A stretch of DNA of 63,942 bases, filler included, from Cercozoa sp. M6MM (taxonomy: Eukaryota > Protista > Endomyxa: Ascetosporea): the NCBI GenBank assembly GCA_040357565.1. It is 12 parts of 12 records of this genome, joined end to end, with 100 filler letters (N's around TTAATTAATTAA, not from the genome) between each part and the next. Parts side by side here need not be neighbours in the genome. Positions count along the whole stretch, not along the records: positions 1 to 2,480 come from JBDODJ010001758.1; 11 more parts are not named here. One strand, 5' to 3'. The number at the start of each line of letters is the position of its first letter. Position 1 is the first letter of the stretch. Made by a program: the position numbers and the translations under genes. The notes beneath the pieces are model-generated. The model did not search any database, was not told the DNA's origin, and saw only the letters and a list, made by a program, of their open reading frames with translations. Below are positions 1-63,942 of this stretch, piece after piece.

Positions 1-37
1 CTGCCCCCCCCCCACCCTTACCCCTCCCCTGCCCCAG

Positions 38-347
38 ATGGTGGATGCCGACGGTCGCAGTCTCGAGCGCGCTGTAACGGCGACAGCGCGGCTGTTGGGC
101 GGTGCTTTACCCCCCCCCTCCATTTTACCCCTCTAGTTTACCCCCTCCCCTGGCAGTATCGAAGCGATCGGTGCGACGCAGCGTGTGTCGCCGAGTGACG
201 GCGATTCCGTTTGCCGACTTGATGGAAAACAACAAGGCAGAAGGAAACAACAAAAACCAGGAAGAGGACCAGGAGGACGAGTATGACAGTCAGGTCACCA
301 TCGGCGCCAGCGACGACTCTTTCGACGATGACCTGCGACAGTACTAG
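38..347 (+). CDS. 3' end of a hypothetical protein with an acidic tail (last two exons)
   Basis: Exon MVDADGRSLERAVTATARLLG, then a C-rich GT-AG intron, then ...QEEDQEDEYDSQVTIGASDDSFDDDLRQY*. Confidence 0.6.
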
Positions 348-698
348 TCGCAACATGTACTGGTCTAGGGACACCCAACCGGAAGAATTACTCGTAACTC
401 ATTGATTGCTCGACACATCAGCAACTAAGTTTAGAGGAAGTGGAACTACTTGAACTACGAGCTACATTCAGTCGTAACACTTCTCCTTAAATACAGTGTC
501 TGTAAATTATGGTCCACCCGATGCGAAGCGGGCGATAGATTTCAGCCTTTTGCCCAGGACTGGTAGTACTACATGGCAACAACACAGCCGGCTCCTTCAG
601 TAGACTGAACTAACTAACTAGTTTCGGTTGGATTGAGGGGGGGGTCTTTGGCTGCTTGCCAAGTCTGTAGCAACCACCTTCGCAAGGCAGGCTTATGA

Positions 699-2013
699 TC
701 AGTTAAACCTGACGCCAGCAAGCACTTCACTCAGACGCTACACAGGAGACACGTGCACATGCATATGCGGTAATGTTCAATCGACTCTACCAGATCGTAG
801 GTGACAGTGGACGACGTGGCCGTCGTTTGCATCGATGTGCCTACCGGGGGGCAGGGGTCGGAGGTCAAGGTGTAGGGTTAAGGGGATAACGGAGCCCAGA
901 AGTACCTGCACCCGGAAGCTCCGCGAGCTTGGTCTCCTCGCCAAAAAACGTCGTCTCGATGCGTCCGTATGAAATGGCTAGGAGGGGTAGGGAGATAGGG
1001 GGTAGAAGGTAGGGGTAGAGGGGTAAGGAGGTAAGGGGTAAGGAGGTAAAGGGGGGGGGGTAAAGTTACAGAAGGACTCGACAATCTGGCCGGCAGGCCA
1101 GCGGCCACCACGGCGGTTCCTGGAAGAACCAGCACGCCTCGGGTCTTCATTCTCTTGCCCCTACAGGGAGGGGTATGGGGGTAATCTAGGGTAGCAATAT
1201 GGGAGGGGGTAAAGTGGGCTGTACAGAGGCACCGTTGGTCGAGAAGGACGTCAACGTGGCATTGTGCAGTCGGATACTCATCAACGACTCGTCCACTACC
1301 CCAAGGGGTGCCGCCCCCCCCCCCCCCCCCGCCCCCGCCCCAACAGGCCTACCATCATCCAGGTACAAAAACTCCATCTGCAAGAAGCCCGTGCCACCAG
1401 CGTCACTATGCATACATATAAGTATACATATAGACACAAACAAATAGACATACATATAAATATGTATATATGCATATGTGATAAGCTACGTCATCTCCTC
1501 GCTCTCACCCATCGGATCCGGCTCGTTCTGGCCGCGCTATGTGTAGGAGTAAGGGGCGGAAGGAGGAAGGGGGGTAAAGAAACACTACACGCTCAGCGGG
1601 CGTCAAGCCAGCGGCCGTGACATCCTTGCGCAGCACGCGACGCAAACCGGCCGACATCTGGGCGGGGGGGGGGGGGGGGAGGTAAAGGTGATAAAAAAGG
1701 GGGGGCCAGAAGACACAGAGGTGCGAGATACGATATAAGGCGAGGCGCCGTCCTGTACGTGCGTCACACTGACCTCGGACAGCGACGGGCGCGAGTTGCC
1801 CGAACGGCCAATGCCAAAGCTGAGCGAGGACACCGGGAAGTAGCCTTGCTCCTGTGCGTGACCAACAAAAAAGAATAAACATGACCTGCAAACATAGAAG
1901 ACACATAGTACCACCAGCTCCGGCGGCACCGGGTCGGACGTGTCCGGGCGCCGACTCGCGGCCTGCTGACCGATCTTCTCGTTGCCCACAAATCGCATCA
2001 AAATTCGACCCAT
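699..2013 (-). CDS. Hcp-like protein (type VI secretion tube / T6SS_HCP family), 10 exons, 237 aa
   Basis: Exons 2013-1912, 1851-1732, 1657-1589, 1536-1490, 1405-1353, 1295-1225, 1160-1070, 977-906, 840-791 and 737-699. All 9 introns are GTA..AG (52-92 nt) and the phases close to 714 nt. Protein motifs in Hcp order: ILMRF; YFPVSSLSFGIGRS; PSLSEVSVTHVQDGASPYI; LQMEFL; IRLHNATLTSFSTNG; ESFSISYGRIETTF; VTYDL. The last intron is the least certain; read-through would end YDLVESIEHYRICMCTCLLCSV*. Confidence 0.82.
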
Positions 2014-2480
2014 CTTGGTTTAAGGGATTTGGCAGCTCTAGGCGTTGCTCTTTTTTATCAGACTCTAGACTCTTGGCACAGCCACAAAGTTACAAGTTGC
2101 TGGGCTTGGAAAAATGTCGAAACGCGCTTGTTTCCTCTTATTTCCTCGCCACTGGCGCGAACGTTCCGTGACCGTTCCCTCCAGCCAGAATCAAGTCGGG
2201 TTGAAAAGCGCACTAGCTGACTCGAGACTAACTTTAATGTGGCGGTTTTCGAGCAACGTGTGGCTTAACAGCGTCTGCAATCAATCAAATGGGAATATGG
2301 ACTCAAATTGAAACTGACTCGGGGGGACAGGGGGATGTCTACCACGCAGTGTCGAGGCACGCCGTGTACGCGTAGCGGCAACACGCACCCGATCGGCGGA
2401 CGGGTCGATACGTGTACTGGGCGGCGAGTCCAACATGTCGCTTGTGACACGCTCCACTGCACTTACATGCGAGTAGGGTA

Positions 2481-2580
2481 NNNNNNNNNNNNNNNNNNNN
2501 NNNNNNNNNNNNNNNNNNNNNNNNTTAATTAATTAANNNNNNNNNNNNNNNNNNNNNNNNNNNNNNNNNNNNNNNNNNNN
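2481..2580. other. Artificial contig spacer N44-TTAATTAATTAA-N44 (first of 11; others at 5209, 7938, 16973, 28088, 39119, 41845, 45468, 49185, 52586, 56460)
   Basis: Identical 100-nt block with stop codons in all six frames. Genes are truncated at the spacers. Confidence 0.97.
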
Positions 2581-2599
2581 GTAGGGAGGGAATAGAGCT

Positions 2600-5195
<2,596 letters not shown>

Positions 5196-5473
5196 ACACA
5201 CACACACANNNNNNNNNNNNNNNNNNNNNNNNNNNNNNNNNNNNNNNNNNNNTTAATTAATTAANNNNNNNNNNNNNNNNNNNNNNNNNNNNNNNNNNNN
5301 NNNNNNNNATATATATATATATCTGTGTATATATACATATATATATAAATAGACTCATATAATATCTATATGTAATACACCCATATACAATCTAGATACA
5401 AAATAACTATATATAGATATACATATATATATAGATATAGAGATATATATACACATAGAAGTATATAGGCGCA

Positions 5474-7640
5474 CCGGGTCGAGCGCGCAGGCGCGCCAGT
5501 GTCCGCCGACGGCGTGCGTCTCCGAGTCAGTGTCGAGCAGTCCGTCGCGCACGGCCGGGTACTGCTCGGCCAGCTGTCGCGCCGCCAGCACGCAGGCCAG
5601 CGAGGCCGGCGACGGCACCTGCAGCGCCAGCGACAGCAGCGCCTTGCTGAACGAGCGCACGCGGTCCACCGGCGCCTGCTGCTTGCGTTGCTGTCCAACA
5701 CAGACATTACTTACATAATTATATATCTACATATACAATAGCACATATATAATAGTATATCCAGTATAATATATATACTCCAGACACCCAGACACGTAGA
5801 ATAGAAAAGATACCAAGAAGAGCATGGTCACAACATCGAGGAGCAGCGGAACGCAGTCCCAGTGCCGCGGCAGCAGCACCTGCGGCAACACGGCAAAGGC
5901 CGCCGCCGCCAGTTCGTGCTCGTCGCGATCGACGCCGAGCAGGTCGGCCTCCTGCGCCGTCAGTGTGCTCAGCACGGCCTTGATGCACAGCAGCACGTTG
6001 TGCGCGTCCACTGTGCTGCCCGTGCGACTGCTGTTGCTGGAGATGTTGCTACTGCTGGAGATGTTGCTACTGTTGGAGAGGCTGCTGTTGGAGGTGTCCG
6101 ACGACAGCAGCGCGTCCACGGCGTCGGCGTCGGCGACGTTGAAGGCCGAGAGACGCACCACCTGGCGCAGGCACGTCGTCACGGCCAGCGCCATCTCCGT
6201 GTCCAGCAGACGCGCGAACTGCGCCACGCCCTCCAGCGCCGTCGGCAGCAGCGCCGAGCGACTCATCTGCGGCGACTTGAGGATGCGCAGCAGTGCCTGT
6301 CCCGCCCAAACAAAGTAAACACCAGAGTATACACAGATACACATCCAAAGAATCAAGGCATAAATTGTGTCAGTAGAAATGGGGTGGGGGGGGGGGGGGG
6401 TAAAGGGGGGGGTAAAGAGGGGGGTAAAGAGAGACAGCGCCTACCGAGAACACGTGGTTGAGCACCTCGACGTGCACGCGGCGCAGCTCGTCGGCGGCGT
6501 GCTCTGTCTCGGCGGCGCGCAGCGTGCGCGTCACGTCGCGCATCACGGCATCGGCGCCCTGTCACTCAGAGTGACCACATGATCGCACATCACCAGTGAC
6601 CACCCCGAGTGATCGATCATTGTTCGATCACACTGACACACAGACACACAGACACTGATCTACCTGCTTGGCGAGCTCGCGCTGGCGGCGACGTTCCTTC
6701 GCCTTTTGCTTCTGCTGCGCCTTCTTGCTGTACACACACACAAGTATCAGAACGACCACTAGTGATCGATCAGAATGACTAGTGATCGATCAAAGTGACC
6801 ATGTGGCCGATCAAAGTACCTCACGGCAGCCTTCTGGAGGTTCACCTCGCGTCGCTGCGCCAGTCGTCGGTCCACACCTGTCGGAACAGGTCACTCAGTG
6901 GTCACGTGTGGTCACACTCAGTGGGTCACGTGGTCACTCAGTGGGTTGGTCACTCAGTGGGTCACGTGTGGTCACAGTAGGGCAGCGTACCGGTGGACTG
7001 CTCGGTCAGCGGCAGACTCAGCAGGATGCGCAGTGCGCGCGGACTCATGCCTCTGCCCAGTGAGACCATGTGTGCCCACTCACTCAGATGACCACTCAGG
7101 TGACCACTCAGATGACCACTCAGGTGACCACTCAGGTCAGGTGACCACATACCGCATGTCGTTGGAGTCGCAGGTCCTCTTGATGCGCGCATCCAGCACA
7201 CGCACCACCTCGAGTGCCACCTTGCCGGTCGTGTCGCTCGACACCAGCGACTCCAGCGTCGCGCTGTGCTCGCAGACACAGTCTTACCCCCCCTCTCCCT
7301 GTCTTACCCCCCCCCCCCCTCCCTGTCTTTCCCCCCCACCTCCCCCTGTCTTACCCCCCACCTCTCCCTGTCTTACCCCCTCCCCCCNNNNNNNNNNNNN
7401 NNNNNNNNNNNNNNNNNNNNNNNNNNNNNNNNNNNNNNNNNNNNNNNNNNNNNNNNNNNNNNNNNNNNNNNNNNNNNNNNNNNNNNNCCCCCTGTCTTAC
7501 CCCCCACCTCTCCCTGTCTTACCCCCTCCCCCCTCCACCAGAGGAAGCGTGTACCAGCACTCCTCCGAGATCTCGCCACTCGGGTCCGTCTGCTTGGGCA
7601 GTGCCATCCTGTCCTCTCGAAAGTGCCATATCTTTCTTTG
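5474..7640 (-). CDS. NOC3: Nucleolar complex protein 3 homolog (CBF/Mak21 region), partial, multi-exon
   Basis: ALLRILKSPQMSRSALLPTALEGVAQFARLLD and DRVRSFSKALLSLALQ...QYPAVRDGLLDTDSE...ALDP match conserved NOC3 blocks. Confidence 0.8.
6890..7150. repeat. Intronic CAGTGGTCAC / GTGACCACTCAG minisatellite
   Basis: 12-bp units CACTCAG(A/G)TGAC at 7081-7140 and reverse-oriented variants at 6890-6976. Related units at about 3990-4030 and 4890-4965. Confidence 0.8.
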
Positions 7641-8043
7641 TAGATATGGTTATATATACATATATATATAGATACATATATAGATAGATATACAAATATA
7701 GATATATATACACACATATATGGACTAAAATATATACACTTATGGACTACACACATATATATAAACAACAATATACACATATATATAATATATACAATAA
7801 TATACACATAAAATTTATATTTATACATAAACATAACATCTATATCCAATAATACCTACTAGATATATACAATATACATATAATATATATATACACATAT
7901 ATATATATATACAAATATATATATATATATATATATANNNNNNNNNNNNNNNNNNNNNNNNNNNNNNNNNNNNNNNNNNNNTTAATTAATTAANNNNNNN
8001 NNNNNNNNNNNNNNNNNNNNNNNNNNNNNNNNNNNNNGTGCCT

Positions 8044-8108
<65 letters not shown>

Positions 8109-8139
8109 ACCACCACCACCACCCTTCTCGGTACTAAAG

Positions 8140-11000
8140 GTCGAACAAGGCCTGCGCTCGTCGATGAAGGACGAAGAAGCGCGAAACGAGTTTCTGCTTT
8201 CGCTTTCGGCTGCCATCGACGGTAATGACTTCCTTCTTCCCCCCTTTACCCTGCCTTGCTTCCACCCTTACCTTCTGCCTCTGTAGTTTTCGATGAGTCG
8301 GCGCACAAGGCAGCCGCGGATCTGGCGAGACACAAGTACACATGCAGCAATCTATGGAGAAGGGGATATAGAGGGTACTTTTTGTGTGTCCATAGTGAGA
8401 CACGCAACCAACTGAAGGACCAGTACTCAGGCTTGTTGTCGGTATGCTTTCTTCATATAGCACCCATACCTTAATTTGTGTGTTTGTGGTTTGTGTACCT
8501 GATTTTTGTGCGAATGCGCAGCGGCAACGGCAGTACTTTGGCGCGCTGCACGACTTCCGTCGGGAGTGCCTGCGCAATGAGCGACTGCTGGAGGCACTGG
8601 CCAAGTGGCGCGACCTGGCACAGCAGCGCCAGGCCGATGACCTTGTTGCCAAGTGCGACGCCGCGCCCTAAGGTCTGTCTCAATGGCGAACTGTTACGTT
8701 ATCGCCTGACTTACCGATCGGACCTTTCACGTCATTATCTTGGTTCCGATAATATCTGGTTAGGCGGCAAGTTTGCCGTTCAGGTCCATACTGCTTTTGA
8801 GCCGCTATTTTGGCGTGTAAATACTGTTTTTAGTGTTTTGCTCCACAAATCTTGCGCTAATGTCGGCGGTACGATCCTTGTAGCAAACTATTTTTGGGGT
8901 TGCGTTTTTTTGCTTCTGTCTGAGCAATCGACGGTACGGAGTCAGCTTTCGTTGTGTGATGCAGAAACTCCAGGACTGGCAGGAAATGTTCGCCAACGTT
9001 CCTCCCGAGCACGTGAGCGGTGTTCTCCTTCGCAACGTTGGCGCGAGCGATGCAGTAATTGCGCAGTGCTTGGTCGCTGCAGGCGAGCTGCAGTGCGGTA
9101 GGACAAAACAAGCTCATGCTTGGTCCACATTTTTATAGATGCATATAGAGGCAGAGAGCAGCTCCGCAGAGGAGACTGCGGAGGAGTGTGCGCGAGTGGC
9201 GCTGTCGCTGCTGCCGTGGAAGTACGAGTTCGTGGCCAACTCGGCCGCTTCTTCTGCTCTCTCGCGCGTGGACTGGATGCGCACAGTGGACGGAATTCTC
9301 CAGCAACTGCGCCAACAGTGTGCAAACAACTACCGTAAGATCGTACTTAGCACTTGAACCTTTTCGTTTGATAGCACTGTACGGTCTTACTGTATCGGTG
9401 TAGCCTCGGTGGTGAAGACGTTGCGAATGATTGTCATAAATGCGCAAAATAACGCGTTAAAGCGACGAATCCACATCAACAGTGACCGATTGTCTTTTGA
9501 TACTGGACACCACTTTGTTCTGCTCAGTTAATTCATCTGTGGTGCCGCGCAGAGTTCAACGCGCGTATGAATTCCTTCCCCGCAGCACAAGACTTTCTGT
9601 CACTCTGCGGCTTCTGTCGGAATGAAAAGTTCGTTGATGTCCCAATGCAAAGTCGAGATGCATGTTTAAATGTGCAGATTCTTGGAACTGATGGACACCC
9701 AGCTGCTACCAAAAGCGATGCGTGTTCTTGACCAAGAGTTGATGTCAATCGCGCTGGATTCGAGTCCTCGTGTCAGACGTTTCGACCCGTTGCAGTTGTA
9801 CTTCAGATATCACTGTCCTTGTTTGTTGCTGCCGCTTTCCCGACGACTGTGCAACATGCCAGATCAAAGACCGGTCGGCGAAGGTTGATTGAAGAACCGC
9901 TTTCTCCGCCGAAACCAAAAAAACTGTCACGCAGCGAAATGGCAGATGTTGCTGAGCGTCGCTTACGTGGTACCTTGTGTTTCTAGTCTACCTCTTCGTA
10001 TGTTCCATTCTTGTGATTTTGTGGCTGAGACCTGTTGTTTTCACAAGGCGTCGCGTCGGAAAGCAGTTCTCTGTTGACGTGGAAGCAGCAGCTGTGCGAA
10101 TCAAAGGACGCTTCTGCTGTAGTTTCACACCTCAGAGTCTCCGGTGGGTTCTTTCGTTTGTGACATATTTGAGTCTGCATGCAGTGGAGCAACACGCAGG
10201 AGTGTCGAAGTCGCGAGTTGACGTTTAACGAGTTGCACCTTCTTTCACAACGCAGCGTGTGCGTTTTCTTTTTCTCTGTTTTAGAAACTACCAACAGACT
10301 TGGTTGTGATTAGAACGAGCGATTTGGTGTCCATGCTCAACACTGTTCGTTCGGGCATGTTCTTGGAAGAGCATCCCGCACTGTCTGCTCTTGCTGGTAC
10401 CTTTCCTTTCTTATCCATCGACGATTAAAATTTTTAAGTACTTTCATGGCGTATTACATTCTCCAGAGAAACAAGCATCCAAGCTGCTGTCTAAAGAGTC
10501 GCTACTGACGCCTTTGGATGCGTCGGAGCAGTTGCACGTACTGTGTCTGCAACAGGAAGCACTGTCGCGACTTGCGTCGGTTGCACTCATCGCAGTTACA
10601 ACCGCAGGGTTTCCGGACTGATATTCCAATTTGAAGTTTCGATGTGGCTTGCGTGTGTTACTGAAGGTTCGACGATGACAATCTCGAAAGACAGGCGGTG
10701 TTTGAAGCATTGTTCCAGTCGCCTTTGCATCGCGTTTGCTTGTAAATATCAATAACTCGTTCGTCCATACCCTTTGCCGTTTCACTGATGTCTCTGTTGC
10801 TGCAGACTGTGTCCTCAGTACACGCATGTCGGAAGCGCACGTGCACTGAGCCGAGCTGACGCCGAGTACGAGCAGCGGGATGTCTGCACTGTCTTTGTGC
10901 TTGCTCGGTGGGTGGACAACAACTGAACAATCCGATCGGCCTCAGGACAGACGAGAGCCATTTCAGCGATAAAACTCTCGTACCCTTGTGGATTAGCTGA
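8140..11000 (+). CDS. Multi-exon hypothetical protein with a possible CUE-like motif, 5'-truncated
   Basis: Series of GT-AG-bounded coding exons. LQDWQEMFANVPPEHVSGVLLRNVG resembles CUE (MFP...L). Boundaries are approximate. Confidence 0.5.
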
Positions 11001-11208
11001 GCCCACGATCTTTACTTGTTTGAGTACGGTAGGTCGTGGATGTCGCAGTGACGGGCTGGGAGCCCAGGCGATATTGTAGATGTGATAGATAGTACTGACT
11101 AGTCAGAACAACTGAAATAGTCATTTCAGTTGGATTTGGCCGAAGCGAAGAGGATACTGGACTGTACAGTATGTCACATCGTGGCTTCAGTTCGTATTGA
11201 TGTATCGA

Positions 11209-13749
11209 TCATCGAACCTCAATGTGACGCCGCCCGAGTTTCGCAATCAACTTACGGCAACGCTTGTTTCCCAGTTGAGCAGCACGTGCCATGTGAAGCA
11301 GAGCGAGGCTCCGACATGGCACAATAATCAAAGAGGTAGCGTCCATAGTGTCGTCGGGCAAGCTTGATATTGTGTACATACGTGCAAGTAGCTCATGTGC
11401 CCGAGATCGAATGCGCCGATTACGAGGGTTTGAGAGTCGCTCGACTACCCGCACGAGATCACAAAAACTGCTGAGCCGCGCTTGCGGGTTGTTTTCCGGT
11501 AACAATAGCATGCGTAGCTCGGCACGACGGAGCAGTGCGGCAGAATCACCGCCACTCAACCAGACTGCTCGATCCACCAATGCATATGCTCGGGCCAGAT
11601 CTGCGTTGTCCTTCTCCACCACGAGCGATAGATTAAGCAGAGCAGGAACATAATTCGCTTCCGTCGCCTGTTCGAGGAATGATCTCGCTTCTTTCTTCCT
11701 GCGGCCAGCTTCGTCGATGACTCCAACACTACTTCGGTGGCCTGGAGGGCGTTCCTTCGCCTCTAAGGAAACGCAATGTGTCTTCTTTGCCGGTTGTTGC
11801 GAAAGCAACAAAACGGCAAGATTGTTTTTTGCTTCGGCATTGCTGTCATTGCAGTCCCTGAGCAAGGCTTCGGCAATCGTTTCGCACCGCACCGTTATGT
11901 CAGTTTCCGAATCCACTGCACGCAAGCATAGCTAGATCGCAAGTCGGCCTTTGCAATTCAAGGGTACCTTTAAAGTGGGCGTTTGGTATTGATGAACACG
12001 TTCTCACGTGAGACATCAGGTTACTTTGAGGCAAGGTGAGTAGCATGCCAGACAATGCGATGCGGCTGCAGTCGTGTCCGGCTTCAGCGGCCACGCGAAG
12101 CATTGCAAGCTGCATGTTCAATCCAACTCATTGACAGGAACGAAATTGTGAACAATTTACTGCGGCGAGGTGAGCGACGTGTGACCGTGTCTCCAAAACT
12201 GAGGCGGGCAGCAGTTGAGATGGTTGAGAAAACTTAGATATTGACTGCGTCCATCGCGCAAATTCGGTCCAGGCAAAGTCCTGCACAATTTCCCAAGTCT
12301 TCTCGTCGTCCACGACATCTCTTTCAAAATCAACTGTGATCTTTCGCGTTCGGCGTCGCATACTAGCGGAAGCGTAATTCAAAGGCGGCCAAAGTAAGCG
12401 AGCGCATCGATAGTGAGCTGAAACAGCTCCGGCAGCAGCGCTTCGAGCAAAAAGTCGTAGTGCGGTGCCATGTTCTCGACGTTCTTCGCAAGCATTGGCT
12501 AATGACGCGAGAGCTGTTGGGGCACCAAGCTCGGCTGCCCGGGAGTACAAAGCTTCGGCAGCCTCCCGGTCTTGCGATACTCCATGTCCAAACCAAAGAC
12601 GATCAGCTGCAAGGAGTAAGGACTCTGCGTCGGTGTCCTGTGCCAGCTGCTCCTCGCTCTTGGTATGGGAAGTCGTTACAGTGTCAGAGTCAGTTTGCAC
12701 ACGATCTGCAGATTTCAGTTGTTCCGCTATTGACGACCGTCTTCTTTCGCCATGGCGACCACCTTCTTCTTTCTGTGCTAGTGCTAGCTCGTCTTCCGCA
12801 GCGCACAGTGCTGGTACACCAAGTTGAGTTGCCACCGGGGAAATGGTTTTGAGCAAATAATTTATGTCGTATAATTTTACGGTACTGTACCAAGAGCGAT
12901 AGAACGACGTCGCTTTGACAAATCAGTGGGAACAGGCTCAGATGCGTCGGTATTGTCAAAGCGAGTTGTGCTGATGTGTTGGTCTTGCGGAATTTTACCC
13001 ATCTTGGATGCCATAAGAGACGCTCGCGCCGATTCTATCACGAGCGATCGACGCAAGTTCCGAACGTCACGCGAAGTTCTCCTTCGAAGTGATGCTACAG
13101 CCGCTGCTGTTTCGAGAGCTTGTGTCGCTGATACAACTTCGCTAACCGCAGCGGATACCTTGTTGCCAAACTTGCTCGACCGTCTCCACTTGGTTTTGAG
13201 CGCTGCTTCCAGGGTTTCGCACACCAATATTAGGGACGTTTCTGCTCGTTTGATTTGGCGATGCACTATCTTTGAGGCTGACTTTCCCTCTCGTTCCCCG
13301 ATTTGATTCCTGCTTTCCGATCTCAGAGACTTTCGCAGCTCAGTCCCACTATGGAAGGTGAGTGTGTGCTTCAACGGCTTGTCGCCTCGCATGCCGGAAG
13401 CTGACTCGCGCAGTGCCAGCACGAGCCTGCTGCGATTGGCTTCAAGAGAGTCGACGAGATCTGAAGCGCACCTACGAAGTGCCAGTGATTCGGCAAGTTT
13501 CTCCTCTCTTGAAGCGAGGTCCAACGTTCTCTTTGCCAATCTTTCCAAGTGAAAGATTGTATGGTGCGCCTCGACGTCTTCACTTGCAGCTTTCAGTTGT
13601 GCTTTCCGCGTTTCCTTTGGACTCGCCTTGAGCACGTTGTTCCAATTGCGCTCGCGACTCGGAAGAGAGGACAAGGACTCAGCTTGACTGCTTACATCTG
13701 CATCTTCTTCAGCGTACACCTGAAGCACAGTTTTCTCGTCAGTTGGCAT
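11209..13749 (-). CDS. Sel1-like repeat protein with a coiled-coil N-terminus
   Basis: LWFGHGVSQDREAAEALYSRAAELG, ALRLFARSAAAGAVSAHYRCARL and AEAKNNLAVL are Sel1-type repeats in three long exonic ORFs. Confidence 0.8.
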
Positions 13750-14667
13750 CGTACCACTTGTCTTGTGCTAGAGCTGCGCACCGACAACTGGAAAAGAGGT
13801 GTGAGTCACACGAAGACTTGAATGTCGGTGTCAATCCTTAAAAATACAAAAAAGTAGAGAAACTCTGTTTTCAAAAGAAAATGCGGTGCCCCACAAGGTA
13901 TGAAGATTCAGACCATCTAGCTTTGCTCCTTCGAGCTTGCAGAACGACTCGGCAGCGCTTTTCAGTTTGTTCTTTACCGTCATGGTAGGGACATTATATT
14001 TTAAACGCACATACGGTATGTTTGCCGATCCGAGTGTGATAAGCTTCAGTTCAGGGTGACTTCGCTTCGCGAATCGGAAAAACTCCGAGAATCGGGGAAA
14101 AACTACGTTTCTGGAAGGGTTTTCCGAAACGCACAACACCGTAGACACACAAGCAAGAGAGGCACACACGTTCATCTTCGCGGTCGTGTACTCGTGTGTA
14201 TTACGCAACTATCACGGCACCAGAGAAATACTCGCAACCATCTGGGCGAGGCTCGCGACTCATAAAAAAGACAAGCGAAGTGAAAAAGCTCGTCACTCTC
14301 ATTAGAGAACTCGGCACGTGCGCACCTCAGGCGTCTTCGAGCGACCGAAGGCCACGTACGAGCCATTCAGCTACCAGTTATCGCGCGGTAGCAAGGAACC
14401 TACGGGACTTGTACACGCGGCGAACTGTCTCCGATTATTCGGCCTTTGGTATCCTTTTGACTTTTTGGTCAATTTCCGGGAGCCTTATTGCCGAGCGCAT
14501 TGGTCGTGGGCGGTTCTCTACGCTGCTTTTGAGCTATACATTGGCTTGCGCATCGAGTGCGCGTGCCTGACCACTCATTTGTTTCTTGTTTGTTTGTGGA
14601 GGTCGGGGCATTCTTTCACGAATTCAGATTTCGGATTTTATTGGTAAATAGAGTTGCTTTTGTGTAG

Positions 14668-16950
14668 ATGAGCGCCGAGTCTACGCCCTCCGAGATCCTG
14701 CAGCAGCTGCAGATGATGCAATCCACGCACAAAAGCGAAGTTCCGCAAACAGTCGACCCTGGAGTTCCTCAACTCACGTCTGCCGCACCGACGGCAACAG
14801 TACCTGCGAACGAGAAAACCGCTCCCATTCATGCGTCGCAGTTGGGCCCGACTCCGCCTTCTGAACGAACACTTTCCGCACTACAGTCCTTTCTGTGCGA
14901 AGTGGTACAATAATTTGCTCATTTCTATTGTGTCAGAACATGACTGGAGTGGTTTTCAGTTCGCTGACGACACTGTCCGTCAACGTGCCGAGCAGGCGTT
15001 CGGAGGCGAGCCGAACGAGAACGCAACGAACTGGATGCTTCACTTTATTGACTTTGCGCGTCTCGACATGCACAACAAGAACATACAGGCGCTGGCTGCG
15101 CACGCACCAGGAGGAGTAATGTCGCTGGAGGTGACGCAGGCAAAGGAGCTGTTCTGGTGCCTTCTCAAGATCGAGGTGGAGAAGCTCAACACGTTTTTCG
15201 TCGAATGCGAGCGCCAATGCCTCGATTTGTTTCGCGAGTTGCGTCTTAAGCGCAAGTTTCCTCTTGGGATTGAGAAGGACGAGTCGACTCCGATGATTGC
15301 CTCGGAATGCGAGCAGCAAAGTGACGAAAGCAAGAACTTGTCGACTTCAGAAGACGCTGCTTCACGTACGATTTGTATGCTATCGTTTCCTTTGTCTCAA
15401 TTATTTCTCAACTGTAGCCGCACTGCTTCGATACTTTGTGCTGCGTCTCCACGCACGGGCATCTGACTTATGTGAAGCAGTGTTGTCGCCCGAGCAGTTG
15501 GGACGCGTGAAGCTAGATTTTGCAGAGGAAGAGACGAAAAAGCAGGACGACAACGGCGAAGAAGGCGACGACACTGACAAAGTGAGCGAAAGTGATCGCG
15601 AGCACGTCAGTCGTTTCTTCGACCTGTTCGTCCAACTCGATCGTCTGAAGAAGTTCTGCGTCGTGAACTACTTGCTGCTGCAGAAGCTCGGCCACGCGTT
15701 TGATTCTCTGACGTCGATGCAGAGTCTGCCTGCCTACATGACGACGCTACTGAAGGAGGAGTTCTACTCATCGCTCACTCCGGCTCAGCTGCTGACACGT
15801 GTCGAGATCGCAGTGTGCGACGCGGTGGCCGCGCGCTTCGCCGAGCCGCCACTCGCGAGCAACTTTATCTGCCGCGTGTGCCGCGAAATGCTGCTGGCGC
15901 CAGTCGTCATGAGTTGCACGCATCGCTTTTGTCACACATGTCTCCCTCAGGTACACAACGCGCGCGACATGTCCAACAACGCCGAATGGGCTCCGTGTCC
16001 GACATGCCAGAAAAACCTCAACTTTCACCCGCGGGCCAATGAGGTCGACTCGGCTCTCAGCAAGTTCCTCTTGCGACAGGTACAGGAGTCTAGCGGGTTT
16101 TCATTGTGTCTCCTTTCTCTTTGTTTTATACAGGGGTATTGCTGTAGTTCCCGCAACAAGCCAATCGACGTGCGCCGCCGATGCCTGCGGTCGTGGAGAC
16201 GCCACTGCCGCACGCAGGCGCACTCAACGGGATGAACATGCCGCTGAGCGAACTAAACATGAACCAAGGTATCGACTTGGCGTCTCTGAGTGGCCTGAGT
16301 GGACTGGGAAATCTGAGTGGACTTGGCAATCTTGGCACGCTTAATCTGTCCAACATTGGCTCCCTTGGCAACGTTGGTGGACTTCAAGACGCCTCCAGTC
16401 TCGGTCTCGACCTCATGGGCGACTTGAGTGCCATGAACGCGCAGCTGCAGCAACAGGGCGCTCTGCATTCGTCCATGGTGGACTTGGGTGGACTTGGTCT
16501 CAACCTCGGCATGCCCAACGGACTTGCGGCAGTGAACAACCACTTGGCAGCAATGTCGGGCCTTGACTCCAACACGCAGTCTCACGAGTCTTCGATGGAC
16601 CCTTTCAACCTCGGCGACGAAGGTATTAAGTAGCCTCTAAATTTGACTTTATCCGAGCAACATGTACTGTCTGTTGCATCCCCAGGAACGGGCGAATCAC
16701 GCAGCAAGCCTGCTTCCTGTCACCAGTGTAAGATGAACAAGGACTCCAAACAGCTGCTTTTCTGCCGAAGTGACAAGCCGCGGCCCAAAGTACCCTTTGT
16801 TGTTTCCAAGTGTTTACAGTTATCCTTTTGTCCTGTGCTTCACCGCAGGGCAAGCGAGCGTGCCGGAAAAAGTTCTGCGAGCAGTGCCTGCAAAAGTACT
16901 ACCCGACCGACGTGGTAGAGCAGCTGCTTCTGCGCGCTGCCGAGGCACAG
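14668..16950 (+). CDS. SPX + RING finger + low-complexity linker + zf-4CXXC-like zinc finger protein, 3'-truncated
   Basis: SPX: FWCLLKIEVEKLNTFFVECE and LFVQLDRLKKFCVVNYLLLQKL. C3HC4 RING: CRVC...SCTHRFCHTC...CPTC. Then SCHQCK...LLFC...CRKKFCEQCLQKYY. Confidence 0.8.
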
Positions 16951-17072
16951 GTGCACCAGAAACCATTTTTTTNNNNNNNNNNNNNNNNNNNNNNNNNNNN
17001 NNNNNNNNNNNNNNNNTTAATTAATTAANNNNNNNNNNNNNNNNNNNNNNNNNNNNNNNNNNNNNNNNNNNN

Positions 17073-17120
<48 letters not shown>

Positions 17121-17143
17121 ACCGCACGTGTATGTGCCTTCAG

Positions 17144-18843
17144 GCAAAGTTCCAAGGACATCCCGAAAGCACTGTTGGTTTGCTGGCAGGTGCTGGACCT
17201 CGCGTGCGTGTCCTGTCAACGTTGTCACGCGACGAAGGGCGTTTGATGGACGCTGTGAAGCTCATTCAACCAGCGCAGGGTCTCAACCTTGTGGGTATGC
17301 CCGTTTTCTTTCTTTCCCTTTGTCTCTGAATGTGCATCAATCTTCCACACTGTGTAGGCATGCTGAAGACTGCGCAGCTGGCGCTCAAGCACCGTGAAAA
17401 GAAGAACAGCAAGCAGAAGGTTGTCCTCTTTGTCGGTTCTCCGGTGAAGAACACCCCGGCCGAACTGGCCAAGTTGGCGAAGTTGCTCAAAAAGTACCCG
17501 TTTCTTTTTTTGTTGGCATAGGCGAATCCGACACTATATTTGTTCTCTCTTTGCACAGGAATGGCGTCGGCGTCGATGTAGTGAACTTTGGCGCGGAAAA
17601 CCAAACCAACGACAACTGTGACAAGCTGAGCACCTTTGTGAAAAAGGTGCGTAGTCGCGACAACTCGCGCTTCGTGAATGTTCCTCCTCAGGCGTCGCTG
17701 CCTGACTACGTTTTCAACATCTGCGTAACCGAGGTACTGCCATCTGCGCCTGTTGGCGGTTTATCTCTGTTTGTCTTGCGATTGATGGGATCTAAATAAA
17801 CTAGGGTTCGGTTGAGGAAGCAGAGGGTGCCGCAGCTCCTGTAGATGCTGGTGCTGCTGCCCCGAGCGGAGGTGCTGGACAGGTACTGCTTTTCCTTTTG
17901 TGCTTGGGTTTGATGGTACAACCGCGGTTATTTTGTATCCTGCCTCAGTTTGCTGAGTACGGCGGCGTGGACCCGAACCTAGATCCTGAACTTGCCATGG
18001 CCATCCGCATGTCGATGGAGGAGGTTTTTGTGCTGTCTTACCGATGTCAACACATGTGAGCACGTGTGCGCTCTTTTCACAGGCGAATGCCGCGGCCGCC
18101 AGTGCCTCTGCCGCCGAAACTGGCGACAACGAAGTCGGTGGCGGTGATGCCGATGCCGATGCCGATGCCATGCAGGATGACAATGTACCGGCACCGGAGG
18201 CACAACAAGTACACACTCTCGCAGCTCCAAATTTTGAAACTTACGCGCGTCTGTTTTGTAGCAGCCGAGTGAGCCGAACTTTGACAGCATGACGGAAGAC
18301 CAAATGATGGCTTACGCGATTCAGATGTCACTCGCGGACGATAACAAGTATACACAAATGTTGTCTCCGTGTCAGACAGACCAGTCTCTATTTTGGTGCG
18401 CGTATGTAGCGCTCCGGTGGTTCCTGACGGTGTGCCCGACAGTGTGCCCGAGTCTCCGTCCACTGAACAACCACCCCAGCAGCGGGAGCAACAAGAGGAA
18501 CCACAGCAGCAGCAGCAACAGCAGCAACAACAACAACCGGTGCTTGTGTCTGTGATCAAGTGAGTGACTGAGTGTGTTGTTTTTTTTTAATAGGCGGAGG
18601 CTTCACAGGACCAGCAACTGCGCGAGAATCTGCAAGATCCTGCGTTCTTGAGCGCACTGGTCGAAGGACTCCCGCTTGAGGACGGTGATGTCAACATCGA
18701 GGTACCTGACGCGATACGCGCACCTGCTTTTTATGCTGCTGGTTTTGGTTCTGCAGGACATCCTCCGAGACCTCGCCGACGAGGAAAAGCAAAACGGTGG
18801 CGACAAAAGCGGCAGTAGAAACGGCAACGGCAACGCCCAATAG
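17144..18843 (+). CDS. RPN10: 26S proteasome ubiquitin receptor Rpn10 (vWA + UIMs), 5'-truncated
   Basis: AQLALKHR...KVVLFVGSPV, VDVVNFG, GVDPNLDPELAMAIRMSMEE, MTEDQMMAYAIQMSL, DPAFL. Stop TAG at 18841-18843. Confidence 0.95.
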
Positions 18844-19146
18844 CGTGGTGCGCCTTGGTCTTGTGGGGCCTGACTTGCCGACAAGTCGAAGCAGACAAGT
18901 CGAGCCAAGCTGAAAGCTTAAAAGCTGAGACCCCAGCTGGACCAATTATTTTCGGTTGGTTCTTTCGTGTATTCTCGCGATCGCTCGTCCGTCTCGTCGC
19001 GTTAATTTACTGAACTGACCGTTACCCCGAAATAGAAAGTTGATTTGTTTAATTTATTTAAGACTCCTGGCTGTGTGATTGCTAGGACTCTGAGTTGCTT
19101 GAGCAGGCGAGCATTAGTACTGTAGAGGTCGTGCCTTCGTGCCAAA

Positions 19147-20242
19147 ATGTTTGATGAGGTTTTACGTGCATGGAAAGAGCGCTTGCTACGACCATTTGCG
19201 TTGGCCAGTGTTGGCGTCTCTCCCAACACGATAACGCTGGTTTCGGGTGCCTGTGGCGTCGTCTGTGCCGCATGTTGTTGGAACAATTCGCCAGTGTTCG
19301 CGCTGTTTTGGTGGGTGCTAAATCGGATGTAGGTTCACCCTTCTCCCTGTCCCTACTCCATCCACTTTGTCCGTTCTTTAGACTTGACGGACTTGACGGG
19401 ACAGTAGCGAGGATTACAAAACGGCAGACGGACTTTGGCGGGCACCTGGACATTCTCGTGGACTTTTCGGTGTACGCATTGGTTCCTTTGGCCCTCGCGG
19501 CGTGTGCCTCCTTCTCTGCGCCTACTTCGGGTGCAGCAGTGTCGCTCCTGCTCAGTGTGGGCTTTCTGGAGGGCACGTACTTTGGTACGTCTGTTGACTG
19601 GTTCTGTCGGTCGCTTGACTCGGTGTGTATGTCACGTATGTTAGACTAATATGCTGCAGTAAACGCTGCCTCGTTGTTCCAGTTGTCTGCGATTCTGGAA
19701 AAGCGTCGTTTCGCTCAAAAAGCATTCACCAGTGGTGCCGTCGGTTGTGTTTGAAAAGCACCAACTAATAATTTTTCCCTTGTCTTGTTAGTCTTATGTG
19801 TCATGTGAATAGTTGCGATGCCGAAAGGCATTATCGAGGGAGCAGAGACTGTTGGTAACTGCAGTGTCCAACAAGGCTACGCTTTGCTTTATCCGTATCG
19901 ATTTTTTCGCAGTGGCCTACTCGGCCTTTATTGTGACGCCTTTGTGCGAACCCTTGGTATTTGTATGCATAATTGTATATGCTTTAACTCCTTAGAGTCA
20001 TCTTTCTCCTTCTTGGCAGAACCTGGCCTTCGTTCTCACGATAGAGTTCTCGATTTTTGCAACGCTTGTTGCTCTCACTTCTGGTATAGACTCTCCTGCT
20101 TTTTTTTTTTTGGTTTCTCAGCAGCATCGATATCATTCCCATTGTAGTACTCCGCACTGTCTGGGCATATCGCATTCTCGCGAATCATGGAACTGCCAAC
20201 AGCGAGGACTACCTAAACAAGGAAAACCGTCGGAGTCAATAA
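19147..20242 (+). CDS. CDP-alcohol phosphatidyltransferase family protein
   Basis: SPNTITL and LDGLDGTVARITKRQTDFGGHLDILVD (DxxDGxxAR...GxxxDxxxD signature), followed by GIIEGAET. Confidence 0.9.
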
Positions 20243-20392
20243 TAATCAAGTACGGCAAATATTAAATAACATTGATGTTCTTCAGTGCCGCCGACTGAAA
20301 CAGTTGGGGTAACTCACCCTTCAAACTGCCACTTGGCCACTCTCTCTCCAAGAACAGACTCTTAGGTTCCTTAGTTTTCTTTTGTGTCTGTC

Positions 20393-20446
20393 AAAGAACC
20401 CTCAATTACCAAGGCCCAATCCCGATCAGAGAGGGCTGCGGTAACA
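20393..20446. repeat. Dispersed intergenic repeat (inverted copy at 50638-50692)
   Basis: Manual alignment gives 45/55 identities to the reverse complement of 50638-50692, which is on a different contig. Confidence 0.7.
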
Positions 20447-20559
20447 AGTTTCGCGCGAGCATCAGTCGATCAAAATCACGTCAGACCAGCGACAATATTA
20501 ATCGGATGTAAATGACGCTAATTGATTCTAATAACATTAACCCACAACTGGTGCCAGGT

Positions 20560-22405
20560 CGGACGGGATCGCCAGAGTTAAGTTGGTCCCAGCCGTCGGC
20601 TCCGACGGAGTCAGCGTAAGGTAGCGCCTGTGGGGGGGGGGGGGGGCAGTGACTGGACTCACTCTAGAACTGAAACTGGACAACCTACGTCTATCGTTGA
20701 ACCGCGGCAAGCTGCGCAAAAGCGACATGCAACTGCTTCTGCGTGTCATGAAGTCGCTCAGTTAGCCGTTGGTTCGCGGTGTCTCGTCGCTCGAGTGCTT
20801 GCTCGAGGCGGCGTAGTTCAGCGCGATGTGCCTGTCGCTCGATCGTTTCCTGTCTTGCACGTTGCCTACAGTACAAGCCTTATATAAGAACTCCAGTGTG
20901 CTAAGCCATCGATACGCCTGTTGTCGCAGTTGCTGCGTTGCTTCCTGTTTGCTCCGCTGCAAATGCGACTTGAGATCGTTTAATTGGTGTTGCAGGCTTT
21001 GCGACAGTGATTGCTCGTCTTCCAGCTGCTTTCTCAGAATGCGCACTTGTGTTTCGACGCGTGTAGTCTTTTGGGATGCGACTTCGGCGTGATCGTCGGA
21101 GACTCGTGCCGAGCTGGAGCGCAGAGCTTCCAGTGCGTTGTTCACTGTGATACAATGTCACACCGTTTAGATTAAAAGGCATAGTAGGGATGGTACCCAC
21201 GCACAGCTCGGTTTTTAGCGATTCAATTCGAAACTGCTTTTGCCTGTTCTCTTTCTGCAGAGAGTGGAGTGCGTGCGTGTCGCTTTCACACACACAGCTT
21301 TGTTCGGCACAGGGACTGACCGCTCGGTGGCTTCTGTCTGTGTTGGTCGCTACTGACATCACGCCAACACTGACTTGTGATGCCACTGACATATCTCAAA
21401 TCGATCAGTTGAGCATTGTCAAGTAAGACCTATCTAATTTTACCACTGCAGACGACTTCGGGTATCGAGTTCGGCGCCAAGCGCTCGACCTTCTGTCGCA
21501 GTGCTTGAACAGCAGCTTCCTTCTTGTACAGGAGCCTTCTGAGCTCTTGCGTTTCTTTTCGCATGCGAGTCAGGTCCGATTGCTTCTCTTCCTGCGGAAC
21601 TCAGGTGACAGGCGGTCAAATTTCAGCTTTATTATGACTAATTCACACCTACCTGGAAACCTTGGAGCTGAGCCTTCACAGACTGCACTTTGTGTTCGTG
21701 CCGTTGCTGCAAGTCTCGTTTCCTCCTGTTATGCAAGCAACGCAGTGCCTCTCGGGAAGCCTGTGCAGTGGCGACTTGATGCTTCAAACGAAACAGTTCG
21801 TGCTCGAACTTTGTTCGCTCTTCTTGCTGCCTTTGCAGCATTCCTTGCACATAGGTTGTATGTGCTTGCTCCAGTTTCTGCGTTGCAATCGACGTCGCTG
21901 CCACCATTTTCTGGTGCGCGCGCCGAAGCTCTTCGTGTTCCTTCGTCAGCGCCGACAACGAGAGCTGCTTGTTAGTCAGTTCCGCTCGGAACTCCTGTCT
22001 CAGAGTATCGATCGTCTTGGTGTGGTCTTCGTGCAGCACCCTCATCCAGGACAGCTGCGATGGACCGTCAGTCTTGCTGTCCATGGTAATGCCGCGGAGA
22101 ATTCGCAGAAAGCACCGCCAAAATTCGGCCGCTGCTCCCAGCAAAAACTACCGACAGTGCTCTCACACACGGAAAAAGATACCAGCATGCGTAGAGTCTC
22201 GAGTTAGAAGCGCCAGGTCCCTGAGATCGTCAGAGACTCCCCAACTAAAAGTGGCCAGGGCCGAATAAAGTCGCTGCACGAGTGCGCGGTCGATGCCAAA
22301 GCGCCGCATGATGCTGTGCGGTTCCCAATCTCGACCACAGAAGCGCACGATTGCTTCCTGTGCATCCCAGCCTTCGGGTCGCGCGCGGGGCCGGGGAAAG
22401 TCCAT
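20560..22405 (-). CDS. Multi-exon coiled-coil hypothetical protein
   Basis: Successive Q/E/L/R-rich exonic ORFs (21638-22144, 20762-21145, 20691-20876). The 3' end is approximate. Confidence 0.65.
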
Positions 22406-22879
22406 TTCTCAGTTTCGCTCAAGGCAGAACCGTCCTGTCAGGTTCGAGGTGCCACTTTCGACAGATTGTGCACACTTTACACGGATCAATAAACCTGATC
22501 CGATCGCTTTGCGTTTTTCGACGAGTGCCGCGTTTCTCCCTCTCGTCTATCCAGGCAAACCTTCGAATTCCTGACTCAACGCAGCGTAGCATTTTTTCGA
22601 ATTCCAGACAAAGGAATACAGTAAAACTTAAAGATCGTTGAAGCGCGGGATGTAACCTCCTTTCTCCCTTCACTTCATCAGCAACAAGACACTGCTCTTT
22701 ACGTGCACCTCGCCCAACGTACCCTGTCTCGATCTGTAGTTGCTGTCTGCTCACTGATCTCATTGCTATCTCGTCTCCCTTGGTAATGGTAATTACGATG
22801 ACCCTGAGGAGGTCGCAAGGATGTCGACGCTCATCAAGATTCTTGAAGCAAAAAGCGAACTTGAGTGTCGACAGTTCAC

Positions 22880-24825
22880 TTAATCACCGAACAGATGGCG
22901 GAACTTTGGCGCGGCCCCGATTAGTTCGATGCGCTCGTCTGTCGTGGAAGCGTGATAACCGACACGCAGTTACAATCTAAGTAATCCATACCCTCAGGGA
23001 CCCACTTGAACGGCATTTGTTCGTCATCGCCCTCAGCACGCACCAGAGCTTGCGTCGACCGTTTCCATACAGTCATGACATCTGTCGCACCACAAAGAAA
23101 GGTATACATGCCATGGCGCATCAAATAAAGGAAGGTTTGCACCACGCGACAGCGGCCAAGAAGGCAGTGGCATTCTACATATACACAATTCACACCGAGA
23201 TTTGCATCGACCTTATTCTCCAACTGACACCTGCGCAAAACAGAAAGTTATGCTCACCGCAAAACGCAGTGGTAGTGAGTCGCCAGATGCAGTTGGAAGT
23301 CGCCTAGTTTGAACAACATCAACAACGACAAGCTATTGAATTTAAAGGAGCAAAAAAAAAAAAAAAAAAAAACTACCGCCACACGTGCGACCAAACGGAG
23401 TGTTTTGCATCAGCGTATCGCCAAACATCTCGCCTGTGTTAGTAAATTACAAATTCATTTTGGTACAACCCTCACACCCAGTTTCTTACTGCAAAGAGAC
23501 ACACCGCAGACAACTACCGTGTCTCCCGAGAAATGTCGGAGACACTCACGAGCCTGCCACCACAGCGGAGGTGTCTTGTCCAATCACTCACAGGGAATAG
23601 ATTAGTGGCATCAATCACACGAGACACGCACCATGGACTCGGTGGAACCTTCGGCAACATCTTCATCCGGGTAGCACAGCTGCCGCACAAGGCGTAAATT
23701 CACACCAACATGCGAGTCCACATGCCACAAAAAGCATGGATACCAGCAAGACCGAGTCGCGATGGTGCGCTTGTTTCAACACCTGTCGCACACACGATTT
23801 GTTATATTTTGGAGTTGTATCAAATTGTATCATATACGAGATTAGATGATATAATTATAGTATACTAGATTAGATTAAATTAAAATAGATTCACCCAGAC
23901 TATACATAACATATTAGAATACATTAGGCTAGATGTTAAATTACAATGTGCTCCTTTATATTACCTCATATTACATTGCATGGGGTTATACAATGCGAAA
24001 GAGTTACGGAAGGGCCGCCTTTCTGTACGTGGAAGAAGGCCGCTCTGCCGCTGTCGTCGTTCTGCTCGGTGTGCGTGTACATGTCGTAGGCGTCGACGTG
24101 CAGGCCGCGGTGCGACAGGAGTTGCGCCCAGTAGCCGCTGCCAGCGCCCAGTTCGACCACTTTGTCTCCGAGCTTGCTCTGGCATAAGGACATTGGCATA
24201 GGCAAGCATCGGTACAGCAGGGCAGAGTCTGGGGTCTAGCTCTCACTTACGATAATATCGAGTGCCTTGTCACTCGGGATGGCCCAGCAGAACTCCTCGC
24301 CTGCCTGTGCCTGCAGTACACACAACGCATAGCGTATCCAAGAGGGTAAACATCACCGTAACCAACGTACGGCCTCGTCGTACAAGTCGAGCAACTCGGC
24401 ACGTCGAGATTCACCGCCAGGCAACGACGGGTCTGTATGTTTCAACAACATGTATGAACAACAACAACAGTACTCCCACTCCCACCCCTTGCTACTCTAC
24501 CCGGCAAACGGACGACATCGCTCGGCCAGCGTTCGAGCAGCGTTCGGTATCGGTGCAGCAGGAGGTTCTGGCCATCCAACTGGCGAATCGGCACCTCGAC
24601 CTGCGCGTGGCTGGACTTTGCTGCTGTGTTTTTCGAGTCGATTTTCGGCATGTTTGACCTGCCTTTTTTCTGCGTCGTAGCCACCCTTGCCTCCTGGCGG
24701 CGCTGTTTTTGTCTCTGCTGTCGACGCAGTTTTCGCTTCTTTTTCGCCGGCTCGTCGGCTTGTGCCGGCTTCGACGCCACTCTCGCGCGCGCGTTTTTCG
24801 AATGATCCAGTTGCTTTCGACCCAT
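22880..24825 (-). CDS. Class I SAM-dependent methyltransferase with a basic N-terminus
   Basis: VVELGAGSGYWAQLL...VDAYD, LL|LCYPD, GEMFGDT, and terminal WVPE|DERIELIGAAPKFRHLFGD*. Confidence 0.8.
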
Positions 24826-25319
24826 CTGCGCGACCGATTAGAGCAGCGAACCGTGAGACTAAAATGCGTTTAGCACGAGCACACGGCAGCACAGCACAGT
24901 GTTACTTGACCTCAAGCCCCACAATTTCGGTGACAAGAGTCCCTTGTCGCACCTGCTGACTGGGCCCAAAGTGGCTTTTTCGCAGCGACGGGCAAGTCAA
25001 CATTTCACTGTATAATCAACCCTCACCGCCGGCGATACTGGAAACACATCACAGGACCGTTGTTGAGTCGAGTTAGACTCGGAGTTAACGTAAAAAATAC
25101 AGCTGAACTTGTACAGTTTGTTGATAAATAAATAAATAGGATACAAGTAGGCAGCCTGCGTGATGGAATCGAAACGGCGTCGAAACCGAGCAGCTTGCGT
25201 GTGTGAACAGATACAAGCGACCGTATGTGTGACTGTGTGAGTGTGAATGGTGCGTCAGGACGGTCCAGTTCTTGTGAGAGAGTATGTGCGAAAATAGGAC
25301 AGGTGTGCCCAGGAGAAGC

Positions 25320-26531
25320 CTACACCGAGGTGGAGTCGTCGCCCGTGGCCGACGAGTGTGACGAGCCGGCCGACGACACCGACTCGCGTCGCTCCTCACT
25401 CAGCTCGGCCTCCACCGTCAGCTCGTCCAGCGCCTGCACCACGTCGTTCTCGCGCGGCGACGACGCCGCCTCGGCCGACTCGTCGCGTCGCCGGCGCCAC
25501 CACCAGCGGCGCTTGCGCTCCACGCGCGGAGTCTCGCCGCCGCTCTCGGCCTCCGTCTCGGTCGACGAGCGCGCCAGCTCGGCCTCGGCCTCCTTCTGCA
25601 GCGCCTCGCGCTGTTCCACACACATTATATATATATATATAGATCTATCAATTAGAAAAAAAAATATATATATATATACATGCAGAGGATGTCTTTGTAT
25701 ATGTCTACTAAATGGGTACAGAGCAGACTACCTTCTCCTCAAGCCAGACGCGGTACTCGGGCGAGTCCTGGAACTTGGGAATCGAGTCCTTCTCCAGCAG
25801 GTCCGTGATCTCCCTCTTGGACGAGCGGAACATGAGCGGCTGCACCTTGGTGCGCTTCACTCGGCGCTCCAGCTTGGCGAACGTCGCCGCCGAAAGATTG
25901 ACATGCCGCGGCGCGTCTGGGTGCAGGTACGAGTAGTAGATCTGCCGCACACACACACAAGACACCCGGTACAGACAAACATACAGACAGATAGACAGAC
26001 AGACAGACAAACAGACAGACACAGACACACAGAGCAGGAGCAAGGCAGCACAGACACACCTGTGTGGCGTAGCGGCGGATGCGCTGCTCGTTGCGCGTAA
26101 AGTCGACGAGCTTCTCGTAGTTGCGAATGGCGAGCAGGAAGTCGAGGTTCTCGTTGCAGTGCAGTCGCTTCAGGAACAACTCAAAGCACTGGAACCTACA
26201 GCACACACACAATTAGTCAGTCTTCTTACGTAAGTGACAACACAGAAAACCAAACGAAGGTTACAGAGCAGCATTGTCGATGATGTCGGCAAGCAGCATG
26301 TGACTCATGGGCGACATGCCGCTGAACAACTCCTCCGAGTTCTCCTGCACAGCCGGCAGTGCTGATGGCGCTTGCTGTGCGTAAAACAGCAACACAAAAT
26401 TGTGAAACAAAATGTGATCCCAAGCAACAAAAACGGCAACAAAACCGACACCAAAATGCTCGACACAAGGCTGCACTCTAATTCACACGTACCGCATCCA
26501 CCTTCAGATCGTTTGTGGCTGGGTTAGGCAT
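25320..26531 (-). CDS. Regulator of G-protein signalling (RGS) domain protein
   Basis: FELFLKRLHCNENLDFLLAI...IYYSYLHPDAPRHVNLS...ITDLLEKDSIPKFQDSPEY. Confidence 0.9.
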
Positions 26532-27218
26532 CTAGGTGCTTCGCAAGTCTTCAAGCCGGCGAACAAATCGAGAAAATGCGTGGTGCTAGTGTTTCAGTTG
26601 GAGGCCGTTGACGCAGCGTTGCTTGTATCTCTGCACTCGTGCGTGCGAAAGGTAGCGTCTGTATGGCTGGTAAATGAAAGGAAAGTGACAACAGAACAAT
26701 TCATCATTTTCGAGCGGCGTTTCTCGTGGCACTTGACTGATCTATTGGTTTGATCTCGCTCACCCAATAAATTGTTCTCTTCAACCACGAGATTGTTGTT
26801 GGTCGCGATCGCTTACTCAAAGGGTGTCGAAAGTGGTGGCGTGCGTGCCTATGCCGGTAGTATGTGTCGATATGTACCAAAGATCTCCATGTGGTTTAAA
26901 CGCCTCGTTATGCTGACCGAAACGGTTCGATCAGACGTTTGGCTTTCATCCACGTTGTCCTGTGTTGATCCTGGCCGCAGGTTTCTTCCCGGTCAACCGC
27001 AATCACTCTCCGATGATCTAAACTGGTGCAGCTACGGTCAGCCACTTCTTGCAAGGCGTGTGCCGAGGACCAACAAACCTCGGACTTGCTAAACCGCTTC
27101 AGTTCGCACCGCGTTGTACTCATAGTGCATAGTACGATGTTAAACGCGGATAGTATCCGAGTCAAATTTTCGCTGTCCGGCTGGTCGATCGCAAGCTCGT
27201 GACGGTGTAAGCAGAGGA

Positions 27219-27707
27219 TTAGGATTCGCCGCCGCCTGTGGCCAGCAGCTGCTGCTTGAGCGACGCCTTGCGCTTTTGCAACAGTGCTTCCTGCAGATAG
27301 GACACAAGGGGGTGACATACTATAGACATGAGACGGAACGGTCGAAGTACCTGCATCTCGGCACGCGTCGGGAGTGACAGGTAGGCGCGCCTGGGTCGAC
27401 CTGCACACACAAGACAACACACAGGCATACACGCATACAGACAGGCATACACATAGAGTGATGTGTGAAGACTCTCACCGTCATCATCGAACTCGGCGTG
27501 AGTTTCCGCGTCCTTCTTCACTGCGGCCTCGATCTCCTGCAACGGCACAATACAGAAATGTGTAGACATGTGTAGACACCTGCAGGCAAGGCACCTCCTG
27601 CGAATGGCCGTGCTCCTGCATCCACTGCTCGATTCGCTTGCTGCGCAAGTGCTTCTCCACACTGCACAAACATGTATTTGTATATCTGTATTTTTATATA
27701 CATATTA

Positions 27708-27762
<55 letters not shown>

Positions 27763-27913
27763 AGATCATACGGATCAACATATAATATAAACAAGATACA
27801 GTGCCTCGTCGCTAAGGAGTTCGTCGTCGTGCTCATCGCGGAAGCCGTAGTAAGACGGCGCCACGCGGCGGTACAACTCGGCGCGCGACTCGCGCAGATC
27901 CGGCGCCGGCTTC

Positions 27914-27960
<47 letters not shown>

Positions 27961-28087
27961 ACATACACATACATACACATACAGACATGCATACGTGCAC
28001 ATAGACACACAGACACACAGACACACAGACACAGAGTACAGTCAACTAAGTGATCCAGAGAGGTAGGTACGCTTGTCTCGCTGTCGC
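27219..28087 (-). CDS. ISY1: Pre-mRNA splicing factor ISY1, 5'-truncated
   Basis: SRAELYRRVAPSYYGFRDEHDDEL and LPTRAEMQ|EALLQKRKASL match the ISY1 C-terminal half. Confidence 0.8.
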
Positions 28088-28187
28088 NNNNNNNNNNNNN
28101 NNNNNNNNNNNNNNNNNNNNNNNNNNNNNNNTTAATTAATTAANNNNNNNNNNNNNNNNNNNNNNNNNNNNNNNNNNNNNNNNNNNN

Positions 28188-28237
<50 letters not shown>

Positions 28238-28249
28238 GTGGAGAAAAGC

Positions 28250-28450
28250 GACCTTCATCGCCTCTGTCATTTTTCACGAGCCACCACAGATCGTTGGTTT
28301 TTTGGATCACTTCGAACTTGGCTCCTGGACCAGACACATGTACGCTGGGCGTTCGCGGATTGCATGCTAAGATAACTACCCTCACGAAAGCCCAGTTCGG
28401 CGGCACTCGCAGCAACATAGCTGTGCTTGGCGGTGACCACTTGCATACGC
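28250..28450 (-). CDS. SH3 domain protein, partial
   Basis: VTAKHSYVAASAAELGFRE|GAKFEVIQKTNDLWWLVKNDRGDEG. Confidence 0.85.
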
Positions 28451-28749
28451 AAGGTTTGAATGCAAACACAATAAAGACAACACTAGCAGGCACTCCAGGC
28501 ACCGTGAACAAAACACCAGACCTGTTGCACACCACAGCGCACGCGGAGACCTGCACACACTAATGTCCAGAATCAGTCCGCTTCGACAATTTGGACAGGT
28601 AAGATACAGTAAAAAATAAAATGCTTGACTTTCAGTTTGAGTCCACGACCGGATGTCCGGATGAGCAGTGGCAAAGATGATTTAAATTAATTTAGATCTA
28701 AACTTTTGCCGCTCGTTGGCGTATCCTTGAAACAATCGTCTCGAGGTGT

Positions 28750-30932
28750 TTGCGCGGCCTGTTGATCGATTCACACAGAAATTGGATTGCAATTCACACT
28801 GCTACACGATTTGCACAAAGCAAGGAAGTACGGATTTAAGTGTGACAGCACGCGTTCAAGCAAACCGGCTGCACTAGATGAAAAAAGCTAAGAGATCATC
28901 AAAGTAGAGTCGTGTACCAAAGGTCGCGCAACTGTCGGCGTTGTCAACAACAGCAAGATGCTGAAGTATCTGCTTCAAAGCTGCACAGATCGCATCAATT
29001 TGTTTGCTGTCTGTTCTGCAGTCGGCTTCAATTTGGGCGCACAAGGCACCAATCAGGACACTCAGTGCTGCACGAGCGCGAGCTACTCGCAAAACCTCTT
29101 TTAAATACCCCAAAGAACGTCCAAAGCAGGTTTACGTAAGGAATCTGCATCCGCGCGGAGACGTTTTTCGCCCGTTCGACTAGGTTGAGCATATGCAACG
29201 AGCGAATTGCAATCTTCTACACTCACCGAAGACGCAGCAAAGTAGGGAAAATCTGGATTGCGTGACAGAGCAGCTGCAAGCTGCTTATCGCGTGCTAGGT
29301 TCGAAACTTCAAGCGACGGCATTTCCTGCAAAGCTCCCGGTAGCGCAAACTTTTACAGACACAATGCATGGAAGACACAACGTACGCCAAGCAAACGCAG
29401 CGCTCGCAAGCTCAAAATCGAATTTCGTCGCGTCCAGTTTTTTGCTAATACCGATTTTTTTGCGATTTAAAAGAACAAAAAGAACAAGGGAAACAAGAAA
29501 AATCTACGAATGTCGCCGAAAACGCTTGAATCGACGATTTTCGACAACAATCGTTGCGTCTGTTCCTTTGTTCGAGCATCTGCAAAAACGCGCGATTTCG
29601 CAGGGTTGAAAAAAAGAAGAAACCGAAAGAGCACACCAGCGAGAAGAGCACTGAAAACGCAGTGTGCGACAGCACCACACAACACTGTCTCCGACGCCAT
29701 CGCTGCAAACTCAATTCACAACTTCAGTTATCCCAAAAACAAAGCGAAAGAAGCACACCGAGAAGAAGAGCCTGCAGAGTTTGCGGACGAAAAGGTGACT
29801 GCAGAAACGACTGCGTCGCCTGTAGCGTGAGTTCTTTCGAAGCAGGGGCATTTTTCATCACTGCTCATTTTCCACAATTGTTCAGACTTTGCAAACTAAA
29901 CTGCAAAGAGCAAAACAGTACGCAAAGGCACGAGTGTGAAATCTTGTCGAAGCAAGCACAGGCGCAGTGCAGCGGCGCATCCGCGCGGAGCCGACTGGGC
30001 CGAGGCGGCAAAGTGCAAACAGCTTTCGCGAAACACACGAAGAGTTCTCTGCGAGAGTTCTTGAAACGTCGGGTCGTTGCGTCGAGTCTCAGCGACACTG
30101 GCAACGTCGACAACTTTCTGCAGCAGCGTTTCTCGCGAGTTCTCGTCGGAACTGCCCAGGAACAGCAAGGTTCCGCGAACGCTCTTTGCGAAAACTGAAG
30201 TGTCTTCCAGTTCCAAATCGCGTTTCTGTTGAAATAGAGACACCTTAAAAAGTTGAGTTTTTAAGGCTTAGCACATCCGACCTCGAGAACGTTCTTTTTC
30301 GACACGAGAGCACTGAACAGAATCGTCAGTGTCGTGCAGGTCATGGCATCGTTCGAGTCGAGTTTTTTCCGTCGCGCCTGTAGCCATTGACTGCAAACCG
30401 AAACCACGACTTTGCAGAGTGCTCGAAAGGCGTCTTCTGTTTGACTGCACACGTCAAGGGGTCAATACAATACACACTTATCACAGCACAAAGCGACATA
30501 CGGACAGACGCAGAAGATCGATTTTATCGCAAGTCTCAAAACCATCAGGTCACTGTCGCGTCCATGCGGAAGGTTTTGTTTTGAGACCGCGCGGATGACT
30601 TGAGTCAGCTCTCGTACAGTCCTAACAAAATACAACTTAAACAAAATACAACTTAAACCACACCGATCGAGATGACAATTATTGTACAATAATCCGACAA
30701 CCACGGTGCGCCAGAACTTTAGAAGCTTCGCCCGACGTGTCTCTTGTTCCTTTAAACAATCTTGCAGAATTAACGGCAGCAGCTTCGAGTTCAGAAAGCT
30801 CCCGGCGCCGTCCTGCGACTTGAGCGACACGGCCGAGCGCATCACCTCCTCAAGATGCACATCCGAGTCTAGCACCTGGGCTAGCGCATCGGCAGGCAAC
30901 TCAAAGCACAGACTTTTGGCTGTTTCTGACAT
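28750..30932 (-). CDS. Multi-exon helical hypothetical protein
   Basis: Start MSETAKSLCFELPADALAQV and several leucine-rich exons. No family recognised; the 3' end is approximate. Confidence 0.55.
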
Positions 30933-31078
30933 TCCCTACTCTAACTGTCGTCGGAGGGGCACCTAATTTCGTGTTTTTTGCTGACTTTCCACCAAAAAAA
31001 GCGGGATTTCTGCCTACTCGCATTGGCAGCAAATAATGTCATTTCGCACGGAATTAGACTGTATTTTCCGTTGGATAG

Positions 31079-32090
31079 ATGGAGCAACCCGAGGAAAACG
31101 TGCAAGCCGCAAAAGGTGTGTTTTCTGTTTGGTCTGACGAAAAGTGCACCGTCAGTTGCGTGTTTCTGTGTTTTGGAGGTGTCTTGCGTCGAGCGATGCT
31201 GCGAAGGCGACTGCGAAATCGACGCAAACAGCAAGAGCAACAAGGAATTCTAGTCGTACGTTATCTCGCGGAGTTTTCACCAGTAGTCAAAGTGTCTCAG
31301 TAGCCATTCGTTCCGTCACCTGTCTCGATCGCGCCTCAAGTTGCCGATGTCTTTGTTAGGAGGTACCCTCCCTTTAGGAGAACTCTAGCCTCAAAGTACT
31401 GTGGGTTGTGCTGTAGCTTCGAAGAGAATTCGGAAGAGTTAGTGATCGCGGATTTCGGATGCGGAGATGCTCAGTTTTTGAGTGCCCTTCAAAAGTACTG
31501 TTCGCTTTGCTTTTTAGGCTGCTTGTGGTTGACTGTTTCTTGCTTTAAGCGAGCTCAAGTTGAGACATCTCAGCATCAATTGCGTCGGATTTGACGTGGA
31601 TCCCGTCTGTATCGAAAAGGCGCGTGAAACTGGTAGAAAGTCAAGTTTAACTGCAACTGGGCGTGTTTCTGTTCTTTAAACAGTTTGTCGATCATTCTTT
31701 TGCATTTTAGGCCTGGCATGCGAGGTTTTGGACATGTGTGACACGAGCGGTGTTGTAGAGTTTTGCAGGCAGCACAAAGTCTCTGCAATTTTTTGTTTCC
31801 TGCTGCCGCGTTTGGCGCAGAGTCTGCGCGAAATTCTGCGGAATTTGCCAGCTATTTCTGTCATTGTGTCGCTGCAGTTCGACTTGCAGCTGGAGGTACG
31901 TGTACACAGAGCTGTACGGTCTGGTTGTTTAGCTGTGCTCAGTACAGTGCGACTGGAGCCGAACAGAAAGCGCTATCGACTCAACATTGTCACCACTCTA
32001 CGTGTACATACGACGTGGCGACTCGCCGTAGCTATTGCTACACCGGCAAGGCTACTGAAGCCAAGCAAGGACAGTAAACTCAGTAAACCC
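31079..32090 (+). CDS. SAM-dependent methyltransferase, FAM173/ATPSCKMT-like
   Basis: PFVPSP, VIADFGCGDA, CVGFDVDP, AIFCFLLP, IVSLQFDL. The end is approximate. Confidence 0.7.
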
Positions 32091-32156
32091 CTTGACAATC
32101 GAATTGGAACAGTGCTGACTAGTACTGAAAGGTACAGTACCTCGCGCCTTACGTCA

Positions 32157-34686
32157 CTACTTTAGTCGCTCGCTGTAAAAACACCGACAGCTGGTTTGTC
32201 GCGTCGGTAAGTCGGAACTCATCTGCTTCGTTCGGGTCAGACTCGGAACTTGAACTGGTTTCCGTCTCCGACTCGGAACGTACTCGGTTCTCATGATCAA
32301 TCTTTGGAGATTACAGCTCGCCACCTTGAGCTTGAGCATTCGGCGAGCTTGCACGCGGATGAATGCGTTCCATGAGAGACTCACGGAACTCTGCGTCATT
32401 GCTAGCCATTTGGAGTAAGTCAGCACGCACGTTTTGTAGCATTCCGTCGACTAAAAAGGACCCATGCACTTACTGTAGAACGACCCACCATACAGGTCAA
32501 GAATAGCTGATTACGGTCAGAGTCTGGAAAGAATCCGACAAGGTAGTTCGAGACATCGCGTGGCACACGCGACTGATGTTGCTGGCTGTCCTCAATGAAT
32601 TCGCACATGTGAACATTTGCTTTCTTTCGCACCTGAACACAGTACACAAGAACGGCAACCCCCTCAGCAATCGGCACGAGTGCTGTGCACCGGCAGTTTT
32701 TATTAAAGGCAAGAAATTTACCTGGCACCCAAAGTCCTTCAATAACTGATATTCAAAATAATTCGGAGGCGCAGCAAACCAGTCGCCTGTTTATTTAAGC
32801 ATAGACGATAAATGGACATGTCCAGTACCCTACAGGCAGTTTATGCAGTCTGCACCAAAAACGTGGTGTGCACCGTCGACAAATGCCAGGACGATAGCCT
32901 CGACTGCGAGCTCGATTCGTGTGTTCTCGGGCAGCGACGTTTCAGACCGTGCTTTCTTCAAGTAGTCAACAGCAAACATGAGTATCGGGCGTTTGAACAA
33001 GCAACGCGGTCTGACGTAGAATTCCTTCGCTCTTCGCAGCAGTTTAACCTACCGGAAATATAGTACCACTATAAATTTAGTTAGTAAAGCTGGGTAAAGA
33101 AAGGTTAGAGTGAATAAATATGCAGATCACTCAGCAATTGTATACATTGAATCTTTAGTTGTTGATACATGCCGGTGTTCGATTTTGGAGCCGGTCGGGA
33201 AAGCAAGAAAAACGTCGCGGTGTCCACAATCGACCAGTTTCGTACCATTCTGAACTCAAAACAGGACAGTTCCAATGCTTTTCTTCAGTTTACTCTGTGA
33301 CAACTCCAAAGCAGAAGAAGATGTACATAAAGCTCGACCACACAATCGAAAAGTGCATCGTTGCAGTCGTGCGCGGCTTGGAGTGTCGCTTGAGTCAGCA
33401 AGTCTGTCGACACTTCGAATAGCTTGGCGTGCGCTCGTACAGTCTGCAAAGTGTCAAGCGAAGAAGGTCAAACTCTCCATTACACTTAATTTAGTCTGCT
33501 GCTTACAGCAAGCTTGCACTCCCAATCGATTTCGTCCGTGAAGAATTCGCCGCCGAAGCGCTTCTTTGGACGAATATCGATCACTTTGGACACTACACTC
33601 GGTCAATGTAAGATGAAACTGACTGTCAATTATACAGCTTGGAGTGTGTCTATATTCTCTGTACCTGCCTGGCTGAATAAACGAACTTTCTCGGGCGACT
33701 TCGCACAGACGCGTGTGTGATACTCAGACAGCAGCAAGCGCACTGCCGTGTCGGAATAAAGTACTATCTGACGCAACCTTCTCGCCAGCGGTTGATCCGA
33801 GAAGACCTAATGGAGTTAAAAACAACTTGGCATATTAAAAAGCTACAGTAAAACTTACATACAGCTGGAACTGCACAGTACTTTGATGAAGAGATACGGT
33901 ACAAACTGTACGTACGTCGTCATCAGCCCGAGCGCTGGCGTATCGACGTAGGTCACTTGAAGGGTCAGCCGCTCATCGAAGCTCACCTCGTCTGCTAGCC
34001 AACTGTCTCAAGTTCATCAAAGATAGCAGTTTTACAACTGAATATGGTTCGCTTTAGCTTGCAGTCTCACACTCAACTGCAGGTTTGTACCGATCAGTCA
34101 ATTCAGCAAATTTGCCACTTCGCATGAGCTTGTCGGCCTCCTGGATGTCGGTCAATCAAGCAGTCAATATTGATATTCGTACAAGTACATTCATGTTGTA
34201 CACTGTGCGGTACAGTACCTCACAAAGGACTTGATCTTCTTCGTAGTCAGACCAGTCGACGTCGGATCCACAGCGGTAAAGTGCTTCATGATAAAGATCG
34301 AACCGCAACGACTCCGACATTACTGCAACCCGAGTCACTCGTTTGTCTTGTAGCAAGTTTGTCTTGTAGCAAGTTTGGCCACCAAAGTAGTTTGTCTTGT
34401 CGCAAGTTGCGGAAAGCCGAAAGCTCGAAATCGGAGACTCGCGAGCCGAACGGATTAAACTGCCGCATTTCCTCTGCAGACGTCTCCTGGTCTCTAAATG
34501 AGTCTAGAGATAGCTGATGTGCTAAATACTGCATAAGTGCACTCCATACAGTCTGGGAGCGCGCCGCGCCCTTTTTCGTGGTGGTCTTTCGGCACTAAAT
34601 TCTGTACATCAGAAGGTCCGAGATAGGTACTGAATGTTCCTTTTTGACTGCGTGCTTGCACATTTTTTGTGTCGCGCGTCCCTCAT
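32157..34686 (-). CDS. Multi-exon hypothetical protein, possibly frameshifted (pseudogene?)
   Basis: Coding-like exons throughout. A 16-bp tandem duplication at 34341-34372 switches the frame. Confidence 0.45.
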
Positions 34687-34870
34687 GTTTCCGCGCGGAC
34701 TAGACAGGTACCATAAATTTACTTTCTACACACCATTGTGCTGACCCGGGCTGCTTTGCTAAAGGCTCGCCGACGACGACCGATTGCAATTGAGGAACAC
34801 GACCGGATACCAACATATCGTATGAACTGGTTTAGGGAAATACGATAGCATACGATAGTTGGTTTCTTAG

Positions 34871-37429
34871 GGATATTGTCGGATCTGTTTCCTGCACAGA
34901 TTGACTGTTTAGTGTGTCTAACATGTTGCCTGTTAAGAATTTAACTCATTCTAGTACTTTTAAGACGGGCTCAGAATGTAGGCCTGAGCATTTTTCTGTT
35001 TTATCTTGCGATTTTTCAGTTTTTTTGCCTGAGAAAGTACCCTTTTTTGTCATGTCTACGCGTTGTTTACAGCAGTTGGACGACTTTTTCGACCGTTTTA
35101 CGTTCGACAGAGCCTTTCCGAACGATGGGTCGTTATTTCCTTTCGTGTTAGAGCGTTTTTTCGGTCCAAATGCAGGACGGTGGCCCACCTGCTGCCGCGG
35201 TCACTCGAAAAACAACATGCGAGTGCGAGTGAAGCTGTTGAATGGTAATTAACAAACGCGTGTATGGGTGTTGGTGTGTATTGTTCTTGCTTGTGCTTGG
35301 GGCTGTGTGTTTAGCTTACTCGCGTACTTAAAATGTGCTCTTTGATGCTTGTTTAGAGAGTGCAGGGAGAGCACATGCTCATCACAGCGCGAGTTCTTCC
35401 AGTACCAAGCTCGGAACACGCTGGTTCCATCCGTCACTGCAAGACTTTGTGGCGCTTGGAAAACTCACGACGTTCAAGAAGTTTTTGAAGAAAAAGCAAC
35501 AATTTGCTGAGTCGATGTCGACAGTGTTGCTGCCCCAAAGTGCTGTCTTTCGTGTTGCTTTTGTTTGTGACAAGTGCAAACGGTATTTAATGCATTTGCC
35601 TTGACATTGTCGTCGAATAGTATGCATGTCTGCGATAGAGAAAAGCAGCTGCGTGATTGTGGCATTCCGAACTTCTTCGCTCCCCACCGCAAGCAACTCC
35701 ACGAAGTACTCCGAGTTGTCCAGTGCGTCTGCCGAAAGCGCCGTGTGAGTGAAATTCAAGACGAAACTGGGCTCGGCAAAGACTTCATTCGCAGCGTCAA
35801 GAAGCACGTGTTTCAAGTGATGTACATGGCAGAAGTGGCACGCGAGAAGCAAAAGAAAATGAGTGGTCTCACCGAGGTATAGGATACCACACTTTAGCTT
35901 TCATTCAGTACTTACATGCGCAACCAGGTATTACTTTACATTTAGGTTGATGAGATGGGTGTGGGGCAGCCAAAGTTTCACATCGGTCACCGTGGTCGCC
36001 TGGCTGGAACAATGTGGGTACTCACTTTCACGGAAGTGTCGGAGGTACGCACATGCCCCAGTCTTTTCCGCGTTTGCATATACGCGATGTCATGTTGTTG
36101 CACAGACGACGCGCGACAACGGGACGAAAAAACGCGAGGTCGAAGAAGTTCGCTGGACGCTTGTGCCAAAGCGCGACAGTGACACGATTGGACGGCATGT
36201 GCGCCAGCACATTGAACCCAAAACCATCATACAGGTATCGATTAAACACCGATTTGTATTGTAAGTTGTAGTTTGTTTGCTAGACCGACAAATGGCGAGC
36301 CTACTCCGAGTCGACGTCTCTTGTTGGCATGCAGCATTACCAGTGCAACCACTCCTCGATCAGGTACAGCATATTCTACTAGGTCAACAACATCTTGCCG
36401 TTGTAAATTTATCTGGGGGTTCGATTTATGGCAGCACATTTTCGCGAACTGCCGCGGATGGCCAACTGGTGCACATCAACAGCGCTGAGGGTATGCACAG
36501 CGTCGGCAAGCGATACTCAAGACGGATGAACGCACTACAGTCCGCCCGCACGCCTTCTGATGTTTGCTTGGCAATCAAGGCACTCCAGTGGTAAGTTTAC
36601 TGTACCATCATGAAATGTAGAGCCTGTTCAAAAAGCGTGTTTCCGCTTCTGGTAGGTTCATGAACTGCATCAAAATGGAAGCAAAGCAGCGCTGGTCTCG
36701 CTTGCTGGACGCGATGTGGAGTATGGAGGTGAAGACATCAATGAGAATTACACCGACAGTGACAAAGAGTGGATGCTGTACTACGAGGAGCGCATTCAAC
36801 AAGCAAAGCTTGAACGCTCCAGAAACAACAGTGACGCTGTAATTTGCTGTATTTCAAGGATACTGTTGTTTCATCTATCGTGCACTGGAAGGCCGAACCG
36901 ACGAGCAATCTTCAAGAACAAGTCGAGCGAAGCTTGGCGCGAGCCGTCGAAGGCCCTGAAGATGAAGCAGCTCTGTTGAGTGACGTGTCACATGAGGACG
37001 AGACCAACGAGTTTGGTGATGAAACTTCTTGCACTGACTCGAGTGATGGCGATGAAAGCCCGTGTCTTCATCGACCTTCACGTCAAGTCGCACGACAGGG
37101 GCTGGTGCAGCGTCGCCTAGATGATGCTGCGATGCGCATGGAGGATGACGATTATTTTAACGCACGTGTTAGTGGTTAAATGTGTTCGCTATATGAGAAT
37201 TCATCCAAAAACTTCGCAAAAAAGAAAAAAAAAACGATATTTCGAGTCGGAATTTTACTTGATAAATTCCCATGTTGAGAATTATCAAGTCTGAAAAAAC
37301 TGGAAAATAAACCTCTCTAACGTCGACGGTGCCGCTTTAAATTGTGTTCAGAGAGTGTCTTGGACTAATGTTGGTGCGTATCTAACAGTTTTGGCTCGGT
37401 TTCTGCAGGAAACAGATCCGCCATTAACC
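34871..37429 (+). mobile_element. Complete Merlin (IS1595/ISXO2-related) DNA transposon, 2559 bp
   Basis: Left TIR GGATATTGTCGGATCTGTTTCCTGCA (34871-34896). Right TIR reverse complement GGTTAATGGCGGATCTGTTTCCTGCA (37404-37429). They match at 23/26. Perfect 9-bp TSD GTTTCTTAG at 34862-34870 and 37430-37438. The element encloses a DDE transposase. Confidence 0.93.
35052..37179 (+). CDS. Merlin/IS1595-family DDE transposase, 7-9 introns
   Basis: Exons 35052-35244, 35357-35582, 35621-35876, 35946-36044, 36106-36234, 36284-36363, 36435-36590 and 36656 onward. Motifs E|VDEMG, HRGR, WV, VPKRDSDT, IIQ|TDKWRAY, HYQCNHS, VHINSAEGMHS. The stop is at 36842, or at 37179 if two more introns are used. Confidence 0.88.
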
Positions 37430-37491
37430 GTTTCTTAGTGATACTAATGTAAGTTAGTACTACTGTAGTTAGGTCGAGACAGGTCGTTTTG

Positions 37492-39078
37492 CTAGTGGAG
37501 TAGCTGGAATGTGCAGATGGCAGCGAGAACAAGGAGCGCCGATGCACTCTGAGAACAAAGGTGATAAGCATAGAACGCCTCCTAGGTCCGACACTAACTT
37601 AAGTATACCACAGAAGCTGCCGAATCAACGACGTCCGGGGGACTGGTCGTTACCTACAGAGTACAGCAATTAGTAAATTTACAAGGAGGACCAATCAGGA
37701 CTGGCGAAAGGTAATAAAGCTACCGGCCGATTCAACAGCGTGCCGCACACAGATTCGGCCATCTCGAAGTACTCGGCTGGTACTTCGTCCTTGTACTTCG
37801 GGCACTCGAACGACGTGTCCAACAGAGTCATATCACCTGAGCAAGGAGGCGGGGGAGGGTAAAAGAACAACACGGTTGATACTTGGAGAATACCGTCGTA
37901 GGTATCGACACCAAGGTAGGCTGCCACCTTGCCCTTGGACTGCAAGGGAGCAGCTAGGTTACACGGGATAACTAGTGAAAGCACTCATACCAGGTACTTG
38001 GGCACAAACTCCACAGTCAGATCAAACTTCTGATATCTAAACAGAGGGCAAGAGTAACACGCGAGGTCCACGTGTGTGTGTGTGCGTGTGTGTGTGTGTG
38101 TGTGCGTGTGTGTGTGTGTGTGAGGGTGGGAGGGGGGTAAGTTAGAGGTTACTCGCTCGGGTAGAAGTAGGCAGCAGCACCGGCGTACAACTTAATTGTT
38201 TCCTGACCTAGAGAGTTACTCAGTTCATCCCCGACTCATAAGTCCCCACCGCCGAAAGAAAACATAAAACCACACCAGTGCGATAGTAGTCAGTGAAGCG
38301 TGTCATTGCAATACGATCCTACGGACCTAGCTGCTGCAAAGGATCAGAGTATGGCTCTGGGATTTGTACCTGAACGTATGTGCCTTTGGACTCGCATTGC
38401 GTGCCTGTCGTACCAAAGGTAAAAGAAGCACACTGCAGAACACAGGTAATTATACAGTAAATTAGTACCCACGAGATTGTACGTCATGTTGAAGGTAAAG
38501 TCAGGCTGTCCACATGCAAATATCAATACGCATTCCCTCTTTTGTATCTGCTATGTGTACCGTATCAGAAAGACGCAGATCGACGCGACTTATGCAGCAG
38601 AAAGTGCACTCCTCATCGATGCGCAACGTATCCTCGTCGCGTGTTCTGCATTGTCACATCCGTTTTGTTTTAAACCTGCCTACCCTCTACAACCTTTCAA
38701 CTATCGTACGAAAGCGACGACAATGTCACGCACAGCACCCGTCCAGTCGTTCGACAGCAAACTGTACAGGACGGTTCGATCGGTACAAACAGACCCGGAC
38801 CAGCACTCATAAGCAGCACAAGGTACCGCAGCAAATTGGCTGTTTGGTCTGCACTGGCGCTCTCGCGCAGCGGTTCGATCTGGGGGGTAACATTGGGGCT
38901 AAAGGTAGGGAGGAGAGGTAGTTTACCTTGCCGGAGGCACTCAGGCCACGCAGCGATTTCACGTTCTTCAGTCATACAGAGGGTGAAGGGGGTAAGGGTT
39001 GAAAAGGTAGAGTAGCTGCAAGGCTACATTGAACTTCTCGATGTACACCGAGTCGCTTCCGACCACGATCTCACTGTC
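37492..39078 (-). CDS. Multi-exon Cys-containing hypothetical protein with a hydrophobic C-terminus (possible GPI-anchored surface protein), 5'-truncated
   Basis: Short exons, for example LVIPCNLAAPLQSKGKVAAYLGVDTYDGILQ. The predicted end is ...SASALLVLAAICTFQLLH*. Confidence 0.45.
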
Positions 39079-39218
39079 ACACATGGGCGGGATAACAAGA
39101 AGGTAACAAGGGGGGGGGNNNNNNNNNNNNNNNNNNNNNNNNNNNNNNNNNNNNNNNNNNNNTTAATTAATTAANNNNNNNNNNNNNNNNNNNNNNNNNN
39201 NNNNNNNNNNNNNNNNNN

Positions 39219-41844
39219 AGGAAGGTAGAGATGGAAGGGTAGGTAAGGGGTAGAGGGTAAAGGAGTGGGGGGGGGGGGTAAACATGGGGGTAAAGCAGCG
39301 CCGCTACGTGACGGAGCGACAGGAGCGCCGCGTGGTGCGCCGCGTCGGCCGCCAGCGCCGGCGACACTTCGGCGGCCTGCCCACAAATATTGTTGTTTTT
39401 CTGTTTTGTTGTTTTTTTAATTGTTGTTTTTGTTTTTGTTGTTTTTTTGTTGTTGTTGTTTTTTGTTGTTGTTGTTGTTTTTTGTTGTTATTATTTTGTT
39501 GTTGTTTTTTATTTTTGTTGTTTTTTGCTGTTGTTTTTTGATGTTGTTTTTTCGTTGTTGTTTTTTTAAGTTGTTGTTTTTCGTTGTTGTTGTTTTTTGT
39601 TGTTGTTTGTTGTACCAGCAGAGCGATTTCGGGCGCAAATTCGAGCGTCTGCGGCGACAGCAGGATGCCTTCCTGCGGGCCGAGGGGGGGGAGGGGTAAA
39701 AGGGGGGTAACCCCCCCCCCCCAACCGCCCCCTAAAAACGCGCCTGAGCGTGACGATCGTCGCACAGCGGCAGTTCGGACTCGGCCACGACCGGCGCGAC
39801 CTTGCGCCGCGCTTCCTTATTGTACGCCCCTTTAAACAAAGCACTTCCTTAATTAACAGACAGCACCCCTTTAATATAAAAATAGAGAACCCCCTTAATT
39901 AGAACTCCCTTAATTAAAATAGAGCACCCCCTTAACAGAAGGAAAAGGAGGCACCCGGACTGGAGGACAGAAAGGCGAAAATCACGCGTTGCACGGCGTT
40001 CTCGCGGCCGGCCTGTGTTTTACCCCCCTTCTTACCCCCCTTTTTACCCCCCTTCTTACCCCCCTGTTTACCCCCCTGTTTACCCCCGTTCTTACCCCCC
40101 TGTTTACCCCCCTGTTTACCCCCTCAATACCTTGTGCGCCAGTTTGGACATCCAGAGTTCCGTCGGCTATGCGGTGGTGTTTTACCCCCCCCCTTACCCC
40201 CTTACCCCCCCCTTTACCCCTACCCCCCTTACCCCCCCTTTACCCCCCCACCCCCACCCCCTTTACCCCCTTACCCCCTACCCCCCCTTTACCCCCCTTT
40301 ACCCCTCCCCCGAGTGTACCAGTGAGCAAAGCGACAAAAGTTCGCGCATCGATTCGGTCAAAATCGGCGCCCACTCGGTCTCCTACAAGCTTGTTCACAC
40401 CGACAAGGTTGTTTGTGGGAAGGAGTGGCTACAGGAACAAAGTCGTCGGCTGGCCAGATTGTCGACAGCGCCGTCGTCCAGAAGGACACAAATCTGGGGG
40501 GGGGGGGTAAAGGGGGGTAAACAGGGNNNNNNNNNNAGGAAGGTAGAGATGGAAGGGTAGGTAAGGGGTAGAGGGTAAAGGAGTGGGGGGGGGGGGTAAA
40601 CATGGGGGTAAAGCAGCGCCGCTACGTGACGGAGCGACAGGAGCGCCGCGTGGTGCGCCGCGTCGGCCGCCAGCGCCGGCGACACTTCGGCGGCCTGCCC
40701 ACAAATATTGTTGTTTTTCTGTTTTGTTGTTTTTTTAATTGTTGTTTTTGTTTTTGTTGTTTTTTTGTTGTTGTTGTTTTTTGTTGTTGTTGTTGTTTTT
40801 TGTTGTTATTATTTTGTTGTTGTTTTTTATTTTTGTTGTTTTTTGCTGTTGTTTTTTGATGTTGTTTTTTCGTTGTTGTTTTTTTAAGTTGTTGTTTTTC
40901 GTTGTTGTTGTTTTTTGTTGTTGTTTGTTGTACCAGCAGAGCGATTTCGGGCGCAAATTCGAGCGTCTGCGGCGACAGCAGGATGCCTTCCTGCGGGCCG
41001 AGGGGGGGGAGGGGTAAAAGGGGGGTAACCCCCCCCCCCCAACCGCCCCCTAAAAACGCGCCTGAGCGTGACGATCGTCGCACAGCGGCAGTTCGGACTC
41101 GGCCACGACCGGCGCGACCTTGCGCCGCGCTTCCTTATTGTACGCCCCTTTAAACAAAGCACTTCCTTAATTAACAGACAGCACCCCTTTAATATAAAAA
41201 TAGAGAACCCCCTTAATTAGAACTCCCTTAATTAAAATAGAGCACCCCCTTAACAGAAGGAAAAGGAGGCACCCGGACTGGAGGACAGAAAGGCGAAAAT
41301 CACGCGTTGCACGGCGTTCTCGCGGCCGGCCTGTGTTTTACCCCCCTTCTTACCCCCCTTTTTACCCCCCTTCTTACCCCCCTGTTTACCCCCCTGTTTA
41401 CCCCCGTTCTTACCCCCCTGTTTACCCCCCTGTTTACCCCCTCAATACCTTGTGCGCCAGTTTGGACATCCAGAGTTCCGTCGGCTATGCGGTGGTGTTT
41501 TACCCCCCCCCTTACCCCCTTACCCCCCCCTTTACCCCTACCCCCCTTACCCCCCCTTTACCCCCCCACCCCCACCCCCTTTACCCCCTTACCCCCTACC
41601 CCCCCTTTACCCCCCTTTACCCCTCCCCCGAGTGTACCAGTGAGCAAAGCGACAAAAGTTCGCGCATCGATTCGGTCAAAATCGGCGCCCACTCGGTCTC
41701 CTACAAGCTTGTTCACACCGACAAGGTTGTTTGTGGGAAGGAGTGGCTACAGGAACAAAGTCGTCGGCTGGCCAGATTGTCGACAGCGCCGTCGTCCAGA
41801 AGGACACAAATCTGGGGGGGGGGGGTAAAGGGGGGTAAACAGGG
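39219..41844. repeat. Direct duplication of a 1308-bp segment (39219-40526 = 40537-41844) separated by 10 N; contains minus-strand exons of an unknown gene
   Basis: The copies appear identical, including homopolymer lengths, and the ORF track repeats at a 1318 offset. Confidence 0.95.
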
Positions 41845-41944
41845 NNNNNNNNNNNNNNNNNNNNNNNNNNNNNNNNNNNNNNNNNNNNTTAATTAATTAA
41901 NNNNNNNNNNNNNNNNNNNNNNNNNNNNNNNNNNNNNNNNNNNN

Positions 41945-42740
41945 GACAGCGCATCCACGTGTCGCGCGCCGGTTCTTACCCCCCTGTTTACCCCCCCCCC
42001 CCCCCATCAACCCTTTACCCCCTCCATTTTAGTGGACGAAATGGTGCGTCGGTGGCAACTGGTGCAAAAACAACAACAAGAAAAACAACAAGAAAAACAA
42101 CAAGTTGAGTTGTTGTTTGTTTCGGCCGAGTGGCTGCGACTGTTTGCAATCGACGCTTCTGTTCTGGTAGCGTTTCCCTTGACCCGTTTTACCCCCTTAC
42201 CCCCCCCCCCCCCCAGAGTGAGACCAATGCCGTGCTGCTGACGAGTGCTGTCGCGGTTGTTTCTGTCGCCGTTGTTTTCNNNNNNNNNNNNNNNNNNNNN
42301 NNNNNNNNNNNNNNNNNNNNNNNNNNNNNNNNNNNNNNNNNNNNNNNNNNNNNNNNNNNNNNNNNNNNNNNNNNNNNNNCCCCCCCCCCCCCCCCACACC
42401 CCTCTTTACATCCCCTCGCAGTTGGACGCCTTGCTGGGCACGGCCGTGGTCGGTGTTACTCTAGTCAGCACGTGTTTCGCCGTGTCCTTCCTGCGAGCTG
42501 GTGTGTTCCCCCTCCCCGCTAACCCACCCTACTACCCCTACCCTCCCCCAGACAAAGTGATGATGAAGTACGCGGCAAAGTCGATCGGCTGTGCGATTGG
42601 TATGCTTTGGAATTCACTCTCCTCACATTTTTGCCCCCCCCCCCCCCGGTTCAGGCGCATTGTGCGTGGCGACGCCGATTCTGCTGTTGTTGCGGAGTGC
42701 TGTTTTTCTCATCGTGCGTGACGCCGTGTTGGTATTTTCG
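41945..42740 (+). CDS. 3' fragment of a multi-pass membrane protein
   Basis: Hydrophobic exons such as LDALLGTAVVGVTLVSTCFAVSFL, separated by C-rich introns. Confidence 0.45.
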
Positions 42741-42764
42741 CTAAGGCGGACCCTTGTGACCGCC

Positions 42765-43744
42765 TCATGAGCTCCAATGTGATACAGGTGTCAGTTCCGG
42801 TGTTGTTGGTGCTGACGGTGCTGCTGCACACGGCTCTGCGCACACTGCGCGGATGATCTCGCGCGGTTTCGTGCTTAGCGCAGGCTCGATCCGATTCATT
42901 AATACCGTGCGTAAGATAGATGCGATATCCATAGTCAGTTGTTGTTTCTGGAAGGAACTACGGTACGCTAGTTTCGGCGCGTTCCATTGCGTCGATACAT
43001 AAAGCCGGTGGAACATCGCATGCGGGGAATGCCGAGGATTGATCGATACAAAATCTCACCGCTCTAGGTTCGCTCTGCCCGTTCAGTTGCCAGTGCGATG
43101 CATGTCGTTCAATTTCGCCACAGCCGCATTCAGTTGCTTGGTGTGCCAGTGCGTTGTTGCACAGAGACCTTGTAGGTACCCGCTCTGCTTTGATTGAATT
43201 GCGACGGCGTCCGGCGCGCCGTTGCAGATGTCGCGCGACTCGACCCGCGGCCCGAAGACAGCAGGTTGGACAGGATCGCGTATTGCGCGCCACAGTGCAC
43301 ACTACGCAGAGAGCCCGGACATTAAACTGTACTCAGTTTACTGTCGTACAGTAAAATAAAATTTTCGCACCTCATGACGCGAGGAACCGTGTACTGAAAG
43401 GTAAATGACATCAGCGCAAAATATGCACGTTGAGGGGGGCGGGACGAAACAAAGACCCATGCTACCAACAGTACAACGAAGGCGACTATTAGAAATGTGC
43501 CACTGAAACCACACAAATTGAATCAAACAGGTAATATTTTGTGTTGGTAACGACAAAGAAACAACAATAAATTACACTGCTGAGGTGCGAGCGACGGTGT
43601 TGATGCGTCCCGCGTAGACTCCTTTGACGATCTCTGTTGGTCACTCGACGTTTTCACGGCCAGAGTTCGTCCACGAATAGTGTGAAGTACCAAGGACAAC
43701 AGTCGTAACGAGGGACAACCATACAATGATCTCAATCTGACACA

Positions 43745-43783
<39 letters not shown>

Positions 43784-45345
43784 CCACGCACACACGCACA
43801 CACACGTTTTCCTTCCCCTATCCCTAGCTTCACTCCGACTCACCTGCGAGGCCTCTCGAAATTCGGGTGGGGCGTCTCTCAGCGTCACGCAGAGTTTGAT
43901 TGCCCATAGCACTGCAATCACAATAGGTATCTTTGGCAGTAAGTTCATTGAGCTGTTCGAGCGATGGCAGTCGTCGTAGACTCTGTGGTCGTTTACGAGT
44001 TCGGTCACTTCCGACGCTTGGACAATTTCGGCGACGCCAATCGCGATCGCCTGCCGCAGTATCACGGCTGAACGGGGAGGGGATCATTTTATTGCAGTAA
44101 ATATAAATTTACCTCCGCAATTATTCCTCCAACGATAGTTTTCAATAGTTGCATGTCACTGATCTTGATACGTTTTAACTCCTGTCGCATTCACGAACAA
44201 CGTTGTTTCATTGGCATTCCGTGATTAGGGGTACTTTCAGCAAGAAGATTTTCTCGAGTCGCACATTCTTGGCTTCAAATCCCAGACCAGCATGCAAGAT
44301 CAAGTTGCATTCATTCACCGTCAGGACCGGGTACCAACGAAAGTCATCAGCACTTTGTAAATAAGGGATAACTTATAGTGGAAAAAGGGTATCCAGAGGA
44401 GGTTGGTGCGAAACTTGAGCAAGAGATATGGTATCAAGGGTCAAAAAGTAAAAAGGAGGGAGAAGTCACCTGTCATGAGCGCAAGATTTGACAGCCACTC
44501 TGAAGTGGTACAGACCCACGGTTCTCGCTTGCTTTGCACAAGACGGACACGGACCATCAAGCAAAGATGCAAAACTAAACTTTGGTGTACCGCGTCACGA
44601 AGAAACACTGCGACGATAACACTGCACTTGAGAAGAATATCTGCTCACGGATCCGGAGGTAGAAGAATGCGAACGTGGTTTAAACTTTAGGAAGTGAGTA
44701 GTACGATGTGGCTCATCTTGGTCGATGCTGCTTTCACGAGTCTCTCCTTGCGTTTGAGAAAGAACCATATTGACGACAGGAATGACAGCAATGCGCCGCA
44801 TAGAAACAGCGCTGCTCCAACTGCTTTTGTTTGAGTGTCTATTTCCTGCGACCAAAGACTGCGATCCGCGGGCGAAAGATGATTAACCTGTGGAGGAATG
44901 GGTACCTGTTTTTCAAAGCAAAGACCGAGAAGGTATTGACGAATCGCACTGTCAAAAGGCGCCAGTTCAGGGTTGTCTCTTGCTTTGTTTTTATTCACAC
45001 GAAGAGAGCACACAGAATTAGCAGGTAATATACAACAGAGCGTAAGATAAACTTACCTATCTCGTAAAATGAATCATCAATGTCACTGCAGTCAGGTAGT
45101 TCAGCGGACGGTATCCATTGGGATACAGTGTCTTCGAAGGCGTTGATGTAAGCACAAACAACCTCGTGGGTCGAGAGATTTCCACCTCCGTTCTCATGGT
45201 GCGACAGCAAGTATGTGTAGTCGTCGAGGTTCAATTTATACCCCTGCATAAACTTCAAAGCCACTTGGCTAATGTCTCCCAGGTCTGCTCTGTAGATCTT
45301 CCACAACGCAGCTGATTCGTAGTCGCAGTCGATTCCGTTTGCTCC
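42765..45345 (-). CDS. Class C (7tm_3, GABA-B/mGluR-like) G-protein-coupled receptor, 5'-truncated
   Basis: TM1 then RKERLVKAASTKMSHI; VCTTSEWL; AKNVRLEKIF; LRDAPPEFREASQ|I (compare TRxLPxxFNEAKxI); FQYTVPRV. Confidence 0.78.
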
Positions 45346-45413
45346 TATTTAACCCCTTATTGTTCACCATGTGTGTGTGTGTGCGTGCGTGTGTGTGTGT
45401 GTGTGTTTGTGTG

Positions 45414-45467
<54 letters not shown>

Positions 45468-45567
45468 NNNNNNNNNNNNNNNNNNNNNNNNNNNNNNNNN
45501 NNNNNNNNNNNTTAATTAATTAANNNNNNNNNNNNNNNNNNNNNNNNNNNNNNNNNNNNNNNNNNNN

Positions 45568-45620
<53 letters not shown>

Positions 45621-45629
45621 GGTCAAGCT

Positions 45630-45783
45630 TACGGGAACCCAGGTGGCAGCGGCCTCCTCGCCGACACCGCCGTGCGAGGCCTTTTTCTTGCGACGGCGGT
45701 TGTTCGCGCTCGTCGAACTCTTTGGTGGCGCTAGTTGTGCCGATGATTGCAGCACCTGACACACATTCATTTCCAAATACATG

Positions 45784-45836
<53 letters not shown>

Positions 45837-46444
45837 CTACCAAGCCATCTTCGAACACGTCGATTCGAAAGCGAGTGCGCAAATTCATCACCTAAACGAG
45901 AAAGAGATACAAAGAGGTGCAAAATCTAGCGGAAAACGGCGAATACTAAATGGTACAGAAACCGCGTCGAAGCGGCAGATGCGCTGCTTTCCTTTGTACT
46001 GCTCGACTCGGCCATCTGCATTGATGCACGACAAAAACAGTAACCACAAAGCGAGTGCAACAACAACCTGTACCATAGCTCTTTGCGCGATCGTTGACGT
46101 GTTCTGCTTCGCTTTCGGCGCCGCTGTTGACGTGACTCTCTTCCTCGGCGACACCAGCACTCTCGTCCTCGCTGCTTGGAGTCATTTTGGTCAGCAGCTG
46201 CGCGAACACGTGCCGCGGCTCACCCTCCAATAGTTCTGTCCATGCAGAAACACGCACATAGCGATACAATCTAAAACGGACAAAGCAACAAATGTCGCAC
46301 AAATTCGCTCTCAAGATCAAGGAAATTGGACAGGAAACGCAATCAGAAAGTACCACAAAGCCGTGATGCGTCGGCGTGCCATGTCTGCGTCTTGTGTCGT
46401 TTCAGCAGCGCCGTCGGCGACTCTGGTGGCCGTTCACGCGGCAT
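45630..46444 (-). CDS. Hypothetical protein, 3'-truncated
   Basis: Start MPRERPPESP, an acidic exon, then MNLRTRFRIDVFEDGL. No family recognised. Confidence 0.5.
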
Positions 46445-46788
46445 TATGTGCTATTCGGTCAAAAAATCGATTCGGACGCGAAGTTTGCTTTCCCTGGTAC
46501 TATGGTGTCAAAAGATGCGACCCGACGTACAGTGGACAATAGCGCACAGCAGCACACACTCTGGGAGCGTTCACTTCTGACAACTTCGGTGGGAATCCAG
46601 TCCATCGATGTCGTGCGGTGTCATCGGACAACCTCAACTCGAACTCGACTGTGACTGCTGACTGAATCATCGCGATGCAAGCGAAGGTTTAAACGGTGTC
46701 TAAACAATCGTGCATCGCCAGCGAAACGATGAAGTTGAGAGTAGCACAACACAAAAGTATATATCGAATCGTATGTCGTGTATAAAAA

Positions 46789-49170
46789 CTAAACTCGCAT
46801 CCTCTCCTGCTTGATAGTGTGTCTCACGGCCTGCAGAGCCGCCAGGTTGCCGCCCAGAAGACCTGCATGTTTCAAAAATGCAAATCGACAAAGCAAACGG
46901 GTGACAACAAATGGAAACACAGGAAGGGGTACCCTGCATCTCGCGCAACCGGCGACGCGCGCAGTCGCGACAGCGGCGCAGCAGCTCGAGGTGTTTCCGT
47001 GAAGCGCAGAGCGTGCGACGGTGCGCGCGGAGAACAAAGAAGAGTCTGCGTAGACACACACACACATACACATACCCAGTCATACCACAGTGTGGCGACA
47101 AAGCCCTGCCTGCTTGGCTAAAGACTGTGTACACTCGTAGGGCGAGCTCGGTGTATCGAGGTGACCAGTCGGCCTTCTCGGGCTCCTGTACAGACAGAGT
47201 CATAGAGCGTACATACATGTCTGTTAACCAAGGGAAGCATACCCCAGCCAACGGCTCATCATCGGCTCGAAGTTCGTCCCTACGTAGTGTCGCAGTACAG
47301 AGTCGGGTCTCAGTGGTAGTACATAGGGTTGGTATGGGTGCGTACCTGAGAACCTCCAGAAGTTCGGCGGCCACGTCGAACGGCAGCGTCAGCAGCGTCT
47401 GCTCCAAGTCAGCAGAGGACACGCCGGCTAGTGCTTGCAGAATGCTGCGGTGTGGACTGTCTTTCTATTTAGACGACGGGGGGAGGGGGGGGGTAAACAG
47501 GGTTAACAAGGGGGCGGAGGTAAACAGGGGGTAGAGGGGGCAATACGTAGTAGAGAAGGTTGCGCTCGGGCTTGGGAATCTTGGCGACAGCGTCGGCCAC
47601 CTGCTGTTCGGCGTCCTCCTCGGACAGGCCTCGGTTGTTCTTGTGCAGCTTGCGACGTCGCTTGCGTGACTGTCGCTGTGCCTATAATCACATACATGTA
47701 GTCTGGGGTATAGGTGGGTTATAGGGGTATAGGATACAGGGTTATAGGGGTATAGGGTACAGGGTTATAGGGTTATAAGGGTACAGGGTTATAGGGTACA
47801 GGGCTATAGGGGTATAAGGTACAGGATTATAGGGGTATAGGGTATAGCAGCAGGACACACCTCCTCACGTGCCTCGTCACAGGCGCGGTGGTACTCTTGC
47901 CAGCGACGTCGCTCCTGCAGTGCCGCCTCCACCTCACGCAGCAGTCGCTCGCCGTGCCGCAGTGCCTCGCCAGCGTCCACCGACACCGGCTGTTGTAGCC
48001 AAGCACACAAACGCACACACACACACACACACATACACACACGTGCCCTTTTCTTCCCCTGTGTCATATACATTAAGGTCAGTGTACATCAGAGGACGAC
48101 GTCGCCTGCTGCTGCGCTGCGAGTTCTTCGCCCAGGCCGGGTAGCACACCAATGCCGCCTGTGTAAGTGTGGGTTATATAGGGTGCACACGGGTATAGGT
48201 ACATAGGAGTATAAGGGGTATATAGAGGTATGGGAGCAATGGATATAGGGATATGGGTGTGGGGTATAAGGGTATAGAGGTATAGGCTTATCGAGGTAGA
48301 GGTATGGGGTATGGGCGTACCTTGCTGCGACAGGAGCTCGCGCTCGTCCTGCTGCGCGTGCTCACGCTCGGCCTGCTTGGCCGCCTCGTCGCGCGCAAAC
48401 GTCAGCTCCTCAGTGCGTCCCCAGACACGCAGCGCTGCCGCCACCACAGGAGGTAAGGAGGGGGTAAAAGGGGGCAAGACAAAGGTACCGCGATCGGCGC
48501 CGCAGGTGACAAGGAAGCTGCCGTCATGTGCCAGTGCGAGTGACCACACAGCGCCCAGATGCGCTTTTCCGCGGGTGGCCATCTGTACAGAACAGTGTAC
48601 AGAACAGTCGACATTTGCGCGGACACCCTCAACTGAGATGACAAGGCCAGAGTGAAGAGGTTACGCCCAGAGTGTGTGCTGCAGCCTTGCGATGCAGGTC
48701 GAGTCGCGTCACCACCTGCTGCGCATCGGCATCAACCATGCGAACTGTGCCGTCCTTCGACACCGTCCAGATCTGTCCAAAACATACCGTCCATTCGGAC
48801 TATACTCGAGGGGTGGGTACATACTCAAACGTACGTGGTGTGTGCCGCGTGCGAAACGCAGCTGCATGAGAGAGTCATCCCAGGCCTGCTTGCCGATCGA
48901 GGTGCGGCAGTCGCCGAAGTCTAGGCCTATCTAGCGCACAGACACATGCACATACATATGGATATTATAGTATTATACATAGATATATAGATATAGATAT
49001 CGATATACAGATATAGACACATATAAATAAAGTGATACTAGTTATATGCATGAAGAGAAGGAGTGGCACCCCAGACCTTGACGCACTTGTCAGCACCGCC
49101 CGTGGCCAGCAGTTCACCGTCGTCGCTAAAGTCAACACTCAGCGCCGGCAATGCGTGGCCGTACAGGTGC
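46789..49170 (-). CDS. WDR3: WD repeat protein 3 / UTP12 (SSU processome), 5'-truncated
   Basis: [46 protein letters not shown]...DR|LRVWGRTEE, and the Utp12 domain [13 protein letters not shown]. Confidence 0.92.
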
Positions 49171-49284
49171 CTGCGGGGGGGGGGNNNNNNNNNNNNNNNN
49201 NNNNNNNNNNNNNNNNNNNNNNNNNNNNTTAATTAATTAANNNNNNNNNNNNNNNNNNNNNNNNNNNNNNNNNNNNNNNNNNNN

Positions 49285-49365
49285 AGGGGACTGGGGTAGG
49301 GGACTGGGGGGACTGGGGTAGGGGACTGGGGGGACTGGGGTAGGGGACTGGGGGGACTGGGGTAA
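49285..49365. repeat. G-rich minisatellite (GGGGACTGGG / GGGGACTGGGGTA)
   Basis: About 3.5 copies of a 23-bp compound unit at the contig end. Confidence 0.85.
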
Positions 49366-49424
49366 GGGCAGGGGCCAGGGCAAGGGCCCAAAGGGCAGGG
49401 CAAAAAAACAAAAAACACACAGTG

Positions 49425-49497
49425 TGCCATCTCCCGGAATCGAACCAGGGACCTTTAGATCTTCAGTCTACTGCTCTACCAACTGAGCTAAGACGGC
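49425..49497 (-). tRNA. tRNA-Phe(GAA)
   Basis: GCCGTCTTAGCTCAGTTGGTAGAGCAGTAGACTGAAGATCTAAAGGTCCCTGGTTCGATTCCGGGAGATGGCA. Cloverleaf with a downstream oligo-T. Confidence 0.95.
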
Positions 49498-49598
49498 CAA
49501 TACACTGCAGGTACACTGGCGACATGCCACCCAACCAACCAACCAACCAACCAACCACCCAACCGCAGAGGGGACTAGTGAAAAAACAAAAAAAAGTG

Positions 49599-49671
49599 CA
49601 TCCTCGGTGGGGATCGAACCCACAATCTCCTGATTCGTAGTCAGGCGCCTTATCCATTGGGCCACGAGGAC
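49599..49671 (-). tRNA. tRNA-Arg(ACG)
   Basis: Anticodon arm CCTGA-CTACGAA-TCAGG, T-loop TTCGATC, downstream oligo-T. Confidence 0.95.
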
Positions 49672-49773
49672 TCTCGCTTGTGTCTACCTCACTTCGCGCC
49701 CCTCGCCTTGCCCAAGCCCAAGGGGGGGGTGCTGGGGGGCAGTCAAAGTAAAAAACCAAAAACACACACAGCG

Positions 49774-49845
49774 AGGTCCTACCGGGATTTGAACCCGGGT
49801 CATTGGATTCAAAGTCCAATGTCATCACCACTAGACCATAGGACT
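49774..49845 (-). tRNA. tRNA-Gln(TTG)
   Basis: Anticodon arm TTGGA-CTTTGAA-TCCAA, 72 nt, with an A1:C72 mismatch. Confidence 0.92.
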
Positions 49846-51454
49846 ACTACGACAAAGCCGCGACGACGCAACGATACACACACCCGCCTTGGGCCACCTG
49901 GTAGGTCCCAGAGTCGGCGGTCGCCGACTCAATCACCCAGCGGGTTCGAACCCCACCGCCGCACAATAATTCTATATTTACCAAGGCCAACGGACTTGGC
50001 CAACGGACTTCGCCACCCGGCGAGCAGGCGAAGCTGGTGCCACTGGGGCAGCAGGCTGGCAGACAGGCAGAAGGCAGCCAGGCGGGCAAGCTAAGCTGGC
50101 GGAGACAATTTAAGTTTACAGAACCAAATATATTTAACATTAATCCTGTTTGGGCAATGCCGACCAAAATAAAAATAAAACTCTCCAGCACCAGAAGTGA
50201 AAAACACAGGCGCGGGGAACTACTTTTTACAACAAACTTAAGTCAATATTCACATCCCTTCTTTGTATTTTTTACGCCCGAGCGCCATCGTCGGGTGTTT
50301 TCTACGTCTGTTAGTTGATTTAACTATGCTTCCAAGCACCTTCTCTCTCCTTAGTGGCTCGATGTCAGTAATTTTGCATTTCTTTGCAGATTGTTTCCAA
50401 ACAGAGTCAAGGCTGTGTCAGTTTGCAGGCACTGTGTGCTCTCTTTCGCGTGATGGTTGACTAGTTTGGCTGCTTTTGCCTCCTTAATAGCGCATGTGTC
50501 TGAGACTGTGTATATCGCTCCATTGTCGGCGCTTGTCTCATGCAGATTCTGGGTGTACGCACACCAGGACTGACTGGTACAAAACTACAGTCATGATAGC
50601 TAGTTGGTTGCTGAGTGGATTGAACTAACTAACTCTGTGTTATCACAGCCCACTCAGATAGGGATCAGGCCTTGGTAAATTGAGCGTACTTTACCAATGA
50701 TACAAACGCATCTGGAAAGGCAAAGGACGCGGAGAGGCAGAGACAACTGGAAAGATCAGATTACCTGGTCGAGAGAGAGCCCTTTGTTACAGACTGACTC
50801 AGATTATGCAGTCTCCGCGGGGATAAACCCAGACAGACCAGTTGGTCTCCCATCATTGACGCAAAAGAGAAAGAAGAGTTAAGAGTTTGTGGCTCTGCGG
50901 TACTACTGCCTATAGAGCTGTGACTGGACCTGTCTGAAAGCCTGTCCTGTAGATTGAGCCTGCCAGTTGGCAAAGAGAAAACCTCATCTACTTGGCATCA
51001 GCTGGTCAGTTGCTCTGCAGTTTGTACTGATATCCACCTCTCCAAGTATGCATAGGCTGCTGTAGAGAGAAGGTTTTTTTTTCAATCGTCTCACGATTTT
51101 CCCCGTGACGGAAGATTCCGTCTACAACTCCGTCTAGTTTGACGGAAGAACCCAGTTGGGGTAATTCTTCACATCGCTTCTACAAACTGAATCAATTGAT
51201 TCCCTCGCTTCGTCTAATTGACGACTTACTTCTTTTATTTAGTTCTTTTCTGACAACCGTCAGTAACACCTTGGACTGAAGCTAGTAGATCAGGATACGA
51301 GTGAACACACGTGTGAACACACGTCAAAATCTTCCGCACCTCTCTTGTTTTTTTTTTTGAAGTCTTCAGTGGCTTCCGCGCGGATACAGTAGCGTAGCGT
51401 AGATCCTGCTGTAACAACTATGAGGGAGCGGCGCGGAGCGGAGATAATCGTCGT

Positions 51455-52510
51455 TTAATACTCCTCATCTGCGGGTTCGCGTTTCATGTCGCCGCGGGCA
51501 CGTACGCGTTCACGCTTTACAGTCCGTCGGAGTTGCGAACGCGAGCGTTTTGTCCAACCACGATGTCCACTGTCAGCGCGCTGGCTTAAGCGACGAGACC
51601 GTGATCGTGATCGAGATCGAGATCGAGAGCGAGACCGTCGGCGGCGGTCTCGGGACCGGGACCGCGACCTTAACACACACACAACCAGCAGTGAGATGCG
51701 CGTGAGTATGCGCGCGTGCGCGCGCGTGTGTGTTTGATGTGTACCTGCGCTTCACGTGTCGTTTCTGGCGCTTTCGCCGCCGTCGGTGTCGCTGTTCTTG
51801 CTCGCGCAAGTGCTCTAGCAATTCCTGCGCATATAAACAGGAGTTAACGCGTACAGTCAGCGGGCTGCGCAGACGAGGATCAAACGGTGATATGTACCTG
51901 CTGTTGTTGCGGCGTCAATTCGCGGAGCTTCGCTCGTTCTTTCTCGACGTCAAACTCGTCACTTTCTTCCTGCTCGATTCAAACAACGCGTAACGTCCGA
52001 AGGCTATAGACAGGCAGGCGAGAGACGTACCAGTTTGTTGAGTTCATCCAAAGTGCGCGATGCCTTTCTCCTATCCACGCCTACTCAAAGATACCGTATC
52101 CACATGCACTGGTATATGTCCCTGGCACTCCAAGCAAGCGAGGAGGTACCTGACTGCGCTGCCTCTTCCTCCAGTAGCGCTTCATCGACGGCAGCCAAGG
52201 GTTTGTGTAGCGCTGCGTTGTTACTGCCTCCTCGAATCTGCGACCAGCAATCATCCCAATAGGCGGACCAGCACATGCGAGGATGCACATAATATCTGGA
52301 GAGGTTAGGTACGTGTCGCTGCTGTGTGACGACGATGCGCGACAGGTCCGTTCCGCCAAATCGAATCTCTCTCTTTTGTCTGTAAACAACACGCACACAT
52401 TACATGCATAAGACACTGACACTGCAAAGTCGGCAAGGGTACTGGAAATCGCGCATCGGATCGAGTCGTTCCTGGCGCGCGACATCCGTGTCAAGGATTT
52501 CATTGTACCT
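51455..52510 (-). CDS. RS-rich nuclear protein, CIR1-like, 5'-truncated
   Basis: ARQERLDPM, EFDVEKERAKLRELTPQQQQ|ELLEHL, and a C-terminal RS repeat. Confidence 0.5.
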
Positions 52511-52543
52511 GCAGAAACATCATTCCATTAAATTTCTTCCAGG

Positions 52544-52585
<42 letters not shown>

Positions 52586-52729
52586 NNNNNNNNNNNNNNN
52601 NNNNNNNNNNNNNNNNNNNNNNNNNNNNNTTAATTAATTAANNNNNNNNNNNNNNNNNNNNNNNNNNNNNNNNNNNNNNNNNNNNGGGGGGGGGTAAGAG
52701 GGGGGTAAAGTTTGAGAGAGGAACCTACC

Positions 52730-53339
52730 ACGTTGAGACCAAAGACCGGATCGGCCTCGGCCAGCGTGAACAACTGCAGGTCGATCACTTGGCTACAGCA
52801 CACAGTCCAGTCCAGTTCTAGTCCAGTCCCAGTCCATGGGATACAAGCTTTATAAGGTTATACATTTATACAATACCCCATCACAGGCAGATTGGCGCGA
52901 CGAAGCGCCGCCAGGTCGCAGCGCAAATCCCAGCCAAACACCAGCAGCTTCCTGGGAGGTAGGAAGAAGGTGTAAAGGGAAAAGGGGATGGGTAAAGGGA
53001 AAGGGGATGGGTAAAGGAGAGAAAGGGAGTAAGAAAGGGAGCAAGAGTTGTACTCCATGGACAAGAGGCGTTTGAGAGCGTCGCCAGGTGCCTGCACGTC
53101 GACGAGGAAGACAGGTTCCGAGTCGCAGTAGCGGTAGGAGACACGCGCCGACTCATCGGCCTGCTGGAGCAGCGGATTGGCGTCCCTGTAGACCAGTCCC
53201 ACCTGGATCAGGTCTAGTGCTGTATCAACACAGCCAGATAAAATAATTGACAGAGGTAGATGACAAATAGATGGACAGATAAACATAAGACGACAGATAG
53301 TGAGATCGAGATAGGCACGTAGATAGATATAGATAGGAC

Positions 53340-53387
<48 letters not shown>

Positions 53388-53750
53388 GCGTATGCGTTAC
53401 AGTCGTCGATGAGACCGAGATGGTGGCCCTCGCAGTCCAGCGCAATGCCGACGTTCTTGCCCTCCGACACCTAGCACAGCAGGAGGGGTAAGATAGGATA
53501 AGAGGCGTAAGGGTAAGGTAAGCGGGGACAACAGAACACACCAACTGCGCGACTTCGTCGACAAAGGCACCAAAGAAGCGCAGCGTGTCCTCGTTGGAGT
53601 GCTCGTGCACGTACACAAAGTCCGGCACATTCAGGGCGCGACGTCCGCGCGCGAACCGACCGCCGCCGCGACGCGGTTGCTGCTGCCCACGCCGTCCCTG
53701 TCTCTGTTCGCGCGGACTCGGGTGGAACTCGGCCGCTGATGCGTCCTGCC
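52730..53750 (-). CDS. DEDD 3'-5' exonuclease (EXD1/WRN-exo-like), partial
   Basis: IALDCEG, LIQVG, VFLVD, DLRCDLAAL, VIDLQ. Confidence 0.82.
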
Positions 53751-54462
53751 TCAAGTATAACACGAATTGTATAATTTTCTCAAATCAAGAATTCGAAGAG
53801 TGATGTAAACAGCAAGCGCACAAACTGGAACGACATATTTATTGCACGAGTTGTTGACAACTTGGCAACAACACACACAGTGCCAGCAGTCAGTCCGAGC
53901 TGCCTTGCCGTACAGAACGCGACAATTGAGCCCATATCAGCTGAGCCAGTCGTTAAAAGGAGTCGATGGTCAAAAACAGCATCAACTGAGATCCAGCAGC
54001 TCTACGTGTTTCATTCACTTGATCTGCAAGGTATACTCTCCTAAGAGCTGGTCCAAGTGCGATCGCGCGATAAGGCTGTGGGCTTTCAAGCCTGAGACGC
54101 GCACCCGCTTGGATCTCCTGCCGTGTTCACGCTGCCGCAAAGGCTGTTTTTGTTTCAATAAGTGCGGCACTAGCGCCTGATTTCGAAACACAGACTTTCT
54201 TGTTTGCAAAAATCGTTTTGGTATTTTCGATATTTTTTTGTTTTTGTGCAGTTGCCAGCGCGGACGAGTTTGTCGGGTCGTTTTCTGCAGCGTTCTGTCA
54301 GTTTGCGTGAGTTCTCTGCTTCCCATTGCGTTAGAGACGTCATTAAGTGCGTCCACCAGTCTGCACACGTCGCTTACAGGAGTTTTGCACCAATCGACGT
54401 CCTCAACTTTTTTGAGTCGCTTCGTCAAAAAATCCCTTCCAGTCACAAAGTATCCAGCAAAA

Positions 54463-54927
54463 ATGTCGGAGAGTCGCAAGGCCGTTATCAAGAATGCCGA
54501 TATGGCGGAGGACGTGCAGATGGATGCTATCGAGTGCGCCACGCAGGTATTTCATTCTCCTTTTTGTATTTCAGCGAGAGTTGCTGTATTCGTCGCTGGC
54601 AAATACGAAACACCTTGGTGTTTTTGCGAGTTTTCTATGTCGAAAGACGTTCGGTTAACGCGTTTCTTTCTTGCTCAGGCACTTGACAAGTTCTCTGTCG
54701 AGAAGGACATTGCTGCCTACATTAAGAAAGAGTTCGACAAGAAGTACAACCCGACGTGGCACTGCATTGTTGGCCGAAACTTTGGCTCATACGTCACGCA
54801 CGAAACCAAGCACTTCATCTACTTCTACTTGGGTACTTGTGCTCATTTTATAATCTGGTGTTTTGATGGTTCGATGCCCGTATTATTCGCAGGTCAAGTC
54901 GCCATTCTGCTGTTCAAGTCGGGCTAA
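54463..54927 (+). CDS. DYNLL1: Dynein light chain LC8, 3 exons
   Basis: Exons 54463-54546, 54679-54832 and 54893-54927. AVIKNADM...[55 protein letters not shown]. Confidence 0.98.
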
Positions 54928-55182
54928 CAGCTGAGCTTCAAAGAAAACTCGTGTCGGTGTGGCAAGATTTGATTTGTTTGGAGGTCTCTCCTGACGATGC
55001 TATCCGAGCCGAGTTAACTCAAAACCTCCGACTCGGAGTGGGTACTAAAACGAGTAATCATGATGCGATAACTGAATGTCTGAACTGAAGTTATCGTATC
55101 GCGTCGAATTATACGATATTTTATGCTTTCGCTACGTATACGCTATGCGTGTACGGTACCGTAACAACCTAAACAACGCACG

Positions 55183-55529
55183 CTAGGCGAGATCGTGTGC
55201 GTCAAAAAAGTCGCTCTGCACGAAGGTGACAGGCCAGGGCGGCAGCGCCGTGTTTTCCTGGTCGCTGCGCGCGGCCACGACGAAGCGGTTGCGTCGGTGC
55301 GGCGTGTCGCCTGGCAGACGGCACACGCGCTTGAGTTCGTAGCCCTGCGGCAGCGTCTGGTCGCAGTCACTGGGGGGGGGGGGGGTAAAACGTGTGATAT
55401 GGGGCAAAACACGGGGTGTGGGGGGGGGGNNNNNNNNNNNNNNNNNNNNNNNNNNNNNNNNNNNNNNNNNNNNNNNNNNNNNNNNNNNNNNNNNNNNNNN
55501 NNNNNNNNNNNNNNNNNNNNNNNNNNNNN

Positions 55530-55568
<39 letters not shown>

Positions 55569-56446
55569 AAAGGTAGTTACACAGGCTCAGGCAGGTACGG
55601 CGTCACATAAGGCGACCTCTCCGACGAGGTTACCTGTACCACACAGCGCCCCCTTAACCAGCGTACATGGTGATCCTAACACAGATTTGTACCGCCTCAA
55701 TCACTGAGTCAAAATTACTCGGCGATCCGAACTGTCGAATCTGGTGTGCGGTAAGAGAGGGTATGAGGGGGTAAAGAGGGGGGGGGGGTAAGAGTGTGGC
55801 ACCACATGCACCAGTTCCATGAGCACGTAGGTGGTCGGCGGCGCCAAGTAGATGCCGCCTTGCTCGGGCGGCAGCAGGCGCCGCGTCAGTGCGTCTAGAA
55901 AGCAAGGCATGTTTACCCCCTTACCCCGTACCGGATACGCAAGTACCTTCGGGATCCATCCACTGCAAATCCGTCGTCTCAGAACCGTCCGCACTCATTC
56001 TATTGTCACACAGGATGGGGGATGGGGGGAGGGGGGTGGGCGGGGTAAAGGAGGAGTCTACTGCTGGATGGAGTCGACGAAGGAGTCTAGAATCGCAAGG
56101 TAGAAACGTGTGTCGAATCGCTTCTGTCGGAGGGGGGTAAGCAGGGGGAGGGAGTACGCCGGGGCGGGGGAAGAAGGTAAGGGGGCAAAACCGTCTGGTA
56201 GGCCGGCGTAATCCAATGCGCCCACGGCAGCAAACGCTGCTGCAGCGCAGGCAGGTCGACATGCTTGACTCGAGTCAAGTCATCGAAGGCAGCGGCACCA
56301 CTGTCCAGTACGGCACCTGCACACACCAACAACCTTGTTCGGCAGGTACTGTGTGACACACCGGACACTGACTATGATGACGGGTACGTCTCCAACGTCG
56401 CTGCTCTGCCAACGCGTCCCACGGCACCGGCGTCATTGTCTGCCCA
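55183..56446 (-). CDS. Nudix hydrolase, NUDT19-like, 5'-truncated
   Basis: PWAHWITP, KRFDTRFYLA, DGSETTDLQWMDP, LAPPTTYVLMEL. Confidence 0.82.
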
Positions 56447-56934
56447 GGGGGGGGGGGGGNNNNNNNNNNNNNNNNNNNNNNNNNNNNNNNNNNNNNNNNN
56501 NNNTTAATTAATTAANNNNNNNNNNNNNNNNNNNNNNNNNNNNNNNNNNNNNNNNNNNNAAACAGACGGGTAAACAGTGAGGATACAGGGGTAGAAACAG
56601 GGGTAAGAACAGGGGTAGAAACAGGTGTATAAACAGGCGTATAAACAGGCGTATAACAGATGGATAAATAGGTGGGTAAACAGGGTACAAATAGCGTATG
56701 AACTGGGAAGTATACAGGTGAGTAAACAGGAGTATAACAGATGTGGAAGCAGGATAGAAACAGTATAACAGAGATATAACAAGAGGTATAACAGAGGTAT
56801 AACAAAGGTATAAACAGGTGGATATAAATAAGTGTATAGAAAGGTACAAACATATGGGTAAACAGGTGGATAAACAGGTGGGTGACAGGTGGGTAAACAG
56901 GTGGCTAAACGGGAAAGGGGTGTAGACAGCACCC

Positions 56935-59900
56935 CACCAAACACGTCGTGCACCCGCCAGAGTTCGCGCAGCAGTCGTCGCCGCGCGTGCCGACGCAGCT
57001 GCGACGGCGCCTGCCTCAGGAAACGAGTCTGCCGCTCCAGGTCGGCCTGCCGCAGCGGCATGCACAGCGACAACTGCTGCAGCTGCGCCTCTCCGCTCTT
57101 CCACAACTGCATGTGGGGGAGGGAGTAAGCGGTAAGAAGGCAAGAGGGTGAGGAGGGTGTAACACCAACACGCGATCCATCCGTGCGATGTCTTTTATCA
57201 ACAGTTCCGCTTCGTCCGGTTCCAATCCGGCTGTAGGGGGTGGGTGGGGGTAAAGGGGTATATCAGAGAGTATATATGGACTAGAGAGGTATAGAGAGGT
57301 ATAGAAAGGAGGGAGTATAGAGGGGATAGAGGGAAGTATATCTGGGGGTATATATGAGGGTATATATGGGGTATAGAGAGGGTATAGAAGGGAGGTAAAG
57401 ACGAGGGTAAAGAGGGGAGTAAAACGGTGAACTAAAGCTACAAAAAAACGCAGCGTCGCCGAGTTTCGTCACTTCGTGCTCCGCCGTTATCACGCCTGTT
57501 TCAGAGGGGTAAACAGGGGGGTAAACAGGGGGGTAAACAGGGAGGTAAAACCCATCCGTCGTAGCAATTCGCGAGCGCGGCGTCGTCGCTGCCGCAGCTG
57601 CGAAATTCGACGCTTTTTTGCGCCGTCGTCGTCGCACGCGGCAACGAACAGCGTCGACTCAAAGTGCGCCTCCTCTTCTTGCTCTGGGGGGGGGGGGTAA
57701 ACAGGAAGTAAACAGGGAGTAAACAGGGAGAAAACAAGGGAGTAAACAGAGGGGTAAACAGGGAGGGGTAAAAGACACCATTCGACACGAGGCCGAAACA
57801 AACCGCATCGAACAAAACGAGACCGACGTTTCCGATGTCGTCGGGTTTCACGTCGCGCTTGCTGCAGCAAAAACAACAAACGGACAGGCATGTTCTGTTG
57901 TTGGTTTTCTCTACATCAGCGCGGACTCTTACATCAGCGCGGACTGAGGCGAGTCGACCTTGCTCATCTGGCACAGTTGTTTCATCAAGTCCAACTATAA
58001 GGGGAGGGGGTGACATACGGGATACACAGGGGGTAAGGGGGTGCATGGGGTACACATGGCCGCGCGGACAGCACGTAGGCCTCGCTCTTGGTTTTCTGAA
58101 GGCCGAGCCGACCGGCGCGACCCAGCATCTGCCGCACTTTCGTCGAGTCGAAGAAGCGCGCCGCCTCTGTCTTCAGCACCACCACGCGACTCGCTGGCAG
58201 ACTGAGGAGGTAAGGATTTAAGGGGTATGGGACTAGGGCAGGAGATTAAGGAGGTAGGGGATTAAGGGGGTAGGGGATTAAGGGATAGGGGATTAAGGGA
58301 TAGGGGATAAAGCGGGCAGGGGATTAAGGGGTAGGGAATTAAGCGGGTAGGGATAAAGGGGTAAGGGATTAAGGGGAAGGAACGAAAGGGAGTAATACTT
58401 GACCCCCTCAGCCAGAGCGGACGTGGCCACAATGCAGCGCAAATGACGCTTCCGAAACAAATCTTCCAACAGTTTTCGGTCTTGCTTCGACAGCCCTGGC
58501 GGGGGGGGGGGTAAACAGGGGGTAAACAGGGAGGTATAGAGGAAGTAAACAGGGAGTAAACAGGTGAGTAAACAGGGAGTCAACAAGTGAGTAAACAGGT
58601 GAGTAAACAGGGGGTAAATAGGTGGTATCACAGAGAGTGAATATGGGGATAAGGCGGGGTAAAGAGGGTAAATAAGGAGGGGTGCATAAGGGGTAAGGAG
58701 GGGGTACATAGAGGGTAAGGAGGGGGTTAAGAGGGGGTTAAGAGGGGGGTAAAACTACCGGCCGTGTACTGCGCGACGCCAAAGCCGTTGTGCAGCGGCA
58801 GCTGGTGTCGCATGTCGACATGCTCCTCGCCGAGACAGAGAGCCTTAAGGTGTCGTCTCAGCACCGGCGTCGTCGGAGGCAGCGAGCAAGCAATGTGCGC
58901 CAGTCGTTGCGCATGTCGCAGAGGCGATGACGCTAAAGGTGTCGTCTCTGGCAACGTCTGACTCGACTGTGTCGACGTCTGCTCGCTCACTTGTGCCTTG
59001 TACCTGCGCTTTAGCCCTCTCATACCCCGTCTTACTCCCTCTTACCCCTCTTACCCCCCTTACCCCCTCTCCCCCTACCTAGCAGCGCAGAAGTGAGCAG
59101 CCCCAGCGGTTGCTCGCAGCCACTCGGCGTCTTTTCCCTGGGGAAACAAAACAGTACCCCCATTGCCCCATTACCCCCCCCCCCCAGAAGAGAACATACA
59201 ATGTCGCGGAAGCGCTCAAAGTATTTCTGCCGAATGAAGTGCACGCGTCGCTCGCTGATTTCTTTCACTTTCGCTCGCTCCGTCTGAAAACAGCTTTCAC
59301 CTTTTGAGTCAACTATCGAGAGCAAAGCTTTCAATTTCAAAATTAAAGCTATTCAAAATCACAGCTTTCAGTTTCAAAACATCAAAGCTCTTCTTTTAAC
59401 ACCCAAGCAAACAGCCTAAGCAAAGTAAAGTTAAAAGCGATACATCGGAGAGCGACTGAACGAGTTGAAGCAGCAGCGCGTCGATACGCGTGGCGACGTC
59501 TTGACACAGCGACAGGTTCGGACAGAACACGATGACGCAGCCACTGAGCGGATTGGCGATCAGTGCATCAACTGCCACATGCGCTGCCACGTCTTGCAGT
59601 TGCACGGTTTTCGGCGTCTGGTGAAACCTGCAACAAAGAAAGAAACAATTGTTTATTCAAGGTAAATTTAATTTAATTTGTATTTCAATTGGAAAAACGC
59701 CCTTTTTAGTTGGAGAAACGCTAACAAAAGATTGCGTTGAAAGTAGAACTAAATGCCTGCTGTACCGATAAGATCTCGTAGCGCACTGTTTCGGATCCTG
59801 ACAGTACTGCGCGACGTCCTGACTCGGAAGCAGACGCAGAATCGTTTGCTGTTGTTGTTGCTGTCTAGACCGCTTAGCGGGCACTCTATGCAGTTTTTCA

Positions 59901-61245
59901 AAGAAGAGAAAATTCTCTGCAACTGTCACTGGCTGTGCTTGCGAGGCATACGTGCCTGCAGAGATACGGAGGTTGAAACAGGACGGGAGGAAAGGCGAAA
60001 GGCCAAACGGTACGAGCGTTTAGCCACTTGGCAATGTGCGAAAACTCCATGGTCGCCGAGAAGGCAACTACAGTGATCGGTCGGGCTCGCGCTGAGTGAA
60101 GGTAAAAGAAAACACCCGGTGTTGTTGAAAGCAAGAAACGGCTTAAGATATCTGAAGCTGGAGGTACGAAAGAAACGACGCTGCACTTGCATCACTGTGT
60201 GCAGTAGCATCTCCAACTTGTAGCCTCGGTCCTTGTTGTATCTACCAGGGTACACAACAGCCGTCGAAACAATGTTGGTTTTTGAAAGACAAAGGTTTTT
60301 GAAAGACAAAGGAAGACAGCACTACATGTAATGCGCTTCGTCGATAAAGATCGATGAAATATGATGCGCCAGCCCATGTCGCGCTCGTTCCTCTTCCTCG
60401 AGTAGTCGCTCAGTTCGGGGTGTCTGAGCGACGCTCCCGCTAATGCTGGTGCTGCCACTGGCTTTGCTTGCTGCTTTCAGCGCCTTCTGTCGCTGCTTCT
60501 TCTCCCACGCCTTCGCAAATTCGACCGTGTCGCGAATGAGAGTCCGCAGCACCAGGCACAGCTGCCAGGTAAAAGTAGTGCGCATAAATGTACAGCATAG
60601 TATAACAGTACTGTACCTTTTCGTAAGTCCCAACGGCAACGTGAATTTGGCTGTTTAAGCTTGGTATATCCTCCAGAGAGCGCGCTTTTCTCTTGCTAAA
60701 CCGAGAGTGCCTGTGAAAGCTCAGGAAATGTGTATGAAGCTCGTACGTTTTCGCCAGCAGCGACCGAAACCGTTGCGTCTTTTCGCGAAGCAGCGCGCGC
60801 AAAGGAACGCCATACAAGGCACAACGACTCATCGAATTTGGATCTGCGAGCAGGCGCATCAAGAGAAGCTCGGCTACCAGAGTCTGTTTCGAAAAACCGG
60901 AACTAGGCTGGACTGAACTGAACCGAACGATATCATAGCAGAAGATGACGAAAGCACCTTTCCGGAGCCTGTTGGAGCCGTGTAGACAAAGTTCGGAACT
61001 TCAAAGTTGTCATTCCTCAACTGAAGCGAATTGATTGCATCAGCTTGCCTGCGAGTGCACGGAATCATAAGCCACATTTATGAACAAAAGCGAACCGACC
61101 ACTGCAGCAGCTTGCCGCTTTTCGTGCTTTTCTTTAAGTTCTGCAACATTCGAGGAACTCGCCTCAGCCAAGGGATGCGCACAAAGTCTAGGCCCTCTAA
61201 ACTAACAACAGAGTTCTCCTGAACGACATCAATGTGCTGACTCAT
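56935..61245 (-). CDS. Ski2-like SF2 DNA helicase (HELQ / POLQ helicase domain), 3'-truncated
   Basis: VYTAPTGSGK, GTYEK, IFIDEAH, RGYKLEMLL, FSATM, IVFCP, VATSALAEGV|..LPASRVV, QMLGRAGRLG. Confidence 0.88.
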
Positions 61246-61503
61246 TTTTGGCGGGAAAACTTGAAATGCTATTGCTTCGCGGCGGCCGTCGCCGAACTAG
61301 CGCCAAACACCGCTCTCTGGCGTGACTGGCTTCAACCCTTTAACTAAAGTGAAATCAGCAAAATCAGATCGGCATTTTTGCGTTTTATTTTTGTGGCGGA
61401 ACCAAACCACTTGGTTCTTTCAAATTTGCAAACTCTGCCGCGAGTTTAGAGCAACTAACGGTTTACCAAGTTGTCCTGTAAGTCTAATAAGCCTACACGC
61501 CCC

Positions 61504-63942
61504 ATGTCGGCGAATGGGACTGGAACGGGAGGGGCACCCCTCGCGGACAGTGAAAATCGAGCCGAGCACGATGAAATCGCTGAATCCAGCAAAGTTCGTC
61601 CGTTAGTCGCTGAAAGCGCCGAAAATGAAGCGAATTTCGCAGATGAGCACACTTCCGTGGTATTTCAATCGTTTTCTTGAGCAAAAATCGCTGATTCGGG
61701 GTGTGAGCAGCTGAGCAGAATTTCGATGCACGCGAGCATTCAGCTTCCGGGCGGCGAAGAATGCAGACTCGTTTTCGCCAATGGTGACTTTCTTTTTTGG
61801 GGCTTTTTAATTTAACTGACTGTGTTGTTGCTTTTCGTTCGCAGAGCCGTCGCTCTCGCGGCTTCCGAACGGCCAACTGCGTTTCGAAGGCAAGGTGTCG
61901 ACGGCGCAGCTGTGTGAGCGCTTCCTGCAGCACGTGACGCAGTGCGACAGCTTTGAGGAAAACTTCGCCATTGAATCATTGTATGTTCTTCCTTTCTATT
62001 GTATTTTTGAGATTATTTTTCGTGTCAGACGTTTCTTGGGCGAAGTGATCAAACACGATGTCAACAGCGACTGGAAGCAGTGCGCGCATACCCTTTTGGG
62101 CACGTGTACTCGCCTGCTGCTGCAGCGTTTCGGCACAGGTCACGAGACCTGCGATTTCTCGAACTTTGATCGGCCGTCCAGTACGTCCTTGTGCTTCAGC
62201 GCGGAGGCCACTCACTCAAAGGGTTGACTTGTGTTATTTTGTGTTCAGTCGCTGTGCTCGAATTCGCTACGACTCTTGTTTCCTTCGCTTTCGAAATCGC
62301 GCTGCGTTTGCCGATAAAACACCGACGACGCGGCAACAAGAAACTCAAAAAAATCGATCGCAACGACAGTCTGCTGGTGCGACTCGTTTGTGTTCGTGTC
62401 CTGTCTATCTCTTTTGACGAAACGCGCTGCAGGTGGAATCGTTGGATCAACTGATGGCGACCGTTTTTGCCTCGCGAAACGCGGCCTTGCTGCGGCATTT
62501 ACTCATGTGCGACAGCGAGTTCAACGACCCAGTTTTCGGAGAGGACGAGCGTAGCTTTGAAACTTCTTGTTCTCGTGCTGCTTTCGATTTTATTGGTGAT
62601 TTTGCGCTCAAATTCAGCCACGGCCGGCGATTTATGGCGTTTGTTGGACAAGACGCTTCCTTTGATGCCGTATACTTGACTCCTACCATTCTTTGATTTT
62701 TAGATGCTGTCTTTGTTGGTTTAGAAAAACACGGTCGCTGCTGGAGAAGCAAGAGGTGGCACAGACGCTGTTTCGCGCAGTGTCTGACCCGGTGTTTCTC
62801 ATGCTGACGAAGCGCGACGCAGAGTTCGCCGCCGTGATGTCGCTGCCGCCGAAAGAGACGCTTATCGAGAACTCTGCTTCCGTGTGGAACAAAGCCTTAG
62901 ACGCAAGTGAAAGCCTCATTGCTGCGCTGCCTTCGCTCAAGTCTGTCCTCGTTCCACTCGTCGACATGTACGCTGAGTCCACCGGCAATTACACCGAGGT
63001 ATCTCTTGTTTCTTGTTTCGCTTTTTACTTCAAAACTGGACGGACGCTGATGAAGCTGAAAGGCGAAAGCTGAAAATTAATGCTCAAACTTTAAAACATT
63101 AACTGATTATTTTGGAAGCTAAGGTTGTACATTTTTCGCAGGTGCTGAGACACGTCGAAAGCAGCAACGCGAGTCGCGTGTTGAAAAGCGAACTGACGAA
63201 GACACTGCTAGAGCGTTCGCTGCGTCGACTGTAACTTTTCCCTTGTTCCTTTTTTTTTTGCTTTCGTTTTCTTCGAAAGCTCTGCTTTGCTTTGCTTTGG
63301 AAGCTTTCGCTTTGCTTTGTTTCGACAGCTTTCGCTTTGCTTTCTTTTGCTTTGTTTTTATAAAAACTGTTGCTTTGCTTTGTTTGAAAGCTTGATCTAA
63401 TGGTTGTTTCGAAAACACAGCGAGCAGAGCGACAGTGCGAAACTGAGAAGCGACGTGCTGCGGCAGGCGATTTCGGTGTGTTCGACGCCGCTGTCGTGGG
63501 CCGACCTGCCTTGTCTGAGCGACATTCACGACAAGGTACTCTACTGTCTACTGTCTGTGGTCTGTACTGTCAGTGTCACCACGAACGAGGTTGTTCAGGT
63601 GCTGCTGCCGCTGCTGGTGTCGCTCCGTGCGGACATCGAAAATGCGAACAAACCGAAAATGCTCGAAACTTGCGCCAGCACGCTTCGATGCGTTATCGAC
63701 GCTGTCACGCAGTGGTAGAGCTTTACCCCTCTCTTCACCCCGTTACCCCCCTCCCTCTTTCAGGTGTGAAATCACGGGACGATCGGCGGAAGAGTCGGCG
63801 GAACCGTAAAACACAGAGCGTTTTTCTTTTTGTGGTTTTTTGTACGTTATTTGTCAGAACGACGGTTCAGTTGTTGACGGAAGCAACCATTGCTTCGCAA
63901 AAGTACAAACTCGACCTGCTGGCGGAGGTAGGCTGTTTTGGG
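61504..63942 (+). CDS. Multi-exon helical (ARM/HEAT-like) hypothetical protein, running off the window
   Basis: Start MSANGTGTGG and many leucine-rich GT-AG exons. Divergent from the helicase gene. Confidence 0.55.

Follow-up and report, generated by a model that had tools for sequence, protein, structure and literature searches.

An intron-rich nuclear gene of a marine amoeba that probably derives from a bacterial Hcp1-type T6SS tube subunit

The marine rhizarian amoeba Lemnamoeba sinaloensis strain M6MM (Apofilosa) carries a ten-exon gene, MHM6MM_009113 in the public annotation, whose product is very likely a eukaryote-encoded homolog of the bacterial T6SS tube protein Hcp. We consider it probable that this nuclear gene descends from a horizontally transferred bacterial Hcp1-type tube subunit and that its product acts as a self-assembling ring or scaffold. 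The gene lies in the first part (JBDODJ010001758.1, positions 1 to 2,480) of the window, a stretch of 63,942 nucleotides, filler included, made of 12 joined parts of the assembly.

The gene model confirms the original prediction of an intron-containing eukaryotic gene. All ten of its peptide pieces were found on the minus strand, and its limits of 699 and 2013 are exact, as are the nine GT-AG introns with consistent phases. The spliced translation (714 nt, 237 codons plus TGA) is letter-identical to MES1917381.1 (P0001), titled "hypothetical protein MHM6MM_009113, Cercozoa sp. M6MM". The public model was produced with funannotate train/predict/update and polyA RNA-seq (PMC11069148), without reference to the original prediction or to knowledge of Hcp, and this separate provenance supports the eukaryotic gene structure. 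A second annotated isoform, P0002, retains intron 9 and ends at a stop codon within it; extra isoforms from this pipeline would normally derive from transcript assemblies. All nine introns are of the form GTA...YAG, with CAG or TAG at the acceptor. Three alternative splicing choices were rejected: without exon 4 a TGA falls in frame, use of an acceptor inside exon 5 would remove the conserved AGG...EF block, and one inside exon 7 throws the conserved IVESF block out of frame. The contig has the following features, with the gene listed in coding order.

699..2013, minus strand: entire coding region of the Hcp-like gene; ATG 2013-2011, TGA 701-699, ten exons, nine introns, 237 aa.
1912..2013, minus strand: exon 1 (aa 1-34); the N-terminal beta strand ILMRFVG aligns to the Hcp1 IFIKIGD block and is followed by a 17-residue insertion.
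1852..1911, minus strand: intron 1; 60 nt, GTACTA...CACAG, in frame and without a stop codon.
1732..1851, minus strand: exon 2 (aa 35-74); the FPVSSLSFGIGR block corresponds to Hcp1 IDVLxWSWGxxQ and the SLSEVSVTHVQDGASPYI block to Hcp1 xxDLSxTKYxDKASPxL.
1658..1731, minus strand: intron 2; 74 nt, C-rich (sense strand 53% C), including a homopolymer of 16 bases at 1664-1679.
1589..1657, minus strand: exon 3 (aa 75-97); remainder of the single helix and beginning of a long insertion.
1537..1588, minus strand: intron 3; 52 nt, GTAGTG...CATAG.
1490..1536, minus strand: exon 4 (aa 98-113); acidic loop without a counterpart in bacterial Hcp, pLDDT <50.
1406..1489, minus strand: intron 4; 84 nt, rich in AT and resembling a microsatellite of (TA)/(CA) type.
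1353..1405, minus strand: exon 5 (aa 113-131); DAGGTGFLQMEFL aligns to Hcp1 KAGGxxQVEYL.
1296..1352, minus strand: intron 5; 57 nt, differing from the other introns in its G-rich sense strand (65% G), with a 17-base homopolymer run at 1314-1330.
1225..1295, minus strand: exon 6 (aa 131-154); MSIRLHNATLTSFSTNGAS aligns to Hcp1 xIxLxEVLVTSxSTGGSG.
1161..1224, minus strand: intron 6; 64 nt, C-rich.
1070..1160, minus strand: exon 7 (aa 155-185); a basic insertion of low complexity (net charge +3) precedes QIVESF, which aligns to Hcp1 RLTENV.
978..1069, minus strand: intron 7; 92 nt, 54% C, with TTACCCC-like repeats.
906..977, minus strand: exon 8 (aa 185-209); SISYGRIETTF aligns to Hcp1 TLNFAxVxVDY.
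841..905, minus strand: intron 8; 65 nt, C-rich.
791..840, minus strand: exon 9 (aa 209-225); the terminal TVTYDL aligns to Hcp1 IKYGWNI.
738..790, minus strand: intron 9; 53 nt, retained in isoform P0002 (244 aa).
699..737, minus strand: exon 10 (aa 226-237) and the TGA stop.
1..347, plus strand: 3' end of the convergent neighbour gene MHM6MM_009112; 84-aa partial hypothetical protein with an acidic tail, stop TAG at 345-347.

Full-length protein analyses, for which the public record P0001 was used, place the product in the Hcp family. P0001 scores 28.2 bits against Pfam T6SS_HCP (PF05638; E = 2.5e-6) over two collinear stretches, above the curated gathering cut-off of 23.5; this is the sole Pfam family matched at E up to 10, and the precomputed protein-database annotation of P0001 also gives PF05638. 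We built a comparison alignment of 19 bacterial Hcp1-type proteins, whose profile matches PA0085/1Y12 at 3e-65, confirming it as true Hcp1. Against this alignment, hhalign returned a probability of 92.8% (E = 3.9e-7; 107 columns, query 36-197, template 31-146). The score of 48.0 lies about 14 standard deviations over 40 shuffles (12.5 +/- 2.5, maximum 20.1), and the reversed sequence scored 12.5. The 30 clusters closest to it in ESM-Atlas are Hcp without exception (top score 0.94, with 199 of 256 features in common), and gp19-like and Bacteroidota TssD clusters are among its neighbours beyond Hcp. The Hcp blocks claimed in the original prediction do appear in order, collinear across the exons of the full-length alignment.

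The protein is nevertheless extremely divergent. Its identity to any sampled Hcp is at most 25%, no pairwise comparison with a single Hcp reaches significance, and subfamily-sized Hcp profiles reach an E of about 1e-3 only. Its branch is too long for a tree to be informative about the donor. P0001 is nearer to the Hcp1-type branch than to Vibrio-type or EAEC-type Hcps; BLASTP against two E. coli O157 Hcps gave no significant match because these belong to other Hcp subfamilies. The original prediction had named PF05638 and TIGR03344 as profiles to search, and only the former matched: at E up to 10, no NCBIfam Hcp model of the TIGR03344 type, Hcp1 models included, was found, and the one NCBIfam match was a spurious 12-bit beta-lactamase. 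P0001 therefore belongs, as a divergent member, to the broader PF05638 family and is not an Hcp1 equivalog. A phmmer search of PDB sequences matched no chain, and PHROGs profiles gave no relevant match. The homology also rests on the splice model, because exon by exon only exon 2 comes near significance (PF05638 E = 0.12 alone, profile positions 42-66; E = 0.0088 among 102 six-frame segments).

A single-sequence AlphaFold model of P0001 (pLDDT 44.7) was too poor for use. The model guided by the Hcp alignment has a pLDDT of 71.7, but the alignment dictates its fold, so it is not independent evidence; with that fold imposed, it superposes on solved Hcp chains with Z scores of 12-15 (114-152 residues aligned, rmsd 2.0-4.0 A) and on phage and eCIS tube proteins with Z scores of 7-10. 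The Hcp fold itself is a beta-barrel or sandwich with one helix. Five hydrophilic, low-complexity loop insertions with low pLDDT, one acidic and one basic, add about 90 residues in total and could interfere with ring or tube packing. Relative to Hcp1, the extended glycine-rich loop is shortened by about 12 residues. Judged by sequence, the N-terminus has no signal peptide.

The contig, at only 2480 bp, shows no linkage to a chromosome, but by motif counts and intron statistics it belongs to the host amoeba genome. The C-rich intron motif CCTTACCCCT occurs 1078 times in the assembly compared with 16 times for its reversed control (~67-fold), spread across the largest contigs. The host genome has 13 introns per gene with a mean length of 82 bp, 99.5% of them GT/AG (PMC13746701), and the nine introns of 52-92 nt in the Hcp-like gene are consistent with these statistics. 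A long-read assembly resolves the host genome into six chromosomes, and 8,704 host proteins are annotated. A 55-nt host actin intron (GTAACT...TGCAG) shares their donor type and size, and the neighbour MHM6MM_009112 has introns in the same style, two of which show up as C-rich stretches of its sense strand, one at 1-37 and the other at about 102-165. Contig GC is 55.6%, compared with 52.8% for the genome, and the GC3 of the Hcp-like gene, 0.72, is shifted toward that of the host (actin 0.87). The original prediction had likened the introns to those of the host's housekeeping genes: the actin intron and the CCTTACCCCT counts support this indirectly, while the TTACCCC motif is absent from five other host loci (17 kb total). 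Its argument that the introns speak against a bacterial contaminant is upheld by the motif enrichment and the host-like intron number and size.

Searches for relatives returned nothing beyond the gene itself. Among 1.84 billion representative proteins, phmmer matched P0001 only to itself, as did word-index protein searches, and a metagenome scan yielded 183 pattern matches, none of which was confirmed. When PF05638 and our own Hcp alignment were run against all six frames of the assembly, nothing matched, and even the Hcp-like gene itself was missed, so the lack of a detected Hcp paralog comes from a search that is insensitive in an intron-rich genome. We also sought the T6SS core partners TssB/VipA, TssC/VipB, VgrG, TssE/gp25, and PAAR. 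Nothing exceeded the cut-off for PF05591, PF05943, PF05954, PF04965, PF05488, or PF04984 in a six-frame search of the 23.6-Mb assembly, which likewise misses the Hcp-like gene; genes for sheath, baseplate, and spike went undetected in this search, which divergent intron-split genes would escape. The remark in the original prediction that no characterised eukaryotic Hcp was known agrees with the open-access literature, in which we found no published description of Hcp in a eukaryote. The gene is unmentioned in both host genome papers (PMC11069148, PMC13746701), and the supplements of PMC11069148 mention neither it nor Hcp.

An old horizontal transfer, as originally proposed, is the most economical origin, because no eukaryotic or close relative appears among the 1.84 billion proteins and the gene has adopted the full intron architecture of the host. 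The ancestor would have been a bacterial Hcp1-type (TssD) T6SS tube subunit. After transfer, the gene would have gained nine host-style spliceosomal introns, a host-like GC3-rich codon use, and five hydrophilic loop insertions, while keeping all core blocks of the Hcp beta-barrel in order. The protein should remain cytoplasmic because it has no signal peptide. There it may assemble six-membered rings as Hcp does, possibly stacking into tubes, and serve as a self-assembling scaffold or ring-shaped binding platform; a part in an injection machine is disfavoured because sheath, baseplate, and spike went undetected in the six-frame search. The original prediction had proposed a ring, pore, chaperone, decoy, or extrusome-like device as possible roles. 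We give ring formation an even chance of having been retained, and ordered tubes in vivo are doubtful. A more elaborate arrangement, in which sheath-less tubes of stacked rings are bundled side by side by the outer acidic (aa 98-113) and basic (aa 155-178) loops, is highly improbable; if true, the bundles would be a cytoskeleton-like eukaryotic organelle made from a bacterial secretion-tube subunit.

Two alternatives would remove the gene from the Hcp family or from the amoeba. The resemblance could be a chance or convergent beta-rich pattern arising from splice-site choice, and the insignificant pairwise similarities, the modest E values of subfamily-sized profiles, and the individually non-significant scores of most exons fit such a coincidence. 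It is nonetheless exceedingly unlikely: an annotation pipeline blind to Hcp reached the identical splice model, PF05638 passes its curated threshold with no other Pfam family in competition at E up to 10, the hhalign score far exceeds the shuffles, and the language-model neighbours are all Hcp or other tail-tube families. Misbinning of a contig that belongs to some other organism of the culture or sample likewise has a minimal probability. The contig is short, its record is labelled a MAG, and the NCBI contamination screen flagged 0.6% of the assembly's genes (PMC11069148), but a gene with nine spliceosomal introns cannot be bacterial, the culture comprises one eukaryote and two bacteria (PMC13746701), and the CCTTACCCCT enrichment on large contigs of the same assembly, the intron sizes, and the donor type all match the host.

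Other alternatives accept a transferred Hcp and dispute its function. The gene could be a neutral or decaying orphan, perhaps transcribed but without a selected role, with its insertions reflecting relaxed constraint. Consistent with such decay, it is a single copy in an assembly without a detected paralog, purifying selection is not measurable as no ortholog was found, about 90 residues are low-complexity insertions of low pLDDT, and partner genes are undetected. We find this rather unlikely, since the gain of nine introns implies a long stay in the host, over which a 714-nt frame free of constraint should have been disrupted, and yet the frame is intact over ten exons with nine phase-consistent introns, every core Hcp block is kept at no more than 25% identity, and GC3 has moved host-ward. 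Alternatively, the protein might be a ring-shaped binder of T6SS effectors from prey, a decoy or sink that would protect a bacterivorous amoeba by way of the effector-chaperone property of the Hcp lumen. Hcp rings do bind and stabilise effectors in their lumen, a theme taken up in PMC8262886, and by analogy eukaryotes have domesticated T6SS amidase effectors (Dae). The amoeba eats Gram-negative bacteria, including a Flammeovirga (Bacteroidota) (PMC13746701). A protein without a signal peptide, however, would encounter effectors from food vacuoles only if these entered the cytosol, and effector-Hcp pairing is limited to cognate pairs; such a sink is improbable. Descent from a transferred Hcp1-type subunit with a retained ring or scaffold role remains our preferred reading.

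Protists commonly acquire bacterial enzymes by horizontal transfer. For a structural subunit of an injection machine, transferred and long retained without the rest of the machine, we found no description in the open-access literature. Because exon-by-exon six-frame profile searches missed this gene, such transfers are likely under-counted in intron-rich protists. If rings or tubes still form, the protein would show eukaryotic re-use of a self-assembling bacterial module and supply an Hcp nanotube scaffold that nature has re-engineered with decorated loops. It is also a molecular candidate for an unexplained ultrastructure, cytoplasmic tubules, in the same organism. Hcp tubes measure about 9 nm across with a 4-nm lumen, compared with 25 nm for microtubules. 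The sole link between the gene and the tubule ultrastructure is their presence in one organism.

Among known systems, proteobacterial Hcp1/TssD (e.g., Pseudomonas aeruginosa PA0085, PDB 1Y12) shares with the amoeba protein the block order from the N-terminal strand to the C-terminal Y/W-D/N-L, the PF05638 match over threshold, and the Z of 12-15 to a model whose fold was set by the Hcp alignment. Unlike Hcp1/TssD (~160 aa), the amoeba protein has 237 aa, is encoded in the nucleus with nine introns, and combines the five loop insertions (one acidic, one basic) with a shortened glycine-rich loop at an identity of at most 25%; it also has no detectable T6SS partners and no NCBIfam Hcp match. The tail-tube proteins of contractile phages, pyocins, and eCIS (T4 gp19, PVC/Afp tube) belong to the beta-barrel fold class modelled for the amoeba protein (Z 7-10 to the model), but their structural scores are clearly under those for Hcp and they show no sequence-profile match (T6SS_HCP only in Pfam at E up to 10, nothing in PHROGs). 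Orphan or specialised bacterial Hcps, encoded outside the main T6SS clusters, resemble the amoeba gene in standing alone without adjacent T6SS genes, yet the T6SS that they serve lies elsewhere in the same genome, whereas the six-frame search detected none in the amoeba; in contrast to the Hcp-ET fusions among them, the amoeba protein has no C-terminal toxin extension, with only ~10 residues after the last Hcp block. Dae are eukaryotic amidase effectors derived from bacterial T6SS Tae toxins. They offer a parallel as T6SS-associated bacterial genes fixed in a eukaryotic genome and fitted to eukaryotic gene structure, although Dae are enzymes with stand-alone antibacterial activity, whereas the amoeba protein is a structural subunit of a kind that normally needs a dozen partners.

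The locus MHM6MM_009113 is an intron-bearing eukaryotic gene that encodes a protein of the PF05638 (T6SS_HCP) family. It lies on a 2480-bp contig, C1758, that is the entire record (C numbers denote contigs of the 23.6-Mb, 2235-contig assembly). All ten peptide pieces quoted in the original prediction were placed on the minus strand, and its model of nine GT-AG introns at 699-2013 was borne out: by scripted comparison, the protein translated from the ten joined exons (714 nt) is identical to a public one. This protein, P0001 (237 aa, NCBI MES1917381.1, 'MAG: hypothetical protein MHM6MM_009113 [Cercozoa sp. M6MM]'), comes from the same contig and was the single match in a word-index search with 40 residues of exon 2 in its open frame. 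Searches on the gene were run exon by exon; full-length analyses used the database record.

2013-1912, minus strand, exon 1
1852-1911, minus strand, intron 1 (60 nt, in frame, without a stop codon)
1851-1732, minus strand, exon 2
1657-1589, minus strand, exon 3
1536-1490, minus strand, exon 4
1406-1489, minus strand, intron 4 (AT-rich, imperfect (TA)/(TG), microsatellite-like)
1405-1353, minus strand, exon 5
1296-1352, minus strand, intron 5 (65% G on the sense strand, opposite to the C-rich introns)
1295-1225, minus strand, exon 6
1160-1070, minus strand, exon 7
977-906, minus strand, exon 8
840-791, minus strand, exon 9
737-699, minus strand, exon 10
1-347, plus strand, 3' end of MHM6MM_009112, a convergent neighbor (partial 84-aa protein truncated by the contig edge)

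Introns 1-9 measure 60, 74, 52, 84, 57, 64, 92, 65, and 53 nt, and all nine start with GTA and end with CAG or TAG. Six have a pyrimidine-rich sense strand, five of these with 42-54% C. Through intron 1, exons 1 and 2 form a single uninterrupted 136-aa open frame (2013..1603); retention of this intron would insert 20 residues and keep the frame. Long homopolymer runs are error-prone in short-read assemblies, and the two seen here, of 17 bases at 1314-1330 (intron 5) and 16 bases at 1664-1679 (intron 2), are confined to introns. The repeat character of intron 4 fits a published remark on the unusual abundance of simple-sequence repeats in this genome. The public gene models were made by funannotate (train, predict, update) using stranded, polyA-selected RNA-seq from the amoeba in culture (PMC11069148). 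The annotation also includes an alternative isoform, P0002 (244 aa), in which intron 9 (738-790) is retained and a 19-residue cysteine-rich tail replaces the final 12 residues and, with them, the last Hcp strand. Because alternative isoforms in this pipeline normally arise from transcript assemblies, P0002 is a probable, indirect sign that the gene is transcribed and spliced.

Strain M6MM is a marine amoeba from fish gills, assigned to Apofilosa (Rhizaria) (PMC11069148) and currently named Lemnamoeba sinaloensis (PMC13746701). The culture held one eukaryote and two food bacteria (PMC13746701); the introns exclude a bacterial contaminant, as originally argued. Genes of this strain carry 13 introns on average, 82 bp in mean length and 99.5% GT/AG, and the genome has a GC of 52.8% (PMC11069148, PMC13746701); nine introns averaging 67 nt on a contig of 55.6% GC are consistent with it. 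Across the assembly, CCTTACCCCT, a C-rich decamer, was counted 1078 times versus 16 for the reversed control; it is present on all of the largest contigs, is frequently clustered within a few hundred bases (e.g., C5:59328-59714 and C11:51785-51952), and resembles a family of simple repeats dispersed among the host's introns. Such stretches lie at 1-37, 978-1069, 1161-1224, and 1658-1731, on the intron sense strand in both genes of the contig, including that of MHM6MM_009112, whose stop is 351 bp from that of the Hcp-like gene and whose partial protein has an acidic C-terminal tail and no Pfam domain. A mis-binned contig is unlikely, and an origin in a foreign eukaryote very unlikely. The claim that the introns share the style of this genome's housekeeping genes has indirect support: a host actin intron (GTAACT...TGCAG, 55 nt) has the GTA donor, and although the TTACCCC-type motif was absent from five other host loci examined, the decamer is abundant genome-wide. 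Actin-family exons matched 46 times (contigs C39, C49, C51, C70, C127, C129, C134, C202, C322, and others), in agreement with the published count of eleven actin paralogs in this amoeba.

Membership in the Hcp family emerged at full length. Searched exon by exon, only exon 2 came near significance, with E 0.12 against Pfam T6SS_HCP (profile positions 42-66) and 0.0088 against a custom Hcp profile (among 102 six-frame segments). P0001 scored 28.2 bits against the Pfam profile (curated threshold 23.5; E 2.5e-6) in two collinear stretches, with no other Pfam family at E up to 10. For comparison, E. coli O157 Hcp genes from an annotated record led to bacterial genomes; a PF05638 scan of 151 genomes in that phylum gave 24 with Hcp genes, from which open frames were extracted. 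Alignment A2 comprises 19 Hcp1-type and related proteins and is a bona fide Hcp1 set, since its profile matches PA0085/1Y12 at 3e-65. Against A2, hhalign gave a probability of 92.8% (E 3.9e-7, score 48.0, 107 columns), compared with 12.5 +/- 2.5 for 40 residue shuffles (maximum 20.1) and 12.5 for the reversed sequence. In ESM-Atlas features, 30/30 neighboring clusters were Hcp (top score 0.94; 199/256 features in common), and the weak matches left without Hcp clusters were again tail-tube families. Only Hcp1-type proteins and their diverse relatives gave signal; Vibrio-type, EAEC-type, and a fourth Hcp type gave none.

In A3, the full-length alignment with P0001 added, all of the predicted Hcp blocks are present in the same order as in Hcp1.

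Collinear blocks in A3 (P0001; Hcp1)
Block 1: ILMRFVG; IFIKIGD
Block 2: FPVSSLSFGIGR; IDVLNWSWGMAQ
Block 3: SLSEVSVTHVQDGASPYIMSAG; NIQDLSLTKYVDKASPNLMMHC
Block 4: DAGGTGFLQMEFL; KAGGESQVEYM
Block 5: MSIRLHNATLTSFSTNGASG; VINLEEVLVTSLSTGGSGS
Block 6: QIVESFSISYGRIETTF; RLTENVTLNFAQVMVDY
Block 7: TVTYDL; IKFGWNI

Identity to the sampled Hcps is 13-25%. Among 1.84 billion representative proteins, phmmer returned P0001 itself only; PDB sequences, NCBIfam (a check originally proposed), and PHROGs gave no match, and a metagenome scan found no relatives. Without an alignment, AlphaFold yielded no usable model (pLDDT 44.7); with A3, it reached pLDDT 71.7 and pTM 0.68 (core strands 80-92, residues 85-118 below 50). 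The A3-guided model matched solved Hcps in Foldseek (E down to 1e-7) and VIA-align (Z 12-15, 114-152 residues, rmsd 2.0-4.0 A), above pyocin, T4, PVC, and other phage/eCIS tubes (Z 7-10); because A3 consists of Hcps, this indicates fold compatibility rather than independent proof.

The search for paralogs and T6SS partners proposed at the outset found neither in the assembly: no paralog of P0001, and no VipA, VipB, VgrG (Phage_GPD), gp25, PAAR, or phage sheath over cut-off in six-frame, exon-level searches. These negatives are weak because the same search, with PF05638 or the Hcp alignment, misses this Hcp gene too and genes here average 13 introns; exon-by-exon screening thus misses divergent transferred genes here.

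With no known eukaryotic relative and proteobacterial-type Hcp1 proteins closest, we infer that the gene was acquired from a bacterium by horizontal transfer, and it has probably been in the host for long enough to acquire nine introns and a GC3 resembling that of host genes (0.72 versus 0.87 for host actin). P0001 may retain the core Hcp property of six-membered rings able to stack, and it would lack a signal peptide, judging by an N-terminus whose alignment begins at Hcp strand 1; on these grounds P0001 may form a self-assembling ring or tube in the cytoplasm, without a sheath. Rival readings are that the gene is a neutral orphan relic, or that its product acts on prey effectors as a decoy or chaperone; a chance resemblance to Hcp is now unlikely. 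The genus Lemnamoeba takes its definition and its name from a ribbon in the cytoplasm, of unidentified nature and made of tightly packed parallel tubules, for which no diameter is given (PMC13746701). As a tube-forming-type subunit with oppositely charged outer loops, P0001 is a long-shot candidate for these tubules, based on co-occurrence in one organism.

The protein is 'hypothetical' in NCBI, with its Pfam domain precomputed in the protein collection; the M6MM genome papers (PMC11069148, PMC13746701) mention neither Hcp nor type VI secretion, and full-text searches of open-access literature found no eukaryote-encoded Hcp described, in keeping with the original statement. Compared with Hcp1, P0001 has insertions at approximately aa 10-34, 85-118 (net charge -5), 129-134, 155-178 (net +3), and 199-217, whereas the glycine-rich extended loop of Hcp1 is ~12 residues longer. 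What is new is a known protein family in another domain of life, with a novel gene structure and without its machine.
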